Source: an uncultured Pseudomonadales bacterium (GTDB taxonomy: Bacteria > Patescibacteriota > Microgenomatia > UBA1400 > MFAQ01). Taken from it: a stretch of DNA of 64,000 nt. A program made the position numbers and the translations under genes. The notes beneath the pieces are model-generated. The model saw nothing but the letters and a program-made list of their open reading frames with translations, made no database searches and was not told the origin of the DNA. Numbering within the stretch: position 1 is the first letter of the stretch; the number at the start of each line of letters is the position of its first letter. The stretch lies in the NCBI GenBank assembly GCA_964439805.1, contig CAYTOI010000001.1:3573-67572 (forward strand), given 5' to 3'. Below are positions 1-64,000 of the stretch, piece after piece.

Positions 1-169
1 CTTTTTACTTGAATTTCTTTTTTAAGCCTTGTTTGCCACTCCAAAGGTATCTCAATATTTTTCAACACATTAATATCAACCTCAATTTTTATTAGGCTTC
101 TCAGTAACTTATTGGAAATCTCAAACTTAGGTAAAAACACTTAACTATTATTGCATTTTATGCGGAAAA

Positions 170-1036
170 TCACAATCTACCCAACACCTCTTTATATACA
201 AGAGGTATACACTCTGCCACATCTTGAGCACTAAACATCAAACCCCTCTCGTTCATTAATTTTTTTCCAGCAAGTTTCACCAAGTGTGAAGCAAATGAAA
301 CTGCCAAAACTGGTTCATCCTTAGCCAAAAACCCTAGTATTAGCCCGGCTGTAACATCCCCAACGCCACCCTTTACCAAACCATCACTACCACCCTCAAT
401 TATTACGACTCGGTCACCACTACCAACAATAGAAACTTCATCTTTTATCAAAATTATTACTTCATATTTTTTTGCCAAACTCATCAACATCTCAGCTCTC
501 TCATTGAGATCTTTAGGTTGTTTAACACCAAAAAGCATCTCAAACTCTTTACTATTAGGAGTCAATATTGCCCCTTTTGGAATCTCACCTATAGTTAGCA
601 CCTGTAACGCACCTCCATCCACAATCCATCTTTTATCAGGAAATTTTTTAAACAAAGAAAGTACCATGTCTCTAGTTTTTTGTCCTTCATCATCACATAC
701 AAATCCGTGCTCTTTAACATGGCTTCTCATCATTCCAGGACCAACTAATACCGCATCAGACTTAGCCACATAACCCTCAACATCATCTTCAGGTATCCAC
801 ACAAAAGCTTGAAGTTCAGATTTTATTTTACTTACTGCCTCAAAATCATCTTTTGGACTAGCAAAATAAACCATGCTCACCACTCTACTGCAAGCCTTTA
901 AAGCCATAATTGGTGCTCCGTGGAACAAACTGCTTCCCCCAACAATGGTTACCTGCCCGCCAGAAAACTTACTTGCCGTATCAGCAAAAGTATTAGACTT
1001 CAAAAACCAATTCTCCTCAAATTTCTCTATTATCAC
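170..1036 (-). CDS. NAD(P)H-hydrate dehydratase (YjeF C-terminal, carbohydrate-kinase-like domain)
   Basis: 288 aa; motifs GGSSLFHGAP, VDGGAL, GDVTAGLI typical of YjeF-C/Nnr dehydratase family. Confidence 0.7.
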   Translation of the reverse strand: MIIEKFEENWFLKSNTFADTASKFSGGQVTIVGGSSLFHGAPIMALKACSRVVSMVYFASPKDDFEAVSKIKSELQAFVWIPEDDVEGYVAKSDAVLVGPGMMRSHVKEHGFVCDDEGQKTRDMVLSLFKKFPDKRWIVDGGALQVLTIGEIPKGAILTPNSKEFEMLFGVKQPKDLNERAEMLMSLAKKYEVIILIKDEVSIVGSGDRVVIIEGGSDGLVKGGVGDVTAGLILGFLAKDEPVLAVSFASHLVKLAGKKLMNERGLMFSAQDVAECIPLVYKEVLGRL

Positions 1037-1062
1037 TTCTATATTCTATATCAACACATTAT

Positions 1063-1095
1063 TTTGAGTTTTTGGTTTTTTGAATTTTTGAGTTT
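1063..1095. repeat. degenerate copy of the 8-bp tandem repeat (TTGAGTTT/CTTGAGTT)n, intergenic upstream of 1108 ORF
   Basis: attttgagtttttggttttttgaatttttgagtttt seen directly; related to the copies at 2854, 4973, 36257 etc. Confidence 0.4.
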
Positions 1096-1107
1096 TATAA
1101 TATATCT

Positions 1108-1368
1108 ATGACAAAAAAGAAAACCCCTAAACAAGTTCATCTCAAAATACTAGCTCAAACACTTACTTTAGCCACTACTTCCCTAGGTTTAGTGGCCGCC
1201 TTAGCTTGGAACGAAGCCATTACTGAATACGTCAATGTCTACATCAAGCCATACTTTGCCAAAGGTTCAGGAGTTCTCTCTCTTTTTATCTACGCACTAT
1301 TAATTACTATTTTTACGGTCTTCGTTTCTTATCAGCTCACCAAAATCAGCAAAAAAATCGTCAAGTAA
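1108..1368 (+). CDS. small hypothetical membrane protein
   Basis: 86 aa ORF with two hydrophobic segments; no recognisable motif. Confidence 0.35.
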   Translation: MTKKKTPKQVHLKILAQTLTLATTSLGLVAALAWNEAITEYVNVYIKPYFAKGSGVLSLFIYALLITIFTVFVSYQLTKISKKIVK

Positions 1369-2413
1369 GATCCACCCTCTTTGCCTGCTTAAACATTTCT
1401 GCGTCTCCCAAATCAGCTGTTGTCACAATTACTTGTCTACCTTCGGTAACCCTCAATACTTCTTGCTTGTGGACTTCATCTAGTTCCGAAAAAATATCAT
1501 CAAGCAGTAGCAGTGCTTTTTTACCACCCTTTTCTTCAATAAAATAAATTTCACCCATTTTCATAGCAAGTACTGCCATTCTTTGCTCTCCACGAGATCC
1601 AAAAGTAGAAAGATTTCTACCATTCTCATTTACTATCAAATCATCTTTGTGTGGCCCCACCAGAGTGTATCCTACTGCCACTTCAGCATCTTTATACTGT
1701 AAAAGTCGAGACTCACTAATAGGGCTCATTTCATAAACCAGTTTTACATTTTTAAATAGCTCACTCCGTGCAAACAAATCATTTATATACTGCACCAATT
1801 CTTGTCTTTTTACAGTTACCGCGTTTCCATGCTTTATGAGTAGTGAGTCCCAAAAGGTCAACGCGTGTCTAGTAGCCGACCCATCTCTAATAGCATCCAG
1901 AATTTTATTTCTTCTTCTTAAAGCCTGTTCATATGTGGAAAGATTGTTTTCGTATATTTTATCCACCTGAACCAAAAGCCTATCCATAAATTTTCTTCGA
2001 ACATCAGCTGATCCACTAACAAGCTCAACGTCTTCAGGGCGAAATATAACTACCGGCACAAGCCCCAACAAATCTTTTCTTCTACGAGACACACCGTCAA
2101 TTAAATATTTTCTTTTATTGACTACCTTGCCCATTACCACCCCACCATTTACCATTACTTCTATTTCTTGAGTATCTCCATTTTCCCAATCAATATTTGC
2201 TTTTACTTTTCCCAGCTCAGTCCCAAACCTTACCATTTCTTCAGTGCGACGGGCTCTAAAGCTTTCTCCAATACTCATAAGATATACAGCTTCCAAAATA
2301 TTGGTTTTCCCTTTGGCATTTTCTCCAAAAATTACATTCACTCCACCATCAAATTCCAGTTTCTTATCTTCGTAATTTCTAAAGTCCGTTAGCTGTAAAT
2401 TTCTTATTCCCAC
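1361..2413 (-). CDS. recF: DNA replication and repair protein RecF
   Basis: 350 aa; N-terminal Walker A GENAKGKTNILEAV; SMC-like RecF architecture; Walker B LLLLDD. Confidence 0.85.
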   Translation of the reverse strand: MGIRNLQLTDFRNYEDKKLEFDGGVNVIFGENAKGKTNILEAVYLMSIGESFRARRTEEMVRFGTELGKVKANIDWENGDTQEIEVMVNGGVVMGKVVNKRKYLIDGVSRRRKDLLGLVPVVIFRPEDVELVSGSADVRRKFMDRLLVQVDKIYENNLSTYEQALRRRNKILDAIRDGSATRHALTFWDSLLIKHGNAVTVKRQELVQYINDLFARSELFKNVKLVYEMSPISESRLLQYKDAEVAVGYTLVGPHKDDLIVNENGRNLSTFGSRGEQRMAVLAMKMGEIYFIEEKGGKKALLLLDDIFSELDEVHKQEVLRVTEGRQVIVTTADLGDAEMFKQAKRVDLT

Positions 2414-2430
2414 GCCTAAAGTATATCAGT

Positions 2431-3324
2431 TTATTTTTGACAACCAGGGCAATAAAATGTCCCTCTCCCCCCAAGTTTTATTTTTACAATATTTTCTCCA
2501 CAATTTTTACAAGGCTTACCATCCTGTTTATAAGTCAAAAAGAAATTCTGATAAGTTCCTCCCAGACCTTTGGTATCAACATAATTAGCCGCACTTGCTC
2601 CTCCGCTCTTGATTCCCAGATCTATAACAAACTTTATTGCATCTCGCAAATCTTTTACCTCACCCTTGTTCAAAGTATCAGTTCTCCTAGTAGGCAATAT
2701 CTTTGCCATATTCAAGGCATCATTAACATAAATATTCCCCAAGCCACCCATCAGCTGTTGATCAAGTAACACAATTTTTATTGGTCTTTTTATTTTTTTC
2801 AAAACTCCCTCAAAATAACCCAAACTAAACTCCTCATCCACCACATCCGGCACTTGAGTTCTTGATTCCTTGAGTTCTTGAGTTCTAGAAATTATCTTCA
2901 TCCACCCAAAAGCTCTCATGTCATTAAAAAATAGTTTAGATTCATCTTCAAAACCTATCTCCACTCTCGTATGTTTGCTAGGCAATTCATTTACCCAATC
3001 TGCTGTCGGATGCCCACCAACAATTCTCTTCTCAAAATCTTGAATTTTATCAGTTTTTAGTTTTTGAGTTTTTTTAATTTTCTCCAAGAAAATTAACTGT
3101 CCCGTCATTTTAAGATGAACCATTAGCTTCTCGTCAAAATTTTCAAAATCAATATTAATTGTCTTTGCTCTTCTACTTACCTTGAGCACTTTCTTACCTA
3201 TCAAAACTTCCTTATTCCCCAAAAAATTCTTCTCACGATAAACCATAATGCTTCTCACAGCTTTCCCCTTAAGCACTTCATTTAATTGAAGTGAAATTGT
3301 TTCAACTTCTGGTAGCTCTGGCAT
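2431..3324 (-). CDS. mutM: formamidopyrimidine-DNA glycosylase (Fpg/MutM); carries in-frame octamer-repeat insert
   Basis: MPELPEVE N-terminus, H2TH region, C-terminal CxxC...CxxC zinc finger (CKNCGENI...YCPGCQ); insert TQELKESRTQ. Confidence 0.85.
   Translation of the reverse strand: MPELPEVETISLQLNEVLKGKAVRSIMVYREKNFLGNKEVLIGKKVLKVSRRAKTINIDFENFDEKLMVHLKMTGQLIFLEKIKKTQKLKTDKIQDFEKRIVGGHPTADWVNELPSKHTRVEIGFEDESKLFFNDMRAFGWMKIISRTQELKESRTQVPDVVDEEFSLGYFEGVLKKIKRPIKIVLLDQQLMGGLGNIYVNDALNMAKILPTRRTDTLNKGEVKDLRDAIKFVIDLGIKSGGASAANYVDTKGLGGTYQNFFLTYKQDGKPCKNCGENIVKIKLGGRGTFYCPGCQK
2854..2887. repeat. 8-bp tandem repeat (CTTGAGTT/CTTGATTC)x4 in frame inside fpg
   Basis: cttgagttcttgattccttgagttcttgagttct; sense strand AACTCAAG... 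encodes QELKESRTQ. Confidence 0.8.
3051..3082. repeat. degenerate octamer-repeat-like tract inside fpg
   Basis: cagtttttagtttttgagtttttttaatttt; encodes KKTQKLKTDK. Confidence 0.3.
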
Positions 3325-4434
3325 TTATTTTTCTGTCAAAACCCACTTAATGACTTTTTTTATTTCCACCAAAAATCTCTTCTCCGAAAAAAGCATTGCC
3401 CTCTTTTGGAGTTCCAACTTTTTCCAGCTTTTTCTCATTACCCTCTTGACGGCAAGTTGCAATGTTTTCTCCGAGGTATCGTTTACCAAAATACCTGTTA
3501 CTCCATCTATTACCGTCTCCTTAAATCCACCGCCGTTAAAGGCTATTACAGGGGTTCCAGCAGCCATAGATTCTACCGGAGTAATTCCAAAGTCTTCTTC
3601 TTTAGCAAGCGCAATAAACCCCTTAGCTTTTGCATAAAGTTTTGCAAGCTTAGCGTCATTCACCCTACCCAACAGCTCTACCTCCTTGATTTTCAACAAC
3701 TCATTCTTAATATTTGAAAACCCTACTGACTCACCAGAAATTTTCAATTTATACCCAAGTCCAATTACAGCCCTTGCCGCTTCTACAATTCCTTTTGCTC
3801 CCACCAACCTAGACACAATCAAAAAATAATCTTCTTTTTCAACTCCTTTTGCTTTTTGAATAATTTCTTCCACATTTACAGGGGGGTAAACAACTATAGA
3901 ATCTTTTCTATAAAATTTCCAAACTCTTTTCTTTACATTTTCTGAGTTAACTATCCAAAAATCCACCCTCTTAGAGCTCCACAAATCAAATATTCTCAAA
4001 AAATGATTTACTACAACTGCATATACTCGCACAATCCAAAATCTCTGCAAATTGATACTTGTCTCGTAACCATACAAAAATCTTGGTGGAGTGTGGCAAT
4101 AAGCAATCACCTTTGCTTTAGGATTAGTTCTAAACCCCCTCGCAAAAAAAGAGGAACAAGAGGTAATAATTAGGTCATACTCCCGAAGATCAATACTCCA
4201 CCAAACAAGAGGGGCCAAAAACCGAAGAGGACTATACAAATTAAAGTATTTCAACATCCACCCAAAACTACTTTCAACCACATTTCTATCTTTAAACTCC
4301 TTTGCACATTTTGAGTTTCTTAATACAAAAGAAGTATAAATCGGGGCTTCTGGATAAAGATTTGAGATTTGGCGCAACACTCTCTCTGCCCCACCAAACT
4401 CTTTTATATAATCATGAACTATAGCTACTTTCAT
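3325..4434 (-). CDS. glycosyltransferase family 4 (GT-B fold)
   Basis: 369 aa; C-terminal EDFGITPVESMAAGTPVIA motif typical of GT4 retaining glycosyltransferases. Confidence 0.7.
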   Translation of the reverse strand: MKVAIVHDYIKEFGGAERVLRQISNLYPEAPIYTSFVLRNSKCAKEFKDRNVVESSFGWMLKYFNLYSPLRFLAPLVWWSIDLREYDLIITSCSSFFARGFRTNPKAKVIAYCHTPPRFLYGYETSINLQRFWIVRVYAVVVNHFLRIFDLWSSKRVDFWIVNSENVKKRVWKFYRKDSIVVYPPVNVEEIIQKAKGVEKEDYFLIVSRLVGAKGIVEAARAVIGLGYKLKISGESVGFSNIKNELLKIKEVELLGRVNDAKLAKLYAKAKGFIALAKEEDFGITPVESMAAGTPVIAFNGGGFKETVIDGVTGILVNDTSEKTLQLAVKRVMRKSWKKLELQKRAMLFSEKRFLVEIKKVIKWVLTEK

Positions 4435-5372
4435 ACAAATATATCTACGACATCCTTTTCAAATTTTTCCTCAGGCAACCTATTAATGAGACTTTTAAAA
4501 TCTAGTTTTGTTAAAAGAACTACAACTTTAGCTTTATCATAATCAGACAACAGGCACTTTACCCAATCAAACTCCAAGGGAACCTCCCTAAAAATCTCAG
4601 CCAGATGTCTACTCTTAATCCCCATTTCTTTATCATCGAGAAGTAGTTGTCTCGTCCTAGGTTTTATTTTTTCACTTTCAATGTTTTTATATATTTCCTC
4701 TACGGAACCAAAGTCCTTAACCAGCTGAGTAGCAGTCACCTTACCGATACCTTTAACACCAGGAATATTATCAGATGAGTCTCCCATCAATCCTTTTAAG
4801 TCAACTATCTGCATTGGGTCAAGCTCATAAACTTCTTTAAACTTGTCTTCATCAAAAACCACAGACTGTGCATACTTGTTTTGTACTGGCAGGTAGACAA
4901 CTACCCTCTTACCATCGATTAGTTGCAGAGCGTCCCTATCTCCCGTCACTATTATCACCTGAACATCAATATCTTGAGTTCTTGAATCCTTGAGTTCTTG
5001 AGTTCTTTGCGACGCAACCCTAGCAATCGTCCCAATAATGTCATCAGCCTCATAACCCTCAATTCCGTATTGCGGAATGTTTAACGCAGAAACCACTTCC
5101 TTAGTTCGCTCTATTTGAGACACCAAAGATTCATCCATAGGACCTCTTTGGGCTTTATACTCAGCAAATTCTTTCTTTCGAAAAGTAGCACCCTTAACAT
5201 CCCAAGCCACTACTATGTGAGTTGGAGATAGTTTTTCTATAACCGAAAACAATAGAGTCGTAAAACCATAAACTGCGCCCACCAGTTCTCCACTCGGAGT
5301 AGTGAATGGTGGATAAGCATGAAACGCTCTGTGCAAAAGAGCGTTTCCATCTATAAGAATTAGTTTTTTCAT
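4431..5372 (-). CDS. 5'-3' exonuclease (Pol I N-terminal/FEN-like, stand-alone); carries in-frame octamer-repeat insert
   Basis: MKKLILIDGNALLHRAFHA start, GYEADD motif, helix-hairpin-helix region; insert QRTQELKDSRTQD. Confidence 0.75.
   Translation of the reverse strand: MKKLILIDGNALLHRAFHAYPPFTTPSGELVGAVYGFTTLLFSVIEKLSPTHIVVAWDVKGATFRKKEFAEYKAQRGPMDESLVSQIERTKEVVSALNIPQYGIEGYEADDIIGTIARVASQRTQELKDSRTQDIDVQVIIVTGDRDALQLIDGKRVVVYLPVQNKYAQSVVFDEDKFKEVYELDPMQIVDLKGLMGDSSDNIPGVKGIGKVTATQLVKDFGSVEEIYKNIESEKIKPRTRQLLLDDKEMGIKSRHLAEIFREVPLEFDWVKCLLSDYDKAKVVVLLTKLDFKSLINRLPEEKFEKDVVDIFV
4973..5006. repeat. 8-bp tandem repeat x4 in frame inside 5'-3' exonuclease gene
   Basis: cttgagttcttgaatccttgagttcttgagttct. 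Confidence 0.8.
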
Positions 5373-7229
5373 TTATTCGTAAGAACCTTTTTCCATACCT
5401 ACGATTTCTTCAAATTCTTCTTGTTCCAAAGTTTCTATTTCAATTATCTTTTCAGACAGCTTATCCAATACTTTTTTGTGCTTCTTTATAATTTTCTCAG
5501 CCAACTGATAAGCTTCGTCAATTTTTTTCTTAATTTCTTCGTCGACCTTACTTTGCATTGCTTCAGATAGCTTCCCAGACTCTCCATAAGAAAACCCCCA
5601 AGCGTTATTTTCAGTTGTAGAGTTTAGTGAAACAGGTCCCAACACACTCATTCCAAAATCCACTACCATTCGTCTTGCCACCATTGTAGCCCTTTCTATA
5701 TCGTTGCTTGCTCCAGCAGTCAGTTCATTAAAAATTACTTTCTCAGCAGCTCTTCCTGCCAGCATCATGGCCATATCATGTTTCAGTTCACTTTCAGTCT
5801 GTTGGTACTTATCAATCTTTGGCCTGCTCATAGTAAATCCAAGAGCCATTCCCCTAGATACAATACTAATCCTATGAATCGGGTCAGTTCCAGACAAAAG
5901 ATGACCAACGAGTGCATGACCCATTTCGTGATATGCAGTCATTTTTTTCTCCAAATCGCTAGACAACCTTCTTCTTTCTGGTCCCATCTTCACTTTCAGA
6001 CCAGCCTCTTCAATGTCTTTCATGCCAATTTCTTTGTGATCGTCTCTAGCGGCAAGAATTGCAGCCTCATTTAACATGTTCTCTAGGTCAGCCCCAGAAA
6101 AACCAACCGTTCCTTGCGAAACTCTATCCCAATTAACATTTTTACCAAACGGTTTTCCTTTTTTGTGAATTTCCAAAATTTCTTTCCTACCTTTTATGTC
6201 AGGAAGGTCAAGGGTTACTCTTCTGTCAAACCTACCAGGTCGAACCAGTGCGGGGTCCAATACATCAGGCCTATTTGTAGCAGCCATTACTATTACATTT
6301 TCATTTTTGGAAAAACCGTCCATCTCTACCAAAATTTGGTTTAGCGTCTGCTCTCTTTCGTCATGACCTCCCATATTTCCACCAGCACCACGAGTTCTAC
6401 CAATCGCGTCCATTTCATCTATAAAGATAATCGCCGGTGCCGCCTTCTTTGCTGTATCAAACAAGTCTCTAACTCTACTTGCACCTACTCCAACTAGCAT
6501 TTCCATAAATTCAGAACCAGCCATAGAAAAGAAAGGAACTCCTGCCTCACCAGCAACAGCTCTAGCCAGTAGAGTTTTTCCTACACCAGCAGGTCCAGTC
6601 AGAAGAACTCCCTTTGGAGTCCTTGCACCTACATCTAGGTACTTCTTAGGATTTTTCAAAAAGTCTACAACTTCCACCAACTCTTTTTTTGCCTCATCTA
6701 CTCCGGCTACATCTGCAAACTTCACACTTTGCTTTCCTTTTGCAAAAAGCTTTGCCTTACTCTTTCCAATTCCAAACATATCTCCACCACCACCTTGTCT
6801 CTTCATCATATAAAACATCAATATTCCAAAACCAACAATCGGTAAAACCATAGAAATTACATCCCAAAACGCTTTTCCAAAATCTTGAGAGACCACTTCA
6901 ATTTTTACCTTAGACTCATCAACCCCAGCTTTTTGCAATTGATCATAAAAACTAGAGCCTTCCTCTTTTCGGGATACACCAACTGGCTCAGTTCCTTTAT
7001 CATCCTTGGGATAATAAACCATAATGTCATCCCCACGAATTTCCACTCTTTGAATTTGACCTTTTTTTATTTCAGTAACCACCTCAGACAATGACAAATT
7101 TTTTACCAAACCCGTACTTCCCAAAAATAATTTAATTAAACTAGGAACAAATAAAAATACAACCAAAAGCCACATCAAGGCTCTTCTCATATTAAAATTT
7201 ATCTTGAACTCTACTTTTTTTGTTTGCAT
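5373..7229 (-). CDS. ftsH: ATP-dependent zinc metalloprotease FtsH
   Basis: 618 aa; N-terminal TM, AAA+ Walker A GPAGVGKT, second region of homology, HEMGHAL zinc-binding motif; alternative start at internal Met possible. Confidence 0.9.
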
Positions 7230-7242
7230 ATTTTGTTGTTTA

Positions 7243-7578
7243 TTATCTTACCACCGAACCTACTTCTACCTCATCTGGCAAAAATATCATCACCGGCTTC
7301 TCTTTGGTATCAGCCATAATCACCATTCCTTCAGAAAATTCTTGACCCATTTTTTTGGGTGTCATGTTTATTATTACTGGCAATTTTTTCCCTACCAAAT
7401 CCTCTGGCTTATACCAAGCTCTAATTCCCGAAAACAAAGTTTTTTTACCAATTTCTTCACCAAAATCTATTACATATTTTATTAGCTTTTCACTCCACTC
7501 TGGTTCAGTAGCTTCTACCACCAAACCAACTCGGATGTCTAGTTTTTCAAAGTCTGTGTAATTTATTAGTTCTTTCAT
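7243..7578 (-). CDS. tRNA-binding domain protein (CsaA/Trbp111-like, OB-fold)
   Basis: 111 aa; LDIRVGLVVEATE motif typical of MetRS C-terminal-like tRNA-binding domain. Confidence 0.6.
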   Translation of the reverse strand: MKELINYTDFEKLDIRVGLVVEATEPEWSEKLIKYVIDFGEEIGKKTLFSGIRAWYKPEDLVGKKLPVIINMTPKKMGQEFSEGMVIMADTKEKPVMIFLPDEVEVGSVVR

Positions 7579-7580
7579 TG

Positions 7581-8579
7581 TTATTTAAAATTTATTTTCA
7601 TAGCAGATTTCATCTCATCCACTATTCCCTCAGCAATCAGGCTCACTTTTTTACTTCCTTCCAAAGCTTTAATCAATAGTTGGTCTTTAATCTTTTCCGC
7701 CTCTTTCCTTTTTTCTCTAATAGGACTCAATACTTCATTCATAGCTACAAAGAGCTTTTCTTTAACTTCTACGTCGCCAACAGTTCCTTTTACATATCTA
7801 TCTTTAAGTTCTGCCACCTCATCTTTATTTTTATTAAACAAATCGTGATACATAAACGCCACATTTCCCTCAATAGTTCCCGGGTCAGTTGCGTGTATCC
7901 TCTTAGGATCTGTAAAAACCTTGAAGATTTTTTCTCTTAAGGTTTTCTCGTCATCAGACAAATAAATTGCGTTATTTAAACTCTTGCCCATTTTTTCATT
8001 TCCATCTATACCTGGCACATTCTTTTCCACTCCCACCAAAGCTTCAGGCTCATGCAACACCTCAACTCCATAAGTAGCATTAAATTTCCTGGCCAACTCT
8101 CTTGCTGTCTCAATCATTGGCAACTGATCCTTACCCACAGGCACTAAGTCAGCATTAACTGCCAAGATATCTCCTACCTGGTGAACTGGGTACATAAAAA
8201 ATCCTAAAGGTGTCGACTGCTCCATCCCTTTTTGAGCCAACTCAGTTTTTATGGTCGGATTATGGCTAATTTGCTGAATTGTTACAAAATTCGATAAATA
8301 GACAAAAATCTCATGAATTTGCTTTACTTCACTCTGAATAAATACCGTTGATTTGTCAAAATCAATTCCTACTGCATAGTAATCGCAAAGCAAATCAAGC
8401 ATACTTTCGGATACTTTACCAGGATTATCAAAATTATCAGTCAGAGCCTGAACGTTTGCTATCAACACATACTGATCATATTCGTCCTGAAGCTTAACCC
8501 TATTCAGCAAAGACCCCAACAGATGGCCAATATGAAGCCTACCTGTAGGTCTATCCCCAGTCAAAATTCTCTTTTTCAT
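7581..8579 (-). CDS. trpS: tryptophan--tRNA ligase
   Basis: 332 aa; HIGH-type motif TGRLHIGH and KMSKS-type motif KMGKS. Confidence 0.9.
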
Positions 8580-8581
8580 AG

Positions 8582-8655
8582 TAGCTGGGGCGAGACTCGA
8601 ACTCGCGCTCTTCGGGATATGAATCCGATGCTTTAACCAACTAAGCTACCCAGCC
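8582..8655 (-). tRNA. tRNA with CAT anticodon (elongator Met most likely; Ile2-lysidine type not excluded)
   Basis: Reverse complement folds as cloverleaf: acceptor GGCTGGG/CCCAGCT (G1-U72), D arm GCTT/AAGC, anticodon arm TCGGA-TTCATAT-CCCGA, T arm GCGAG-TTCGAGT-CTCGC; no encoded CCA. Confidence 0.8.
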
Positions 8656-8738
8656 AAAACTCCTCTTATTTTAGCATTACCCTAGCCTCAATTGCTATTT
8701 GAGTTCACTTCGTGCTAAAATAAGCCTGTTCTCTCTTT

Positions 8739-8809
8739 GCGGGGGGAAGGTAAGTATCTTGTCGGGCTCATAATCCGACTTAACTGGGGGGCGGAGCCTC
8801 AGCCCCGCA
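8739..8809 (+). other. GC-rich tRNA-like structured element (not a canonical tRNA)
   Basis: gcggggggaaggtaagtatcttgtcgggctcataatccgacttaactggggggcggagcctcagccccgca: perfect Met-type anticodon arm TCGGG-CTCATAA-TCCGA, 6-bp acceptor, 5-bp T stem, but D loop lacks GG and T loop is GGCGGAG not TTCRANY. Confidence 0.25.
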
Positions 8810-8812
8810 ACA

Positions 8813-9205
8813 CTATAGACTATTTGGATTAAATCCCAATACTTCAAGCCATTTCTGCCAATTTTTCAATTCTTTTGTTTTTAAATCTAGGCCCATAGTT
8901 TTAGAGCCCGAGCTTGGCATAATTACTACCACCTCACCACTTCTCTGCATGTTCAGCTTCTCCCGAACGAGCCTATCTTTATACTCTTCCGTGCTCACTA
9001 GCCTCAATTTTTCAGTCAAGAGCTGGTTTTTCTCTCTAGTAGCCAATAATCTCTTTTCAGTCTCCTCAATTCTAGAAAAACCTCTCTTTGTCTGCCAAAA
9101 GTCACGCACCATGGACAATATAAGCAGCCACAAAACAACAAGTAAAAGGCTTCTCATCCAGAGATTTTTGCCATCCACAGAACCCCCTTTTTTTGATACT
9201 TGCAT
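8813..9205 (-). CDS. septum formation initiator family protein (FtsB/DivIC-like)
   Basis: 130 aa; single N-terminal TM followed by coiled-coil and STEEYKDRLVREKLNMQRSGEVVV tail resembling FtsB/DivIC. Confidence 0.5.
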   Translation of the reverse strand: MQVSKKGGSVDGKNLWMRSLLLVVLWLLILSMVRDFWQTKRGFSRIEETEKRLLATREKNQLLTEKLRLVSTEEYKDRLVREKLNMQRSGEVVVIMPSSGSKTMGLDLKTKELKNWQKWLEVLGFNPNSL

Positions 9206-9240
9206 TTGGTAGACCTAGAATGTTATAATAAACGCCATAT

Positions 9241-10107
9241 ATGGAACAAAATGCTAAATCAGCTATAAATAGCTTCAAAGAGAACCTTGCCAAGCAAGGC
9301 AGAGCCTCTGCTACTATCTTAGCCTATTCTAAAGATATTGAGCAATTAACTGATTTTATTGGTAAAAGTGGCAAAGCAAGTCTAAAAGACATAACCAAAT
9401 CAGACATTGACTCTTTCAAGGAAGATTTAGCTCAAAAGAACTACACCACCAAGTCCATCTCTCGTAAAATCAACTCCATAAAGAGTTTTTTCAGTTACAT
9501 TCAAATCAATGGTGTTATTGTCGATAATCCAGCTACCGAAGTCACCCACCCTAAATACGACATCAAACCTCCAAGATTGTTAAACAAACTTGAATACAGA
9601 GCCTTAAGAGACGTTTGCAAAGACGATGCTCGTATGGCTGCTATAGTTGAACTCTTGCTTCAAACAGGCATGAGAATCTCCGAACTTGCCAACCTAAAAA
9701 TCAAGGACATCGACAGAACCTCAAACCAAGCCACAATCAGAGCTTTTGAGTCTCATCCAGAAAGATCTATCCCCTTCAACCAACCAGCCATGGAAGCTCT
9801 AGATCGCTACCTTGCCATTAGACCAAAAAGCTCTAATGACAGTGTTTTTATAACCAAAACTGGCAACACCTTCTTAATCCGCAATATCCGTTCAAATTTG
9901 GATCGCTATTTCCACATTGCTGGAATTCAAAACGCCAAAGTTAACGACTTAAGACACACTTTTATTGCTCAACAGCTAACTTCAGGTAGTCCTTTGGTCT
10001 ACATCAGTAAGCTCGTCGGACACAAAAGACTTTCTACAACTGAAAAATACTTGGAGTTTATTTCCGAAAAACCAGCCAAAGATAAGCCAAAACTTATCGA
10101 CCTGTAA
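9241..10107 (+). CDS. tyrosine recombinase, XerC/XerD-type
   Basis: 288 aa; N-terminal SAM-like core-binding domain; catalytic region with LRHTFIAQQL and LVGHKRLSTTEKYL (HxxR and Tyr). Confidence 0.75.
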   Translation: MEQNAKSAINSFKENLAKQGRASATILAYSKDIEQLTDFIGKSGKASLKDITKSDIDSFKEDLAQKNYTTKSISRKINSIKSFFSYIQINGVIVDNPATEVTHPKYDIKPPRLLNKLEYRALRDVCKDDARMAAIVELLLQTGMRISELANLKIKDIDRTSNQATIRAFESHPERSIPFNQPAMEALDRYLAIRPKSSNDSVFITKTGNTFLIRNIRSNLDRYFHIAGIQNAKVNDLRHTFIAQQLTSGSPLVYISKLVGHKRLSTTEKYLEFISEKPAKDKPKLIDL

Positions 10108-10462
10108 ACCTCTTTAAGGCCTCTAGCGTAGATTGAGATAGAAATCCCAATACGGCGTTCATCTTATCCATAGAACCTATTGCCAAGGCTAACCACCCGG
10201 ATACTTTTTTTCTTGAGTCCTCCACTATTAGAAAAGCGTTTTTGACGCCAGATATTTCTAGCTGTTCTCCAGTCACCTCATCTTCAACCAAAATAGTCAC
10301 CGGATTACCACTCTTACCCAAATTAAGATCTCCATTAATCATCATTTCTTGAGGCCAAGTTTTGTTTTGGACAAAATCAGTCTGCTCTTCAGCTACACTT
10401 GAAGCTCTTATCACTCGGTCTTGAAGTTTTTTGATTTTCTTCTTCTTAATCATTCTCCTCAT
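10094..10462 (-). CDS. hypothetical protein
   Basis: 122 aa ORF, Lys-rich N-terminus; no recognisable motif; overlaps recombinase 3' end by 14 nt. Confidence 0.3.
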   Translation of the reverse strand: MRRMIKKKKIKKLQDRVIRASSVAEEQTDFVQNKTWPQEMMINGDLNLGKSGNPVTILVEDEVTGEQLEISGVKNAFLIVEDSRKKVSGWLALAIGSMDKMNAVLGFLSQSTLEALKRFTGR

Positions 10463-10475
10463 TTTATCATTGATG

Positions 10476-10549
10476 TGGGCCGACCTGGATTCGAACCAGG
10501 GACATCGAAGGTATAAGCTTCGCGCTCTAACCAGCTGAGCTATCGGCCC
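10476..10549 (-). tRNA. tRNA-Ile with TAT anticodon (decodes AUA)
   Basis: Reverse complement GGGCCGATAGCTCAGCTGGTTAGAGCGCGAAGCTTATACCTTCGATGTCCCTGGTTCGAATCCAGGTCGGCCCA: 7-bp acceptor, canonical D and T arms (GGTTCGAATCC), anticodon loop CTTATAC. Confidence 0.8.
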
Positions 10550-10611
10550 AAAGTAAAGCTATTATATCAAGCACGTAACAGCAAAACCACGTACTAACCA
10601 CTTTGCACCAA

Positions 10612-12933
10612 TCACAGCTTCGACCTTCTCTCTATCTCCTCTTCTACCTCATCAGCATCTCTCCCAAACTTTAATCTAGACAGTTCTTTTACCATCTTAG
10701 CCACTTCTGGACTACCAGCGGCTTTTTCTGCCTTAAGATCTCTACCGACATTCATCGAAAAAGGAGGAACCGGAGTACCATTAATAATTGTTTTAACATA
10801 GATATTTTGAGCTGGAACGTTACCCAGATCAGCTTCGTTAAACACAGGTTCAAAATCCTTAACCAGTATTTGAGCATCTTGAACACCTACTCTGTAGGTC
10901 ATCAAGGTACCGGTATTCCCAAAGATAGCATCTCTTACTTGCTGATCCAGCTGACTCACAAACTGGTTAGCCATAATTAACCCCATGCCATACTTTCTAA
11001 CCTCAGAAAGCATCTGGGCAAAATCTGGGGTGGCAAAGTTTTGAAACTCGTCGATATAAAAGTAAAAAGGTCTTCGTTGTTCCTTTGGAGTATCCTGTCG
11101 AGAAAGTGCCGCCGCCAAAATTTTTGGCACCACTAGGTTACCCAAGAAACTAGAGTCTTCTTCTCCCAACAAACCCTTAGCAAGTTTCAAAAACACAATT
11201 TTCCCAGTATCCATGGCATCTCTAAAATTTAGAGTACTCTTGGCCTGACCAATGATATTACGAATCATTTTGTTTGTAACAAAGCGACCAAACTTAGAAG
11301 AAATATAGTCCAAGGTCTCACTCTTATGAAAATCACTTGTTTGAGCTATCTGATCAGTCCAGTATCGTCGAACTATTGGATCTTTAACCAAAGGAAGAAT
11401 CTCTTGAACGTATTTGGGATCAGTTAAGACTCTGTTTACTTCCACAAAAGTTGCCCCGGGCACACAACCAACGGTAAGCATGGCGTTACGCACAGAATGC
11501 TCAAACCTGGCTCCAACCATACCAGTTCTATTCGGATCAAACAGCTTATACATCAAGTTAATAATTGCCGAAGCCACCTGATACATCTCGTCATAATTCA
11601 AAACTTCCATGATATTAAAGCCTACAGGTCTTTCCTTATCAGATGGATCAAACAGAACAACATCTTCAGCTCTCTCTGGTGGAACTAGTTCTAGTAACTC
11701 TTCAATACCATCACCATGAGGCTCCATAAAACAAAGTCCTCTTCCCGCTCTCATGTCTTGAATAATCATCGACTTCAAAAGTTCAGTTTTACCTGTACCA
11801 GTTCTACCTATGATGTACATGTGCTTCATACGGTCTGTTTCACCCATATAAATGTTTCGCTCTTGACCTCTATATACAGATCTTCCTAACAACATTCCTT
11901 CAGAAGGAAAACCACCAGTTGCAGGGGCGCTCTTCGCCGTCAGCCAATAAATGTGTGGTGTCTCGATAGTTTTGTTAGGCAAATGCCAAACCGCCGCCAA
12001 TTCATCTGTCGACAATACTGAGTTGTTTCCCCACATGTTCTGATATCGATAAATAATATCAAGCATGAAGGAGTGCTTAAACTTAATTTTGTTACTACTA
12101 AAACTGTTTTGATTGCTATTAAACTGAGAAAAAACTCCTTTAACGTTGCTTAAATTCGCCTTGGCTGTTTCTCCATTCGGAGAAATACTAACAAGTCTTA
12201 TACTGGTCAAAAAACCCTGCTTACCACACTTATTTGTAATTGCTTCCAGTTCCTGGGGATTCATCTTAAACTTGGCTTTTTCAGGATCAGATTCGTCTTT
12301 CTTCAATTTGGAGACATAGCCCAGTCCAGACTTGGACCACTCACTTTCAGCCGGAGAAATCACTATTTGTACAATCATCGCTTCGTCATCGCTAAACTTT
12401 GCAAGAGAAGAAGTAAGTGAAGATAAAAAGTCTACCGGCATTTCCTTAAACGATTTAAGTGGCTTAAAACTCTCATTTTTTAGCACCAATTCAGCAAACT
12501 CAACTTTTGTGTCTTTATAAAAGACATTGTATTCATCCACCTTCAAAACTTGAGAGCCGGGATAAGTTCCAACAACCATTTTTTCAATCAGCTCTACATT
12601 GTTTTTATGACAAGAAATATAAAACCTAATATCCTCCTTTTTACCTACAATTTCCAAAGACAAGTGTTGTTGTGCTGCAAACTTCTGCCAAAAACCACCT
12701 TTTTTAAGGGAATACAAAGAACTAAACATTTGTTCCACCGCCTCTACTTTTATCTCATTATCTTTTGGCACGGCTATCTCCAAAAGTACAAAATTCATAC
12801 TAACCTCTTCCCTATTTCTAAACCGAAGCCAAATCACAAAAATCATCCAACAAAAAACAATCAAGGCTGTGATTATTAAGATTCCAAAACCCAAAACTGC
12901 CAAATAAAGCATCAGGTCTCCAGTATTAATCAT
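10612..12933 (-). CDS. type IV secretion/conjugation-type P-loop ATPase (VirD4/TraG coupling-protein-like or VirB4-like)
   Basis: 773 aa; two N-terminal TM helices; Walker A IIGRTGTGKTELL; Walker B-like FYIDEFQNF; RKYGMGLIMANQFVSQLD motif typical of FtsK/HerA-superfamily T4SS ATPases. Confidence 0.55.
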   Translation of the reverse strand: MINTGDLMLYLAVLGFGILIITALIVFCWMIFVIWLRFRNREEVSMNFVLLEIAVPKDNEIKVEAVEQMFSSLYSLKKGGFWQKFAAQQHLSLEIVGKKEDIRFYISCHKNNVELIEKMVVGTYPGSQVLKVDEYNVFYKDTKVEFAELVLKNESFKPLKSFKEMPVDFLSSLTSSLAKFSDDEAMIVQIVISPAESEWSKSGLGYVSKLKKDESDPEKAKFKMNPQELEAITNKCGKQGFLTSIRLVSISPNGETAKANLSNVKGVFSQFNSNQNSFSSNKIKFKHSFMLDIIYRYQNMWGNNSVLSTDELAAVWHLPNKTIETPHIYWLTAKSAPATGGFPSEGMLLGRSVYRGQERNIYMGETDRMKHMYIIGRTGTGKTELLKSMIIQDMRAGRGLCFMEPHGDGIEELLELVPPERAEDVVLFDPSDKERPVGFNIMEVLNYDEMYQVASAIINLMYKLFDPNRTGMVGARFEHSVRNAMLTVGCVPGATFVEVNRVLTDPKYVQEILPLVKDPIVRRYWTDQIAQTSDFHKSETLDYISSKFGRFVTNKMIRNIIGQAKSTLNFRDAMDTGKIVFLKLAKGLLGEEDSSFLGNLVVPKILAAALSRQDTPKEQRRPFYFYIDEFQNFATPDFAQMLSEVRKYGMGLIMANQFVSQLDQQVRDAIFGNTGTLMTYRVGVQDAQILVKDFEPVFNEADLGNVPAQNIYVKTIINGTPVPPFSMNVGRDLKAEKAAGSPEVAKMVKELSRLKFGRDADEVEEEIERRSKL

Positions 12934-13309
12934 AGGTACTATCTTTAGAACTACTATAAAAAACTCTTCCTGGGTATTTTTTTATCATCATTACACACCA
13001 CTCAGAAAGCCAACGTATACCTTCTACAACATTGCCTTTAAAGCCAGAAACAATATCTTTTTCAGTAAGTGGAAGAACAATCTTTTTTATATTGGGGTCA
13101 ACCGGTGGACTACTTAAGGGCTTATTAGTCAAAGTGAGATCTGAAACACCTGCTCCTGGCTGGCTACCCTGATTATCTTTGAGTGAGGTTTCCGTACTTC
13201 TTTCTACCTTCTCTATATAGTTCTCCACCTCCTTAACTGCAATAGATTCAGGAGTATCAATCGGGCGCTGTAGTTCTTTACCCATTGGAGGCATACTTAA
13301 ATATACCAA
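12926..13309 (-). CDS. hypothetical protein, translationally coupled to downstream T4SS-type ATPase
   Basis: 127 aa ORF overlapping ATPase start by 8 nt; no recognisable motif. Confidence 0.35.
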   Translation of the reverse strand: MVYLSMPPMGKELQRPIDTPESIAVKEVENYIEKVERSTETSLKDNQGSQPGAGVSDLTLTNKPLSSPPVDPNIKKIVLPLTEKDIVSGFKGNVVEGIRWLSEWCVMMIKKYPGRVFYSSSKDSTYD

Positions 13310-13566
13310 TTTTCAATACAAATAACGATACTTACCTAAAAACAGCCAAATATAACAAAAACTATAGTGTTTAGGCACTGTAACATCAGTTAGAGGAAAA
13401 AATCGAACATTAAAACTGGATTAAGGGAGAAACTGATCTATATATCAGCATTTTTTAGCCCAAACAAACACTTATCAATGTCAACAAAAGAGTGATAGTA
13501 AACAAAATTACCTAATTAAATTAAAAACCTTTTTTAATCCGCTGTCAACATCATCCAAAATATAAC

Positions 13567-13616
13567 AAAAGAGATCAAAGACATTCCTATAGTATCATAA
13601 AAAGTCTTTGATCTCT
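13567..13616 (-). terminator. putative intrinsic terminator after nrdJ (12-bp perfect inverted repeat, large loop, T-tract)
   Basis: gagatcaaagac...(22 nt)...gtctttgatctc on plus strand, followed on minus strand by TTTTGTTATATTTT. Confidence 0.4.
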
Positions 13617-13622
13617 AGTGGA

Positions 13623-15920
13623 CTAAACTTTCCCCTCGGAATAGTCTATGTCACAGGCACCTGCCACACATGCCAATTCTTGTGCGGCTTTTGTATAATC
13701 TTCCTCTTCATATCGGTAAAGTTTACTAAAATCTATCGGAGGAAAGGCGTTCGCCAGTTTTTCGTATTCTTCCCTATCAATCTCTTGATAAGGCATCTGA
13801 GCATAAGCAGCATCAAAGGCTGGTAAGAACGCCATGCCACCTATCAGCTCCCTGTTGGTCCACACCCACTTTATCAGGTCAATTACTTCGTCAGGATAGT
13901 AGGTTATTGTTACGCTGGGGTTGTGTTCAGTCCAGTTAACCTTGTTCTGCAGCCAATAATTACACTGGTCTATTGCTGTCATATTTTTTCTAGTTACTGC
14001 CCCTTCAGGAGACTTAACAGGGAAATGAACCACCCAAGTACTAGCTGAATCTGCTGTTTGTCCATTTTCAGGATCCATAGGAACACCTTCATCCTTCAAT
14101 ACTTTGTAAATTGGAGAGTGCGCGCTAACCCTAATATTTCTTACATAATAAGGCGCCCATCTAGCGTGTATTCCAGAAGAACAGTTAAACAGCTGGGAAG
14201 AGTTCCCTGAAGGCTTTACACAAGTTACTGCAGCCGCCTGATTAATTCCCAACTTTTGTGCATATACCCTATTTGTCTCAACCGCCACTTGTCTCAGTCT
14301 ATTTTGAACAGAAGCGTCTTGGGCCACAGCGCTGTCTAATTGTCCATTGATATCTACACCCAGAAGTCTCTCTTCTTCACAGTTTTGTTTCCAAATTGGT
14401 CTAAGACCAGGAAAATTAGTAGCCATCGATTGAATTGTTCCAATTATTGCCGCTACTTCAACTTTGTCTTTTAGGGTTTCATAAGTATCTTCTTTTCGAG
14501 CAATAGCTATAGACAAATTACAAAACTGAAAAGGCCTAAGTATTATTTCTCCACAAGGATTGGTTCCAAACTCCGCCTCTGCTCTTCTTGCTGGCCTCAT
14601 GTTTTTAGCACCCTGTCTATTAAAGATACCAGGCTCACCTCTTCCAGTTTCCACCATTTCCATCATCTGCTTCACAATATCTAGCTGAGTCAAGCCAGAT
14701 GCTGGCCAAACAGCACTATTATTAGCATTCCACCTCTGACTATTTTCTCTTTCAAAGTCTCCAGACTTACACTGCCTCATTTCGTTGTCGTCATAATCAA
14801 ATAAAGAGATCATTGCAGTTCTTCTCATGCCTCCAGAAACCGCCGCGTTACCGACTTCGCACATAATGTCGTGGGCATCTATTGGTCGTAAAAAGCTACC
14901 CTGTCTATTCAACAATCTCTCTTTGACAAACTCCATCATTTTTCTAAATGGTTCTGGTCCTGAAGATCGACCTCCCTTAACTTTTAAAATTGCTCCAGCC
15001 GGTCTCAATCCAGAATAGTCAAACTTTACATCTCCACCATCAAACCAAACTTCCAGACCCTTTCTAAGAGCGTCAGCCCAACCCTCGGTGGTATCTTCTA
15101 CAAAATGGGTAAGTTGCTCACTGCCATTTTGTCTTTTTATTCTAGGTAAATTTTCTACATATTTACTTTCTACCGAAAAACCAACTCCACAACCATTCAT
15201 AGAAATAAGTAGTGCCTCAACAAACGAATCAATACTGTCAACTGGCTGATAGGAACAGTTATAAATTCCAATATTACTTCTTCGCGCTGCTGGACCTGCC
15301 ATGGCCAAAAGTCTCATTGAAGGGGCCGCTTTCATCTCAAGCATCGATTTCTGAATTCGATCATAGTCGCTAGAATCCAAAAGATTATTTGAAATTTCTT
15401 TTAGATAGTCAACAGCTCTTGTTACAGTCTCTTTCCAGGTTTCTCTTCTACCATAATCGTAATTAAATCTAGAGTATTTATCAAAAAATTGAAATTTTTG
15501 AATTTCGTTACCGAAGTACACATCACTTTCGGCAAACGAATTTTGCACTTCAACAGGTACTGGTCTTGCCCCACGAAGCTTAGCGTGTTCTGCTCTATAC
15601 AAAATATAGCTCTTGGCCGCCTCAAACTCACCAGCAGCAAGAAGCACCATCTCCACCGTGTCTTGAACTTGTTCCACGGTAGGCTTTTCATATTTAGTAC
15701 CAATTAAATTGACCACTCTGTTACCAAGCTCTTCAAAACTAACACTGGGATCTTTATCAATATCTCCAAAACAGGCTTCTAGAGCTCTGGTAATTTTATC
15801 TAGCTCAAAAGGAACAAGCCTGCCATCCCTTTTTGTAATTTCAGTAGGTATTCTAACTCCCACCTTTGTCACCACTTCTTTTTGAGATTTTATTTTTTTT
15901 GATTTTTTGATTTTTTTCAT
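13623..15920 (-). CDS. nrdJ: ribonucleotide reductase, class II (adenosylcobalamin-dependent) with N-terminal ATP-cone
   Basis: 765 aa; ATP-cone VRIPTEITKRDGRLVPFELDKITRAL; large RNR catalytic barrel region; adjacent to nrdR. Confidence 0.75.
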   Translation of the reverse strand: MKKIKKSKKIKSQKEVVTKVGVRIPTEITKRDGRLVPFELDKITRALEACFGDIDKDPSVSFEELGNRVVNLIGTKYEKPTVEQVQDTVEMVLLAAGEFEAAKSYILYRAEHAKLRGARPVPVEVQNSFAESDVYFGNEIQKFQFFDKYSRFNYDYGRRETWKETVTRAVDYLKEISNNLLDSSDYDRIQKSMLEMKAAPSMRLLAMAGPAARRSNIGIYNCSYQPVDSIDSFVEALLISMNGCGVGFSVESKYVENLPRIKRQNGSEQLTHFVEDTTEGWADALRKGLEVWFDGGDVKFDYSGLRPAGAILKVKGGRSSGPEPFRKMMEFVKERLLNRQGSFLRPIDAHDIMCEVGNAAVSGGMRRTAMISLFDYDDNEMRQCKSGDFERENSQRWNANNSAVWPASGLTQLDIVKQMMEMVETGRGEPGIFNRQGAKNMRPARRAEAEFGTNPCGEIILRPFQFCNLSIAIARKEDTYETLKDKVEVAAIIGTIQSMATNFPGLRPIWKQNCEEERLLGVDINGQLDSAVAQDASVQNRLRQVAVETNRVYAQKLGINQAAAVTCVKPSGNSSQLFNCSSGIHARWAPYYVRNIRVSAHSPIYKVLKDEGVPMDPENGQTADSASTWVVHFPVKSPEGAVTRKNMTAIDQCNYWLQNKVNWTEHNPSVTITYYPDEVIDLIKWVWTNRELIGGMAFLPAFDAAYAQMPYQEIDREEYEKLANAFPPIDFSKLYRYEEEDYTKAAQELACVAGACDIDYSEGKV

Positions 15921-15928
15921 ATTTTTTA

Positions 15929-16380
15929 TTAATTAATTACTATTTCGTTAACAAATTTTTTAAAGTCAGTTAAGCCAGAAAAGTCCATGTAAACACTAGC
16001 AAACCTCAAATAAGCCAAATTATCAATTTTTTTAAGACTAGCCAGCACCATTTTCCCAATATCACAGGATTTGACTTCAGTAGATTTACTATTTAGGAGC
16101 TTTCCCTCAATTTTGTCCACAACTTCTTCCAACCTCTCAATTCTCACACTTCTCTTATAACAAGCCTTAATCACCCCCTTCATCAACTTTTCCCTATCGT
16201 ACTGCTCAACCTTTCCATTTTTTTTGATGACTTTCAGGTCAATATTTACAATCCTTTCATGGGTAGTAAACCTTTTGTTGCACTTTAAGCATTTTCTTCT
16301 ACGACGAATACCATCACCAGAGCCCAAGACTCTGCTTTCCAGTACCGAAGTTTCTTCTTTGTTGCAATAAGGACAGTTCA
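15929..16380 (-). CDS. nrdR: transcriptional repressor NrdR
   Basis: MNCPYCN...CLKCNKRF zinc ribbon plus ATP-cone; start at internal Met of the 16408 ORF. Confidence 0.8.
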
Positions 16381-16383
16381 TAA

Positions 16384-16405
16384 TTAACACAACATATAGT
16401 GTTAA
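16384..16405. promoter_or_regulatory. putative NrdR box (palindrome) immediately upstream of nrdR start
   Basis: ttaacacaacatatagtgttaa; core ACACAACATATAGTGT matches NrdR-box consensus acaCwAtATaTwGtgt with one mismatch. Confidence 0.4.
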
Positions 16406-16499
16406 CAATCATCATCAAACACCACCAATAGTATTTCAACTATCACAAAATAATACAAAAACAATCATTAAGGCCAATTTCCGCAAAATCTTCCGCAAA

Positions 16500-17075
16500 T
16501 TAAACCAAACTTCCCAAATTCAATACAGTTCTCGCCAGTATCGATCCTGTCACATTTCTAGATTCAAGTCTCACATAAGCATTTATCATCGCTGAAGAAA
16601 ATACAAATATTAACACTACAATTCCTTGCCAAAAGTCCAGTTTGTAACTAAACAGGAGAATTGGGATTCTCACCAAAGCTGTACAAAACCCTAAAATAAC
16701 CAAGGATAATACCCAATCAGTCTTCTTCTTTAACAAATAACCAAGCAAAAAACCCGAGAAAGCCAACTCTTCCACAATGGCAGTTACCGTAGCTATTCCC
16801 AGCAACTCAATATTAATAGAAAGCACACCTTTCCAAAGACGTGTAATCAGAAAATAAAAAATCGCAGCCATAAACCCATAAAAAATTGACTTAGCAAAAC
16901 CCCCTTCAAACAAACTCACTCTACTTTTCAATGAAACATTCCACCAAAACAAAGGAACCAACCAAATTACTGGTTTAATCCACAACTCCTCAATAACAGG
17001 AGGAAGATTAACAAAATACCTAAAACCGCCCCAAACAATAAGCAAGTACAACGTATATATCAACACCTTCTTCAC
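16500..17075 (-). CDS. polytopic membrane protein, CPBP (CAAX protease)-like, possibly degenerate
   Basis: 191 aa, ~6 TM; VEELAFSGF resembles CPBP motif 1 (EExxxR) but His motifs not evident. Confidence 0.35.
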   Translation of the reverse strand: MKKVLIYTLYLLIVWGGFRYFVNLPPVIEELWIKPVIWLVPLFWWNVSLKSRVSLFEGGFAKSIFYGFMAAIFYFLITRLWKGVLSINIELLGIATVTAIVEELAFSGFLLGYLLKKKTDWVLSLVILGFCTALVRIPILLFSYKLDFWQGIVVLIFVFSSAMINAYVRLESRNVTGSILARTVLNLGSLV

Positions 17076-17133
17076 AAACCAATACTATCACAAACAAATA
17101 TCTCAAATCCAAAACATATATAATTAGTCCTAC

Positions 17134-19494
17134 ATGGAATCTTCAAGGAAAAGATTTTTCAAAAATCTAGAAAAATCACTCAAGAAAAAATCTCGTTTTG
17201 GAATAACAAATGCCAAAATTGTCTTAATACTTTTTGGAACTGGTATTCTCGCGTCTCTCTTTGTTTTACTTAAAGATATTCCCAACCCCTCTAAGCTCAT
17301 CAAAACACCTGCCCCTCAAAGCACCAAAATCCTAGATCGCAATGGAGAGTTACTCTACGAGGTCTATTCTGATTACCGACGAACCCCCATATCTTTTCAA
17401 TCAATCCCCCAAGACGTTAAAAATGCCACCATAGCTATAGAAGATAAAAATTTCTACAAACATTTCGGACTGGATACTGTAGCCATTATTAGAGCAGCAT
17501 TTAACACTTTAAGTGGAAAAAGATTAGAAGGCGGATCAACCATTACCCAACAACTAGTCAAAAATTCACTTCTCTCTGACTCCAGAAGAACATTAAGCCG
17601 AAAACTAAAAGAAGCTGTTCTTTCAATCGCCACAGAATTTACCTATACCAAAGATGAAATCTTAGAGCTTTATCTAAACCACGCTCCTTATGGCGGTACA
17701 GTTTACGGTATCGAAACTGCCTCAGAAACTTATTTTGGTAAGCCCGCAAAGGACCTTACACTTCCAGAATCAGCTTTGCTTGCAGGTCTACCTCAATCCC
17801 CCACCAGATATTCTCCCTTTGGCGCAAACCCAGACTTGGCAATTAATAGACAAAGAGAAGTACTAAGAAGAATGTTTGAAGATGGATATATTAATCAAGA
17901 TCAGTATGATCAAGCAAAAAACACCAAGCTAAACTTCATCAAAAAAAATATTTCCATAAACGCTCCTCACTTTTCTTTAATGGTTAGAGATCAACTGGTT
18001 CAAAAGTACGGTGAAGAACTGGTAAACCTTGGAGGGCTAACCGTCACCACTACCCTAGACCTAGCTCTTCAAAATTATTTCCAAGCTTCCCTTTCTGCAG
18101 AACTGAAAAAAATAGCCAAATTAAAAATCAGTAACGGTGCAGCTTTAGTCACCAAACCCAACACAGGTGAAATAATCTCACTTGTCGGATCAAAAGATTA
18201 CTACGACAACGAAATTGACGGACAAGTAAATATTGCAAACGCTCTAAGACAGCCTGGAAGTTCAATTAAACCTTTAAACTACGCAACAGGACTCTTGTTG
18301 GGCTGGCCCACTAGCCTTGTCTACTTAGATGTACCAACTTGTTTCAACGTTGCTGGCCAAAAATCCTATTGCCCAAAAAACTACGACAACACTTTTAGAG
18401 GACCAGTTTCTATGCGACAATCTCTCGCCAACTCTTTAAACATCTCCGCAGTTAAACAACTTGCCCTCAACGGCTCGGAAAGTTTTATTGCCACAGCTTC
18501 AGCCATGGGAATTTCAACCTGGACTGATTCAAGTAAATATGGACTTTCTCTGACCCTAGGCGGAGGAGAAGTTACCATGACTGATTTGGCCAAAGCCTTT
18601 GGTACTTTTGCTAACCAGGGAGTAACAGTCCCTCTGGTTTCTGTCCTAAAAGTAGTTACATATGACGGTAAAGTGCTAGAGGAATATGACGCAGAAAAAA
18701 CTGCAAATTTAGTTTCTGTTCTTCCAGAAGACTGGACAACCTTTTGGGCAAACCAAACAAATCCCAACCCTAACAGACTTCCCTCAGATCCAAAAGCCAC
18801 TCTCCCAAATGAAGTAACCTTTATAATTTCTGACATACTTGCAGACAACGGTGCACGATCTGCAGCCTTTGGACCCAGTAGTTCTTTAGTTGTTCCAGGG
18901 CATACCGTCTCTGTAAAAACAGGAACCACAAACGATCTAAAAGATAACTGGACCATCGGATATACACCAGATTATCTTGCGGTAACATGGGTAGGCAACA
19001 ACGACAACACTTCCATGAGTTATGTCGCCTCTGGAGTTACTGGAGCTTCTCCAATTTGGAACTCAATTATGAGAAAACTTCTAAAAGAGGTCAAAGACAA
19101 GCCACTCTCAAAACCAGACGGAATTACAAATTTTCAAGTATGCAACCTAACTGGATTACTTGCTCAACAGGAAAATCAGTGTGAATCTCACTCCGAGTAT
19201 TTCATCAAAAATGTGCTACCCATGGGACAATCTTCATTCCCAACCAAAAAATCCATCTGGGTTAGTCGTGCCGACAAAACTCCAATATTAGAAAATGACA
19301 CCACTACTATTGATAGAGACTTAGAGGAACATACAGTCATTTCAGATCCTTTTGTCAAGGAGTTTTGCTTGGACTGCAACTATCCAGTAAACGACAAGGG
19401 AAATATTCAATGGCCTCAAACCAATGTCAACATGACTGCCTTTTACGCTACTCCAAAGTCATATTTAAATACAAATGCCTTCCCCACTCCCTAA
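17134..19494 (+). CDS. class A penicillin-binding protein (transglycosylase + transpeptidase), PBP1A-type
   Basis: 786 aa; GT51 motifs EDKNFYKHFG, GGSTITQQLVKN; transpeptidase SSIKP, KTGTTND. Confidence 0.85.
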   Translation: MESSRKRFFKNLEKSLKKKSRFGITNAKIVLILFGTGILASLFVLLKDIPNPSKLIKTPAPQSTKILDRNGELLYEVYSDYRRTPISFQSIPQDVKNATIAIEDKNFYKHFGLDTVAIIRAAFNTLSGKRLEGGSTITQQLVKNSLLSDSRRTLSRKLKEAVLSIATEFTYTKDEILELYLNHAPYGGTVYGIETASETYFGKPAKDLTLPESALLAGLPQSPTRYSPFGANPDLAINRQREVLRRMFEDGYINQDQYDQAKNTKLNFIKKNISINAPHFSLMVRDQLVQKYGEELVNLGGLTVTTTLDLALQNYFQASLSAELKKIAKLKISNGAALVTKPNTGEIISLVGSKDYYDNEIDGQVNIANALRQPGSSIKPLNYATGLLLGWPTSLVYLDVPTCFNVAGQKSYCPKNYDNTFRGPVSMRQSLANSLNISAVKQLALNGSESFIATASAMGISTWTDSSKYGLSLTLGGGEVTMTDLAKAFGTFANQGVTVPLVSVLKVVTYDGKVLEEYDAEKTANLVSVLPEDWTTFWANQTNPNPNRLPSDPKATLPNEVTFIISDILADNGARSAAFGPSSSLVVPGHTVSVKTGTTNDLKDNWTIGYTPDYLAVTWVGNNDNTSMSYVASGVTGASPIWNSIMRKLLKEVKDKPLSKPDGITNFQVCNLTGLLAQQENQCESHSEYFIKNVLPMGQSSFPTKKSIWVSRADKTPILENDTTTIDRDLEEHTVISDPFVKEFCLDCNYPVNDKGNIQWPQTNVNMTAFYATPKSYLNTNAFPTP

Positions 19495-20683
19495 ATGGAT
19501 TGCAGGAATTACTATTTTTTTAATAGTTGCAGTTGGCATGTCATATTTCTTATGGCAAAAAAGCATACCACTCGTTAGTCCCATTGCTTTTATAGAAAGT
19601 ATTTATCAAGCTCCTACCAAAAACAAAAAAGTTGTCTACGGATTTTTACCTTACTGGAATCTAAAATATGCAGACACTCTTCAGATTAACCACCTTACCC
19701 ACCTTGCCTACTTTGCCATAGATTTAAATGAAGATGGCACTATCAACAAGAAGGTAAACAAGCGAGAACTAGAACCAGGTTGGAATAAATTGAATTCCGA
19801 CGCAACAAGCAAAATACTTTACCAAGCAAAACTCCTGAAGCAAAAAACAGTTCTCACTGTTACCGCCATGGACCCAAAACTTATTTCTTCAATCATAAAC
19901 AGTCCAGAATATTCATCTCTCTCCTTTTCATCCATACTAGATGTCTACAAAAATTTCAATTTCGATGGCATAAATGTAGATTTTGAATACGTAGGTGAAC
20001 CAGACGACAATACAATCAGTAACTTCACTTTATATGTAAAAAACCTCAAAACTCAATGCTTGAAGGTATCGCCAGACTGCTTTATAGACATAGACGTTTT
20101 TGGAGACTCAGCCAGCAAAAAAAGGTTATGGAATTTAGAGCAGCTCAACCCTTATGTAGACCATGTAATAGTCATGGCCTACGACTACTATAGAAAATCT
20201 TCTACCCAAGCAGGTCCCGTAGCTCCTCTGACCGGCACTTGCAAAGGAGAGTCCAGCGAACCATGTCTAGAACAAGATATTCTTCAACACCTTTCTCTTT
20301 TTACCAAAAAAATAGACCAAGGAAAGATAATTCTTGGAGTCCCCTTTTATGGTTATGAGTGGCAAACTGCATCCGAAAATTTTCTGGCAAATACCTATCC
20401 CAAAACCGGAAGCTTAGCTACATACCAAAGAGTTCAAGATTTAATACTAGACCCTGCCACATCTTCTCTTTCTGCAAAATGGTCAAATACCACACTCAGT
20501 CCCTACTTAATCTACTACGACAAAAATGATATCCAACAGATTCATTACGAAAACCAACAATCTCTAAAGCTAAAGATGGATGTCATAAAGGCTACCAACT
20601 TGGGAGGTGTTGCCATCTGGGCACTGGGATATGAGGTACCATATCAAGACATCTGGCAACCAATTGTCGACTTAAACAAATAG
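19475..20683 (+). CDS. glycoside hydrolase family 18 (chitinase-like) protein, membrane-anchored
   Basis: 402 aa; N-terminal TM; catalytic DGINVDFEY (DxxDxDxE) motif. Confidence 0.7.
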   Translation: MPSPLPKWIAGITIFLIVAVGMSYFLWQKSIPLVSPIAFIESIYQAPTKNKKVVYGFLPYWNLKYADTLQINHLTHLAYFAIDLNEDGTINKKVNKRELEPGWNKLNSDATSKILYQAKLLKQKTVLTVTAMDPKLISSIINSPEYSSLSFSSILDVYKNFNFDGINVDFEYVGEPDDNTISNFTLYVKNLKTQCLKVSPDCFIDIDVFGDSASKKRLWNLEQLNPYVDHVIVMAYDYYRKSSTQAGPVAPLTGTCKGESSEPCLEQDILQHLSLFTKKIDQGKIILGVPFYGYEWQTASENFLANTYPKTGSLATYQRVQDLILDPATSSLSAKWSNTTLSPYLIYYDKNDIQQIHYENQQSLKLKMDVIKATNLGGVAIWALGYEVPYQDIWQPIVDLNK

Positions 20684-20750
20684 CCACTATTCAAACCCAG
20701 TCGCTAGAGATAGAATGACTTAAACCCCCTGCCCTTTCATACGTTTTGTA

Positions 20751-22928
20751 ATGTCTAAGCAAAAAAATAGAAATCTATCTTTATTTTCCTATATCGGTCT
20801 ACCTTTGTACCGAATATTTCTTGTCGCTGCTATTTTCCTAATTTACCTATTTTCATTTACAAAACAAGCCCTTCAGTCAATTAAACTATCTGCCATTGCG
20901 AATCTTGTACTCAAGCTGTGGCAATCCATCCCCATTCCGTCATTCACGTCCCTCAGTAATTCATCTAGTCCTGCCAAAATCTGGCAAAAAAGAAACAAAA
21001 AACTCCACCCAAAAAAACTTGTCCCTCCAAAACGCCGCCCAGCATTTAGCATAAAGGCAGGAGTAACAACTATTGTTATCTTATTAATCACTTCTACCTC
21101 AATCTATTACTCCAATATGTTTTTGAAGTCACTACCTGATCCAAAAATCCTAGAAAATTTCCCATCCAAACTTTCTACTGTTATCTTGGACAGAAATGGA
21201 GTTCTTCTCTATCAAATATACAAAGACGAAAACAGAACAGTCGTCAATATCAACGAACTTCCAAATCACGTCAGAAATGCTTTTTTAGCTGCTGAGGACA
21301 AAGACTTTTATAAACATCATGGGTTTTCCATATCAGGACTGGCCAGGGCTGTATACAAAAATTTAATAAACGAAAGAATAGAGGGTGGTTCCACAATTAC
21401 CCAACAGTTAGTAAAAAACACCTTACTTACAAACGAAAAAACCTTTGTAAGAAAAGCAAAGGAACTCGTTTTGTCCTTACAAGTTGAGACCCTTTTTAGC
21501 AAAGACAAAATATTTGAAACTTATCTAAATCAAGTAGGTTTTGGTGGACCCGCTTATGGCATACAAGAAGCATCCCAACAGTATTTTAGTATTGACGCCA
21601 AAGATCTCTCAATTTCACAAGCTGCTTTTTTGGCCGGACTAACTCAAGCTCCTACAAAATACTCCCCTTTTGGAGAAAATTTACAGTTAGGACTCGAAAG
21701 ACAAAAGATTGTGCTTGGGCAAATGCTAAAAAACGGTTTTCTGACACAAAGCGAATTTGATAAGTCAAACAGTGAAAATATTGTTTTTAGATCAGCAAAA
21801 AATGAGATTATTGCTCCCCACTTTGTTATGTATGTTAGAAACCAGTTAGTGAATCAACTAGGCGAAAACATCGTGAACCAAGGGGGTCTCACTGTAATTA
21901 CCACCTTAGACGTCAATGTTCAAAAGAAAGCTCAGCAAATAGTCAGAGATGAAATAAAAAACATTGGAAGGTTAAACGTGTCAAATGGCTCCGCACTGGT
22001 TACTGATCCCAAAACAGGCGAAATTCTAGCGATGGTAGGGTCCACAGACTATTTTGATCTCAATCAAGATGGACAAGTCAACCTCACCACCTCACTAAGA
22101 CAGCCAGGCAGTTCCATAAAACCTCTTAACTACGCCCTAGCTTTCGAAAGAGGCAAAAAACCTACAGACACCATAGAAGACAAAGCAATTTCCGTCGTCT
22201 ACCCCAACAAACAAAGTTGGACTCCAAAAAACTACGACAACAAATTCCATGGAATAGTTACTCTAAAACAGGCCTTAGCCAATTCATACAACATACCCTC
22301 AGTTCTAATTTTAAAAGAAAACGGAATAGTAGAATTTGCCAAGCTGGCCCAAAAAATGGGAATCAGTACTTGGAATGATCCAACTAGATTTGGACTTTCA
22401 ATGGGACTGGGAAGCTTAGAGGTAAAAATGACAGACCTGGCTACAGCATACTCATCTTTTGCCAACGACGGAATTGCCACTCCACTAAATTCTATTAAAG
22501 AAGTAATCTCAAACAATCAAAAATTAAGTTCAATTTATAAATGCGAAAACTATCAAACCGAAAAAATCTCATCAACCACTGTTTTGGCTGAAGAAGATAA
22601 CTGCCTTCCTAGAAGAGTTATCAGCTCCCAAACAGCCAAACAAATTACAGAGATTCTAAGCGACAACCAAGCTCGTTCAAGCGCTTTTGGCTTTAACTCT
22701 GTACTCAATATCAAAGGGTTTAGTGTTGCTGTAAAAACCGGCACCAGCAACAACTTAAAAGACAACTGGACCATTGGCTATAACAAAGATTACCTGGTGG
22801 CTACCTGGGTAGGTAACAATGACAGCAGGCCCATGTCTAGCGTGGCGTCAGGCATTACAGGAGCTTCCCCCATATGGTCAAAGATATTTACTGGACTCCT
22901 CAAAAAACAACCCCTTGCCTCCAATTAA
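20751..22928 (+). CDS. class A penicillin-binding protein (second PBP1A-type paralog)
   Basis: 725 aa; EDKDFYKHHGF, GGSTITQQLVKN, SSIKPLNY, KTGTSNN. Confidence 0.85.
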   Translation: MSKQKNRNLSLFSYIGLPLYRIFLVAAIFLIYLFSFTKQALQSIKLSAIANLVLKLWQSIPIPSFTSLSNSSSPAKIWQKRNKKLHPKKLVPPKRRPAFSIKAGVTTIVILLITSTSIYYSNMFLKSLPDPKILENFPSKLSTVILDRNGVLLYQIYKDENRTVVNINELPNHVRNAFLAAEDKDFYKHHGFSISGLARAVYKNLINERIEGGSTITQQLVKNTLLTNEKTFVRKAKELVLSLQVETLFSKDKIFETYLNQVGFGGPAYGIQEASQQYFSIDAKDLSISQAAFLAGLTQAPTKYSPFGENLQLGLERQKIVLGQMLKNGFLTQSEFDKSNSENIVFRSAKNEIIAPHFVMYVRNQLVNQLGENIVNQGGLTVITTLDVNVQKKAQQIVRDEIKNIGRLNVSNGSALVTDPKTGEILAMVGSTDYFDLNQDGQVNLTTSLRQPGSSIKPLNYALAFERGKKPTDTIEDKAISVVYPNKQSWTPKNYDNKFHGIVTLKQALANSYNIPSVLILKENGIVEFAKLAQKMGISTWNDPTRFGLSMGLGSLEVKMTDLATAYSSFANDGIATPLNSIKEVISNNQKLSSIYKCENYQTEKISSTTVLAEEDNCLPRRVISSQTAKQITEILSDNQARSSAFGFNSVLNIKGFSVAVKTGTSNNLKDNWTIGYNKDYLVATWVGNNDSRPMSSVASGITGASPIWSKIFTGLLKKQPLASN

Positions 22929-22938
22929 CGCGACCTCT

Positions 22939-23253
22939 TCAAATCTTGTACTTAAGAAAAAACTTACTCTCTTTGTCAGAATCCTTATCAATTTCTTCAT
23001 TATCTTGATTCCTAGTGCTCTTGAGTTCTTGATTTCTTATGGGCTTCCCTTCTACCATCGCTTTCATCCAAAATCCCAAAGTCACGATAATGACTACAAG
23101 CATCACCCAAAAAATTACCTTTCTATCTTTAATCTTTTCCTCTTTTGATTTTTTCTTTTTTTCTTTTTTTTTAGGAACTGACTCAAGAGATTCTTCCTCT
23201 TCTTCTGTCATCTCATTGTTTGGAAACTTATTACTCATTATTTTTATATTCAA
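22939..23253 (-). CDS. small hypothetical membrane protein with octamer-repeat-derived segment
   Basis: 104 aa; Lys/Glu-rich N-terminus, one TM, NQELKSTRNQD segment; overlaps dehydrogenase 3' end. Confidence 0.25.
   Translation of the reverse strand: MNIKIMSNKFPNNEMTEEEEESLESVPKKKEKKKKSKEEKIKDRKVIFWVMLVVIIVTLGFWMKAMVEGKPIRNQELKSTRNQDNEEIDKDSDKESKFFLKYKI
23004..23037. repeat. degenerate octamer-repeat copy
   Basis: cttgattcctagtgctcttgagttcttgatttct. Confidence 0.4.
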
Positions 23254-24211
23254 TATTTACTAAACAGGAAGGCTGTCTACCCTCCAGAGCATCTTTTAGA
23301 TTATCCACCAAAACTCTAGCCATAGAAAGCCTTGCTTCTACTGTTGCTGAAGCTGTATGTGGTGTCAACACTACATTCTTCATCCTCAATAATTCTTCTG
23401 GAATTTCCATTTCATTTTCAAAAACATCAAGTCCAGCTCCAGCAATAACTTTATTTTTTAAACAATCTATTAAGTCAGCTTCATTTACTATTCCCCCTCT
23501 AGCTGTATTTATAAACAAAGCTGACTTTTTCATCAAAGAAATTTCCTTTTTTGTTATGATGTGTTTCGTTTCCGCGTTTAACGCAAGAGAAACGCTAACA
23601 ACATCAGAAAGCTCCAGTAACTTCTCCAGACTATGATAAACACACTCATTTTCCGCTTCAAATTCTTCATCTCTCGTTCTATTAAAGTAAATTACTTTCA
23701 TTCCCACTGCTTTGGCTAGCCTTGCCGTCCACCTCCCAATTCTACCCAAACCAATCACTCCTATCACCTTATCTTTTACACTCGTCCCAAGCAACAAATC
23801 TGGTTCCCAACCTTTGTACCCATGGCTTCTAATTAAACTATCCCCTTCTACCACTCGCCTATACAAAGCAAAAATTAAAGCAATAACGTGTTCAGCCACT
23901 GATTCGGTCAAAACTCCAGGAGTATTTGTAATACAAATTCCTCTTTTGGTTGCTTCTTTAACATCTATATTGTCATACCCAACCGCGTAATTACTTATCA
24001 CTTTTAAGTTTTTTCCAGCCGCATCCATTACCTCAGCGTCAATCTTTTCAGTAAGTAGTGAAACAATAGCAACTGAATCTTTTACGCCAGCAAGCAACTC
24101 TTTTCTAGAAATATTTTTTCCCTGATACACTTCTACTTCAAATTTTTCTTTCAGCCCACCCAAATACTTCTCCAAAAAAATATGCGTCACAAACACCTTT
24201 GGTTTATCCAT
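23231..24211 (-). CDS. D-isomer-specific 2-hydroxyacid dehydrogenase (glycerate/phosphoglycerate dehydrogenase-like)
   Basis: 326 aa; NAD-binding GVIGLGRIGRWTARLA; catalytic-domain layout of the family. Confidence 0.8.
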   Translation of the reverse strand: MDKPKVFVTHIFLEKYLGGLKEKFEVEVYQGKNISRKELLAGVKDSVAIVSLLTEKIDAEVMDAAGKNLKVISNYAVGYDNIDVKEATKRGICITNTPGVLTESVAEHVIALIFALYRRVVEGDSLIRSHGYKGWEPDLLLGTSVKDKVIGVIGLGRIGRWTARLAKAVGMKVIYFNRTRDEEFEAENECVYHSLEKLLELSDVVSVSLALNAETKHIITKKEISLMKKSALFINTARGGIVNEADLIDCLKNKVIAGAGLDVFENEMEIPEELLRMKNVVLTPHTASATVEARLSMARVLVDNLKDALEGRQPSCLVNIEYKNNE

Positions 24212-24228
24212 ACCTTCATTTAATCACA

Positions 24229-25209
24229 TCACACCCATCCCTCTACAGACTTTAGCTTCTTCTTCATCCACTTTTCCATTTCGTCTTTACTCAACAGCCC
24301 TGCCTTCGCTCCCATCTTTGTCACCACACTACTACCATTGGCAAGGCCCATCTTCAGCATCTTTTCATCACTAACATAATTTATTAGCCCCTCAACAAAT
24401 CCACACACAAACGCATCTCCCGCACCAGTATCATCAACAGACTTGTTTAAAAAAGTGTTCATTTTAACCCACTTACCAGACCTAATTAACGTAGCTCCTC
24501 TCTTCCCATCAGTTACGGCAATTACCCGCACCCCAGAATCAGATAACATTTTAAAAATATCTTGTTCGTTTTCAAAATCAACCCCACAAACAACACTCGC
24601 CTCAGACCGATTCAAAATTAGCGCTTCAATCTTGGAAAGTAATGGCCACAATTTTCCTGACTCTATTTCAGACTTTCCAGGGTTCAACCCAATTCTTATG
24701 CCATTTGTATAACAATAAGAAACAATGTCTTCAAGTAAGTCCATTCTCCCTCCCAAACTAGATATTTGTACCCAGTCAGCATTTTTAAATTGATTCCAAT
24801 CAATTTTTTTGGTATCAATTTCTAAGCTTTCACCTCTAAAAGTAATTATCGATCTTTGCCCATCCCCATTAATAAGTACAGTGGACACACCAGTATTTTT
24901 ACTTCCACTTTGTACCATCGACAAATCTACTTGATATGAGTTCATTTCCTCCATAAAAATTTTCCCCATACTATCTTCCCCAACCTTTGTAACCATCTTT
25001 ACTGCCTCACCCAATCTTTTCAAACCAACAGCAACGTTACTTCCCCCTCCACCGCTAGTCATCAATCCCTCTTCAGCTTCAATTTTTCCGCCAAGCACTT
25101 CACATAGAGCCACGCCACCATGAACAGCAGAATTTTTTACAATCTTAAACTGACTAGACTTCATCAACACATCCATAACACTTGCCCCAATTACCACTAT
25201 TCTTTGCAT
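24229..25209 (-). CDS. PfkB-family carbohydrate kinase (ribokinase-like)
   Basis: 326 aa; GGGGSNVA and DTGAGDAF PfkB signatures. Confidence 0.75.
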   Translation of the reverse strand: MQRIVVIGASVMDVLMKSSQFKIVKNSAVHGGVALCEVLGGKIEAEEGLMTSGGGGSNVAVGLKRLGEAVKMVTKVGEDSMGKIFMEEMNSYQVDLSMVQSGSKNTGVSTVLINGDGQRSIITFRGESLEIDTKKIDWNQFKNADWVQISSLGGRMDLLEDIVSYCYTNGIRIGLNPGKSEIESGKLWPLLSKIEALILNRSEASVVCGVDFENEQDIFKMLSDSGVRVIAVTDGKRGATLIRSGKWVKMNTFLNKSVDDTGAGDAFVCGFVEGLINYVSDEKMLKMGLANGSSVVTKMGAKAGLLSKDEMEKWMKKKLKSVEGWV

Positions 25210-25253
25210 ATCATCATTCTAACAAACACAGCATCGTTACGATAAAATAAGCT

Positions 25254-25703
25254 GTGCTCAAACCGTTACACCACCTCAAACCAAAAACCGGCAAAGAAAT
25301 TCCCTTTATTATTCTCATAAGTTTCTTGGTTACCTTTTTAGTTTCCAGACTGGTAGTCTTTTACGGGCCAACGTCTAACTTTTATTTAAATGTCAAAGGT
25401 ATTCATGTTCACCACCTAGCTTATGGCATTTGCCTACTTGGAATAGTCGGATTTCTTAGTTTAGTTTTGGACAGAACTGAAAAGGTTAGGTTGCGTCTTT
25501 CCGTTTGGTACGGAATTGCCTTAGGGCTTGCCTTTGACGAATTTGCCATGTGGATTCAACTAGAAGATGTCTACAGAGATCGTTCTACCTACGACGCCAT
25601 CATGATCATCACCCTCATCATGCTCAACGTAGTTTACTTCAGCGATTTCTGGAAAAAATGGGGCCACCACCTGAGATCTCTCCTCCACAAACTCACAAGT
25701 TAA
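25254..25703 (+). CDS. hypothetical membrane protein
   Basis: 149 aa, 3-4 TM; no motif. Confidence 0.4.
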   Translation: MLKPLHHLKPKTGKEIPFIILISFLVTFLVSRLVVFYGPTSNFYLNVKGIHVHHLAYGICLLGIVGFLSLVLDRTEKVRLRLSVWYGIALGLAFDEFAMWIQLEDVYRDRSTYDAIMIITLIMLNVVYFSDFWKKWGHHLRSLLHKLTS

Positions 25704-25717
25704 AATATTTTTATTCT

Positions 25718-25753
25718 CAATAAAATATCAACCGGGCTAGTTTCTCAATAACA
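25718..25753 (-). repeat. direct repeat copy 1: noncoding remnant duplicating aldolase C-terminal codons (attL-like)
   Basis: Reverse complement reads ...V I E K L A R L I F Y stop, matching true aldolase C-terminus VTEKLARLIFY; ~27/32 nt identical to 27761-27793. Confidence 0.55.
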
Positions 25754-25796
25754 TTATTTCTGATTTATATCATTAAGTACTCAAACATAATATTTA

Positions 25797-27113
25797 ATGT
25801 TATTATTTGTCATGCCAGAACAGGAATATTCAGTAGGTACTGAAGGCCTCAGGGCTGCACAAGATGTAATCTCACAAAAAGTTTTCGACAGGGCTTTACA
25901 AATAAATCCTTATGGTGAACAACCTCACGACCTCGCCATTGAAGCAGCAGAACTCGAGACAGAAGCAACCTACCCTTCACTAGAACGTCTTTCACCTAAA
26001 GCTCAAGAATATGCAAAACGCGATCTGGATAAATTAACGGAAAATCTAAAAGCATTAAGGAAACTATCTAATACGTCAACACTAGATTATTCCACAATAG
26101 GAAAAATTGAATCGTTGGTGGGTGATAATCCGGTTTTGGTTGATAAAAATCATGATGTTCTATTTCAAAAAGCCTGGGCACCGACAGGAGAACAAGAACT
26201 GCCCAGTGCGCCTTTCTTTATAACAGCAGAATATGAAGCGCTTCGTTTAAAAATATTAAGTGAAACAGAAAGAGTTATTTCTAAAGTTGACCCTTACGAC
26301 AAATACTCCCAAAGCTCTACAGAGATAAACAGAGCACGCCTGAAGGCACTTGAGGATACTTCACCAGACTCTTCATTAAGAATTAAGGTTGATGCGGCAA
26401 ACAAGAAAATTGCAGAACTAGACTTCGGAGAATGGCCAATTTATCATGGTTTGGGAATAGAGTCTTTACTGGACGTGCTTGATAGTGATAGCTTATTGTG
26501 TCGCTCAAAACAAATCAATAGTAGAGGAAAGGCAAGACTCAATACTTCTCGAGGGAAACGGACAGACCAAGAAATGTTTAATGTTTCTTTTTCCAACATA
26601 CCAGATCGGGGTTATACAGATACATTTAAATACGGTAACAGTGACATAGCATTTGTGACTCCTGATGATATCTGGGTAGTTTCTGATTTAGGATCATTGA
26701 TCAAAGGAGGTGAAAGATTCTTTTATACCGACGGATGGCAAATGATGGGGAAAAAGGATCAGGATGGATTCAAGTTGTCATTTAGTGAAGATCCATTTGT
26801 ACTGCTTGTTACTGAAGAGGCGTTAACAAAAATAAAAAATCGTATCGCAACCGACATGAGATTTGCGGATAAAGATATGGACGGATGGATTGATAATCAT
26901 GTAGTCATTATCCCCAATTTTCCTTCCAAGACTGGTGATCTAAATTTTAATATGGATGAATCGGTAAAACATAAAATTAAACAAAAGTTTCAAGAGAATA
27001 ATCCGAACCAAAAACTTCCCAAGAATAATGGTTATCTAGTACCATCCGGCGAACTATTTGATGACCAAGGTGGTAAAAAAGTAATGTCTTTTTGTTGGAT
27101 CGAAAAACAATAG
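25797..27113 (+). CDS. hypothetical protein (islet cargo, no recognisable domain)
   Basis: 438 aa; visibly higher GC than flanks; no motif recognised. Confidence 0.5.
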   Translation: MLLFVMPEQEYSVGTEGLRAAQDVISQKVFDRALQINPYGEQPHDLAIEAAELETEATYPSLERLSPKAQEYAKRDLDKLTENLKALRKLSNTSTLDYSTIGKIESLVGDNPVLVDKNHDVLFQKAWAPTGEQELPSAPFFITAEYEALRLKILSETERVISKVDPYDKYSQSSTEINRARLKALEDTSPDSSLRIKVDAANKKIAELDFGEWPIYHGLGIESLLDVLDSDSLLCRSKQINSRGKARLNTSRGKRTDQEMFNVSFSNIPDRGYTDTFKYGNSDIAFVTPDDIWVVSDLGSLIKGGERFFYTDGWQMMGKKDQDGFKLSFSEDPFVLLVTEEALTKIKNRIATDMRFADKDMDGWIDNHVVIIPNFPSKTGDLNFNMDESVKHKIKQKFQENNPNQKLPKNNGYLVPSGELFDDQGGKKVMSFCWIEKQ

Positions 27114-27284
27114 ACAGTATTAGCTAATTGCAAAAAGCTGTTGGTAAACCGCTACAGTTTTCATGTTAGGTCTCCATTACAATGTGTTAAGGTCTAAACA
27201 ACTTTCTTAGTTAGTACGATTGTCGATTCTTGCGTTTATTATGTTATAGTAAATTACTAATATCAAAAGCGCATCACAACAAAT

Positions 27285-27761
27285 ATGTCATCTGAAAACG
27301 CTCCCACCCCTGACAACTCCAATCATTTTTCTGAAATTGAAAGACAGTATAGTAGCTCTGTCAAAAAAACTGAGATAGTTTTTGGAGATGAAAAGAAAAA
27401 AATATCACTACTAGTCACAGAGCCACAAAGCACAAACTTTATGGAAAAAGCAAAAGATGCAATTAAAAATTTACAGGATGGACAAAAACAAATAATTGTT
27501 ACTGAAAATGGAGATGTATACGAAGTAAAAACAACTGGATATTTTTCAGAACGATCTAACGCAGACAACCTAATAGACATCGCCAAATCCTTGCCTACAA
27601 CTGGAAATTGGAATTACGAGACAGAAAAGAAAGTGCGGCAAGAATACAAAGGGCAGTCGAGTGATGTTGACACACTAAATCTAAAATACATTGGTAAATA
27701 CAAAGACAAATTGGACCCAAAAAAAACTGCTGAAGAATATTTAATGTTTCAACTGGCTTAG
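27285..27761 (+). CDS. hypothetical protein (islet cargo)
   Basis: 158 aa, hydrophilic; no motif. Confidence 0.45.
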   Translation: MSSENAPTPDNSNHFSEIERQYSSSVKKTEIVFGDEKKKISLLVTEPQSTNFMEKAKDAIKNLQDGQKQIIVTENGDVYEVKTTGYFSERSNADNLIDIAKSLPTTGNWNYETEKKVRQEYKGQSSDVDTLNLKYIGKYKDKLDPKKTAEEYLMFQLA

Positions 27762-27793
27762 TAAAATATCAACCGAGCTAGTTTTTCTGTAAC
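27758..27793 (-). repeat. direct repeat copy 2 (functional 3' end of aldolase gene, attR-like)
   Basis: gtaaaatatcaaccgagctagtttttctgtaac; encodes VTEKLARLIFY*. Confidence 0.55.
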
Positions 27794-28495
27794 CTCATTT
27801 GGGTCAGGGTCTTGCCAAACATTTCTCCCTATCGCAATTCCTTTTGCCCCGGCTTTCATCACTCCACTCACTTCTTCTTCGAGGTTTTCCCAATCTGTTT
27901 TTTTACCCCCTTGCGCCAACACTCCTGTTTTCCCAGCCGCTTTTACTACCCAACTAAAACTTTCTACATCTCCCGTGTATGGCACTTTTACATAGTCCGC
28001 ATTAAGCTCCAACCCTAGTCTTGCCCCATAGGCCACCGTGTCTCTTTCTGACTCTCTACCTAGCACCTTAGAGCCTCGTGGATACATCCAAGCAATCACT
28101 TCCAATCCCTTTGCGTGCGCCTCATCTTCTATTTTTGAAAATTCTACAAGCATTTCTTCTTCGTGCTCACTTCCTACATATATTGTGTACCCAACAGCTT
28201 TTGCACCAAGTTCAATTGCCTTGTCGACAGTACATAGCTGAAGCGACAATGGTTCTTCGCTATAAAACGAAGTCTTACCATTTAGTTTTACAATCAAAGG
28301 AATATCACTCTTTTTGTCGTAGTACCTTGCCGCTACTCCCTCTTGAAAAACAACTCCTGTATAGTATCCATTTTTGGCTATCTTCATTATGTAGCTCGGA
28401 TCCACATTTTTTTCATCAAAATCAATTGGACCGTGTTCAAAACCTTGGTCATAAGCCAAAATCATTACCTTACCGTTTCTTGCTAACTTACTCAT
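27758..28495 (-). CDS. class I fructose-bisphosphate aldolase, archaeal type (DhnA/FbaB family)
   Basis: 245 aa; TIM-barrel aldolase with Schiff-base Lys region VKVPYTG; family typical of archaea and small-genome bacteria. Confidence 0.7.
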   Translation of the reverse strand: MSKLARNGKVMILAYDQGFEHGPIDFDEKNVDPSYIMKIAKNGYYTGVVFQEGVAARYYDKKSDIPLIVKLNGKTSFYSEEPLSLQLCTVDKAIELGAKAVGYTIYVGSEHEEEMLVEFSKIEDEAHAKGLEVIAWMYPRGSKVLGRESERDTVAYGARLGLELNADYVKVPYTGDVESFSWVVKAAGKTGVLAQGGKKTDWENLEEEVSGVMKAGAKGIAIGRNVWQDPDPNEVTEKLARLIFY

Positions 28496-29480
28496 TTTTA
28501 TAAACTAGTTTTTTAATTAAATTAATTAAGTTCACACTTGTCAGTCCGTATTTTTGCATCAGTTCCTCTGGTTCCCCACTTTCTCCAAACCGGTCTCTCA
28601 TCCCCAGTCTTATCATCGGTACCGGACAGTTTTCCGAAAGCACTTCAGCGACAGCACTTCCCAAGCCACCAATTATTGAATGTTCTTCAGCTGTAATTAC
28701 TTTTCCCGTTTTCTTTGCCGATTTTACAATTGCATTTACATCTATTGGTTTTATCGTATGAACATTTACCACCTCCACCTCTATTGTTCCAGATAGTTTC
28801 TCAGCAGCTACCATTGCCTCATAAACCATAGCTCCACAAGCAAATATCGTAATGTCTTTTCCACCCCTTAAAACCTGAGCCTTACCTATTTCAAATGGAG
28901 TATCAACTGTCGTAATTATTTCTCTAGCTGGCTTTGTCATCCTCATGTACACAGCTCCTTTTTTCTCTGACATTGCCCAAACCGCTTTTTTTACTTGCTC
29001 ATAATCTGCAGGAACTAAAATAGTTAAGTTTGGAAGCACTCTAGCAATAGCCAAGTCATCAAAACTTTGTTGATTTGCCCCATCTACTCCATTTCCAAAA
29101 CCAGAGTGCCCTCCAATTATTTTTACATTTTCATTGGTAAGACAAACGGATACCCGCAGTTGCCCCCAGTTGTTCCCAGGATTAAAACAAGCAATCGAGT
29201 TCACAAATGGTATATATCCACTCATGGCCATCCCAGCCGCCACCCCCATCATGTTCTGCTCCTGAATTCCCATTTCAATTAGTCTATTTGGAAATTCTTT
29301 TTTAAAACTTTCAAGCTTAAGGCTATCCAGCAAATCCGCCACTAGAGCAACAATTCTCGGGTCTTTTCTCGCCACTTCCACGACAGCTTCACCATATCCA
29401 TCTCTCATTGGCTTCTTTGATAACTTTCCAAAGTCCTCCACCAAATTCATCTCCTTATTAATCATTACTGATCCTCCCAT
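28488..29480 (-). CDS. transketolase, C-terminal subunit (pyrimidine-binding + C-terminal domain)
   Basis: 330 aa; GHSGFGNGVDGANQQSFDDLAIARVLPNLTILVPAD typical of split transketolase B subunit. Confidence 0.85.
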   Translation of the reverse strand: MGGSVMINKEMNLVEDFGKLSKKPMRDGYGEAVVEVARKDPRIVALVADLLDSLKLESFKKEFPNRLIEMGIQEQNMMGVAAGMAMSGYIPFVNSIACFNPGNNWGQLRVSVCLTNENVKIIGGHSGFGNGVDGANQQSFDDLAIARVLPNLTILVPADYEQVKKAVWAMSEKKGAVYMRMTKPAREIITTVDTPFEIGKAQVLRGGKDITIFACGAMVYEAMVAAEKLSGTIEVEVVNVHTIKPIDVNAIVKSAKKTGKVITAEEHSIIGGLGSAVAEVLSENCPVPMIRLGMRDRFGESGEPEELMQKYGLTSVNLINLIKKLVYKNE

Positions 29481-30297
29481 CTAGTGTTCTCACTTTTCTA
29501 ATTTCCATTAAGGCCTGAACTGTTTCACCTATTCCCGGAGCTTTTCCATGCCAACTATAATTATTTTCCATGAAATCAACTCCCTTACCAGGTGTTGTTC
29601 TCAAAATTATCACACTTGGTTTTTCATGTACCACTTCCGTCTTTTTATATGCGTCAATAATTTCATCATGGTTATGCCCATCAACTTCCAAAGCAAAAAA
29701 TCCAAATGCTTCCAATTTTTCTTTTAGTGGATTAAGTGGCATCACGTCGTCAGTAAAACCATCAATCTGAATATTATTTCTATCTATCATTACTAGCAAG
29801 TTACTTAATTTAAATTTTGCTGCACTCATGTATGCTTCCCAAACTTGCCCCTCATCTTGCTCTCCATCTCCCATAAAACAAACAGTTTTTCTTTTTTTGT
29901 TTTGCATTTTATCAGCCAATGCCATCCCCACCGCCACACTAATTCCCTGACCGAGAGGACCACTACTATTTTCAATACCAGGCAACAACTTTGCCACAGG
30001 GTGACCCTGCAATCTTGTACCCAATTTTCTCAAACTAGAAAGTTCTTCTTTAGGAAAATATCCGGCCTCTGCTAGTGTTGCGTAAAGCACAGGACAATAG
30101 TGCCCAGCAGACAGAACTAGCCTGTCCCTATTCTCATTCCAGGGATCATGGGGAAAATGGTTGAGCAAATCTCCAAAATATAATGTGGCAAAAAAATCAG
30201 CAGAGCCCAAAGCTCCAGCCGGATGACCAGAACCAGCCTCAAGAAGCATCTTCAAAATTTCTTCACGAATAACACTCGCCTTAACACTCAAATCCAT
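29458..30297 (-). CDS. transketolase, N-terminal (thiamine-diphosphate-binding) subunit
   Basis: 279 aa; GSGHPAGALG, GHYCPVLYA, GDGEQDEGQVWEA motifs. Confidence 0.85.
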   Translation of the reverse strand: MDLSVKASVIREEILKMLLEAGSGHPAGALGSADFFATLYFGDLLNHFPHDPWNENRDRLVLSAGHYCPVLYATLAEAGYFPKEELSSLRKLGTRLQGHPVAKLLPGIENSSGPLGQGISVAVGMALADKMQNKKRKTVCFMGDGEQDEGQVWEAYMSAAKFKLSNLLVMIDRNNIQIDGFTDDVMPLNPLKEKLEAFGFFALEVDGHNHDEIIDAYKKTEVVHEKPSVIILRTTPGKGVDFMENNYSWHGKAPGIGETVQALMEIRKVRTLDGRISND

Positions 30298-30315
30298 ACT
30301 TTAATATTAGCACCG

Positions 30316-30945
30316 TCACTCCATAAACGCCGTCTCTCCACTTCCGGTATCAGCAGGGTGAGTTTCGTGACCTTCTCTTTCGTCATCAAAATCTTGTAGA
30401 TACTTTAGTACCATTTCAGGAGTAGTTGCAATCTTATACACCTTAAGAGAGTCAGGTCTAGAATCAGCTATTCTCATATTTGCAACGAGTGCTTCCATGA
30501 TCGGAAACCAGAAGTCCCCATACAAAATAAATGGTTTATGGTGTCCAAAGTATAAGTAAGCCAAACCCCATGCCATTCCGAACTCAGATAAAGTTCCAGT
30601 TCCTCCATTAAAAATTACATACGCATTTCCCAGCTCAAGGAGCTTCATGGTTCTATCCACATAGTTATTCATAATAATTTCCTTGTCAGCTTTATTAAAG
30701 TGATCTTTACCTTCAAAATTTTCAATAAACTTAGGATAAAATGTGGCCACCTCTGCCACCCCACCACCTTCATGAGCGCCATCAGTAGCCGCCCTCATTA
30801 CTCCCGGACCTCCACCATTTACAATCTCGAGTCCATTAACAGCCAGCAAACGTGCCACTTCCTTTGTTTCTTGATACAAAGGGTCATCTTCGGTACAATC
30901 CGCAAAGCCAAAAAAAGTAATTGCCTTCAAGTTCTTAAATGCCAT
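30316..30945 (-). CDS. LOG-family protein (TIGR00730 Rossmann-fold nucleotide-binding, lysine-decarboxylase-like)
   Basis: 209 aa; GGGPGVM and GGTGTLSE motifs. Confidence 0.75.
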   Translation of the reverse strand: MAFKNLKAITFFGFADCTEDDPLYQETKEVARLLAVNGLEIVNGGGPGVMRAATDGAHEGGGVAEVATFYPKFIENFEGKDHFNKADKEIIMNNYVDRTMKLLELGNAYVIFNGGTGTLSEFGMAWGLAYLYFGHHKPFILYGDFWFPIMEALVANMRIADSRPDSLKVYKIATTPEMVLKYLQDFDDEREGHETHPADTGSGETAFME

Positions 30946-30973
30946 AGTTAAATATTACCATCAAACCTACTAC

Positions 30974-31663
30974 CTAAACCCCACTCAAATTTACAAGCTT
31001 TAAATATTCTTCCTCTATATTTTCTGCTTTAAAAAGCTCGCTTCCCACTGCAAACTCCAATTTACCAAAGTTTCTATCCAGTTCATCCTCCGCAATTTCC
31101 TCTGCCCACTCTGCTTCAAAACATCTTTTAATATCCTTGCCATCTATTCCTCCATCAAGAATTATTTTTATATTTTTATCAATTTTTCTAATTTCTTTTA
31201 TTTTTTCCAAAACCTTTTCATCAAAGTCCTCCTTACCTTGTGAACCCAATTTCGAACTCATCAAAAGAACTGCATCCAAATTATTTATTACCTCATCCAA
31301 ACCAGTCAAGGGTGTTTCCAAAGCATAAGCCAAACCCGCCCTAAGTCCTGCAAACTGAGCATCAGCTATAAAAGCCACTTTATCACTCATTTTTTCCACT
31401 TGTCCGTAAACTGCAGTAATTCCCGCTTCCACACATCTATCAATCCATTCGTGAGGTTCTTCTACCATCAAGTGTGCTTCAAATTCAATTTCAATTGGTA
31501 GGTCGACTTCTTTAAGCGCCTCAGGAATCACTGTTATGGCTGGAGCAAATTTCCCATCAACAATGTCAACTTGCACTTTCTTTGCGAACGATTTTACCTT
31601 TTCAGCCTTTTCCAAAAAGGAAGTAATATCTTTTTCTAATATTGCTGGTACTATAGTTACCAT
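30974..31663 (-). CDS. rpe: ribulose-phosphate 3-epimerase
   Basis: 229 aa; TIM barrel with VQVDIVDGKFAP and HLMV motifs; operon with rpiB and transketolase. Confidence 0.7.
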   Translation of the reverse strand: MVTIVPAILEKDITSFLEKAEKVKSFAKKVQVDIVDGKFAPAITVIPEALKEVDLPIEIEFEAHLMVEEPHEWIDRCVEAGITAVYGQVEKMSDKVAFIADAQFAGLRAGLAYALETPLTGLDEVINNLDAVLLMSSKLGSQGKEDFDEKVLEKIKEIRKIDKNIKIILDGGIDGKDIKRCFEAEWAEEIAEDELDRNFGKLEFAVGSELFKAENIEEEYLKLVNLSGV

Positions 31664-32100
31664 TTTTGTTCTAAATTATTAACCTTATTAAATCTTCTAA
31701 TATATTTTTCTTCGGTCGAAAATTCTGTACTCAAAAAGAGCTTAATCATCTCTCTAACTCCCTCGTCAGTGCAATAATCTACAGGTATTGCCAAGGCATT
31801 TATATTATCGTCTAACCTCCCTCTTCTTACCGCTTCAGGTCCAAACCCAAGTCCACATCGCACTCCTCTAAATTTATTGGCTACAATGCACATCCCCATA
31901 CCATTGCGACAAAACAATATTACCCTATCACCTTCTTTCATTTCTCCAATGGCTTTTTGTGCGTAGTCTACATAATCATCATCTCCAGTAAGCTGATACG
32001 CACCCATGTCTTCCACTTCATATCCTTTCTCATCCAAAAAATCCACAATCTTTTCTTTGGCCTCAAAACCTCCATGATCAGCTGCAAGTATTACTCTCAT
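31657..32100 (-). CDS. rpiB: ribose-5-phosphate isomerase B (RpiB/LacAB family)
   Basis: MRVILAADHGG start, CRNGMGM catalytic region; start at internal Met of 32115 ORF. Confidence 0.8.
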   Translation of the reverse strand: MRVILAADHGGFEAKEKIVDFLDEKGYEVEDMGAYQLTGDDDYVDYAQKAIGEMKEGDRVILFCRNGMGMCIVANKFRGVRCGLGFGPEAVRRGRLDDNINALAIPVDYCTDEGVREMIKLFLSTEFSTEEKYIRRFNKVNNLEQKW

Positions 32101-32138
32101 ATCTAATGATATCAAATCTTGTCATTCCCACACACCAA

Positions 32139-32861
32139 TTATTTATTCAACAGCTCAGTAACTTTCTCGTAAGCATCCAAGTCACTCACCACCAACCAAC
32201 CTCTTTCTTTAGCCACTTCCAACAACTTCTCTGTTGGATTTATACAAACCGGGTTTTTCACTCTCTCCAACATTCCGATATCATTTTCCGAATCGCCAAA
32301 AGCAAAGTTATTACCACTGTATCTAGACAACAAATTCTCCACTACATGTTTACCATCAGCCAAAGAACTCATTATATTCCCCGTAAACTTGCCATCCAAA
32401 ACCTCGAATTCAGTACTTAGAAATCCATCCATCTCAAATTTTTCCTTTATTACTTCAGACACAAACTGTGGACCAGCAGTTACTAAATATATTTCATGAG
32501 TCTTTTTCAATTCCGGCAGCAATTGCTCAAAATATGAGTAAAAATTATCTTTGTTTTCTCCAAAAAAATCTTTCGTCTTTTCTTTAACGTCATTATAGTT
32601 AACACCCTTTAGTGATTCAGCCCATATCTGCAACAAAAAAACTGCTGTTTCTGAGTAGCTAATTAAACCTTCCTTATACTCTTTTGACTTTTCCAGCATT
32701 TTAGCAAATACAGATTCCTCCAAAACCTTTTCTTTAACCAAATATTTTGTTAAAGAAAAAATAGAATACTCCTTAAAGATTGTCATGTCTAAATCAAACA
32801 AAGCAATAGATTTTTTTGTATTCATATTTTTATACTCCAAAATCAGTTCTACCCTCTTCAA
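32139..32861 (-). CDS. HAD-superfamily hydrolase (subfamily IB, phosphoserine-phosphatase-like)
   Basis: 240 aa; motif I FDLDMT, motif IV FGDSENDIGM. Confidence 0.7.
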   Translation of the reverse strand: MKRVELILEYKNMNTKKSIALFDLDMTIFKEYSIFSLTKYLVKEKVLEESVFAKMLEKSKEYKEGLISYSETAVFLLQIWAESLKGVNYNDVKEKTKDFFGENKDNFYSYFEQLLPELKKTHEIYLVTAGPQFVSEVIKEKFEMDGFLSTEFEVLDGKFTGNIMSSLADGKHVVENLLSRYSGNNFAFGDSENDIGMLERVKNPVCINPTEKLLEVAKERGWLVVSDLDAYEKVTELLNK

Positions 32862-33546
32862 TCTTCTTAAGTATTTCCTCAGCTTCTCGCAAACGAATAG
32901 TTAAGTTGTGGGTTTTTGCTATTTCCACCGACTCTTTAATATACTTTAAAGCTTCATCTTTTTTACTATCCATAGCGCTGGCAATGGCCAACTTGTTCAA
33001 ACAACCAGTTTCCCAAACTCTTGGAGCGTACTGAGTCATGTCTCCAGTTCTAATATCTTCCAAGGCTTCCAAAACTACTTTTATTCCTTCTTCTTTTTTG
33101 CCCATTTTGTACATTATTCCACCAATATGTGCCTTAAGATTTCCCTTCTCACACCTATCTGCTGGCGAAACATCGAAGGCCTTTTGGAAATAAACCAATG
33201 ATTCTTCTATCTTTCCACTCATCAATAGCCCATCACCATAGCATCGAAAACCAATCGACTGATTGTAAGGAGTAACAGTTTCACTATTTTCCTCAACCAC
33301 TTTATAACTCTCATAGGCATATGCCAAGGTTAATCTCTTAAACGTTTCATTATTCCCTTTTCCTATCTGATGTTTCATCACCAAGCTCATACCACCAAAA
33401 GCATGCACCAAGCCATTAAATTCCTCCTCTTTAACACAATCCAGCAAACATTCCATGTAAGCTTTTGCAGACTCACCATATTTTTCTTCTTCTCTCAAAG
33501 TATTGGCTTTTGCCAACCTCTCTTCCATTTCTTTTGTCATATGCAA
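32830..33546 (-). CDS. hypothetical protein, TPR-like helical repeats
   Basis: 238 aa, all-helical repeat-like sequence; weak. Confidence 0.35.
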   Translation of the reverse strand: MHMTKEMEERLAKANTLREEEKYGESAKAYMECLLDCVKEEEFNGLVHAFGGMSLVMKHQIGKGNNETFKRLTLAYAYESYKVVEENSETVTPYNQSIGFRCYGDGLLMSGKIEESLVYFQKAFDVSPADRCEKGNLKAHIGGIMYKMGKKEEGIKVVLEALEDIRTGDMTQYAPRVWETGCLNKLAIASAMDSKKDEALKYIKESVEIAKTHNLTIRLREAEEILKKIEEGRTDFGV

Positions 33547-33565
33547 TTATAATAACACTATAAAT

Positions 33566-34714
33566 ATGACAGATTTAAACAGGTTTAAGTTGGCTTCTAT
33601 CGTAACAGGTTCACCCTTTTGGGTATCAACAATTATCATATATTTCAATTCAAAAGGAATAAACCTTCCAGAGGTTTTTAAATTAATCAGCTTCTATCAA
33701 ATTTCCATAGTTCTACTAGAATACCCAACAGGAGTAATTGGTGATTATTTTTCGCACAAAACATCTATCACTATCGGATATCTCATTGCCGCACTTAGTT
33801 TGTTAATTTCAACTATTCAAATGCCAATTGTTTTTTATTATATTTTTATCTTTATACTTGCCATAGGTGTCACCTTAGTCTCAGGCAGTAACACTGCACT
33901 GCTTCACAAACTTTCAACTGACTTCAAAAAAGACTCATCTTCTTTAAAATCAATTTCCTTAATTTGGTCACTTATTGCAATATCTCTAGGTGGAGTTGTA
34001 GGAAATTACAACATAAATTATCCAACATATCTTTCAGGCACTGCCTTTTTTATTGGTTTTTTGATTATGCTCACCATAAAATACTCTGAAGAAAAAAGCA
34101 AAGAAGGTAATATTTTTAGCAAGGCAAAAGAAGGAATTGTTACAATAAAAAATAATCCTATCTTGTTGTCTGTGTTAACAGTCAATGCAATAATTTCTGG
34201 AATATTCCTTAGCGCCAAATGGTTTTACAACCCATTTTTTCAACAAGCTCAATTAAACATTTATTATTGGGGATTCCTAATTAGTGCAGCCACTTTGTCT
34301 ACAATCTTGGGTGTATATACTTACAAAAAGACTAAAGGTAATAGATTGTTGGTAAATTTTTTATTTTTAATTCTTTTGCTCTTTGTAACTTCGCTTGGAA
34401 TGTTTGGCTATACCAATTTAGCACTAGTTGCCCTATTTGCTGCCCATGCTGTAGGAGGAGGATATATACAAACTCTTCTGGAGGTAGATATCAATAATCA
34501 TATCAATGACTCAACCAGGGCCAGCGTACTTTCATTTGGTAGTTTGCTCATAGGACTTTTTTCTTCAATATATATTTATTTTATAGGTATTGTCTTGAAA
34601 CACTTCAATATATCCTACCTGTTTATATTTACAGGCATTTTACTTTTACTAGTTGGACTACCACTTACAATAAAAGTTAAAAAACATCTCAATCTATCCC
34701 CAGCTCAGCCCTAA
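33566..34714 (+). CDS. MFS-type transporter
   Basis: ~383 aa from internal Met; 10-12 predicted TM helices in two halves. Confidence 0.55.
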   Translation: MTDLNRFKLASIVTGSPFWVSTIIIYFNSKGINLPEVFKLISFYQISIVLLEYPTGVIGDYFSHKTSITIGYLIAALSLLISTIQMPIVFYYIFIFILAIGVTLVSGSNTALLHKLSTDFKKDSSSLKSISLIWSLIAISLGGVVGNYNINYPTYLSGTAFFIGFLIMLTIKYSEEKSKEGNIFSKAKEGIVTIKNNPILLSVLTVNAIISGIFLSAKWFYNPFFQQAQLNIYYWGFLISAATLSTILGVYTYKKTKGNRLLVNFLFLILLLFVTSLGMFGYTNLALVALFAAHAVGGGYIQTLLEVDINNHINDSTRASVLSFGSLLIGLFSSIYIYFIGIVLKHFNISYLFIFTGILLLLVGLPLTIKVKKHLNLSPAQP

Positions 34715-34991
34715 CTTCTTCAGAAATCAGCTCCTTGCTCCAAGGTGGATCCCAAATCAGCTCTACGTGTAAATTCTTTACTTCCTTAATTTCTGCTACC
34801 GCCTTCTTCACCTCACTATCTATTACCGGCGCCAAAGGGCATCCGGGACTTGTGAGGGTAAGGTCTACCTCTGCTTCCCCATCTTCAAAACGAATGTCAT
34901 AAATAAGACCAAGAGACACAATATCAATTCCCAGTTCCGGGTCCAAAACTTTTTTCAACGCCTCCCTAATTTTTTCTTCTACAGTAATCAT
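34689..34991 (-). CDS. Fe-S cluster assembly protein SufT-like (DUF59/MIP18 family)
   Basis: 100 aa; LDPELGIDIVSLGLIY and TSPGCP motifs typical of DUF59. Confidence 0.7.
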   Translation of the reverse strand: MITVEEKIREALKKVLDPELGIDIVSLGLIYDIRFEDGEAEVDLTLTSPGCPLAPVIDSEVKKAVAEIKEVKNLHVELIWDPPWSKELISEEVRAELGID

Positions 34992-35704
34992 TAATAAAAC
35001 TTTTCATAATTAATTAACTCTTCTGGAACTTGCTTTTCTCTAAGTTTATTTTTCATCTGTTCAATCATTTCCGTAGCTCCACACAGGTACCATACGGTAT
35101 TTCCAAAAGACAAGGTTTCCAAATCATCTCCCACATGCCCTGTTTTTCCACTCCACTCGGTTTCTGGTTGAGATAAATATATTTCAAAATCAAAGTTCGC
35201 GTACTTTTCTTTCAAGTCATTCATCTGACTTACCCAGTAAATTCCTCTTTTGTGTCTTAGTCCCCACCACAAAATAATTTTCCCTTTAAAGCCACTATCT
35301 AACAGCTTAGTTATCATTGGTAAAAATGGCGCTACTCCAGTACCTGTTGCCACAAAATAAACTGTTTCTACCGACATTGCTTCTTTCACTTCCAAAACAA
35401 ACCTTCCCAAAAACCCCATTACTTCTACCTCATCCCCCACAACCAAATTGTTTATATATACCGAACCTAAGCCCATTGGGCTGATGTCTACCACCAGCTT
35501 TACAATTTTATCTTTGTATTCCGCTACCGAATAAGATCTTCTTACTCCATTTTCACTAACCTTAAGACTCACATATTGCCCTGGTTCATAACTACAATCC
35601 TCTCCAAGCTCAATATCTATCTCAAAAATATTCTCCGCAATAACAATCTTCTTAATCACTTTACCCATTTGTTTTCTAGGACCAGTTACACTTTTTAAAA
35701 TCAT
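34991..35704 (-). CDS. ferredoxin--NADP reductase-like oxidoreductase (FAD/NAD(P)-binding)
   Basis: 237 aa; RRSYSV (RxYS FAD-binding) and GTGVAPFLPM NAD-binding motifs. Confidence 0.7.
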   Translation of the reverse strand: MILKSVTGPRKQMGKVIKKIVIAENIFEIDIELGEDCSYEPGQYVSLKVSENGVRRSYSVAEYKDKIVKLVVDISPMGLGSVYINNLVVGDEVEVMGFLGRFVLEVKEAMSVETVYFVATGTGVAPFLPMITKLLDSGFKGKIILWWGLRHKRGIYWVSQMNDLKEKYANFDFEIYLSQPETEWSGKTGHVGDDLETLSFGNTVWYLCGATEMIEQMKNKLREKQVPEELINYEKFY

Positions 35705-36417
35705 TTAATCAAAAAATAAGCTATTCCAAAAAGGAAAATAGCCATTAATAATCTAAGCTGTTTATTGTATTTATGTTCCCACTCCTTCATCTCTACCACC
35801 TTTTTACCTCCTGCCATCACAAGCAAAATAACAAGTATTGGCAATATAAAAACAAAGTTATAGTACAAAAAATATATCAGCACCTGCCACATAGGTAGAC
35901 CTGACTTTGCCAAGTAAGAAGTCGTGCCAATATAAACAGGTAGCATACAAGGTGTCGAAAATGCCGTAGTCAATACTCCAACAACGACAGCCATTCCAGA
36001 ACCAGCTTTCATCAGAACCAAGTTAATTTTTTCATAGCCTTTACTACTCATTCTCAGGTGAATCGGAAAGTTATCCCAAAACACATCTTTAAATTGAATT
36101 AGTCCTGCCACTGCCAAAATTCCCGCCATTACATATTTAAATACACTGGCCAACCACAAACGTTGCAAGTAGAATGCCAATCCGTAAAAAAATAATCCCA
36201 AAACCAAATAAGTCACAAAAACACTAGCCAAATAAATCAACCCGTCTCTCAGTATTCTTGAGTTCTTGATTCCTTGAGTTCTTGAGTTCTTTTTTGGATC
36301 GTTTTGCGATCCAAAAACAAGTAAATATCCCAAAAAAGTAATCATCATCCCTATCCCACAGGGATTAAGTCCGTTTACCAAAGCCGCACCTGTAAGGGCT
36401 ACTAAATTTATACTCAT
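35701..36417 (-). CDS. CcdA/DsbD-family thiol-disulfide transporter membrane protein; carries in-frame octamer-repeat insert
   Basis: 238 aa, 6 TM, conserved Cys in TM1 (NPCGIG) and TM4 (TPCMLP); insert KNSRTQGIKNSR in a loop. Confidence 0.7.
   Translation of the reverse strand: MSINLVALTGAALVNGLNPCGIGMMITFLGYLLVFGSQNDPKKNSRTQGIKNSRILRDGLIYLASVFVTYLVLGLFFYGLAFYLQRLWLASVFKYVMAGILAVAGLIQFKDVFWDNFPIHLRMSSKGYEKINLVLMKAGSGMAVVVGVLTTAFSTPCMLPVYIGTTSYLAKSGLPMWQVLIYFLYYNFVFILPILVILLVMAGGKKVVEMKEWEHKYNKQLRLLMAIFLFGIAYFLIK
36257..36290. repeat. 8-bp tandem repeat x4 in frame inside ccdA-like gene
   Basis: cttgagttcttgattccttgagttcttgagttct. Confidence 0.8.
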
Positions 36418-37052
36418 TATTTTTTTAGCAACTCTTTCACCTTATCTAATACAAACGGAACTCCCACCTGTTCTCCGTTTATAAATATTGTTGGAGTTCC
36501 AGAAAGTTGCAAATTAGCAGCCAAATTGGCGTCAGCCTGAACAAAATCAGCCACTTCTTTTGACTTCATTGTCGCTTCAAATTTTGTTCCATCTAACCCG
36601 ATACTCTTTGCATACTCCACAAACAAGAGTTCAGGATTTTTGGATTCAGACCACACATCTTGTTTTTCAAACATCACTTCCATCATCTCCCAACCCTTAC
36701 CAAGCACTCTCCCAGCTTCTACTGCTTTTGCCGAAATAACCGAATATTTATGTACATTAGCAGGAAGAGGAAAGTGCCTCATCACAGTTTTTACTCCAGA
36801 CATTGTATCCAAATCTTTAAGAGCAACTTTTGCCACCTTACAAGAAGGACACTGGATGTCAGAAAAACTTACCACTGTAACTTTCGTCTCACCATTTTCT
36901 CGAACAAATCTTGCACCTTCCAAAAGTACGTTTTGGTCCACAGTTGTCGCTGAAGTTGTATTGCTACTCATTTTTGTTAAGCCGAAAATTGCAGCAATTA
37001 CCAGCACCACACTTCCCCCAATTATCAATAAAGTATTTTTTATATCAGTCAT
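36417..37052 (-). CDS. thioredoxin-fold thiol:disulfide oxidoreductase (DsbA-like), membrane-anchored
   Basis: 211 aa; N-terminal TM; CPSC active site. Confidence 0.7.
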   Translation of the reverse strand: MTDIKNTLLIIGGSVVLVIAAIFGLTKMSSNTTSATTVDQNVLLEGARFVRENGETKVTVVSFSDIQCPSCKVAKVALKDLDTMSGVKTVMRHFPLPANVHKYSVISAKAVEAGRVLGKGWEMMEVMFEKQDVWSESKNPELLFVEYAKSIGLDGTKFEATMKSKEVADFVQADANLAANLQLSGTPTIFINGEQVGVPFVLDKVKELLKK

Positions 37053-37438
37053 TTTTTTGTCGCTTTTAATAACGCTCTATAAGCCAAAGTAGCACACTTC
37101 ATTCTACCTGCATTTATCTCTCCACCCATCAATTCTACAATTCCCTCCTCACTAATTTTTTCAATCTCAGAAATTTTCATCCCTATTACTTTTTCCGAAA
37201 GCATACTAGCAGCGGCTGTTGAAATTGCACACCCTACCCCTCGCCACCTAATTTCTTTGATTACCAGCTCTTCATCATCTTGAGTTCTTGATTCCTTGAT
37301 TCCTTGAGTTCTAATCTGTATTTGTATTACATCCCCACAACTAGAATTCGACTCATTTATAGTCACATCCGCCCCCTCCATCTCCCCAAAATTTCTAGGG
37401 TTTTTGTAGTGATCAATTATTTCATCGCGGTAGTCCAT
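37049..37438 (-). CDS. sufU: Fe-S cluster scaffold SufU/NifU-like; carries in-frame octamer-repeat insert
   Basis: 129 aa; conserved Cys in SCGD, GCAIS, KCATLA; insert RTQGIKESRTQDDEE. Confidence 0.8.
   Translation of the reverse strand: MDYRDEIIDHYKNPRNFGEMEGADVTINESNSSCGDVIQIQIRTQGIKESRTQDDEELVIKEIRWRGVGCAISTAAASMLSEKVIGMKISEIEKISEEGIVELMGGEINAGRMKCATLAYRALLKATKK
37279..37312. repeat. 8-bp tandem repeat x4 in frame inside sufU
   Basis: cttgagttcttgattccttgattccttgagttct. Confidence 0.8.
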
Positions 37439-37441
37439 GGT

Positions 37442-38734
37442 CTATATAAATACTTTTGGTACTTCTTTAATTTTTTCTACCAAATAGTTAATTTCTTCTT
37501 TTGTATTGTAAACATAAAAAGTGGCTCTCACCATAGCAGGAATCCCAAAACTTGTAACAAGTGGCGCAGCACAATGCTGACCGGACCGAACCGCAATTCC
37601 AAAATTATTTAGCACCTGAGCCACATCATGAGAGTGCACCCCTTTTACATTAAAGGCCAACGCCCCACCTCTTTCTTCTGGGTCTCTCACTCCATAAACC
37701 TCCACCAAACCTTCATCCTCCAGCACTTTAAATTTTTCCAAAGCATAACCAATTAATTCTTTCTCGTGTTCTCTCACATTGTCCATACCCAAGTTTTCCA
37801 AATAATCCACTGCCGCTCCCAAACCAATTATTCCAGCAATGTCAGGTGTCCCTGCTTCAAACTTACTAGGAATCTCTGCCCAGGTAGTATTTTCCAGCCG
37901 TACTTCTCCAATCATGTCTCCTCCGTACAAAAATGGGTCCATTTTGTTTAGTAAATCTTTCTTTCCCCAAAGTACTCCCGTCCCTGTTGGTCCCAGCATT
38001 TTGTGACCAGAAAAAGCAACAAAGTCAACTGATAATTTTGTAACATCCAATTTCATATGTGGCACCATTTGGGATGCATCCAAAACAATTACAGCTTCAG
38101 GATTTTTCGCTTTTACTTTCTCTACCAACATTTTAATATCTGGCAAAGTTCCAATTGCATTACTTGCTCCAGTCAAAGCAAACAACCTCACTTTCCCATC
38201 AGCAATCAAATCATCCATACTACCAATTAACACATTATCTTGAGTTCTTGAGTTCTTGAGTTCTTGAGTTTTTTCGACCAACTTTCCTTTTTGGTCGACT
38301 TCAACCACCCTAAATTCTGCACCTTTTTCTTTGCAAAGCACCTGCCAAGGAACAAAGTTTGAGTGATGCTCCAATCGCGTCACCAAAACTGCGTCCCCCT
38401 CTTTAATATTTTTCTTTCCCCAGGAATACATCACCAAGTTAAGCGATTCGCTAGCGTTTCTCGTAAAGATTATTTCTTCAGTTCGTCCTCCAATAAACTT
38501 CGCAACTTTTTCTCTGGCCTCGTCTACCATTTTTGTAGACTCTACTGACATGTCGTAAACTCCTCGGTGAATATTGGCATTATTGTTTCTATAATAGTCA
38601 TCCATTGCTCTCAAAACACTCTCAGGTTTCTGACTTGTGGCTCCACTATCCAAATAAACCAAATCTTGCCCATTAACTTTGCGCTTCAAAATCGGAAAAT
38701 CCTGCCTTATTTTATTTACGTCTAACATGTTCAT
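37442..38734 (-). CDS. sufS: cysteine desulfurase SufS; carries in-frame octamer-repeat insert
   Basis: 430 aa; PLP-lysine SGHKMLGPTG; C-terminal catalytic Cys region; insert KTQELKNSRTQD. Confidence 0.85.
   Translation of the reverse strand: MNMLDVNKIRQDFPILKRKVNGQDLVYLDSGATSQKPESVLRAMDDYYRNNNANIHRGVYDMSVESTKMVDEAREKVAKFIGGRTEEIIFTRNASESLNLVMYSWGKKNIKEGDAVLVTRLEHHSNFVPWQVLCKEKGAEFRVVEVDQKGKLVEKTQELKNSRTQDNVLIGSMDDLIADGKVRLFALTGASNAIGTLPDIKMLVEKVKAKNPEAVIVLDASQMVPHMKLDVTKLSVDFVAFSGHKMLGPTGTGVLWGKKDLLNKMDPFLYGGDMIGEVRLENTTWAEIPSKFEAGTPDIAGIIGLGAAVDYLENLGMDNVREHEKELIGYALEKFKVLEDEGLVEVYGVRDPEERGGALAFNVKGVHSHDVAQVLNNFGIAVRSGQHCAAPLVTSFGIPAMVRATFYVYNTKEEINYLVEKIKEVPKVFI
38239..38272. repeat. 8-bp tandem repeat (perfect CTTGAGTT x4) in frame inside sufS
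   Basis: cttgagttcttgagttcttgagttcttgagtttt. Confidence 0.85.
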
Positions 38735-39423
38735 ATTGTACTTAGTTCTTTGTCGCTTTTTAAATAATTCTTTATATCAACTTTTTTCATCGTTCCAAAA
38801 TCACCATAGTCTATTAGATCTATTCCAAAAACTTCTCTCCCTAATTTCTCCGCAATTATCTGGTTCCCTATTAAATTACAATGCAAAAAATCAATGTCTC
38901 CTGGTTTCATTTTCCACTCAATATTTTCCCAAAGATATTTATAACTAAAAACCTTACTCAAGTCATATTTTCCAAACTCCTCATACATATCCACAAACTG
39001 CAAATCTAAATCCACTGACACTTTTTTATAAATATCTCTTATGGTTTCCAACTTTTTACTTACCAATTCATTAATTGTCTTGTATGTCGACCACAAAACT
39101 ACTTTTGATCCTGTACTTTTTATCTTTAAAACAAGTTCTTTGAGCATCTCCTCAACATTACCTTCTAGCTCCAAATGATTAAATCCAAGCGAAAGTATAA
39201 CAACGTCTGGCTTAAATCTACCTATTAAAAACTCAAAACTATTCAAGAAAAAAGGTATAGTTGCCCCATCTTTTCCAGAATTAATTAATTTGGTTTTCCA
39301 ACCACTAATTTCATCTCCCTGCCTCAAGCTAAAATCCAACCAATCAAACCAGTTTGGATGACACCACTCCATACTCGTTGTACTATCTCCAACACAAACT
39401 ATGGTTTTTTGATCGCTATTCAT
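38731..39423 (-). CDS. SGNH/GDSL-family hydrolase
   Basis: 230 aa; GDSTT block I motif, GxND-type downstream blocks; embedded in suf operon. Confidence 0.6.
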   Translation of the reverse strand: MNSDQKTIVCVGDSTTSMEWCHPNWFDWLDFSLRQGDEISGWKTKLINSGKDGATIPFFLNSFEFLIGRFKPDVVILSLGFNHLELEGNVEEMLKELVLKIKSTGSKVVLWSTYKTINELVSKKLETIRDIYKKVSVDLDLQFVDMYEEFGKYDLSKVFSYKYLWENIEWKMKPGDIDFLHCNLIGNQIIAEKLGREVFGIDLIDYGDFGTMKKVDIKNYLKSDKELSTI

Positions 39424-39428
39424 CTTCT

Positions 39429-39932
39429 TTATTTTACCCCCAAAAAACCTTTAATAATCAAATTTTCTGCCTCAGCTCTGTTTATCCCCCTTGTCTCCAA
39501 ATAAAACAATTGGTCCTCATCTATTCTCCCTACGCTAGCCGAATGACTTGCTTTAACTTCATTATTTAATATCTCTAGTTCCGGCTCAGCTACCGCCATA
39601 CTTTTATCATCAAGTAGTAGTAGCTTCATCGACAAAAAACTATCACTTTGTTTTGCCCCTTCTGCAATTTTCACCAATCCCTTAATTTTTACCCTTGCTC
39701 CACCTCTTACCACCCCTTTTACATCAACTCTGCACTTTGTTTTCCCTACTTTGTGTTCGGACAAAAGATTGATTACATAGTCCCCCTCAGTCTCTGCCAC
39801 AACAACACCAAGTAGCTCTTTCTCTTCCCCTTTGTCATTCATAACCACTTTAAAGTCATAGACCCCAGGTCTTTCAATTACAAACCTCTCAATATCTTGA
39901 GTTCTTGAGTTTTGGAAGTTTTGAGTTTTCAT
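39429..39932 (-). CDS. SufD-like Fe-S assembly protein (short, C-terminal region only); N-terminus made of octamer repeat
   Basis: 167 aa; C-terminal DEDQLFYLETRGINRAEAENLIIKGF matches SufB/SufD C-terminal signature; starts MKTQNFQNSRTQD. Confidence 0.55.
   Translation of the reverse strand: MKTQNFQNSRTQDIERFVIERPGVYDFKVVMNDKGEEKELLGVVVAETEGDYVINLLSEHKVGKTKCRVDVKGVVRGGARVKIKGLVKIAEGAKQSDSFLSMKLLLLDDKSMAVAEPELEILNNEVKASHSASVGRIDEDQLFYLETRGINRAEAENLIIKGFLGVK
39896..39932. repeat. octamer-repeat tract spanning the sufD-like start codon
   Basis: cttgagttcttgagttttggaagttttgagttttcat. Confidence 0.7.
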
Positions 39933-39934
39933 TT

Positions 39935-41365
39935 TTATCCCACACTCCCTTCCATCTCCATATTAATAAGCCTATTCATTTCTATAGCGTACTCAAAAGG
40001 AACTTCCTTCATTACCGGATCCAAAAATCCGTTAACTATCATGCCTTCCGCTTCGTGTTCAGAAAGTCCTCGAGACATTAAATAAAACAGTTGTTCTTCA
40101 GAAATTCTACTTACCACCGCCTCGTGCTCCAAAATCGACTGGCTCTCCATAATTTTATTTGTAGGGTAAGTGTCAGATCGAGACAGTTCGTCCAGTATCA
40201 GCGCGTCACAAACCACTTTAGATCGCGCATTGGTTGCTCCCTTAGCAATATGAACCAAGCCTCTATAAGTAGATCTTCCCCCATTTTTACTAATCGACTT
40301 GGATAAAATTTGTGAAGTTGTTTCTGGAGCCAGATGAATCATTTTTGCCCCAGTATCTTGATGCTGATCTGCTCCAGCCCAAGCGATAGAAAGAATTTCT
40401 CCTCTAGCTTTTCTACCCGCCAGAATACAAGCCGGATACTTCATCGTTAGCTTGCTTCCCAAATTTCCATCTATCCATCTCATCTCACCTTCTTCTTCCA
40501 CATAAGCTCTTTTGGTAACCAAGTTGTAAACATTTTTATACCAATTCTGAACTGTGGTGTACTGAACCTTAGCCCCTTTCTTTACAAATATTTCTACCAC
40601 AGCAGCGTGAAGTGATCCAGAAGAATATGCGGGAGCAGAACAACCCTCTATGTAATGGAGCTTACTCCCCTCATCGGCAATGATTAAAGTTCTCTCAAAC
40701 TGACCAGCGTTTTCACTATTTATTCTAAAATATGTTTGCAAAGGAAGACCAACATCAACTCCTTTGGGAACATAAATAAAAGACCCTCCAGACCAAGCGG
40801 CCGTATTCAAAGCAGCAAGTTTATTGTCTCCCATCGGAATTACTTTTCCAAAATATTCTTTTACCAACTCTGGGTATTGTTTCAACCCCTCATCCATTCC
40901 CAAAAATACTACCCCTTTTTTTGAAAGGTTAGCTTTTAGCGAGCCATATATAACCTCGGAATCATACTGACTCTTAACTCCAGCCAAAGCTTCTCTCTCG
41001 GCTTGTGGCACACCAATCTTTTCAAATGTTGCTTTTATCTCTGCGGGTACATCGTCCCAAGTTTTTCCGGCATGATCCAAGGGCTTCAAATAATAAAATA
41101 TGTTTTGAAAATCTATTGCCGACATATCCCCACCCCAAGTAGGCATTGGTTTTTCAAAAAATATCTTTAAGGCTTTAAGTCGCAGATTAAGCATCCATTC
41201 TGGTTCATTCTTCATCGCCGAAATCTCCCTTATTCTGGCTTCATCAACACCTTTAGTAGAGCGATATGAATACTCAAAATCATCAGTGTGTCCAAGAGAA
41301 TAAGAGTCGCCAATTCCCCCAATATTATTCGCCTCTTCAATTTTCTTTTTGGCAAACCTACTCAT
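39935..41365 (-). CDS. sufB: Fe-S cluster assembly protein SufB
   Basis: 476 aa; SufB-specific N-terminal region and C-terminal [25 protein letters not shown]. Confidence 0.85.
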
Positions 41366-42107
41366 ATTTTTTATATCCAGTTTTTCCCAAACTATCTATT
41401 AATTCAGCGCCACCCTCATCAACCACCAGACCTTTCTTCAAAACCACCACCTTATCAACATTCACCAAGTTCAACATTTTTTGGTAATGAGTAATAAGTA
41501 TCACGGTCATTCCAATTTCTTTGCTAAGTTTATTAATTTCTTCAGCCACCAAATTAAGAGCATCTAGATCCAACCCACTATCTGTCTCATCCAATATAGC
41601 CATTTTTGGTTTTAAGACTCTCATTTGCAAAATCTCAATCTTCTTCTTTTCACCACCACTAAACCCCTCATTTATTCCACGAGTCAGCAAATCATCACTA
41701 ACTCTAAGCTCCTTGGCAATCGCCTCTACTTGTCTCTTAACATCTATCGCTTTGACAATCTCTCCTTTTGCTCTAAGAGAAGCGACTAGTAATTCTTTTA
41801 CTGTCACTCCAGGGACCGAAACTGGATATTGAAAAGCCATAAAGACTCCCTCTTTTGCTCTCTCGTCAGGGGTCATCTCGTTTATTTTTTTACCCATCCA
41901 AAAAATTTCTCCTGATGTTATTTCATAGGCTGGGTTTCCCATTATGGTATTGGATAGAGATGATTTTCCTGAACCATTTGGACCCATCAAGGCTACAATC
42001 TTTCCTGCCTCAATCTCCAAATTTATCCCATTCAATATTTCTTTCCCCTCAACCTTCACCTTTAAATTCTTAATTATCAGTAAATCATTATCTTGAGTTC
42101 TTTTCAT
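41358..42107 (-). CDS. sufC: Fe-S cluster assembly ATPase SufC
   Basis: 249 aa; Walker [14 protein letters not shown] signature LSGGEKKK, Walker [11 protein letters not shown]; starts MKRTQDND derived from octamer repeat. Confidence 0.9.
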
Positions 42108-42139
42108 AATTTTGAGTTTTTGATTTTAGAGTTTTTTAC
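42092..42139. repeat. octamer-repeat-like tract spanning sufC start codon and 5' leader
   Basis: cttgagttcttttcataattttgagtttttgattttagagtttttt. Confidence 0.55.
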
Positions 42140-42522
42140 TTAATCAAGTCTTCCAATGTGTATTTATCCAATACTTTATTAATATCCTCAGTCAACCTTC
42201 CCATAAAATCCTGCTGAGTACAATCTCCCTCAACTGGACAACCTCCACAACAAACCGGTTCTACTTCACCCTCAATAGCCTCTAGAGCCTCTCTAATCTG
42301 GATCTCTTTGGGATCATAGTTCAAAGCAAATCCACCACCCTTACCCTCTTTGGAGTTCAAAATACCCGCTTCGATAAGTGGAGTGGCAATCTTAGCCATA
42401 AATGCCCTAGGCATGCCTAAATCAGCCAGATCCTTAAGGGACACACGACCTCCTCGGCCTTTTTCAGCCAGTATTGATAGCAAAGATAGTCCGTAATCAG
42501 CCCGTTTGGTAAGTGTAAACAT
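42136..42522 (-). CDS. Rrf2-family transcriptional regulator (IscR/SufR-like) with Cys cluster
   Basis: 128 aa; wHTH N-terminus, CCGGCPVEGDC cluster; leads suf operon. Confidence 0.8.
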   Translation of the reverse strand: MFTLTKRADYGLSLLSILAEKGRGGRVSLKDLADLGMPRAFMAKIATPLIEAGILNSKEGKGGGFALNYDPKEIQIREALEAIEGEVEPVCCGGCPVEGDCTQQDFMGRLTEDINKVLDKYTLEDLIK

Positions 42523-42563
42523 ATACTTGGACTATTATACTCCAAGTATCTTCAGGATTCAAT

Positions 42564-43202
42564 CTAAAACAACCCCATCTGCATTTCGGCAGGTTTTTCT
42601 TCCGCTACTATCTCTGGATAAGAAAAATCTACCACTATCTCCCTATACTCATTCCATCTGTCTTTGAACTTCAACATTTTATTCTTCATGGCAAAGTCAT
42701 AAACTTTTGTAGTCACTTCCACGTCCATTTCGCAATATTTTTTCAAATTAGCAAGACTAGCTGGGTCTCCCATATTCCACCACTTAACCGCATCCAATCC
42801 ACCAGCAATCTTCCCCGCCCCAATTGTCTCTTTTGCCACACTATCCAGTTTTACCCTATGACCAAACACTTTTCTTATCTCTTCCAAAATATCAAAGTGT
42901 TTCAACTTAGCAAAATCCCCTCTTGTATAAACCCCATTCATTGCCGGATTATCAAAACCAAAGGAGTTGTAGCCAATAATTCTGTCTGCCTCTTCAAACC
43001 AACTCCACATATTTTCAAAATCACTTTCCCAAAAACTTTTCATTTCTCCAGAAATTTCATTCCCGTTTTCATCCACAACTCTCCTGTAAGCAGAAACTAT
43101 TGAAATCCCTAAGTCAGCAGGGTTATTTGTACTAATATCATCAAATATTTTCTTTGTCTCAATGTCGTAAATGACCTCAACCTTATTTCCTTTATTTGCC
43201 AT
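42564..43202 (-). CDS. DnaQ-like (DEDD) 3'-5' exonuclease domain protein
   Basis: 212 aa; exo motifs IYDIET, GYNSFGFD, YCEMDV. Confidence 0.5.
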   Translation of the reverse strand: MANKGNKVEVIYDIETKKIFDDISTNNPADLGISIVSAYRRVVDENGNEISGEMKSFWESDFENMWSWFEEADRIIGYNSFGFDNPAMNGVYTRGDFAKLKHFDILEEIRKVFGHRVKLDSVAKETIGAGKIAGGLDAVKWWNMGDPASLANLKKYCEMDVEVTTKVYDFAMKNKMLKFKDRWNEYREIVVDFSYPEIVAEEKPAEMQMGLF

Positions 43203-43237
43203 AAGAAATATATTAAACCATCAAACCTATTTTATTT

Positions 43238-43753
43238 CTATCTCCCCTCCCACTTATGCATCTCTTTTTTTACATATCTACCCAAAAACCAAACACCAAC
43301 ACCAGCCAATACTCCGTATAGAATATTTTCCCATGTCCCAGTTTCAGGCAATGTAGTTTCTGCTGTTGTAGTGGTGATAGCTGCTGAGATAGACGCTGTA
43401 GGGGTTACTGTGGCACTATAACGAATAGTAAAAATAATCGATTGTGTTCCAGATGTAATGGTTATCAAATTATCACCCGCGTTTAATGCTGCAGGAGTAA
43501 AGGTCCAAATTCCACTTGTTGTTGCTGCAATAGTATTACTAGTAGTCGAATTTACTTTTACACTCACCGTAGCAGCTGGAGTAGCCGTACCCTCCAAAGA
43601 AGGAACCGCTCCCACATAACTCACTAATGTGTAATCGGCACCTATTGTAGACAAAGTTCCTATCTTCGTTAGGGTCAAATCATATGCCCAAACCACCCCT
43701 ACCGTTCCCAAGAAAACAATTGCGGTAAAAATATAAAATAAATATTTTTTCAT
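43238..43753 (-). CDS. LPXTG-anchored surface protein
   Basis: 171 aa; signal peptide; Thr/Ala-rich body; C-terminal LPETG + hydrophobic stretch + RYVKKEMHKWEGR tail. Confidence 0.6.
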   Translation of the reverse strand: MKKYLFYIFTAIVFLGTVGVVWAYDLTLTKIGTLSTIGADYTLVSYVGAVPSLEGTATPAATVSVKVNSTTSNTIAATTSGIWTFTPAALNAGDNLITITSGTQSIIFTIRYSATVTPTASISAAITTTTAETTLPETGTWENILYGVLAGVGVWFLGRYVKKEMHKWEGR

Positions 43754-43763
43754 CTACTATTAT

Positions 43764-45158
43764 TTATAACTCAATTTGCATATTTAAGTTTGGCATTATT
43801 ACATCGATGTCGCCCAATTCGTTTTTAATCTTTTCTTTCAATACAAGCCTTGGCAAATCTTCACCATGAATCAAAACCACCTTCTTTAACCCCTTTATTT
43901 TGCCAACCCAAGACATCAATTGTTCTTGGTCAGCGTGTGAGCTCATGCTCTTTATTTCCTCCACCTGAGCCCTTACCTCAATATGATTTCCCCAAATATT
44001 AATATTTTTCTCACCATCTTTAATTTGTCTTCCAAGTGTGCCGACCGCCTGATAACCCACAAAAACAATTATAGTTTTTGGGTCTTCCAAGTAGTTTATT
44101 GCGTGATGAATTATTCTCCCCCCTGTCATCATTCCACTTCCAGCCACAATTACTTTGGTGCCTGAATAGTTTTTTATTTGTTTACTCTTTTCTACAGTGT
44201 CACATACCACTAGTCCAGGAAAATCAAATGGATCATCAGTTTTTACCTGATCCTTTAATTTTTTACTAAAAAACTCTGGGTAATCTTTAAATATTTCTGT
44301 TGCCTTTATAGCCATCGGAGAATCCAAAAACACCGGTGTATCTTCTCTTATCTCCTTTTGTTTTTTCAGCTGGTCAAACAAATACAAAACTTCTTGAGCT
44401 CTTTCTATAGAAAAGGTAGGTATCATTACCACTCCACCCACTCGCTCCGCTTCTTGGACAATCTCCGCAATCCTTTCTGCTTCATTTCTAACTCCATGGA
44501 CCTCATCCCCATAAGTCGACTCTAGTAAAGTGAAATCTGCTTCTTTGAAGGTTTCTGTTGGGAGTAGTAATGGCTCTGGAGTATTTCCCAGGTCACCACA
44601 AAAAACAATTTTTTTACCACTAGAAATTTCTTCTACCAAAATACTACTAGAACCTATTATGTGCCCCGCATCATACATAGTTAATCTAAAGTCCCCTACC
44701 GTAAAAGGCACATGATAATCCACTATTTGAACTTTTTTCAAAAAACTCTGAACATCATCTTCTGTGTACAAAGTGTCAGTAGCATCTTCTGCTGCAATTT
44801 TCGCTGAGTCCATCAAAACCAATTCTGTTAAGGCTTTTGTAGGGGCGTTCATAAAAACAGGCCCATCAAATCCATACCTGACCAATGTCGGAAGTCTTCC
44901 ACAGTGATCCAAGTGCGCATGAGTAAGAACAACAGCATTTAAACTCCCAAAATCAATCTCTGGTTTTGCAAAATTTAATTTATCATCCTCCTTTAATCCC
45001 TGAAACATTCCACAATCCACCATTATTCCCGTACTCTTTCCGGTAAGTAAATAACAAGAACCAGTTACTGTCCCCGCTGCACCCAAAAACTTTAGTTTCA
45101 TATCATCCAGTGTATCAGAATGAGCCTCGTCATTGCGAGGAACGAAGTGACGTGGCAA
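43764..45158 (-). CDS. metallo-beta-lactamase/beta-CASP family ribonuclease (RNase J/CPSF-like)
   Basis: HAHLDHCG (HxHxDH) motif, beta-CASP motifs downstream; true start probably internal Met MKLKFLGAAG. Confidence 0.7.
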   Translation of the reverse strand: MPRHFVPRNDEAHSDTLDDMKLKFLGAAGTVTGSCYLLTGKSTGIMVDCGMFQGLKEDDKLNFAKPEIDFGSLNAVVLTHAHLDHCGRLPTLVRYGFDGPVFMNAPTKALTELVLMDSAKIAAEDATDTLYTEDDVQSFLKKVQIVDYHVPFTVGDFRLTMYDAGHIIGSSSILVEEISSGKKIVFCGDLGNTPEPLLLPTETFKEADFTLLESTYGDEVHGVRNEAERIAEIVQEAERVGGVVMIPTFSIERAQEVLYLFDQLKKQKEIREDTPVFLDSPMAIKATEIFKDYPEFFSKKLKDQVKTDDPFDFPGLVVCDTVEKSKQIKNYSGTKVIVAGSGMMTGGRIIHHAINYLEDPKTIIVFVGYQAVGTLGRQIKDGEKNINIWGNHIEVRAQVEEIKSMSSHADQEQLMSWVGKIKGLKKVVLIHGEDLPRLVLKEKIKNELGDIDVIMPNLNMQIEL

Positions 45159-45181
45159 TCTAAATATAATAGAATGGAGTC

Positions 45182-45934
45182 ATGACCTGCCCTCAATGCT
45201 CACAAACCCTGAGCACTCTAGAAATCTACACCACTGATGGTAAAGACAAAATAATTGAAGAATGCCTAAATTGTGGAGGTCATTTTTTGGAAAACTACTT
45301 AGTAAATTTCATATCAGTAGAGACAGCGAGAAACATTGACTCTGTTCTCCCAAAAACAAAAAACCAAAGTATTGGCGACATAAAATGCCACAAGTGTGGG
45401 CAACAAATGTTTGCCATTTCAGAAGAACTACCCAATACTGTTACCGCCTACAACTGCCCAAATGGACACGGTGACTTTTTCCCTAAAGACCAACTCCTAC
45501 TTTTCAAAAAAGCTCAAGAAGCAAAAATTAACTATCATAAGCTTTGGGGCATACCTATTAAAACCGTTTTTGCTGTAATTATTCCTCTTTTTATTGTTTT
45601 TTCCTCAGTTACCATCTTACCTTCGGTAGTAAAAGAACTAAACAAAAACCAAGACGAAAGAGTCAAAGCATCAGAAATTTTAACTACTCCACTTATCACC
45701 CCGCTGTCTGATTCTGAAGTTTTAATTTCTTTTTCTACAATCAATTTGGTTGCTACCGACATTATTTTTACAAGCGGAATGCAAAAAACCTTAACCGTTT
45801 CAGCCAAGCCAGACAAAAACCATCTTGTGGGTGTAAAATATCTTCCTCCAACCACCACCTTTAAATACATGATTGTCATAGACCCCAAAGGCAAAAACAT
45901 CAGAACTTCCGAATACACCTTCTCCACCCCCTAA
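45182..45934 (+). CDS. hypothetical zinc-ribbon membrane protein
   Basis: 250 aa; two CxxC pairs N-terminal, one TM, extracytoplasmic C-terminal domain. Confidence 0.4.
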   Translation: MTCPQCSQTLSTLEIYTTDGKDKIIEECLNCGGHFLENYLVNFISVETARNIDSVLPKTKNQSIGDIKCHKCGQQMFAISEELPNTVTAYNCPNGHGDFFPKDQLLLFKKAQEAKINYHKLWGIPIKTVFAVIIPLFIVFSSVTILPSVVKELNKNQDERVKASEILTTPLITPLSDSEVLISFSTINLVATDIIFTSGMQKTLTVSAKPDKNHLVGVKYLPPTTTFKYMIVIDPKGKNIRTSEYTFSTP

Positions 45935-45963
45935 AAAACTAATTTGCTGAATTATTTTCATTA

Positions 45964-45999
45964 TTTTGAGTTTTTGAGTTCTTGAGTTCTTGAGTTTTT
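45964..45999. repeat. octamer-repeat tract in 5' leader immediately upstream of prmC start
   Basis: ttttgagtttttgagttcttgagttcttgagttttt then ATG at 46000. Confidence 0.75.
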
Positions 46000-46773
46000 A
46001 TGCAATATAATTCCCTCATGCCCAAACGAGTCCTCACCCCCTACGAAAAAAACATTCTTACCAAAAATCATTTCGATTTAAGTGACCCCCTGCTACAAAC
46101 AGACATCCCCGTAGAATATCTTGTCGGCAAAGCTGAGTTTCGAGGTAATGACTTTTTTGTCACAAAAGACACCTTAATTCCCAGAATCGAGACCGAACAA
46201 CTGGTAGATTTAGCTCTCGACAATATTATTAAAAACTTCCCTCCTGACAAAAAAATAATCATTACTGATCTTTGCACTGGCTCTGGCTGCGTAGGTATTT
46301 CACTTGCTCTAGAACTCCTCAAAAAAAACTACAATTTTCATATTTATTTTTCTGATATTTCTTCAAATGCTTTGCAAGTAGCCAAAAAAAACTTTGAACA
46401 TTTATTACCCAATCATCAAGAACTGGCAACATTTATTGAGTCGGATCTTTTTGCTAGTTTTCCTGAAAACGTTAATATCGACTTGGTAGTCGCAAACCCC
46501 CCATACATCCCCTCTCAAAGAATAAAAACACTAGATAATTCTGTTAAAGATTACGAACCCATAATTGCCTTGGACGGCGGTGTAGACGGACTATCTTTAA
46601 TAAATAAAATTGTTACTGATTTACCAAAAATTCAAAACAACAAAGTCAATGCCATTTTGGAAATTGACGAAAAACACAACCTTAAAGCCATTAAAAAAAG
46701 TGAAGGGTTAAACCCTTCACTAATTAAAGACTCTTTCGGTAATAACCGATTTCTATCTCTTCTTTTTCTTTAA
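46000..46773 (+). CDS. prmC: release factor glutamine methyltransferase PrmC/HemK family
   Basis: 257 aa; NPPY motif VVANPPYIP; SAM-binding DLCTGSGCVG. Confidence 0.8.
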   Translation: MQYNSLMPKRVLTPYEKNILTKNHFDLSDPLLQTDIPVEYLVGKAEFRGNDFFVTKDTLIPRIETEQLVDLALDNIIKNFPPDKKIIITDLCTGSGCVGISLALELLKKNYNFHIYFSDISSNALQVAKKNFEHLLPNHQELATFIESDLFASFPENVNIDLVVANPPYIPSQRIKTLDNSVKDYEPIIALDGGVDGLSLINKIVTDLPKIQNNKVNAILEIDEKHNLKAIKKSEGLNPSLIKDSFGNNRFLSLLFL

Positions 46774-46977
46774 GACTTTCTTCTTGGTTTTTGCAACCTG
46801 TGTTTTCACTTTTGCTACTCCAGCTTTACCTTTTTTTACTACTTTTTTTACTTCACTAACTACTTTATTTCTATTTTCTTTATCGGAAAGAAACATTCCC
46901 GCGACTCCAGCAACGACACCTACTACGGCGGCGCCTACAGCGGCAAACAGATTCATGTTATTTTTTTTGGCAGACAT
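46753..46977 (-). CDS. small Lys-rich hypothetical protein with N-terminal hydrophobic segment
   Basis: 74 aa ORF; low complexity. Confidence 0.3.
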   Translation of the reverse strand: MSAKKNNMNLFAAVGAAVVGVVAGVAGMFLSDKENRNKVVSEVKKVVKKGKAGVAKVKTQVAKTKKKVLKKKKR

Positions 46978-47042
46978 TTTTTCTTGCTAACTTTTAATAA
47001 TTTCATTATGACACAAAATACTTTTCTCTGCAAAATCAGGCC

Positions 47043-47073
47043 AAAAAAAGTCCCCCTACCGAAGTAGAGGGAC
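47043..47073 (-). terminator. intrinsic terminator closing the GC-rich island operon
   Basis: Minus strand reads GTCCCTCTAC-TTCG-GTAGGGGGAC followed by TTTTTTTGG, 13 nt after vWA stop. Confidence 0.6.
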
Positions 47074-47085
47074 GAAACACTAAGA

Positions 47086-47910
47086 CTAAATATTTGTAAA
47101 GAAATTGGAATTAACGGGTGCCTGCTGGTTTTGCATTCCCTGGGACTTCGCACCCATACTGGAGCTTACCAACATAAGAGCACGCGTAATGCCGCCCATC
47201 GACCTTTCAACTGTAACAATGTTTCCGTCAGGAATTCCAGCATCTAGTGCCACCTGACGAAAATCTGTTTCATTACCAATGCCTACAAAAGCTATTGTAA
47301 AGTGAGGCTTGCTGTTAAGTTCGCCTAACAGACGACGTACGTCATCATTGGTCCGAACCGCGACAATGTTGGGGTGATATTCACGACCATCCGAGAGGAT
47401 CACTGTTACTTCCTGAACCCCAGTCGCCCCGTAGCTAAAAGCTGAAGCACCAAAGGTTGAGGTCGCTATGACACCGTCATAAATGCCTTCATAAAGTGGC
47501 GTCCAACCATCAGGAATATAATCCACAGATGTTAGCTTTTGGCAATCCTGAACATGAACAAAATCGCGGATAACGCGAACATTTTTCATTCCACTCAAAA
47601 TACTAAAAACGGTAATCCGCACATAAATCTCTTGCCCCGTCTTTTTTCTCATCTTTTCAATATCTTCAAGCATCGCATTTACAGCATTGATCACCACATC
47701 TTCATAGCCAGACAACGATCCTGTAACATCAATCACCAAATTGAAAACCAAAGGAAGCATCGACTCCATAAGAGGAATTTGAACCCCAATAGTTTTTGGT
47801 ATGCCACTGCCGTGTAAATTTGCAAGCAATGTTTGCGATGATGCTGGAGTCAAATGTCCACTTGCTGCAGCCTGTTGAATAGCCAAAGAAACTTGATCTT
47901 GATCGCTCAT
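47086..47910 (-). CDS. von Willebrand factor A domain protein (TerY-like)
   Basis: 274 aa; MIDAS-type DVTGSLSG motif; Rossmann-like alternating pattern; GC-rich island. Confidence 0.65.
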   Translation of the reverse strand: MSDQDQVSLAIQQAAASGHLTPASSQTLLANLHGSGIPKTIGVQIPLMESMLPLVFNLVIDVTGSLSGYEDVVINAVNAMLEDIEKMRKKTGQEIYVRITVFSILSGMKNVRVIRDFVHVQDCQKLTSVDYIPDGWTPLYEGIYDGVIATSTFGASAFSYGATGVQEVTVILSDGREYHPNIVAVRTNDDVRRLLGELNSKPHFTIAFVGIGNETDFRQVALDAGIPDGNIVTVERSMGGITRALMLVSSSMGAKSQGMQNQQAPVNSNFFTNI

Positions 47911-47962
47911 GTTAATCTCCTTTTTATTGGGAGAGAATCAGATTCTCTCCCAAAAATAGTTT

Positions 47963-48940
47963 TTATCCGATCGGATCAGTGCTCTTAACGAGCTTCAATC
48001 CGTAAACTGTGGACAAAGCCTCAAACGCCTGCTTCGCCATATCTTCAAAACCACCAACAGGAGAAGTGCAATCTTCCATAATTCGGATGCGGGACAAAAT
48101 ATCCGATGCGTCATTCTTAAAATAACGAATAATGGAATAAATTGTTTCCAGTACACAGTGGCTACTCGCCTCGCCAGCAATGTAGATCAGATCACAGGTT
48201 TTCAAATCCAATAGAAAATCTTCATCGATACCTGAGTCTTTATCGCCAGCAAATTCTACTTCGCCTTCAACAATAGAGTAGTTCTCGTAAACTTCTCCAG
48301 CGCCCTTAACCTTAAACTTCGGCTGAGATTTACGAGCAATTGCATGAGCAAAAATTGCTTCATACAAAGTCGGTTCAATGGCTTGTTCTGGCGTTCCAAG
48401 CATGCAGTGATTGGCCCAAACCATCAAGTTCTTCTTTTCAAAATCCCCTGCACCAGTGCTGGCTTTTTTACCAAACTGCTCCAACATGGTTAAGTAATAC
48501 TCACTCCAGAGCATACTCTTACCCTTTTTGTATTCATACTGAAAATCAAAGATCGCCTTAACTTTTTTATCCTTCAGATCTTGCAATGTCACAACCGTAA
48601 AGTCGTTCAGGGGTTGACCCTTATCATCGACCCACCAATCCGGGAAAAAGATCTGAAATGGCAAATGGGAATCCATACTTACCGCGATCCGGGTAATTTT
48701 CGCCATATTCTTCAAAATCCAATCGACGATCCGGATCATGTCTTCAATTGCTCCAGGAACACACAGATCACGACCTTTTTCAATAAAGCCGAGCTGAGGA
48801 TCAACCAAAAGGAGCATCACTTTCAACTTGTCTTTCGAGTAGTTTTGAAGGTTTAAAGATCTCCCGTATTTCTTGGCCATTTTCAAATCAGGGTAACGCA
48901 AAGTTCCAACCAAATTCGGATCATAAAATTTTGTATTCAT
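47963..48940 (-). CDS. isochorismatase-family cysteine hydrolase (nicotinamidase-like)
   Basis: 325 aa; LLLVDPQLGF (catalytic Asp region) and AGEASSHCVLET (catalytic Cys). Confidence 0.65.
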   Translation of the reverse strand: MNTKFYDPNLVGTLRYPDLKMAKKYGRSLNLQNYSKDKLKVMLLLVDPQLGFIEKGRDLCVPGAIEDMIRIVDWILKNMAKITRIAVSMDSHLPFQIFFPDWWVDDKGQPLNDFTVVTLQDLKDKKVKAIFDFQYEYKKGKSMLWSEYYLTMLEQFGKKASTGAGDFEKKNLMVWANHCMLGTPEQAIEPTLYEAIFAHAIARKSQPKFKVKGAGEVYENYSIVEGEVEFAGDKDSGIDEDFLLDLKTCDLIYIAGEASSHCVLETIYSIIRYFKNDASDILSRIRIMEDCTSPVGGFEDMAKQAFEALSTVYGLKLVKSTDPIG

Positions 48941-48962
48941 GTTTTCTCCTTTTTATTATTTT

Positions 48963-50837
48963 TTAGATTACCAGGTAATTTACCTGTTTCTCACGAATTA
49001 CCAAAAAGTGTTTTCTACCACCTAGGTGAACCAACTTGTCATTAGCCTCTACCAATCTTTCTGTTTTTGGAACCAAAGTAAAAGTATTTTTTCTCAAGTC
49101 CTCCACTATCAAACCAGAATCATCTTGCCAATATATTTCCCCGTCTTCATAGGCAGTTCTGTGAACCTCAGATGCCGGCAGTTTTGCCAACAAGTGAGCG
49201 CTCTCAAAAATCGACTGTCCAAACAGATCAAAAATCTCAGTCAAAACAGTCATTTTCCCGTTTCGGTTAACAACTCTACGCAAACAAACCGTCTCAGTAC
49301 CGAACAACGCAACTGTCTCTCGCAGAGAATCTCCACTATTGAGTTCAGCTTGTTTCAAACTAAAACGTCTTTCTTTGTGAATTAATTGAAAATGGTATTT
49401 GTTAAACAAACGAGAAAGGGTCAATATCTTCTGTCCTGTCGTATCTGACCAAATCCAAGTTTCTTGTTTTGATACCGTAGCTGGCAAAACTTTCTCTAAC
49501 ATTCTGCCATTACTTACATAACCTAGTAGTAACTTGCTTCCAGACTGTCTTAATAAACCCAGTGAAGTTCCTCGAAAAACAGTTTGCCTGTTTCCCAAAA
49601 ACATTTCTGAGCTGCTAGTAATCCACGACTGACCAGGAACACTTATGTGAGTCAGGTATATCATTTCCGTATCAATCTGATTAACAGCAAGGTATTCGTC
49701 CCCCACCATTTCAAATCGATAAGAAAAATTCAAATCCAAGTCCACAAAAACCTTTACGGGTTTACCGTTTCCAGGTCGAATTGTCAAATAATAACCACTT
49801 TTTTCTCGAGATACCACATAAAGATTACCAGACTGAAAACGAGCAAATAGTATTTCTCCATTGGTTTTTATCAGGTTTTCATATAAATATGTCGGCTGAA
49901 AATTAACCATTGGAGTTTTATATGTACATTTCGGACAGGCCTTTCTTGTTTTTGGATAAAACAAGCCACAGCTTCCGCACTCAATCAAAGAAGATTGATA
50001 TGCATCTAGCATTGTTAATTGTATTTCCTCATACTGATGCTTTTCAAAAACATTTGCAAATTTTTCTAGCAGTTCATCCGAAACAGAATCCGGATGATTT
50101 GCAAGCGATGTTTGCTGAACACCTTTATTTAAATACCAAATACCTTTTGCGGCCCTCTCTCGAAAATCCAAGTACTTCGGGTGAATCTGCGAATAGTGGT
50201 GAATATTAAACAAGCTCCAAAAGAGCATCGTCCAGTAGCCATACCAATCAGACTCTTCCGTATACTTAACTCTTCCTGAATTTGCTTGAGAATATAGGTC
50301 CGGACAAAGAAAATACTCAGTCCAAACAGGGCACCTTATCCCATTAATTTGCCATGCATCTGTGTCATACCAATAAACGTCTACACCTCGTTTTCCAAAA
50401 ACAAAAGATGCGTTTCTACCAGACACGTCTCCAGCGATTATGTTGTTTTTATGAATGATCGACAAATCCCGACCAACAATTTTCATAATTTCTACAACAG
50501 TTGGTGTAAAAATACGCAAAGTTGTCCTCAGAGATTTGTTAAACAAAACTCCAATCTCACGAAAACTACTAGGCATTTCTACCATCCCGTAACCCCTAAG
50601 CTCTCCTCCACCGTTTGGTCGAGTACTCAAAGGAATCTTGGGAAACAAAAAACGATCCGGTAAATTTGGTTTATTTTTTAACAAATATTGTATTTTTTGC
50701 AATTGGTCTGGCTCAATACTCTTTAAAACTTTTACCGCCCAGCCACTTTGTCTTACCACTACGGCTTGGCCTCCATCTCCCAAAGTAACACCATTGTTTA
50801 AAAAAGGGTCACTACCCAAGTACAACCTGTCAGTCAT
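48963..50837 (-). CDS. Ser/Thr protein-kinase-like protein with central zinc ribbon and large C-terminal domain
   Basis: 624 aa; Gly-rich loop LGDGGQAVVV, Lys AVKVL, catalytic-loop-like IIHKNNIIAGDVSGRN, then CGSCG...CPKC zinc ribbon. Confidence 0.55.
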   Translation of the reverse strand: MTDRLYLGSDPFLNNGVTLGDGGQAVVVRQSGWAVKVLKSIEPDQLQKIQYLLKNKPNLPDRFLFPKIPLSTRPNGGGELRGYGMVEMPSSFREIGVLFNKSLRTTLRIFTPTVVEIMKIVGRDLSIIHKNNIIAGDVSGRNASFVFGKRGVDVYWYDTDAWQINGIRCPVWTEYFLCPDLYSQANSGRVKYTEESDWYGYWTMLFWSLFNIHHYSQIHPKYLDFRERAAKGIWYLNKGVQQTSLANHPDSVSDELLEKFANVFEKHQYEEIQLTMLDAYQSSLIECGSCGLFYPKTRKACPKCTYKTPMVNFQPTYLYENLIKTNGEILFARFQSGNLYVVSREKSGYYLTIRPGNGKPVKVFVDLDLNFSYRFEMVGDEYLAVNQIDTEMIYLTHISVPGQSWITSSSEMFLGNRQTVFRGTSLGLLRQSGSKLLLGYVSNGRMLEKVLPATVSKQETWIWSDTTGQKILTLSRLFNKYHFQLIHKERRFSLKQAELNSGDSLRETVALFGTETVCLRRVVNRNGKMTVLTEIFDLFGQSIFESAHLLAKLPASEVHRTAYEDGEIYWQDDSGLIVEDLRKNTFTLVPKTERLVEANDKLVHLGGRKHFLVIREKQVNYLVI

Positions 50838-51593
50838 TTATACCTCCAATCTTTTCAGAAAAATCACAGAAACATTGTCTTTTGTATCCGAACGAATTGT
50901 TGAAATTCTATTAAGACACATCTGCAAACTAAAATTTGAATTTGAATATGCATTTAGCTCATCCATTAAATGAGGGTAAGAAGATAAACCGTCCGAAGAT
51001 ACTCCTGCAACTCTTACAGAATCAGCAGAAAGAATCTCCGTCTCGAATCCATTTGGCAACAAAGATTGTATCTCTGCCCCAACTTCTCCATAACTCTCAT
51101 ATAGGTGATACGCAGGGTATCGAGGTCTGTTTAAACTTTCGGGGTTTAAAACTTTATGAACAGAATCATTTAAATAACTCAATCCGTCTCCCGCCCAAAA
51201 GTAAACAATCTCTGACTCATCAGCCAAAATACCAATCGTAGTACACATCAAATACAAAGAAATAAAGTCTAGTTTTTCATCATTATCACTCAAAAACTGA
51301 GACTCAACTTGCCACCAAAGATAATCAATGTATTCTGGAAAAAGTAACGAAGGAATTAAGCTTGGCTTTACACCTTCAAGTAACATTGCTCGAGATCTAC
51401 GAATCAAAAAAAGGTTGGACAAATGAGCTCCAACTTCGGACTTTAAATTTAATTTTAACAGTCCATGGCAGCCATCGTTAATAATACCAGCAGCCACAAA
51501 ACTATTTGTCCAGACACTTGCAACGTCTTGGTTATTCCTGCCTTCATGAAAATACGTCAAACCTTGTGCTGAAGCCGATGTAATCTTCCACAT
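50838..51593 (-). CDS. PP2C-family Ser/Thr protein phosphatase
   Basis: 251 aa; GRNNQDV...INDGCHG, FWAGDGLSYL, VSSDGL motifs matching PP2C metal-binding blocks; AGGAG RBS 5 nt upstream. Confidence 0.75.
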   Translation of the reverse strand: MWKITSASAQGLTYFHEGRNNQDVASVWTNSFVAAGIINDGCHGLLKLNLKSEVGAHLSNLFLIRRSRAMLLEGVKPSLIPSLLFPEYIDYLWWQVESQFLSDNDEKLDFISLYLMCTTIGILADESEIVYFWAGDGLSYLNDSVHKVLNPESLNRPRYPAYHLYESYGEVGAEIQSLLPNGFETEILSADSVRVAGVSSDGLSSYPHLMDELNAYSNSNFSLQMCLNRISTIRSDTKDNVSVIFLKRLEV

Positions 51594-51661
51594 ACCATCT
51601 CCTTATATTTAATCTTAATGTCAAGGTTCTAATACCCCACACTTAGTGTATTTATGACACC

Positions 51662-51689
51662 ATTATACCTCACAACTCTACTGTGTCAA
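51662..51689 (-). promoter_or_regulatory. consensus sigma70-type promoter driving the island operon
   Basis: Minus strand reads TTGACA-cagtagagttgtgagg(16 nt)-TATAAT, ~70 nt upstream of PP2C start. Confidence 0.55.
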
Positions 51690-51710
51690 GACGGGTATTA
51701 TAACCTCAAT

Positions 51711-52988
51711 TTAGATGGAAACAAGGCTAATTATGCGGGTTAGTAGGGGCTGAGACCCTTCTATTACCTCGCCAGCCTCAGTAGTAATGTATACGTTTTG
51801 CTTCGCCGTAACCTTAAACAGACCAAAAACGTTGTAGGTTTTATCACCTACTACCTTATAGGACAATTCCGATCCATAATTTTCCAAGGTTGGGACACTA
51901 TCTTTGTTCAATTTTTCAAAAGTCTTCAAATCAACAGCCTCCTTAATTGCCTGCATCGGGAGCACCTTTAGCTCCTTTTTACCATCAAATGTCTCTACAA
52001 AAATTTTCTGACTATCAATATTTACATGCACGGGACTATCTGTAGTTACCACCACCCCATCCTGAACCAAGGCAAAAAGATTATCACTTGTTACGTTTAG
52101 TTTTACCTTTTTGTTATCCAGTATTTTGTTTAGTGTCACCTCAGCACTTCTCAAATCATCTTCTTTAATATTAAGAATGCTCTGCTCTGAGTTTTGAGCA
52201 GCCAAAACCACATTCCCTCCCTGCAATCTATAAAAGATATCTACATCTCCTGTCAAAACGTTGTTGTCCAACTTATCCTCTTTAATAGTTGGCACCTTCA
52301 AAGCTTGTGAGGGACTAGGCTTGCTTATAAACTCCCCTCTACTCACTTCTTGAATTTTATTTTGTATAGATTTAATTACACTCCTTTTGGGTGGAGAATA
52401 ATAAGTTTTGTTTTCTTCTGTCACTGACTTCTCCGAAACAGGTACATAAACAATTACTTTTTCAGTTGAATAAATTGTTTGAGTTTGAACTGTCCCTGAT
52501 TGCAAACTGGGGTGATCAAAGACCTCAGTATCTTTAGCTGTTTTATACTCAATATTGCTAGTCGGGTTTACAGTTGTATTGTCTTCGGCGGGCACTGAAT
52601 TTCTTCCCTGTAAACGCTGAGCAATGGTAGCTCTTGGTAATACTACAACATCGGTAATTGTTGGTTCTACAGTAATTACTGAGGTCACCGTAACACTATC
52701 AGTAACAGCAGCAGTGACAGTAGATGTTATTGTGGCGGAAACATTATTGTCCTGATTGTTATTTTGATTATTATTTCCGTTATTGTTCAAGCCACCGTTA
52801 TTCCACCAGCCAGAATTATCATTATCAGAATGATCACCAAGAACTTTCGTATCGTTTTTCCCAAAAAAACTTTGCCCAAAAAATCCTAGTCCCAAAACTA
52901 AGCACAAAACCAAAAAAACATTGTTCTGAAAAAGTTTAATTCTTTTTCTTTTTGCCATGTAAAATCTTATCACTTTTGGGAATTTCAC
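51711..52988 (-). CDS. hypothetical secreted/membrane-anchored protein with Asn-rich low-complexity region
   Basis: 425 aa; N-terminal TM, NNNGNNNQNNNQDNN tract, Thr/Val-rich repeats. Confidence 0.4.
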   Translation of the reverse strand: MKFPKVIRFYMAKRKRIKLFQNNVFLVLCLVLGLGFFGQSFFGKNDTKVLGDHSDNDNSGWWNNGGLNNNGNNNQNNNQDNNVSATITSTVTAAVTDSVTVTSVITVEPTITDVVVLPRATIAQRLQGRNSVPAEDNTTVNPTSNIEYKTAKDTEVFDHPSLQSGTVQTQTIYSTEKVIVYVPVSEKSVTEENKTYYSPPKRSVIKSIQNKIQEVSRGEFISKPSPSQALKVPTIKEDKLDNNVLTGDVDIFYRLQGGNVVLAAQNSEQSILNIKEDDLRSAEVTLNKILDNKKVKLNVTSDNLFALVQDGVVVTTDSPVHVNIDSQKIFVETFDGKKELKVLPMQAIKEAVDLKTFEKLNKDSVPTLENYGSELSYKVVGDKTYNVFGLFKVTAKQNVYITTEAGEVIEGSQPLLTRIISLVSI

Positions 52989-53011
52989 TACTTCACGTAT
53001 ATAATTTATTT

Positions 53012-53776
53012 ATGACTCTTTTTTACGTTTTTCTCTCTTCTGTTGTTGAAGGTTTAACTGAATTCTTACCCATCTCTTCTACTGGACACCTTATCATTCT
53101 CAACCATCTATTTAATATAAAAAGCACCCCTCTCCTGTCATCATTTGATATTTTTATACAGCTAGGCGCAATTTTGGCTATCGTAAATCTTTACTACAAA
53201 GAATTGCTTGAAAACAAAAAACAAATTCTAAATCTACTCGCTTCTTTTATCCCCTCTGCCATTGTGGGTCTAATTTTTTACCCGTTTATAAAAAGTTACC
53301 TTCTCGACAACATTATTATTACCACCGCAGCTCTTTTTGTTGGCGGATTAATCATCTTTACTCTCCCATCCAACAAAACAAACAAGAAAGACTTATCCTA
53401 CTTTGACTACTTCAAAATCGGTCTCTTCCAGTCTCTTTCCATAATCCCAGGCACTAGTAGAGCCCTTATGACTATTATTGGTGGATTATATTCCGGCTTA
53501 AATTTAGTAGAAGCCATAAAATACTCCTTCCTTCTGGCCATCCCTACCATTGGAGCCGCCACCGCACTAGACCTCTTTAAGAATAGAGACATTATCTTTA
53601 GTGATTTAGGAAATATTAAGCTTTTTACTATTGGTTTTTTAATATCATTCATCACTGCAAAACTAACAGTAAATGCTTTTTTAAATTTTTCCCAGAAAAA
53701 CGGACTGAGATTTTTTGGATTTTATAGAATAGCTCTATCAGCAGTTCTATTAATATTATTTATTCTGCCTTTATGA
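53012..53776 (+). CDS. uppP: undecaprenyl-diphosphatase UppP/BacA
   Basis: EGLTEFLPISSTGHL signature; start at internal Met (ORF could begin at 52952). Confidence 0.8.
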   Translation: MTLFYVFLSSVVEGLTEFLPISSTGHLIILNHLFNIKSTPLLSSFDIFIQLGAILAIVNLYYKELLENKKQILNLLASFIPSAIVGLIFYPFIKSYLLDNIIITTAALFVGGLIIFTLPSNKTNKKDLSYFDYFKIGLFQSLSIIPGTSRALMTIIGGLYSGLNLVEAIKYSFLLAIPTIGAATALDLFKNRDIIFSDLGNIKLFTIGFLISFITAKLTVNAFLNFSQKNGLRFFGFYRIALSAVLLILFILPL

Positions 53777-55455
53777 ACACCTTTTTAGAACTAGCCGCTA
53801 TTATCAGTTTAGCTACTGCTGTTTCTATTATTGCCAAGTTATTCAAACAACCTTTAATAATTGGCTACATCGTTACTGGAATCTTGGCCGGGCCAATTTT
53901 TTTTAACATTCTAAAATCCCAAGACCAAATGGAGCTTTTTTCCAAGGTGGGCATTTCTGTTCTTCTCTTTATAGTTGGTCTAAATTTAAACCCTAAGGTC
54001 ATCAAAGAAGTTGGTAAGGTTTCTTTGATTACGGGTATCTCTCAAGTAATCATTACTTCAGTCATAGGATTTTTTATTGCTAAGTTTCTCGGACTAAATA
54101 CAACCTCTTCCTTATATGTATCTGTTGCTTTGACTTTTGGCAGCACCATTATTGTTCTCAAACTTCTTTCTGACAAGGGTGACTATCACAAGCTTTATGG
54201 CAAAATTGCAGTTGGGTTTTTGCTAGTTCAAGACATCATAGCTTCTTTTATTCTCCTTTTTACCACCGCTTTTTCATCTGCCAACCAAGGAAGTGTTGCC
54301 AGTGTCGTTACCTCGCTTCTACTAAAATCAGTTGTTATCGGTATTGCTCTTTACGTTTTTAATTCTTTCGTCTTGCCAAAACTAACAGCTTTAATTGCCA
54401 GCAACTCAGAGCTATTATTTTTATTTTCTCTATCTTGGGGATTAGGTCTTGCCTCCGTCTTTCACCTCATCGGCTTTTCCATAGAAATTGGCTCGCTTGT
54501 TGCAGGAGTCTCTCTTTCCCTTACCCCTTTTGCTTACGAAATAGCTGCCAAACTAAAACCAATCCGAGACTTTTTTGTTGTTCTCTTTTTTATCTTGCTC
54601 GGGTCTCAAATGAATTTAGGAAGTTTTTATAGTCTCCTTCCTCAGGCTTTGATACTCTCTTTGTACGTCCTCATTGGCAACCCTTTAATTGTTATTTTGT
54701 TAGTAAACGCATTGGGTCACAAAAGAAAAACTAGTTTTATGGCCGGCTTAACAGTAGCTCAAATTAGTGAATTTTCTTTAATACTAGCCACTCTCGGTGT
54801 CAGCTTGGGTCATATTTCTCAAGACATTCTATCCTTAATTACCCTGGTTGGAATTATTACCATCGCCTGCTCCTCTTATTTAATTTTGTATTCAGAAAAA
54901 CTTTTTCCCAAAATTGAATGGTTGTTAAAACTAATAGAACTAAAAAAGAACAATGGAAAAGAACAAAACAAAAATGAAAACTTTGAAATTCTTCTTTTTG
55001 GCTACGATCGTGTAGGTCAAGATTTTGTCAGAACATTTAAGTCCTTCAAAAAGCCATTTTTGGTAGTTGATCTTAATCCCAACTCTATAGAAATTCTTAA
55101 TAAGAAAAATATTCCCAATCGTTTTGGAGACGCTGAAGACGTTGACTTTCTAGAAGACCTTGGATTAAAAAAAGTAAAACTAGCCATCTCCACCATTCCG
55201 GATCTTCAAACAAATCTCTGCCTTACCGAACTAATTAAAAAAGCCAACCCTAACAGTGTAATCATCATTGTCAGCCATGACCTCAATGAGGCAAAAATTC
55301 TTTACGAAGAAGGCGCTAGCTATGTAGTAGTCCCTCACTATCTTGGAGCTAAACACATCACCAAGCTCCTCTCAAAGCTAGGCATTAATCACACAGCATT
55401 TAAATACGAAAGAGAAAAGCATCTAGAATATATTTCACAAAAAGTATCAGCTTAA
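53773..55455 (+). CDS. CPA2-family cation:proton antiporter with C-terminal TrkA-N/RCK domain
   Basis: 560 aa; ~12 TM Kef-like membrane domain, C-terminal Rossmann LLFGYDRVGQDF. Confidence 0.8.
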   Translation: MNTFLELAAIISLATAVSIIAKLFKQPLIIGYIVTGILAGPIFFNILKSQDQMELFSKVGISVLLFIVGLNLNPKVIKEVGKVSLITGISQVIITSVIGFFIAKFLGLNTTSSLYVSVALTFGSTIIVLKLLSDKGDYHKLYGKIAVGFLLVQDIIASFILLFTTAFSSANQGSVASVVTSLLLKSVVIGIALYVFNSFVLPKLTALIASNSELLFLFSLSWGLGLASVFHLIGFSIEIGSLVAGVSLSLTPFAYEIAAKLKPIRDFFVVLFFILLGSQMNLGSFYSLLPQALILSLYVLIGNPLIVILLVNALGHKRKTSFMAGLTVAQISEFSLILATLGVSLGHISQDILSLITLVGIITIACSSYLILYSEKLFPKIEWLLKLIELKKNNGKEQNKNENFEILLFGYDRVGQDFVRTFKSFKKPFLVVDLNPNSIEILNKKNIPNRFGDAEDVDFLEDLGLKKVKLAISTIPDLQTNLCLTELIKKANPNSVIIIVSHDLNEAKILYEEGASYVVVPHYLGAKHITKLLSKLGINHTAFKYEREKHLEYISQKVSA

Positions 55456-55875
55456 ACCATGCTCTTTGAAGCAGGGAATATATTTTCTGTCGATTACCAT
55501 CAAGTGATCTATAAGCCAGTCTTCCAAAAAGTCCACCAGTTCAAAAGCAAGAGATACTGAGTCGTCACCATTCCTAACTGTCATATCATCCAGTCTCGAG
55601 CTAAACAACGCGTGCTTTTCCTTGTGTTCTTCGGCTCCTTCATAACCAAACTCTGCAAAGTATTTCTCTTCAGTGGCAAAGTGATATTTTTTGTATTCAA
55701 CCAGAGATTTAATTATTTCACTGACCTGATCATTGGTAGGTTTCGTGTTCAGTATTGCAATTAACTCATTAATAGTAGCAAACATTTTTTTGTGCTGGTC
55801 ATCAATAAGCTTTACTCCTACACTATATTTTTCCTCCCATTCTAGCGGTTTATTCATACTGTCATCATACTCCAA
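55447..55875 (-). CDS. hemerythrin-like metal-binding protein
   Basis: 142 aa; HHE cation-binding pattern: H..E..H...H...H...H in four-helix layout. Confidence 0.7.
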   Translation of the reverse strand: MEYDDSMNKPLEWEEKYSVGVKLIDDQHKKMFATINELIAILNTKPTNDQVSEIIKSLVEYKKYHFATEEKYFAEFGYEGAEEHKEKHALFSSRLDDMTVRNGDDSVSLAFELVDFLEDWLIDHLMVIDRKYIPCFKEHGLS

Positions 55876-55916
55876 ATAGGTAAATTTTTAACAATAAAAG
55901 GACTAAAATAGTAGAG

Positions 55917-57116
55917 ATGTCCAAAGAAAAATCTATTATCATCTTCACTGTTGCTATAGACGTAATCGGGTTGGGAATTATTATTCCCGTTTTACCTGTA
56001 TACGTGGAATCGTTTGGCATTTCCGCCTTTTCCGTAGCCTTATTGTTTTCTGCCTATTCTCTTTTTTCCTTTCTTAGTGCACCTTTTCTAGGAGCTCTCT
56101 CAGACAAGATCGGACGCAGACCAGTACTGATTGGAAGCATCGCCAGCACTTCACTTGGCTGGATTATTTTCGCCTTAGGCCATAGCCTACCCGTACTTCT
56201 CTTGGGAAGAATAATAGATGGACTTGCTGCAGGAAACATCTCCACTGCTCAGTCTTCCATCTCTGACCTTTCCAGAGACGCCAAAGAAAGAGCCGGAAAC
56301 CTGGGAATCATTGGCATGATTTTTGGCTTAGGTTTCGTTGTCGGACCATTCTTGGGAGGAGTTTTAAGCAAAGTCTCTCACTCCTTCCCTTTCTTTTTTG
56401 TTGGCGGGCTTGCTTTTCTAAACGTTGTTCTTGCTTACTTCTTCTTACCAGAAACCAACAAAAATATTGACAGAAAGAAGAAAATAAGCTGGAACCCTTT
56501 TAGGCCTTTAGTTTCTGCAGCCAAAAATATTCACCTCAGAAGCTTATATATTGTTTGGTTCATGTTCAATACTATCGCTGTTGGAGCCAATACCATCTTT
56601 GCCCTATTTCTTGGTAAGTCATACGGATTCAGTGCCTTTACAACAGGGATGTTTTTTACCGGCATTGGGTTGATTCTTGCTCTTAACCAAGGATATCTAT
56701 TAAAAAACTTTTGGCTAAAAAAATTCAAGGAAAGACAATTAATTATTTTAATGTTAAGTTTTTTCTCTTTTGGTTTTCTTTTTATGTCCATTCACTCCAT
56801 TTATGTTTTTATCTTTGGCATGATCTTTTCTGCTCTTGGTCAATCAGTTCTAGGGGTAGCTATGACCAGTGAAATTGTTGGAGAAGCAAACCAAACAGAA
56901 AGAGGTGAAGCCGTAGGAGTTCTCTCCGCGATTGGTTCCGCAGCGAACATTATTGCTCCCATTGGCTCTGGATTTCTATTTCAACAACACCACAACTCCC
57001 CCTATATTGCCGCCTCCATATTAAGTCTCTTAACCTTATTCATCTTCTACAGGGCAAAAGTAAAAGACGTCCAAACCCCAGAAACGGACGAACTCGCCGA
57101 AGAAGTTACTGTGTAA
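55917..57116 (+). CDS. MFS-type transporter
   Basis: 399 aa; 12 TM; motif-A-like LGRIIDGLAAG. Confidence 0.75.
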   Translation: MSKEKSIIIFTVAIDVIGLGIIIPVLPVYVESFGISAFSVALLFSAYSLFSFLSAPFLGALSDKIGRRPVLIGSIASTSLGWIIFALGHSLPVLLLGRIIDGLAAGNISTAQSSISDLSRDAKERAGNLGIIGMIFGLGFVVGPFLGGVLSKVSHSFPFFFVGGLAFLNVVLAYFFLPETNKNIDRKKKISWNPFRPLVSAAKNIHLRSLYIVWFMFNTIAVGANTIFALFLGKSYGFSAFTTGMFFTGIGLILALNQGYLLKNFWLKKFKERQLIILMLSFFSFGFLFMSIHSIYVFIFGMIFSALGQSVLGVAMTSEIVGEANQTERGEAVGVLSAIGSAANIIAPIGSGFLFQQHHNSPYIAASILSLLTLFIFYRAKVKDVQTPETDELAEEVTV

Positions 57117-57144
57117 AATAATTTTATTAACAACTCAAAGACTA

Positions 57145-57891
57145 ATGATGGAAAACAACAATCAACTAAACAACTCGACAAATCTAAACACCGTTCAAAC
57201 AACACCTCTTGTCCAAACTCCAACACCGTCCAACTTGCCAAAGTATTTTATATTTGCAATATTGGGACTAGTGGTATTAAGTGGCACCGCTTTTGCAGGA
57301 TTTCAATTAGGAAAAAATCAAAAAGAAGAACAACTACCCATTGCAATACAACCAACAACAGCACCAACTCAAGCAGTTACCAATCCAACAATTCAACCTA
57401 CAAAAATCCCCACCATTAGTCTGTCGACTTCACCAACAATGTCTTTGTCAAAAACAGAATCTAATAATTGGAGAACTTATACTAGTAAAAATTATTCATT
57501 CCAATATCCAAATAGCTGGGCAGATGTAACTGAAAATATTTTATCTACAAGAACTGAAGTAGTAAGTGAAGGAAATATGGTTGTGAGCGATGGGGAATAT
57601 TACAATCAAAAACTCGGAAGATCCCAAACATATCAGGAGTATACAAACCAAGTCGTTCCCAAATCTATCAGTACAACTCCATTCAACTTAGGCAATCTAA
57701 ACGGCATACGGTACACAGACAAAGATAATTCTGGCAGGTCAATGGTAAATATTATTCTTTCGGATAAACCCACTAGTACCAAGATTTTTTCAATTATATA
57801 TATGAGTCCTGTATCTGATTTAGAAACAATTAATACTATTCTTAATCCGATTCTCTCCACCTTCAAATTCACTAGCAATGAAACTTATTAA
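57145..57891 (+). CDS. secreted/anchored hypothetical protein (family with 61671 and 62684 ORFs)
   Basis: 248 aa; signal-anchor FAILGLVVLSGTAFAGFQLGKNQ, Pro/Thr-rich linker, unique C-terminal domain. Confidence 0.4.
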   Translation: MMENNNQLNNSTNLNTVQTTPLVQTPTPSNLPKYFIFAILGLVVLSGTAFAGFQLGKNQKEEQLPIAIQPTTAPTQAVTNPTIQPTKIPTISLSTSPTMSLSKTESNNWRTYTSKNYSFQYPNSWADVTENILSTRTEVVSEGNMVVSDGEYYNQKLGRSQTYQEYTNQVVPKSISTTPFNLGNLNGIRYTDKDNSGRSMVNIILSDKPTSTKIFSIIYMSPVSDLETINTILNPILSTFKFTSNETY

Positions 57892-58084
57892 GTTAACGTT
57901 TCTGCTTCTTTTTATCATTATTCTATGGATGAACCTTACCTCAGGACATTTTTATAAATCATGCTGCAACGTTAATTATGGAAAAAATCAAAGAGAAGAA
58001 ATTGCCTGCATAACCGAAACCTGCAAACTGTCAATAATTAATTTAGCCAAATTAATTCTTGCAAACATTGATTTCAAAAAATAA
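57878..58084 (+). CDS. small Cys-containing secreted peptide (hypothetical)
   Basis: 68 aa; N-terminal signal-like hydrophobic stretch; 4 Cys. Confidence 0.25.
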   Translation: MKLIKLTFLLLFIIILWMNLTSGHFYKSCCNVNYGKNQREEIACITETCKLSIINLAKLILANIDFKK

Positions 58085-58105
58085 ATTCAACTAGTGATTT
58101 GATAC

Positions 58106-58534
58106 TTAATTTTTCGTCACACATTTACTCTTCTCACATAAACATTTTACATTTTGTCTAGCAGGAACCTCGCCATTTCTTAATCCAATAGCGTCATTCT
58201 CTTTTTGAATTTTTGCTACATATTCTGACGTGTGACATTCTCCAGTAAACCAAACATAGTTACAATCCTCACTTTGGTTACAGGAGTCGACTGATGTTTT
58301 ATCATCAATCAAAGTTTGGACAGTTCTCGAGTTGGATTGTGTAATATTTTTAGCCGAAAATATGAGCTGAATAATTAGTGGTCTGTTCCAACCAATATCC
58401 CCTTCCTTTGGACAAGCACGAGCTGGTTTACCAGGAGGAGTTTCGCAAAATATTCTGCCATATCGAAACGGCACAGGGGTAATTAGGACAATAACTAATA
58501 TAAAAATTACCAACCAAACTATTTTCTTAAACAT
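58106..58534 (-). CDS. Cys-rich secreted hypothetical protein
   Basis: 142 aa; N-terminal TM/signal, 8 Cys. Confidence 0.35.
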   Translation of the reverse strand: MFKKIVWLVIFILVIVLITPVPFRYGRIFCETPPGKPARACPKEGDIGWNRPLIIQLIFSAKNITQSNSRTVQTLIDDKTSVDSCNQSEDCNYVWFTGECHTSEYVAKIQKENDAIGLRNGEVPARQNVKCLCEKSKCVTKN

Positions 58535-58570
58535 CTATATTTAAGAATAACATTAAACTCATTACTAAAC

Positions 58571-58601
58571 AAAAAAACTCGCCCTACCCATGCAGGACGA
58601 G
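58571..58601 (-). terminator. intrinsic terminator after 58623..59108 gene
   Basis: Minus strand CTCGTCCT-GCATGGGT-AGGGCGAG followed by TTTTTTTG. Confidence 0.5.
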
Positions 58602-58622
58602 TTAATCAATTAAGACTACTAT

Positions 58623-59108
58623 CTAGTTAACTATTGTTGGCATCAAGTTTGTAAAGTAAGCCATGGGAGAAAAATAATTTGCAGCGTCAGATATATTCAT
58701 CATTAGCATTCCACTGCCTGTACTTGTACTGCTGGCGGTAAGGTTAAATTTGGCCACTGATGCTGTACCATTCTTCAAAGAACCTGACCATGTGTAAGTT
58801 GCGCCTTCAGGAGTTACCACGGGTGCACTCAAAGATCCATTTGTAACACTAATTTTTGTAGAGCCAGAAATCGTATTACTTGGAAAATAGATCAATCTTC
58901 TAAAAGACAACACCACAGGATTGTAATAGGCTTGCGTGTTAACTATTCCTATAGACTGAACAAACGATTGACCTTGATAAATATTTGCTGGAGCCACAGC
59001 TGCGACACGAAGTGGAATAGTAGCAGCACTCACACTACTTGCAGACACAAATAACACCGCAAACACCATCGCCACAAAACCAAAAAGTTTTGAAAATAAA
59101 TTTTTCAT
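58623..59108 (-). CDS. secreted hypothetical protein
   Basis: 161 aa; signal peptide ending SVSA-A; Ser/Thr-rich. Confidence 0.4.
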   Translation of the reverse strand: MKNLFSKLFGFVAMVFAVLFVSASSVSAATIPLRVAAVAPANIYQGQSFVQSIGIVNTQAYYNPVVLSFRRLIYFPSNTISGSTKISVTNGSLSAPVVTPEGATYTWSGSLKNGTASVAKFNLTASSTSTGSGMLMMNISDAANYFSPMAYFTNLMPTIVN

Positions 59109-59296
59109 AAAGATTCTTATTTCTAATAATAATAATAAGATATTACTATTTGAACATTAAGATTTGATTAAAAAGGCAAAAACTATACAGACTCTCTAAC
59201 GTTTTGGGATGTAAACAAAAAAGATGACAATAAATTCATAGGTCAAATCATCTCCGCCTTCAAATTTACAAACTTGTAATCAGAAACCTATTTTAT

Positions 59297-59602
59297 TTAT
59301 ACTACTCCGTTAAAAAGCAAAACCAAAATTACAAAAGTTATTGCTGCAAAAACTCCCACAGTTTTTGCAAACAGATTCAAGGCTTCTTTCTTTTTCCCAT
59401 CAATTAAGAGTAGTAGTGGTTGGTAAAAAAACAAAAACGCCATAACCGCAACCGAGAGTGTTAAGACAAATAACATCGTGATTGGTGCAAAAAAAGTATC
59501 AGGAGTATTTCTTAAGGGTTGTGTAACATACGTCATAACCGAAACAATCAAAATTATGTACGCAGCAGCTCCAACAGCATTTACAACCGGATTCTTGTTC
59601 AT
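59297..59602 (-). CDS. small hypothetical membrane protein
   Basis: 101 aa, 3 TM. Confidence 0.3.
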   Translation of the reverse strand: MNKNPVVNAVGAAAYIILIVSVMTYVTQPLRNTPDTFFAPITMLFVLTLSVAVMAFLFFYQPLLLLIDGKKKEALNLFAKTVGVFAAITFVILVLLFNGVV

Positions 59603-59644
59603 AAGACAATTATAGTCTTGTTCTGGTTAACATATAATAATTTC

Positions 59645-60091
59645 ATGAGACCTATTGTTTTGTCTGGTACTTGGATAGTTAACGCGCCACTTCAAAAGAT
59701 CTATAAAATAATTACCGACTTCGAAAATGCTCCCAAGTATTTCCCCCTTGTTGCCCATTCTTTAAAAATAGTAAACAAACAAGGAAACTTTTTAGCCGTC
59801 AACGCGGTATCAAAAACTTTTGGTATCCCCTTCTCAGTTCGCATGGAAACCGAACTCATTCCCAATAAAGGATTCAATTCCACAAACACATCTTCACTTG
59901 CCGTTGAAAAGGAAAGTTTTTTGCTTGAAGAAACTTCTACTGGAACCAAAATTAATTATCGCAACGAAGTTCAAATAAAAAACAATTTTCTACAATTATT
60001 TGCAAGAATTATCATCGGCAAACCCGCTCTCCTCTTCTGGAAACATGCCTATATCGACAAACTTGAAAAACTGGCAGCTAGCCAGGTATAA
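59645..60091 (+). CDS. SRPBCC (START/polyketide-cyclase-like) family protein
   Basis: 148 aa from internal Met MRPIVLSGTW; beta-grip fold pattern with C-terminal long helix. Confidence 0.5.
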   Translation: MRPIVLSGTWIVNAPLQKIYKIITDFENAPKYFPLVAHSLKIVNKQGNFLAVNAVSKTFGIPFSVRMETELIPNKGFNSTNTSSLAVEKESFLLEETSTGTKINYRNEVQIKNNFLQLFARIIIGKPALLFWKHAYIDKLEKLAASQV

Positions 60092-60122
60092 GCAGCTTGT
60101 TTCAAAATACAAATTATCAGTT

Positions 60123-60857
60123 TTACTTACTAGCAACAACCTCTATCAAGCCACTTTCTTTTGAAGACATTTCTCTTCGCATAAAATCCTTGTAAAGTTT
60201 TTCTTTATACTCAGTAATATTATCAATGTGTAATCCAGCTCTGGTTAAATGTTCTGATATGGTATCGGGCGTGTGGTAATATCTAAAACCATTTCCAACA
60301 ACAAGGCCTTCTGAGTTTTTATATATAACTTTGGTGAATTTTGTTTCAGGATCATATAAGCTGTTTGAATTATCAGAATCCAGTTTCTTTAGAGATCCAA
60401 CAACAACTACAAAAATTCTCCCTTCAGGCTTCAAAGATTTATAAAATCTAGCCAAAACCTTATCCAAATCTTGAGCTGATAGGTAATGTAAAACTAACCT
60501 AGCATAAATAAAATCAAAATAATTATCTGGATAATTCCAACCACTTCGAAGATCTTCGTCACGAATTTCAATTTGATCACCTAAATCAGTTTTACTAATA
60601 GTATCTTTAGCAAAAACAAGACCTTCTTTGTCAATAGTAGTAGCTATTATCTTCCTATTTTTATTTTGCTTTGCCATTCTTATCTCAGCAAATCCTCCAG
60701 TGCTTACTCCAGGACTAAATACCATCAAGTCCTCATTCTTTATTTGTGACAATCCACGTTCTTCACTAATTGATGGTTTGGACCCCAACTCTTCAAGCAT
60801 TTCTATGTTCATATATACAAGAATTTTACCAGCATACGTATTTTTATAATAAAACAA
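60123..60857 (-). CDS. class I SAM-dependent methyltransferase
   Basis: 244 aa; motif I VFSPGVSTGGFA, post-I acidic, LKPEGRIFVVV. Confidence 0.65.
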   Translation of the reverse strand: MFYYKNTYAGKILVYMNIEMLEELGSKPSISEERGLSQIKNEDLMVFSPGVSTGGFAEIRMAKQNKNRKIIATTIDKEGLVFAKDTISKTDLGDQIEIRDEDLRSGWNYPDNYFDFIYARLVLHYLSAQDLDKVLARFYKSLKPEGRIFVVVVGSLKKLDSDNSNSLYDPETKFTKVIYKNSEGLVVGNGFRYYHTPDTISEHLTRAGLHIDNITEYKEKLYKDFMRREMSSKESGLIEVVASK

Positions 60858-60904
60858 GACAAACTCTATCTGCCACTCAACGAAATAATTTTGAACTTAC
60901 CTAG

Positions 60905-61153
60905 TTACTTCGCATAACTCTCTAAAAAGCCACAGGAAATACACCTAAAAGTCACAACATCTTTCGTTAAAGAAGGACTCCATCTAAATTGAATTCTTTT
61001 TATTACTTTAGTCCACTTCTGAATTGTCTCAGTTTCAAACATACCCAAATTAGGAACAACTCCCTTTTCCATATCTCCTCCACACTTTGGACATTTTATT
61101 TTTTCTTCCATAAACAATTCTACCAAAACTAAGCTTTTAAACCATTTGAACAA
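60905..61153 (-). CDS. zinc-ribbon hypothetical protein
   Basis: 82 aa; CPKCG ... CISCG. Confidence 0.4.
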   Translation of the reverse strand: MFKWFKSLVLVELFMEEKIKCPKCGGDMEKGVVPNLGMFETETIQKWTKVIKRIQFRWSPSLTKDVVTFRCISCGFLESYAK

Positions 61154-61186
61154 AACCCATTCTAAAGTTTTGCCGCTCGAAACAAA

Positions 61187-61600
61187 TTATCTTTTTTTGG
61201 AGATACTATAACCACCAATCAGTGCACCAACAATATTAACCACGAGAGTTAGTTTATAAAAACCTGACATGAATACAACCAACAAAAAAGAGGCAACTAT
61301 TCCCTGGACAAACCCATTTAAAATAGCCAACTTCTCCATTCCGCCTAGAGTTACCCTTGATACAAAAAAAGGTATTAAAAACAAGACGAGCATGGAACTA
61401 CTTAATGTAATTAGGTTTGATGGTAAACCTTTAACCAAATATCCAACAACAAGATCCATTACAAAAATCAATACGCCACCAGAAAGTATGTTCTTTATAG
61501 AAAGTTTAGACATAATATATACATTGTAACTTAACCCACAAATAAATGATTTAAAAATGGAATTAACCAATGTCACACTCCAAATCCACATCTCCAACAT
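61187..61600 (-). CDS. hypothetical membrane protein
   Basis: 137 aa; 4 TM. Confidence 0.35.
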   Translation of the reverse strand: MLEMWIWSVTLVNSIFKSFICGLSYNVYIMSKLSIKNILSGGVLIFVMDLVVGYLVKGLPSNLITLSSSMLVLFLIPFFVSRVTLGGMEKLAILNGFVQGIVASFLLVVFMSGFYKLTLVVNIVGALIGGYSISKKR

Positions 61601-61670
61601 ACCTTAATGCCTCACACAAAAAAATAGAATAATTTTCAAATCGTACAATTCATGATGATAAACTAAACAT

Positions 61671-62081
61671 ATGGATAATTCTGTACAACAAAGCGCTCCT
61701 TCAATCCAGCCACCACCTCAACCCCAAATTATTACCACGGCTCCACAATCAACCAATTGGGTAAAAATTCTGTTGTTTGCAATATTAAGTTTGATAACCG
61801 TGACAGTCTCCGTATATGCTGGTATTCAAATTGGTAAAAATCAATCAATTAGCCAACAACCAGTTATTGCCCAGCCAACACCTCTGTCAACCCAAACAAT
61901 AACCCCCTCATATACCTCCCCAACTCAAACATCCACAACTCCAACAACAAAAGTTAATTGTGTCTCAAATGAAGACACGACCACTGACCCTTCTCGTTGC
62001 TGTTCAGGTGATTTTGTTCCATTGTCTGATCCAAATAAATTTTTATGTCTTCCTAAAACACCCAATGGGGTGCTTTATTGA
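61671..62081 (+). CDS. secreted/anchored hypothetical protein, paralog of 62684 ORF
   Basis: 136 aa; signal-anchor + PT-rich linker; 5' ~180 nt nearly identical to 62768-62947. Confidence 0.45.
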   Translation: MDNSVQQSAPSIQPPPQPQIITTAPQSTNWVKILLFAILSLITVTVSVYAGIQIGKNQSISQQPVIAQPTPLSTQTITPSYTSPTQTSTTPTTKVNCVSNEDTTTDPSRCCSGDFVPLSDPNKFLCLPKTPNGVLY

Positions 62082-62115
62082 GAATTACTAAGGATTATAC
62101 CCAATTCCTCCCAGT

Positions 62116-62550
62116 TTAATTAGCACTAAACTGGCCTACCATCCCATAAACAGCAGCAGCCATTACAGCAAACATACATATTGCAGCAATTTTAGATTTG
62201 TCTGTATTAAGCCACGGTCTCAAATCTTTTACATGTACCATCTCACCCTGTTTATATTCTCTCAGCTTCACCACTAGTGAACTATAGTCACTATTTACAT
62301 TCAACATGTTTGCACCATAAACAATCGCCACCAAAAACACCAACATTTCCAACCAAACTCCACCATTAATCGTCTGTTGAGACATGTCTACAAAGGCACC
62401 AACTCCAAACTGAATTAACAAAAAAATTACAGGTAAAATTAACAAAACCCAACCAGCATTTCTTTGTTGTGCTTTTACATACTCAACAACATCTTCTCTC
62501 TTCACATACAAAATACCAGGACCGTACCCACCACCATAATAATTTGCCAT
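62116..62550 (-). CDS. hypothetical membrane protein
   Basis: 144 aa; Gly/Tyr-rich N-terminus, 3-4 TM. Confidence 0.35.
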   Translation of the reverse strand: MANYYGGGYGPGILYVKREDVVEYVKAQQRNAGWVLLILPVIFLLIQFGVGAFVDMSQQTINGGVWLEMLVFLVAIVYGANMLNVNSDYSSLVVKLREYKQGEMVHVKDLRPWLNTDKSKIAAICMFAVMAAAVYGMVGQFSAN

Positions 62551-62683
62551 CTTTTCGCTAAATCGTAATATCTATTTTTAACACATCCATACTGCAATTT
62601 CACTTTTCTAAAAACATAGATCTCCACGTTCACTGTACGATTCAATTTATGAACCATTCTTTACAAAATGATAGACTGAATAC

Positions 62684-63466
62684 ATGGGAAACGAAACAGA
62701 ATTAACCACTCAAACAGTCCAACCTTTACCCCAAACTCACGTAACAGCACCAACCCCACCATCAACCAAATGGGTAAAAATTCTGTTGTTTGCAATATTA
62801 AGTTTGATAACCGTGACAGTCTCCGTATATGCTGGTATTCAAATTGGTAAAAATCAATCAGTCAGTCAACAATCTGTAATTGTCCAGCCAACACCTCTGC
62901 CAACACAAACAATAACCCCCTCATACACCTCCCCAACTCAAACAATATCACCAAAAGAACCAACTCCTATTGTTACTGAAACAGTTGAACCAACATCCAT
63001 AGCAAAAATAAAAATTAGTCCACTTAATACAAATGACTGGAAACAGGTCCAAAACAATGGTGTGTTTTTCAAAATACCATCAAACGCTTCATGTAATAGT
63101 GTGACAGAGTGCACAGAAGTGACATACCCAAATGTTTACCAGGGAAAGACATTATCCATGCCAGCCAGAATTCTTGTTAATGTTACTGACTATCTTGGCG
63201 GATCAAGAAGGGCTCAATATCTGACAAAATATAAAGGAATCGAAGATTGCAAACCAATTTATGTAGAAACATTATTTGGCTCAATCAATGCTTTGCAAAT
63301 TGCAGTAGATGGCGGTTGGTGTCAGGGTGGATATGATGGTGGCATCGTAGCTGTAATCGGAAAAAAGTTTGTAGTCGTTGGACCCGGGCTTAATTATAAT
63401 GAAAACAAGGAAATAAGTCGCTGGAACGAAAGAGACACCCTCATATCGACATTGTCCTCAAAATAA
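62684..63466 (+). CDS. secreted/anchored hypothetical protein, paralog of 61671 ORF with larger Cys-containing C-terminal domain
   Basis: 260 aa; shares signal-anchor and PT linker, then unique 170-aa domain. Confidence 0.45.
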   Translation: MGNETELTTQTVQPLPQTHVTAPTPPSTKWVKILLFAILSLITVTVSVYAGIQIGKNQSVSQQSVIVQPTPLPTQTITPSYTSPTQTISPKEPTPIVTETVEPTSIAKIKISPLNTNDWKQVQNNGVFFKIPSNASCNSVTECTEVTYPNVYQGKTLSMPARILVNVTDYLGGSRRAQYLTKYKGIEDCKPIYVETLFGSINALQIAVDGGWCQGGYDGGIVAVIGKKFVVVGPGLNYNENKEISRWNERDTLISTLSSK

Positions 63467-63488
63467 ATTAGTATCAATCACCCCAAGT

Positions 63489-63989
63489 TTATTCGCCGGC
63501 CTTTCTTATAGCTTCTAGATCAAGTTTTTTCATTGGCATGAACACTTTTGTTACAGCCTCTGATTTTTCAGGATCTCTCATCAACTCATCCAAAATTCTT
63601 GGAACTACTTGCCATGTTACCCCAAACTTATCGGTGCACCACCCACACTGGCCAGCATCAGGATCAGCTGAAAGTTTTTCCCAAAAATAGTCAATTTCCT
63701 CTTGAGTCTCGCACTCAATAATATATGAGGTTGACCCATTAAGTTTAAACTGATCAACTGGACCACCATTAAGAAACATAAAACTAACTCCATCAAGTTC
63801 ACACTCTAAAGTCATAACAGAACCTTCTGGTCTACCTGAAATTTCTTCGGATGCTTTTGGAGATTTAGTAAGATCTCCAGTTTTTGCTTCGTGACTTCCT
63901 GGAGCCGATTTAAAGGTGTCAACATAATACTTAACTGCCTCTTCCCCATCATTATTAGAAAACCAAATGCATGTAATAAGTTTACTCAT
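63489..63989 (-). CDS. VOC-family protein (PhnB-like, glyoxalase fold)
   Basis: 166 aa; CGWCTDKFGVTWQV motif typical of PhnB/3-demethylubiquinone-methyltransferase-like proteins. Confidence 0.65.
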   Translation of the reverse strand: MSKLITCIWFSNNDGEEAVKYYVDTFKSAPGSHEAKTGDLTKSPKASEEISGRPEGSVMTLECELDGVSFMFLNGGPVDQFKLNGSTSYIIECETQEEIDYFWEKLSADPDAGQCGWCTDKFGVTWQVVPRILDELMRDPEKSEAVTKVFMPMKKLDLEAIRKAGE

Positions 63990-64000
63990 TATATTTATTC

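Follow-up and report, generated by a model that had tools for sequence, protein, structure and literature searches.

What does a TerY-P-like phosphorylation trio control when a predicted nicotinamidase is encoded in its midst? The question is raised by four co-directional open reading frames (ORFs) on the minus strand of the 64,000-nucleotide stretch of DNA analyzed here (the window), from a CPR bacterium with a tiny genome; the ORFs lie between one promoter and one terminator and encode a PP2C phosphatase, a kinase, a nicotinamidase, and a vWA protein, with the following layout.

51662..51689, minus strand: promoter, sigma-70 type, TTGACA-16-TATAAT, 12 of 12 consensus positions
51594..51661, minus strand: 5' leader with an AAGGAG ribosome-binding site (51604-51599), from sequence reading
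50838..51593, minus strand: gene 1, predicted PP2C (PPM) Ser/Thr phosphatase, 251 aa, from profile and motifs
48963-50837, minus strand: gene 2, kinase plus zinc ribbon plus propeller, 624 aa, from ORF call, profiles, and fold
49998..50837, minus strand: Hanks-type Ser/Thr kinase domain, gene 2 residues 1-280, YegI/TerY-P-kinase clade
49920..49988, minus strand: four-cysteine zinc ribbon, gene 2 residues 284-306 (C287, C290, C301, C304)
48963..49886, minus strand: seven-bladed beta-propeller (WD40-like fold), gene 2 residues 318-624 plus stop codon
47963..48940, minus strand: gene 3, predicted PncA/Pnc1-type nicotinamidase (isochorismatase superfamily), 325 aa, from profiles and active-site residues
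47927..47953, minus strand: stem-loop with a perfect 12-bp stem between genes 3 and 4, just upstream of the gene 4 ribosome-binding site
47086..47910, minus strand: gene 4, predicted TerY-like vWA protein, 274 aa, from predicted fold, MIDAS, and hhalign
47043..47073, minus strand: intrinsic terminator, 10-bp stem (6 of the pairs GC) and then a T-run (47073-47050)

The ORF ends match exactly the gene coordinates given in a preliminary description of this DNA, and the promoter, ribosome-binding site, and GC-rich terminator hairpin that it had proposed were also recovered. The promoter is the sole perfect TTGACA-16-TATAAT match within positions 46500-52200, and the 5' leader matched no Rfam family. 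The genes had further been described as abutting or at most 25 nt apart. This holds for genes 1 and 2, whose junction reads TAAATG, the stop abutting the start, with an embedded GGAGG, an arrangement kept in eight loci, but not for genes 3 and 4, which are separated by a 52-nt spacer.

Plain Pfam scans of the window proteins returned no match for the kinase, the hydrolase, or the vWA protein, and the window PP2C alone scored 19.7 bits against PP2C_2, below the cutoff of 24. Because these scans did not confirm the family names, family profiles and structure prediction were needed. PP2C_2 matched six of six gene 1 family members, with a best E value of 7.6e-12. Across 6 close sequences, the metal-binding aspartates D23, D40, D201, and D239 (in RNNQD, DGCH, SDGL, and DN motifs) never vary; they are near-invariant in 14 PP2C sequences that include distant ones, and gene 1 is predicted to encode an active-looking phosphatase. 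Its profile aligned with E. coli PphC (hhalign 94.4%, E=8.5e-8); against the PP2C of R478 the value was 22.9%, that is, without detectable closeness.

Against E. coli YegI, the kinase family profile scored 120 bits (E=9e-30 after scaling to 1.8e9 proteins), YegI residues 20-359 aligning with profile positions 18-336, a span that covers the kinase and zinc-ribbon region; its score against the TerY-P kinase of R478 was 46.6 bits (E=1.5e-7). The hhalign comparison of the kinase gave 97.8% across 294 columns and extended into the zinc ribbon. The four ribbon cysteines are invariant in alignment A1 and at least 90% conserved in a 60-sequence wide family, and the region can be aligned to C...CPxC in the TerY-P kinase of R478 as well as to a DUF35 zinc ribbon (6esq). 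The kinase is predicted to be active. What had been described as an uncharacterized C-terminal domain of this protein resolves to a beta-propeller, with the seven four-stranded blades that mark the WD40 type. Mean pairwise identity is 26.5% in the propeller versus 34.6% in the kinase domain; the propeller is moderately more variable, a pattern unlike that of a hypervariable sensor.

For gene 4, the AF2 model (pLDDT 84.9, pTM 0.89) was searched with Foldseek against the PDB, and the best 50 matches listed were nearly all vWA or I-domain chains, each with a probability of 1.0. The MIDAS residues D61-x-T63-x-S65, T137, and D174 are invariant, distant loci included. The gene 4 profile aligned with an alignment of TerY1/2/3 plus YegL (hhalign 97.5%, E=7.5e-12, 181 columns), whereas two non-TerY vWA proteins of R478, used as a control, gave 2.5% and 9.5%. 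Fold prediction and profiles together identify gene 4 as encoding a predicted TerY-like vWA protein whose MIDAS site is intact. A helical N-terminal extension of about 55 aa is clade specific; position 21 is Ser or Thr in all 22 sequences compared, and the same is true of positions 24 and 50 in 21 of the 22.

Because the kinase, PP2C, and vWA protein are each sequence-related to authentic TerY-P or Yeg proteins (R478; E. coli YegI, PphC, and YegL), the TerY-P-like reading of the triad in the preliminary description holds at the level of sequence. As defined by Anantharaman, Iyer, and Aravind in 2012, in the summary given in PMC11090510, the TerY-P triad comprises a TerY-like vWA protein, a PP2C, and a Ser/Thr kinase with a C-terminal zinc ribbon. 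A TerY-like vWA protein, a PP2C-like phosphatase, and a kinase with a C-terminal zinc ribbon, linked in one operon, were all found here. The triad of R478, which lies next to terW/terZ, likewise combines vWA, PP2C, and kinase-zinc ribbon in one operon, and its kinase and vWA protein are sequence-related to those of the module. The gene order differs, however, being vWA-PP2C-kinase on R478 and PP2C-kinase-X-vWA in the module, where X is the nicotinamidase and is always inserted. Unlike that of R478, the module kinase carries a propeller after the zinc ribbon, and the module vWA protein departs from TerY-P in having its N-terminal extension and in lacking the TerY-C domain. The module also differs from TerY-P in being without ter genes, McrBC, CoCoNuT, or other DNA-processing partners: the usual context of ter genes and DNA-restriction or -processing modules, typical but non-defining, was not found among the neighbors of the module in the window or in loci L001-L008 and L012-L018.

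Among characterized proteins, the best sequence matches came from the E. coli K-12 yegL-pphC-(yegJ)-yegI cluster (the YegI and PphC scores given above). YegI is an active autophosphorylating kinase that is dephosphorylated by PphC (bioRxiv 10.1101/819920). The module differs from this cluster too in gene order, with the fourth gene interposed, and whereas the C-terminal half of YegI is double-pass membrane, gene 2 has a soluble propeller there. TM-like segments were found in none of the four proteins, which points to a cytoplasmic location. An actinobacterial theme described by Kaur et al. in 2020 (PMC7159879, section 29) combines a kinase bearing a zinc ribbon plus a domain rich in beta strands, a PP2C, and a vWA protein that stands alone, with a link to GAP1-N2 GTPases. 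The module shares, by description, this three-protein architecture, including the beta-rich domain after the zinc ribbon, but occurs in Patescibacteria rather than Actinobacteria and contains a nicotinamidase that is absent from the Kaur description; among neighbors of the modules examined, no GAP1-N2 or other GTPase-family match was found.

Among defense-system models, PADLOC gave no match at E<=0.1 for 26 close-family members and weak, generic kinase-model matches only for distant versions. As a positive control, the TerY, PP2C, and kinase of R478 and E. coli YegI and YegL were searched and matched no TerY-P model either; with authentic TerY-P proteins missed as well, nothing can be concluded from the negative PADLOC result.

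The remaining protein is that of gene 3. Previously called an isochorismatase-like hydrolase, it does fall in the isochorismatase superfamily but is specifically nicotinamidase-like rather than generic. As a single sequence it matched nothing in Pfam or NCBIfam; its family profile matched yeast Pnc1 (2h0r, E=4.7e-6) and Mycobacterium tuberculosis PncA (3pl1, E=2.7e-5) in the PDB, and hhalign against Pnc1 gave 96.4% (E=1.2e-9). The catalytic triad D47-K212-C262, aligned to D8, K122, and C167 of Pnc1, and the metal ligands D90/H92/H178 are invariant in 40 sequences. Gene 3 thereby shares with PncA and Pnc1 the Asp-Lys-Cys triad, the Asp/His/His metal site, and the WPxHC..GT motif, its own WxxHC..GT stretch, WANHCMLGTPEQ, aligning to WPPHCVSGTPGA in PncA and WPVHC in Pnc1. 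In contrast to both, it is longer by about 110-140 residues owing to insertions, reaches no Pfam model, and is embedded in a signaling operon. Several sources label its relatives "nicotinamidase." We predict that gene 3 encodes a PncA/Pnc1-type nicotinamidase, with catalytic and metal sites complete.

The nicotinamidase might simply share a transcript with a triad that regulates something else. Many bacterial STK/PP2C pairs regulate envelope or growth processes, the yeg cluster of the closest characterized kinase has no nicotinamidase, and gene 3 relatives occur alone: in Chloroflexi they are solitary, and the enzyme is therefore able to function outside the triad. Yet in every module examined, at about 25-90% identity and across three named or inferred lineages, gene 3 lies internally, between the kinase and the vWA protein. 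This persistent position is unlikely for a passenger, and we consider such a role very improbable. Nor is the four-gene set an unusual configuration with an extra hydrolase, as first described. It is the family norm, occurring in the same order in close relatives (L001, L004, L005, L007, and L013-L016) and in six of six distant relatives with enough flank (P0158, L017, L018, L023, L027, and L030), and the order persists down to about 25% identity; in one case, L018, the PP2C is fused to the kinase. The wide family comprises 220 cluster representatives at E<=1e-30, most of them full length. All four genes are under purifying selection (dN/dS 0.03-0.28 where calculable).

On balance, we favor the view that the four proteins form a cytoplasmic phosphorylation switch of the TerY-P/Yeg type, in which the nicotinamidase is a conserved partner and the most likely output. 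The propeller and the zinc ribbon would receive the input, which would be a protein or peptide; in the case of the zinc ribbon, it may also be a nucleic acid. The kinase would phosphorylate the vWA protein and/or the nicotinamidase, a candidate phospho-site being the conserved Ser/Thr patch around T21/S24 in the vWA N-terminal extension, and the PP2C would reset the state. By binding an acidic or phosphorylated partner, the vWA MIDAS may hold or release the nicotinamidase, and the output would be an altered conversion of nicotinamide to nicotinate. This conversion is the entry step of Preiss-Handler NAD salvage. It also removes nicotinamide, which as a product inhibits NAD-consuming enzymes, as is established for yeast Pnc1 and Sir2. 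The NAD-salvage genes beside the P0158 module, listed below, support a link to NAD. The link between such a trio and a nicotinamidase, and hence NAD recycling, appears to be undescribed and suggests what these trios may control.

The genomic position of the module bears on what might trigger the switch. The preliminary description had an island inserted between prmC and an unrelated gene, a view contradicted by six relatives (L004, L006, L007, L008, L016, and L024) in which the same prmC/uppP slot holds the module. Within this slot, close relatives carry strongly differing versions. In L024, the flanks are 62-88% identical, genes 1 and 2 only 23-27%, and the module lies in the opposite orientation, a pattern that points to cassette replacement. 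The corresponding values in L016 are 57-77% for the flanks and 41-51% for the module; in L006, flanks of 62-75% accompany 87-89% for genes 2 and 3 and 55% for gene 4, and in L007, gene 1 alone is at 57%, in a nucleotide-identity trough of 62-68%. Base composition, compared across the 66 ORFs of the window, deviates in part of the module. Gene 4 has the highest GC content (0.436, z=+2.3) and gene 3 the second-highest GC3 (0.451, z=+2.65), but the values for the kinase (z=+0.2) and for the PP2C (z=-0.5) do not stand out from background, so that the GC-rich block described earlier shrinks to genes 3 and 4. Horizontal acquisition of an entire island is likewise at odds with the conserved slot and with composition that deviates in these two genes only; it stands in the weaker form of a slot filled by very different versions.

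Could the module nevertheless be a stand-alone, horizontally acquired TerY-P anti-phage island, with the triad sensing infection and the nicotinamidase in an effector or helper role? The enzyme might, for example, withdraw the nicotinamide that phage need to rebuild NAD+ or lift the inhibition that nicotinamide exerts on host NADases. The kinship of the triad with TerY-P/Yeg proteins and the deviant composition of genes 3 and 4 are consistent with this idea, and replacement of cassettes in a fixed slot, together with shuffling of sub-cassettes, is typical of conflict loci. Moreover, there are reports of TerY-P-like modules acting by themselves as anti-phage systems, and triads occur alongside restriction systems (PMC11090510). 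The version for which phage protection is reported, that of Gao et al. 2020 as reported in PMC11090510, follows the same broad three-gene logic of kinase, PP2C, and vWA protein, but according to that account its kinase ends in an OB fold, whereas in the module kinase this part consists of a zinc ribbon plus a seven-bladed propeller. Against an anti-phage island also speak the conserved slot and the flanks, in which neither the window nor the related loci contain an integrase, transposase, RM, Abi, or other defense gene. In all versions, defense-system matches were limited to weak, generic similarities to kinase models, although PADLOC misses authentic TerY-P too; viral contigs yielded no copy; and a link between nicotinamidase and defense was not found in the literature. 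Finally, a nicotinamidase alone cannot deplete NAD+, and the operon has no NADase. We therefore regard a dedicated anti-phage island as unlikely.

A purely housekeeping role, in which the trio tunes the first nicotinamide-salvage enzyme of NAD-auxotrophic CPR bacteria to nutrient or host signals, seems equally doubtful. In its favor, the P0158 module adjoins nadE, pncB (NAPRTase), a nadD-like gene, and the regulator gene nrtR; all sampled relatives have the module, in a conserved place amid housekeeping genes; and gene 3 is one of a broad family of nicotinamidase-like enzymes that are solitary and apparently metabolic. The purifying selection on all four genes also fits this reading. However, the related loci were all recovered with the module's own proteins, which biases the sample towards carriers, and the NAD-gene neighborhood is confined to P0158: pncB, nadD, and nadE were found neither near the module in the window (motif scan) nor in the other loci. 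For housekeeping regulators, 23-27% identity and an inversion between flanks of 62-88% would be unexpected, as would single-gene swaps. As for the trigger of the switch that we favor, a conflict (phage or host interaction) seems to us slightly more likely than pure housekeeping, given that close relatives have markedly different, partly shuffled versions of the module in a single conserved chromosomal slot.

The spacer between genes 3 and 4 follows a pattern of its own. The stem-loop of the window has counterparts in the same spacer of L007, L001, L005, L014, and L016, which contain GC-rich hairpins of 9-13 bp with differing sequences and energies of -17 to -25 kcal/mol; the hairpin is missing at loci where genes 3 and 4 are separated by no more than 14 nt.

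The module consists of four minus-strand ORFs, which, like their promoter and terminator hairpin, lie where the preliminary description had placed them.

Features of the operon in window coordinates
51689-51662, promoter TTGACA-16-TATAAT, the sole 12/12 consensus match in the region
51604-51599, ribosome-binding site AAGGAG
50838-51593, minus strand, ORF, gene 1 (PP2C)
48963-50837, minus strand, ORF, gene 2 (kinase-zinc ribbon-propeller)
47963-48940, minus strand, ORF, gene 3 (nicotinamidase)
47086-47910, minus strand, ORF, gene 4 (TerY-like von Willebrand factor A [vWA] protein)

The junction between genes 1 and 2 is coupled and is kept in eight loci, and after gene 4 come a GC-rich hairpin of 10 bp and a T-run. 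The claim that all spacers measure at most 25 nt does not extend to genes 3 and 4, which are separated by 52 nt. The description of the block as GC rich applies to these same two genes: among the 66 ORFs of the window, gene 4 ranks first in GC content (0.436; z = +2.3) and gene 3 second in GC3 (z = +2.65), while the composition of the kinase and PP2C genes is at background.

The spacer between genes 3 and 4 holds a perfect 12-bp hairpin (window 47927-47953). GC-rich stem-loops also occur in this spacer in five related loci from other genomes (L001, L005, L007, L014, and L016), with stems of 9 to 13 bp overall. Their sequence varies by locus and their structure is constant (−17 to −25 kcal/mol); read as mRNA, the hairpin lacks a U-run, and spacers of 14 nt or less do not contain it. 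The element may act in intraoperon processing, stability, or attenuation.

Single-sequence scans of the four proteins against Pfam, NCBIfam, PHROGs, and PADLOC gave almost no matches; PP2C_2 fell below threshold, and the notable hit was that of gene 4 to phrog_7371 (E = 5e-8), a family without assigned function. Searches of PDB sequences with family profiles gave no match for the gene 1 and gene 4 families and only marginal kinase matches for gene 2. Identities were settled by family alignments and structure models. Pfam PP2C_2 matches six of six gene 1 family members (best E = 7.6e-12), and all four metal-binding Asp motifs are conserved. Gene 2 retains the G-loop, K36, D137, N142, D158/D160, and a four-Cys zinc ribbon, beyond which its AF2 model (pLDDT 79, about 90 in the C-terminal third) contains 28 strands. 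The gene 3 family profile matches the solved nicotinamidases Pnc1 (E = 4.7e-6) and PncA (E = 2.7e-5). An hhalign comparison with Pnc1 gave 96.4%, using a Pnc1 sequence of which residues 4 to 67 and 86 to 175 agree with the PDB profile alignment. The triad Asp47-Lys212-Cys262 and the metal ligands Asp90, His92, and His178 are invariant across 40 sequences. The structure model of gene 4 is confident (pLDDT 84.9); among the top 50 PDB fold matches listed, nearly all are vWA or I-domain chains, and the MIDAS residues are invariant. A clade-specific N-terminal extension of this protein carries Ser or Thr at position 21 in each of the 22 sequences. Transmembrane-like segments are absent from all four proteins.

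Triads of a kinase, a PP2C, and a vWA protein of the TerY-P/Yeg type occur widely, and some of them confer phage protection. We know of no output or substrate for any of them, E. coli YegI included. TerY-P is defined by a TerY-like vWA protein, a PP2C, and a Ser/Thr kinase fused to a C-terminal zinc ribbon (PMC11090510); the same source describes the phage defense version of Gao 2020 as having an OB fold in place of the zinc ribbon (PMC11090510). The module was compared directly with authentic representatives, namely, the ter region of plasmid R478 and the yegI/pphC/yegL cluster of E. coli. The wide kinase family matched the R478 TerY-P kinase (46.6 bits; E = 1.5e-7), and hhalign (97.8% over 294 columns) extended the alignment into the zinc ribbon. 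The vWA profile aligned with TerY1/2/3 plus YegL at 97.5% (E = 7.5e-12), versus 2.5% and 9.5% for two non-TerY vWA proteins of R478, and the PP2C profile aligned with E. coli PphC at 94.4%. Judged from these comparisons, the window triad is a true though divergent relative of the TerY-P/Yeg triads, and as regards homology the original TerY-P-like reading is correct. Compared with those triads, the module adds two conserved parts, the kinase propeller and an obligate nicotinamidase partner. The literature searchable here contained no report of either part together with the triad, and no paper was found in which such triads, or phage defense, are connected with a nicotinamidase or isochorismatase-type enzyme.

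PADLOC-DB v2.0.0 was dropped as a test of TerY-P membership, since it failed a positive control. It did not recognize as TerY-P the TerY, PP2C, and kinase proteins of R478 (L042, 61238-67465) or YegI and YegL of E. coli K-12 (L043), and the kinases of both gave only weak matches to the PD-T4-6, MkoA, and mad6 models. Because authentic TerY-P is missed, the PADLOC negatives for the module carry no weight, and little should be read into such negatives for TerY-P-like triads.

The preliminary description had treated gene 3 as an extra hydrolase. Word-indexed searches with the kinase and the vWA protein returned only 16 to 18 clusters. An exhaustive profile search yielded 3,475 matches, 1,207 at E ≤ 1e-10 and 220 at E ≤ 1e-30; the best 150 of the 3,475 were mostly 600 to 660 aa long and matched end to end. 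The wide family was scanned with a handmade pattern. In every distant relative with readable flanks, all four genes are present and their order is unchanged; gene 3 is no accessory.

Modules in distant relatives
P0158, products of 254, 635, 308, and 278 aa
L017, same four genes in the same order
L018, 9001-11523, an 840-aa PP2C and kinase-zinc ribbon-propeller fusion, followed by gene 3 and gene 4 homologs
L023, L027, and L030, same four genes in the same order, homology checked with HMMs

The L018 fusion lends support to the idea that phosphatase and kinase are functionally linked. The P0158 module adjoins genes for NadE, NAPRTase (PncB), a NadD-like protein, and an NrtR-type regulator; the NadE, PncB, and NadD steps come after nicotinamidase in Preiss-Handler salvage. 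A motif scan of the window, a crude test, found no other NAD genes. The gene 3 family itself is broader (more than 270 clusters), and a module in Chloroflexi was ruled out for the three gene 3 relatives examined, all solitary genes. The L003 module is intact except for its vWA gene (10612-11713), which a frameshift divides into two overlapping ORFs, 10612-11403 and 11285-11713; this is either a pseudogene or an assembly error. L017 encodes a 527-aa PARP-domain protein of an NAD-consuming family (185-1768) about 6.4 kb upstream of its module, with a cluster of HSP20, Cpn10, ClpS, and AAA chaperone/protease-adaptor genes in between.

The module had also been taken for an inserted island. Its slot runs from the uppP side through the module, a 74-aa ORF, prmC, and a zinc-ribbon protein to beta-CASP, and the same slot holds the module in L004, L006, L007, L008, L016, and L024, all loci having been retrieved through module proteins, such that relatives without the module would go unseen. 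L024 is assigned to Collierbacteria through an identical SufB, and the distant clade is present in Woesebacteria too (L030).

Identity to the window at loci sharing the slot
L024, flanks 62 to 88%; PP2C 23%, kinase 27%; module inverted
L016, flanks 57 to 77%; module 41 to 51%
L006, flanks 62 to 75%; genes 2 and 3 87 to 89%; gene 4 55%
L007, flanks 82 to 97%; genes 2 to 4 85 to 87%; gene 1 57%, with a nucleotide trough of 62 to 68%

All module genes are under purifying selection. As dS was saturated (>1) in most comparisons, it was rejected as a recombination test in favor of dN ratios and identity profiles. The gene 1:gene 2 dN ratio is 4:1 in L007 and the gene 4:gene 3 ratio is 5.8:1 in L006, versus about 1:1 in other comparisons. 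These uneven ratios and the identity contrasts point to replacement of whole cassettes and of sub-cassettes within a fixed slot rather than a recent insertion. The preliminary observation is largely right, and its island and extra hydrolase parts are wrong. Three scans of viral contigs contained no module copy, and no mobile-element or defense genes flank any copy. The swapping of alleles favors a role in conflict, as does kinship with TerY-P, while the stable position, the NAD-salvage neighborhood, and the lack of defense neighbors favor housekeeping control.

The flanks themselves are a recombination patchwork, given their uneven dS versus L007: 0.33 to 0.6 for prmC, the 74-aa ORF, and uppP (window 46000-46977 and 53012-53776) and 1.2 to 1.7 for neighboring genes. 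L014 (CAYHNG010000002.1), whose module matches the close-family profiles, and L016 (CAZPFY010000009.1), whose flanks are 57 to 77% identical to the window, both carry the module in MAGs labeled "uncultured Pseudomonadales"; these labels look wrong.

Co-transcription signals, intact catalytic sites, and persistent four-gene linkage, including one fusion, are directly observed. We propose that the propeller and zinc ribbon serve as input or scaffold, that the kinase phosphorylates the vWA protein and perhaps the nicotinamidase as well, and that PP2C resets the switch. The MIDAS site would mediate binding that gates the nicotinamidase, the output being conversion of nicotinamide to nicotinate. 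Joining a triad to an enzyme with a predictable reaction would make the open question of triad output directly assayable. Ser/Thr signaling would also be tied to NAD salvage in CPR bacteria, which, with their reduced genomes, probably rely on scavenged precursors. A bolder and, in our estimate, unlikely reading is an NAD/nicotinamide-centered CPR immune system, in which propeller and zinc ribbon would sense infection and the TerY-P-type switch would unleash the nicotinamidase, either starving phage-encoded nicotinamide-based NAD+ reconstitution or lifting nicotinamide inhibition of NAD-consuming effectors. If true, this would be the first time that a nicotinamidase is the effector of a defense system and that an output is identified for a TerY-P-type triad. 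A position-fixed locus with swapped contents is also useful for studies of recombination and selection in uncultivated lineages.

Two neighbors were rejected as fifth components. The upstream 425-aa protein (window 51711-52988), which is membrane anchored at its N terminus and has an Asn/Gly-rich stretch, is patchily present and fast evolving (66% identity in L007, where most flanking genes show 82 to 97%; 45% in L016; 27% in L005); it is missing or replaced in other loci, an unrelated NAGPA-family protein standing instead in L015. The 74-aa protein downstream is not related to the 89-aa ORF found after the L017 module. Beside prmC in all syntenic loci lies a 250-aa protein (window 45182-45934) that has a single transmembrane segment and, in its N-terminal part, two zinc-ribbon motifs (Zn_ribbon_TFIIB; E = 3.4e-6). 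Most genes of the 64-kb window are on the minus strand, and between 38000 and 60000 plus-strand GC skew is negative in 87 of 88 profiled windows. In most bacteria, AUA is read by a lysidine-modified CAU tRNA; the window encodes a tRNA-Ile with the rare UAU anticodon (10475-10549), near a tRNA-Met (CAU) at 8581-8655.

Follow-up and report, generated by a model that had tools for sequence, protein, structure and literature searches.

The window, meaning the whole stretch of 64,000 nucleotides that was analysed, holds four consecutive genes on the minus strand, encoding in order a PP2C-like phosphatase, a kinase/zinc-ribbon/beta-propeller protein, a cysteine hydrolase (nic) and a vWA-domain protein (Table 1). 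The PP2C ORF abuts the kinase ORF, and gaps of 22 nt and 52 nt separate the kinase ORF from nic and nic from the vWA ORF, respectively. The promoter was the only 12/12 site within positions 46700-52000. The hairpin in the nic-vWA spacer is kept in CPR relatives as a structure and not as a sequence. Read from the sequence, the four tightly spaced genes form an operon bracketed by a predicted consensus promoter and a predicted intrinsic terminator. The neighbours of this cassette in the window are housekeeping genes (BacA, a Na/H exchanger, SufBD and an RNase J-like gene), and the only Rfam matches in the window were two tRNAs.

Table 1. Positions of the four genes and of the predicted control elements in the window.
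Feature	Position	Strand	Basis or remark
PP2C-like Ser/Thr phosphatase, 251 aa, operon gene 1	50838..51593	-	weak PF13672 match, orthologues, invariant Asp
Kinase (residues 1-~283) + zinc ribbon (C287..C304) + seven-bladed beta-propeller (residues ~318-624), 624 aa	48963..50837	-	family profile, AF2, Foldseek
nic, putative long-form nicotinamidase (PncA/Pnc1-like cysteine hydrolase), 325 aa	47963..48940	-	ATG start; profile, AF2 model, fold search
vWA-domain protein, 274 aa, directly downstream of nic	47086..47910	-	family Pfam matches, MIDAS motif
Sigma-70-type promoter, TTGACA-16 nt-TATAAT, 12/12 consensus	51662..51689	-	69 nt upstream of PP2C start codon
Operator-like 21-bp palindrome ATGGTGTCATAAATACACTAA (minus-strand reading), core GTGT-N7-ACAC, candidate NrtR box	51643..51663	.	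directly after -10 box
Perfect 12-bp stem with 3-nt loop, without U-tract, in nic-vWA spacer	47927..47953	-	structure kept in CPR relatives
Intrinsic terminator, 10-bp stem (6 GC pairs), T7 tail	47050..47073	-	13 nt past vWA stop codon

nic is a real gene. The initial annotation had placed a 325-aa protein with the Asp and Cys blocks of isochorismatase-like hydrolases between the kinase-like and vWA genes, and both blocks, LLLVDPQLGF (D47) and AGEASSHCVLET (C262), were found exactly in the translation. A word-indexed search returned 270 homologues at E<=1e-3, the closest with 89% identity, and an exhaustive search returned 3354 cluster representatives at E<=1e-3 and 1139 at E<=1e-30. The Asp-Lys-Cys catalytic triad, which the annotation had proposed checking by alignment, was invariant across 46 sequences (D47, K212, C262), and a profile alignment placed these residues opposite the catalytic D8, K122 and C167 of Pnc1. 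The Pnc1 metal ligands D51, H53 and H94 correspond to D90, H92 and H178, again in invariant columns, and the motifs D90-S-H92-x-P94 and W175-P-x-H178 were invariant or nearly so in the same 46-sequence alignment. A putative cis-peptide-type motif, G256-E-A258-S-S-H-C262, has an invariant A258 and a G256 conserved in at least 90% of sequences; its G-x-A...C spacing equals that of G149-V-A...C155 in UbNic, an ordinary short nicotinamidase (PMC5531466). The metal and G-x-A cis-peptide motifs listed for nicotinamidases in that paper match those of nic, and the Asp-His-His metal site of nicotinamidases is described there as binding the free pyridine nitrogen.

Curated models did not recognise nic: neither Pfam (Isochorismatase, PF00857) nor NCBIfam gave a match even at E<=0.1, no precomputed match of this kind existed for 120 homologues, and the only relative matching PF00857 was a tandem fusion (P0139, 8.7e-11). 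The PF00857 result points to a divergent subfamily and is not evidence of a position outside the superfamily. Because Pfam and NCBIfam gave no match, the family assignment rests on a profile search of the PDB and on structure prediction followed by a fold search. A PDB search with the single nic sequence gave no match; the profile of 46 homologues matched yeast Pnc1 at 7.6e-7 and also the nicotinamidases of M. tuberculosis, P. horikoshii and A. baumannii. When the AF2 model of nic (pLDDT 92.5, pTM 0.91) was compared with the PDB using Foldseek, ranks 1-18 were all nicotinamidases (best 2wta, 1.4e-12), with TM-scores normalised to target of 0.69-0.79 (0.48 for the longer target 9u8m). Identity to solved nicotinamidases was 13-19%. 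The predicted fold is the isochorismatase-like alpha/beta fold, with nicotinamidases as the nearest solved structures. The hydrolase family given in the initial annotation was thus borne out, and the subfamily check by structure prediction that it had suggested placed nicotinamidases first.

With PncA/Pnc1 enzymes (yeast Pnc1 2H0R, A. baumannii 2WTA, M. tuberculosis PncA 3PL1) nic shares the predicted fold, the Asp-Lys-Cys triad, the Asp-His-His metal site, the G-x-A cis-peptide motif four residues before the Cys, a Y-S motif after the Lys and a gene neighbourhood with pncB, nadE and nrtR. It differs from them in length (~310-325 aa versus 180-235), with an N-terminal extension of ~40 aa and an insertion of ~45-65 aa between D-x-H and W-P-x-H, in falling below the PF00857 threshold, and in usually being followed by a dedicated vWA gene, and in mostly being embedded with kinase and PP2C genes. 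nic is probably a member of a divergent subfamily of long nicotinamidases, a grade of confidence that applies jointly to the whole explanation favoured below. No characterised member of this subfamily was found in the literature search. Relatives of 525-613 aa were considered as fusions of nic to the triad domains and ruled out as such, their N-terminal extensions matching none of the PP2C, kinase and vWA profiles.

When the four proteins of the window were scanned directly with Pfam, NCBIfam and PADLOC models, the single usable result was a weak match of the PP2C protein to PF13672 (PP2C_2, E=6.9e-4, below the Pfam cut-off). Its orthologues at four other loci (L085, L089, L173 and L157) match PF13672 clearly, and D23, D40-G41, D136-G137, D201 and D239, which include the metal-binding Asp residues, were invariant in 19 sequences. 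The window kinase protein had no Pfam match itself; PF00069 (Pkinase) was matched by 15 of 23 relatives, and the family profile retrieved eukaryote-type Ser/Thr kinases from the PDB, with IKK-beta-type chains (best 3qa8, 3.7e-6). Residues G22-G23, K36, D137, N142, D158 and D160 were invariant in the kinase alignment, and the catalytic loop, G-D-L/V-x-x-x-N, is as strongly like that of RIO/APH-type kinases as like that of classical protein kinases. A zinc ribbon (C287-x2-C...C301-P-x-C304) follows the kinase domain. The AF2 model of this protein, built from a shallower alignment of 15 sequences, was of moderate quality (pLDDT 81.9, pTM 0.51) and placed ~28 strands in the C-terminal half; its best Foldseek match was the kinase-WD40 half of LRRK2, followed by clathrin/Vps18-type propellers. 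The window vWA protein also had no Pfam match itself, and PF00092 (VWA) was matched by 13 of 29 family members (best 1.2e-8). Its MIDAS motif reads D61-x-T-x-S65 ... T137 ... D174, and a C-terminal Ser cluster (S249, S251, S256) is conserved. PADLOC models of vWA/TerY type matched none of the 29 members, in which the vWA domain and MIDAS are present. Catalytic or metal-binding residues are kept in the alignments of all three companion proteins.

Triads of vWA, kinase and PP2C genes of the TerY-P type occur widely, and some of them give protection from phage. In PMC11090510, which relays Anantharaman, Iyer and Aravind (2012), the triad is defined as a TerY-like vWA protein, a PP2C and a Ser/Thr kinase with a C-terminal zinc ribbon, and an OB-fold variant is reported there as antiphage (Gao et al. 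2020). Under this second-hand definition the neighbours that the initial annotation had recognised as kinase, phosphatase and vWA genes have the composition of a TerY-P triad, with the zinc ribbon immediately following the kinase domain, in a tight operon that likewise moves as a unit between lineages. The cassette departs from the triad as so described in its fourth, enzymatic gene, which is almost always present (59/60 informative loci), in the additional seven-bladed beta-propeller predicted in the kinase protein, and in lying in NAD salvage loci with an NrtR-type operator rather than in tellurite-resistance, restriction or CoCoNuT loci. A literature search, with TerY-P taken as defined in PMC11090510, found no published description of the four-gene cassette, in agreement with the annotation's view of the architecture as undescribed.

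Kinase-anchored metagenome loci were collected by scanning with a Chloroflexota-type sub-alignment (the full kinase alignment had no stretch conserved enough); 59 of the 60 informative ones carry nic, and the sole kinase locus without nic has NadE instead. Adjacency of nic and vWA was seen in 59 of 61 non-redundant loci and in two gene orders (52 versus 9), and held across bacteria and phages. CPR relatives whose flanks differ retain the cassette, and it was also found in Chloroflexota, Myxococcota, Lachnospiraceae, Prevotella, Clostridia and locus L173; its kinase family was not seen outside the cassette context in the surveys done here. Co-conservation of the four genes is strong. It bears out the four-component unit proposed in the initial annotation and is the reason why the refutation considered there, a frequent but unrelated neighbour, fails. 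Genome loci with the nic family numbered 80, of which 53 had nic alone and 6 had nic and vWA only; the nic-alone enzymes fall in three clades. Since 53 of the 80 lack the triad, the enzyme as such does not depend on it to function.

Genes of NAD metabolism recur around the cassette. nrtR, pncB or nadE lay in the flanks examined at 34 of 70 non-redundant cassette loci (NrtR at 15, NadE at 16, NAPRTase at 11), often on the same strand and within 1.5 kb; the other half had no NAD gene within the flanks examined, and none of the three genes was found in the 64-kb window. nrtR stood beside 7 of the 53 nic-alone loci. When 148 flanking ORFs were scanned against Pfam in an unbiased way, NUDIX (12), NrtR_WHD (8) and NAD_synthase (5) came out on top. 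Cellular cassette flanks carried no defence-island signature, and PADLOC gave, for the four proteins, only one marginal KwaB match on nic and matches to generic kinase models. The context of the cassette is NAD salvage, not defence islands. The NAD-related chemistry raised in the initial annotation is accordingly very likely, and its defence framing was not upheld: a role of nic as a defence effector was set aside because there were neither defence-model matches nor defence neighbours.

The operator-like palindrome is the sole GTGT-N7-ACAC match in the 64-kb window and has one mismatch to AGTGT-N7-ACACT. The same palindrome occupies the same position at four further loci (L081, L084, L085 and L087) and also lies in the pncB<>nrtR spacer of L089; the consensus across phyla is WWAGTGTA-N5-TACACTWW. 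Exact AGTGT-N7-ACACT was found 78 times in 2.27 Mb of cellular loci versus ~2 expected (~35-fold), with 67 of the 78 sites lying no more than 250 nt upstream of one of the genes nic, pp2c, kin, vwa, nrtR and pncB. With up to one mismatch it was present upstream of pp2c at 43 of 86 loci and upstream of nrtR at 8 of 25, and all six nic+vWA-only pairs carry the same operator. Phage cassette loci held 2 sites in 1.86 Mb, which is chance level.

Published NrtR motifs are 21-bp palindromes with a GT-N7-AC core, ADP-ribose is the anti-repressor of NrtR, and nrtR-pncA occurs in Chloroflexi; operons of the regulon include nrtR-pncA-pncB-nadD-nadE in Clostridium and #nrtR-pncA in Roseiflexus (Rodionov et al. 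2008, PMC2330246). The cassette shares with this regulon the 21-bp palindromic operator with the same core overlapping the promoter, an adjacent and apparently autoregulated nrtR in many loci, and clustering with pncB and nadE. The regulon as published differs in consisting of metabolic and transport genes only, with no mention of the kinase/PP2C/vWA triad (PMC2330246). The nrtX-nrtY pair of the same paper was considered as an earlier sighting and rejected, being a two-gene unit whose description there does not allow it to be identified with the triad. The protein bound at the window operator is probably NrtR, and the overlap of the NrtR-type operator with the promoter suggests that the operon is probably repressed by NrtR and released by ADP-ribose.

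The full cassette was also found in the huge-phage GenBank genomes LR756500 (462 kb) and LR745208 (485 kb). In a third, LR756511 (595 kb), nic, vWA and PP2C were detected and the kinase was not. Most of 143 IMG/VR relatives carry the cassette, with the reservation that IMG/VR contigs >200 kb may in fact be provirus-bearing host DNA. ORFs flanking the phage copies matched PHROGs for RIIB, head maturation protease, RNA ligase, NAD synthetase and nicotinamide-nucleotide adenylyltransferase.

The explanation that we favour, at somewhat better than even confidence, is a nicotinamide-salvage module, probably under NrtR/ADP-ribose control, in which a TerY-P-like phospho-switch would gate the enzyme. 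The data show the enzyme class, the operon anatomy, the co-conservation, the NAD-gene context and the conserved operator; NrtR as the protein bound there, the phosphorylation partners and the role of the vWA protein we infer. In this scheme nic, as a metal-dependent enzyme, would hydrolyse nicotinamide to nicotinate and ammonia, the reaction with which Preiss-Handler NAD salvage begins. NrtR (Nudix-related regulator) would repress the operon, and a build-up of ADP-ribose from NAD cleavage would release the repression. PP2C, kinase and vWA protein would make up the TerY-P-like phospho-switch, in which kinase and PP2C would add phosphate to, and remove it from, the vWA protein and/or nic, with the propeller as a possible sensor or docking module; the vWA protein, the constant neighbour of nic, would bind nic via its MIDAS and gate its activity or metal loading.

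That nic acts on something other than nicotinamide, as an isochorismatase, an N-carbamoylsarcosine amidase, a YcaC-like enzyme or a hydrolase of NMN/NR (ribosylated pyridine) or of a protein-linked amide, appears very unlikely. What speaks for it are the large insertions around the entrance to the active site (residues 95-175), which could change the substrate, the 40-aa N-terminal extension, the lack of a Pfam match and the very low identity to characterised enzymes. Against this, its invariant Asp-His-His metal site is absent from isochorismatases and carbamoylsarcosine amidases, nicotinamidases outranked the other subfamilies in both sequence and fold searches, and the gene context is that of pncB, nadE and nrtR. 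Similarly improbable is a mere sharing of the transcript, with nic as an ordinary housekeeping PncA and the triad regulating something unrelated. The existence of the nic family on its own in three clades would fit this; it is countered by the presence of nic in 59 of 60 informative kinase-anchored loci, by a nic-vWA adjacency that survives circular permutation of the gene order in bacteria and phages, by the operator shared by six of six nic+vWA pairs, and by a kinase family that the surveys did not meet outside the cassette.

The distribution in phages raises the further reading of an NAD-centred module in phage-host conflict, serving Preiss-Handler-type NAD reconstitution against NAD-depleting immunity in the phage and recovery or immune support in the cell, with the triad sensing infection or NAD cleavage and turning nic on. 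It can draw on the copies in huge phages and in most of the 143 IMG/VR relatives, on phage flanks that combine NAD synthetase and nicotinamide-nucleotide adenylyltransferase with phage PHROGs, on the lack of the host operator in phage copies (2 sites in 1.86 Mb), on the patchy spread over phyla in two gene orders and on a triad of TerY-P composition, relatives of which protect against phage according to PMC11090510 citing Gao 2020. The presumed inducer, ADP-ribose, is also a product of immune NADases (PMC2330246; 10.1101/2024.02.11.579819). We nevertheless hold it to be rather unlikely: PADLOC gave only the marginal KwaB and generic kinase matches, cellular flanks lack a defence-island signature and the window neighbours are housekeeping genes, the known phage pathways NARP1-3 use other enzymes, and the IMG/VR contigs >200 kb are possibly host DNA with proviruses. 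This conflict reading is compatible with, and not opposed to, nic as a salvage nicotinamidase.

Extending the favoured salvage module in that direction gives a tentative proposal, which may well prove wrong: a regulated, horizontally mobile NAD+-rebuilding module common to bacteria and phages, in which the TerY-P-like triad would sense NAD+ cleavage or infection and license the deamidation of nicotinamide, feeding the Preiss-Handler route. For huge and gut phages it would amount to a fourth type of NAD+ reconstitution counter-defence, one controlled by signalling, and it would provide the first defined output of a TerY-P-type phospho-switch. According to 10.1101/2024.02.11.579819 and PMC13464706, NARP1 is Adps+Namat, NARP2 Nampt+Nmnat and NARP3 PnuC+NadR-like. 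Like these, the phage cassettes are phage-borne genes for rebuilding NAD; they lie beside genes for NAD synthetase and NMN adenylyltransferase. They differ from the three pathways in having none of the defining enzyme pairs, in a predicted deamidation to nicotinate followed by the Preiss-Handler route where NARP1-3 use amidated routes, in their three signalling proteins and in being common in cellular genomes too; their counter-defence role is putative. NARP3 (PMC13464706), with PnuC+NadR-like, was rejected as unrelated.

The copies in huge phages and in many gut viral contigs, beside NAD synthetase and NMN adenylyltransferase genes, point to a Preiss-Handler-type phage NAD pathway, unlike the three described reconstitution pathways. 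In the favoured salvage module the enzyme chemistry is predictable, and with NrtR and ADP-ribose a likely regulator and its inducer can be named, so that both input and output of the switch are directly testable. Such a switch would place bacterial NAD salvage, known so far mainly as transcriptionally regulated, under post-translational control as well. The large nicotinamidase subfamily (>1000 cluster representatives at E<=1e-30) is missed by curated models, which matters for the reconstruction of NAD pathways in Chloroflexota and CPR genomes.

The ORF encoding the 325-aa protein (nic) was recovered exactly where the initial annotation had placed it, on the minus strand and with an ATG start, and contains both of the motifs reported for it, LLLVDPQLGF and AGEASSHCVLET. 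Three further genes are packed around it, encoding a PP2C-type phosphatase (pp2c), a kinase (kin) and a vWA-domain protein (vwa). The consensus promoter before pp2c, the terminator after vwa and the tight packing of the ORFs indicate that the four genes form a single predicted transcription unit.

Features of the four-gene operon (window coordinates)
Feature	Position	Strand	Remark
Perfect sigma-70 promoter, TTGACA-16-TATAAT	51689-51662	-	ahead of pp2c
Palindrome ATGGTGTCATAAATACACTAA, core GTGT-N7-ACAC	directly after -10 box of operon promoter		sole core match in 64-kb window
pp2c, 251-aa ORF	50838..51593	-	first of four tightly packed ORFs
kin, 624-aa ORF	48963..50837	-	abuts 251-aa ORF
nic, 325-aa ORF, ATG start	47963..48940	-	third of four; 22-nt gap after kin
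vwa, 274-aa ORF	47086..47910	-	last of four; 52-nt gap after nic
Strong intrinsic terminator	47073-47050	-	after vwa

Searches of the 325-aa protein against Pfam, NCBIfam and, as a single sequence, the PDB gave no match, and PADLOC returned one marginal match to KwaB (E=0.027) and nothing else. An indexed search for homologues gave 270 matches, several of them named 'nicotinamidase-related amidase' by JGI, and an exhaustive profile search gave 3354 cluster representatives at E<=1e-3 and 1139 at E<=1e-30. The family profile, built from 46 sequences, matched yeast Pnc1 in the PDB at 7.6e-7, together with M. tuberculosis PncA and the nicotinamidases of P. horikoshii and A. baumannii. Pnc1 residues D8, D51, H53, H94, K122 and C167 align on nic D47, D90, H92, H178, K212 and C262, all of which are among the invariant residues of the 46-sequence alignment; the D-K-C triad (D47/K212/C262), the loss of which the initial annotation had named as grounds for rejection, is thus intact. 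Two hallmarks of nicotinamidases, the cis-peptide and metal motifs (PMC5531466), have their counterparts in G256-x-A258-x3-C262 and D-x-H-x-P. The AlphaFold model was confident (pLDDT 92.5, pTM 0.91), and its top 18 Foldseek matches in the PDB were all nicotinamidases, with carbamoylsarcosine amidase, biuret hydrolase, maleamate amidase and isochorismatases at lower ranks. The subfamily comparison by profile and predicted structure that the initial annotation had proposed therefore ranks nicotinamidases first, and the protein is assigned, from its sequence and model, as a predicted nicotinamidase-class enzyme.

Compared with solved nicotinamidases the family has an extra N-terminal extension of ~40 aa, and the spacing from D-x-H to W-P-x-H is about 83 residues against about 40 in Pnc1; these two differences account for the missed Pfam match. 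The metal of nicotinamidases contacts the free pyridine nitrogen (PMC5531466), and conservation of the whole metal site in nic makes free nicotinamide a likelier substrate than a ribosylated pyridine. The nearest homologues in the indexed search belong to Woesebacteria/Patescibacteria, which makes a CPR bacterium the probable source of the window. Fusions of the nic domain were also found in the exhaustive search, including a tandem duplication (P0139), a protein joined to an ADH_N domain (P0180) and a 1629-aa protein (P0246) in which four nic-like stretches are combined with ankyrin repeats and an ion-transport domain. Nine others (P0177, P0181, P0187, P0193, P0195, P0210, P0255, P0264 and P0267) carry a ~210-300-aa N-terminal domain, which none of the PP2C, kinase and vWA profiles matched.

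The 251-aa protein is a PP2C, with a PF13672 match that is weak in the window and clear in orthologues; its family conserves the metal-binding aspartates without exception. The 624-aa protein had no Pfam match; its family profile matches eukaryote-type Ser/Thr kinases in the PDB, and Pkinase is matched by 15 of 23 relatives. Invariant residues comprise the Gly-rich loop, K36, D137, N142 and D158/D160, followed by a CxxC...CPxC zinc ribbon. In the AF2 model about 28 strands form an all-beta domain at the C-terminal end; the best fold match is the kinase-WD40 half of LRRK2, with seven-bladed propellers next. The 274-aa protein belongs to a vWA-domain family in which 13 of 29 members match PF00092; it has the MIDAS residues D61-x-T-x-S65, T137 and D174, and its C-terminal Ser cluster is conserved. 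The operon thus appears, from sequence and models, to encode a kinase-propeller, a vWA protein with a MIDAS site and a PP2C that looks active, besides the nicotinamidase-class enzyme. Without nic, its domain composition is that of the TerY-P triad in the summary given by PMC11090510 (vWA, PP2C and a kinase bearing a C-terminal zinc ribbon). PADLOC vWA/TerY-type models matched no member of the cassette families examined, and the kinase relatives matched generic kinase models only.

Close relatives share the entire neighbourhood; in more distant CPR relatives (59%, 47% and 46% identity) the four genes alone are kept and the surroundings differ. A forward survey covered the best 80 of at least 591 species-level genome matches to nic, from Chloroflexota, Myxococcota, Lachnospiraceae, Prevotella, Clostridia and Woesebacteria. 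The gene occurred with vWA and kinase in 20 loci (PP2C detectable in 13), with vWA only in 6 and alone in 53; the nic-alone genes form three clades among cassette-linked nic in a neighbour-joining tree. In the reverse survey, anchored on the kinase, 59 of 80 metagenome loci had nic and one lacked it, the remainder being uninformative (17 end too early and 3 are cut where a permuted cassette would lie). Two gene orders were observed, pp2c-kin-nic-vwa (n=52) and nic-vwa-pp2c-kin (n=9), and vWA lies directly 3' of nic in 59 of 61 loci, a constant partner even where kinase and PP2C are missing. Given this retention with the kinase and the adjacency to vWA in both orders, the lack of co-conservation against which the initial annotation had cautioned is not seen, and linkage of the triad to the nicotinamidase is near-obligate. 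In the sole kinase-anchored locus without nic (L157, 8876-10293), RNase H and NAD synthetase (PF02540, 8e-51) genes directly follow the kinase. The minimal nic+vWA pair, with no kinase or PP2C within 10 kb, was seen in several Chloroflexota (L172, 6001-8003; L036, L039, L041, L052, L062, L063).

The cassette lies in a context of NAD salvage. All loci were searched with NrtR (the Nudix-related repressor of NAD salvage), NAPRTase (pncB) and NadE proteins, and at least one was present in the available flanks of 34 of 70 non-redundant cassette loci (NrtR 15, NadE 16, NAPRTase 11), frequently on the cassette strand and no more than 1.5 kb away, as in L118 (pncB-nadE-pp2c-kin-nic-vwa). In L089, pncB and an NrtR-type regulator precede the cassette. 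Such genes also accompany ten nic-alone loci, as in Sphingobacterium (nadE-nic-nrtR). In an unbiased Pfam scan, the families matched most often by 148 flanking ORFs from 38 loci were NUDIX (12), NrtR_WHD (8), AraR_C (7, probably proteins that NrtR_WHD matches too) and NAD_synthase (5), and QRPTase_N, NAPRTase and ADP-ribosylglycohydrolase were present as well; PADLOC gave no systematic matches to these ORFs.

The promoter palindrome recurs at the matching position in L081, L084, L085 and L087, and L089 carries it in its pncB<>nrtR spacer; the consensus across phyla is WWAGTGTA-N5-TACACTWW. Cellular loci totalling 2.27 Mb contain 78 exact AGTGT-N7-ACACT sites, where about 2 would be expected, and 67 of these are upstream of nic (34), pp2c (25), kin, vwa, nrtR or pncB at a distance of no more than 250 nt. 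The box precedes all six nic+vWA genome pairs; with up to one mismatch, a site occurs upstream of pp2c in 43/86 loci and of nrtR itself in 8/25. Phage cassette loci served as a control, with 2 sites in 1.86 Mb, the chance level. NrtR sites are promoter-overlapping 21-bp palindromes with a GT-N7-AC core, from which NrtR is released by ADP-ribose, and nrtR-pncA has been reported for a Chloroflexi genome (Rodionov et al., 2008; PMC2330246). From these shared features we infer that the operon belongs to an NrtR regulon and would be induced while NAD is cleaved. An nrtR gene was not found in the 64-kb window, and the regulons listed in PMC2330246 contain no signalling genes.

In the proposed mechanism, NrtR and ADP-ribose would control expression, the kinase and PP2C would act as a phospho-switch on the vWA protein, at its C-terminal Ser cluster, and/or on the nicotinamidase, and the vWA protein would gate the activity of the nicotinamidase or its loading with metal. 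Compatible with the same enzyme chemistry, the main rival reading is that the module lets phages, and perhaps cells, rebuild NAD while immune systems deplete it. The chief point in favour of this reading is the distribution in phages: IMG/VR contains 143 viral relatives of nic, and nearly all of the 80 loci kept from these have nic-vwa-pp2c-kin. The cassette is carried by the huge-phage GenBank genomes LR756500 (462 kb; nadE ... nic-vwa-pp2c-kin in L334, 64738-83562), LR745208 (485 kb; L336) and LR756511 (595 kb; L335, kinase not detected). ORFs flanking viral cassettes match phage families of RIIB, head maturation protease, RNA ligase, NAD synthetase and nicotinamide-nucleotide adenylyltransferase. 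NAD genes go unmentioned in the huge-phage paper, and the described phage NAD reconstitution pathways use enzymes other than those of the cassette. The pure defence-effector role suggested by the initial annotation found no support.

The finding joins known kinds, a long nicotinamidase subfamily and a TerY-P-like triad, in an NrtR/NAD-salvage context and in phages. As the initial annotation had supposed, no account of a nicotinamidase, isochorismatase or pncA gene in such an arrangement came up in full-text literature searches, though the original TerY-P paper may mention one.

Dozens of gut viral contigs of 40-165 kb also carry the cassette (L174-L253), and genes for NAD synthetase, NAPRTase and NMN adenylyltransferase frequently lie close to viral cassettes. 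The spacer that separates nic from vwa contains a perfect stem of 12 bp closed by a 3-nt loop, with no U-tract (window 47927-47953). GC-rich hairpins (GGGAG...CUCCC) of other sequence occupy the same spacer in the CPR relatives L081, L085, L087 and L089, so structure is kept rather than sequence; the element may serve in processing, stability or attenuation and set the nic:vWA ratio. Just upstream of the cassette, a 425-aa ORF (window 51711-52988, minus strand) has a hydrophobic N-terminus, an Asn-rich low-complexity stretch and no Pfam match; its counterpart is 412 aa in the closest relative (L081) and is absent from L084. An Rfam scan of the whole window matched two tRNAs and no other family. 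Genes in the window are mostly on the minus strand and GC skew is negative in nearly all 2-kb bins (cumulative -8.6; GC 35-41%), consistent with one replichore arm.
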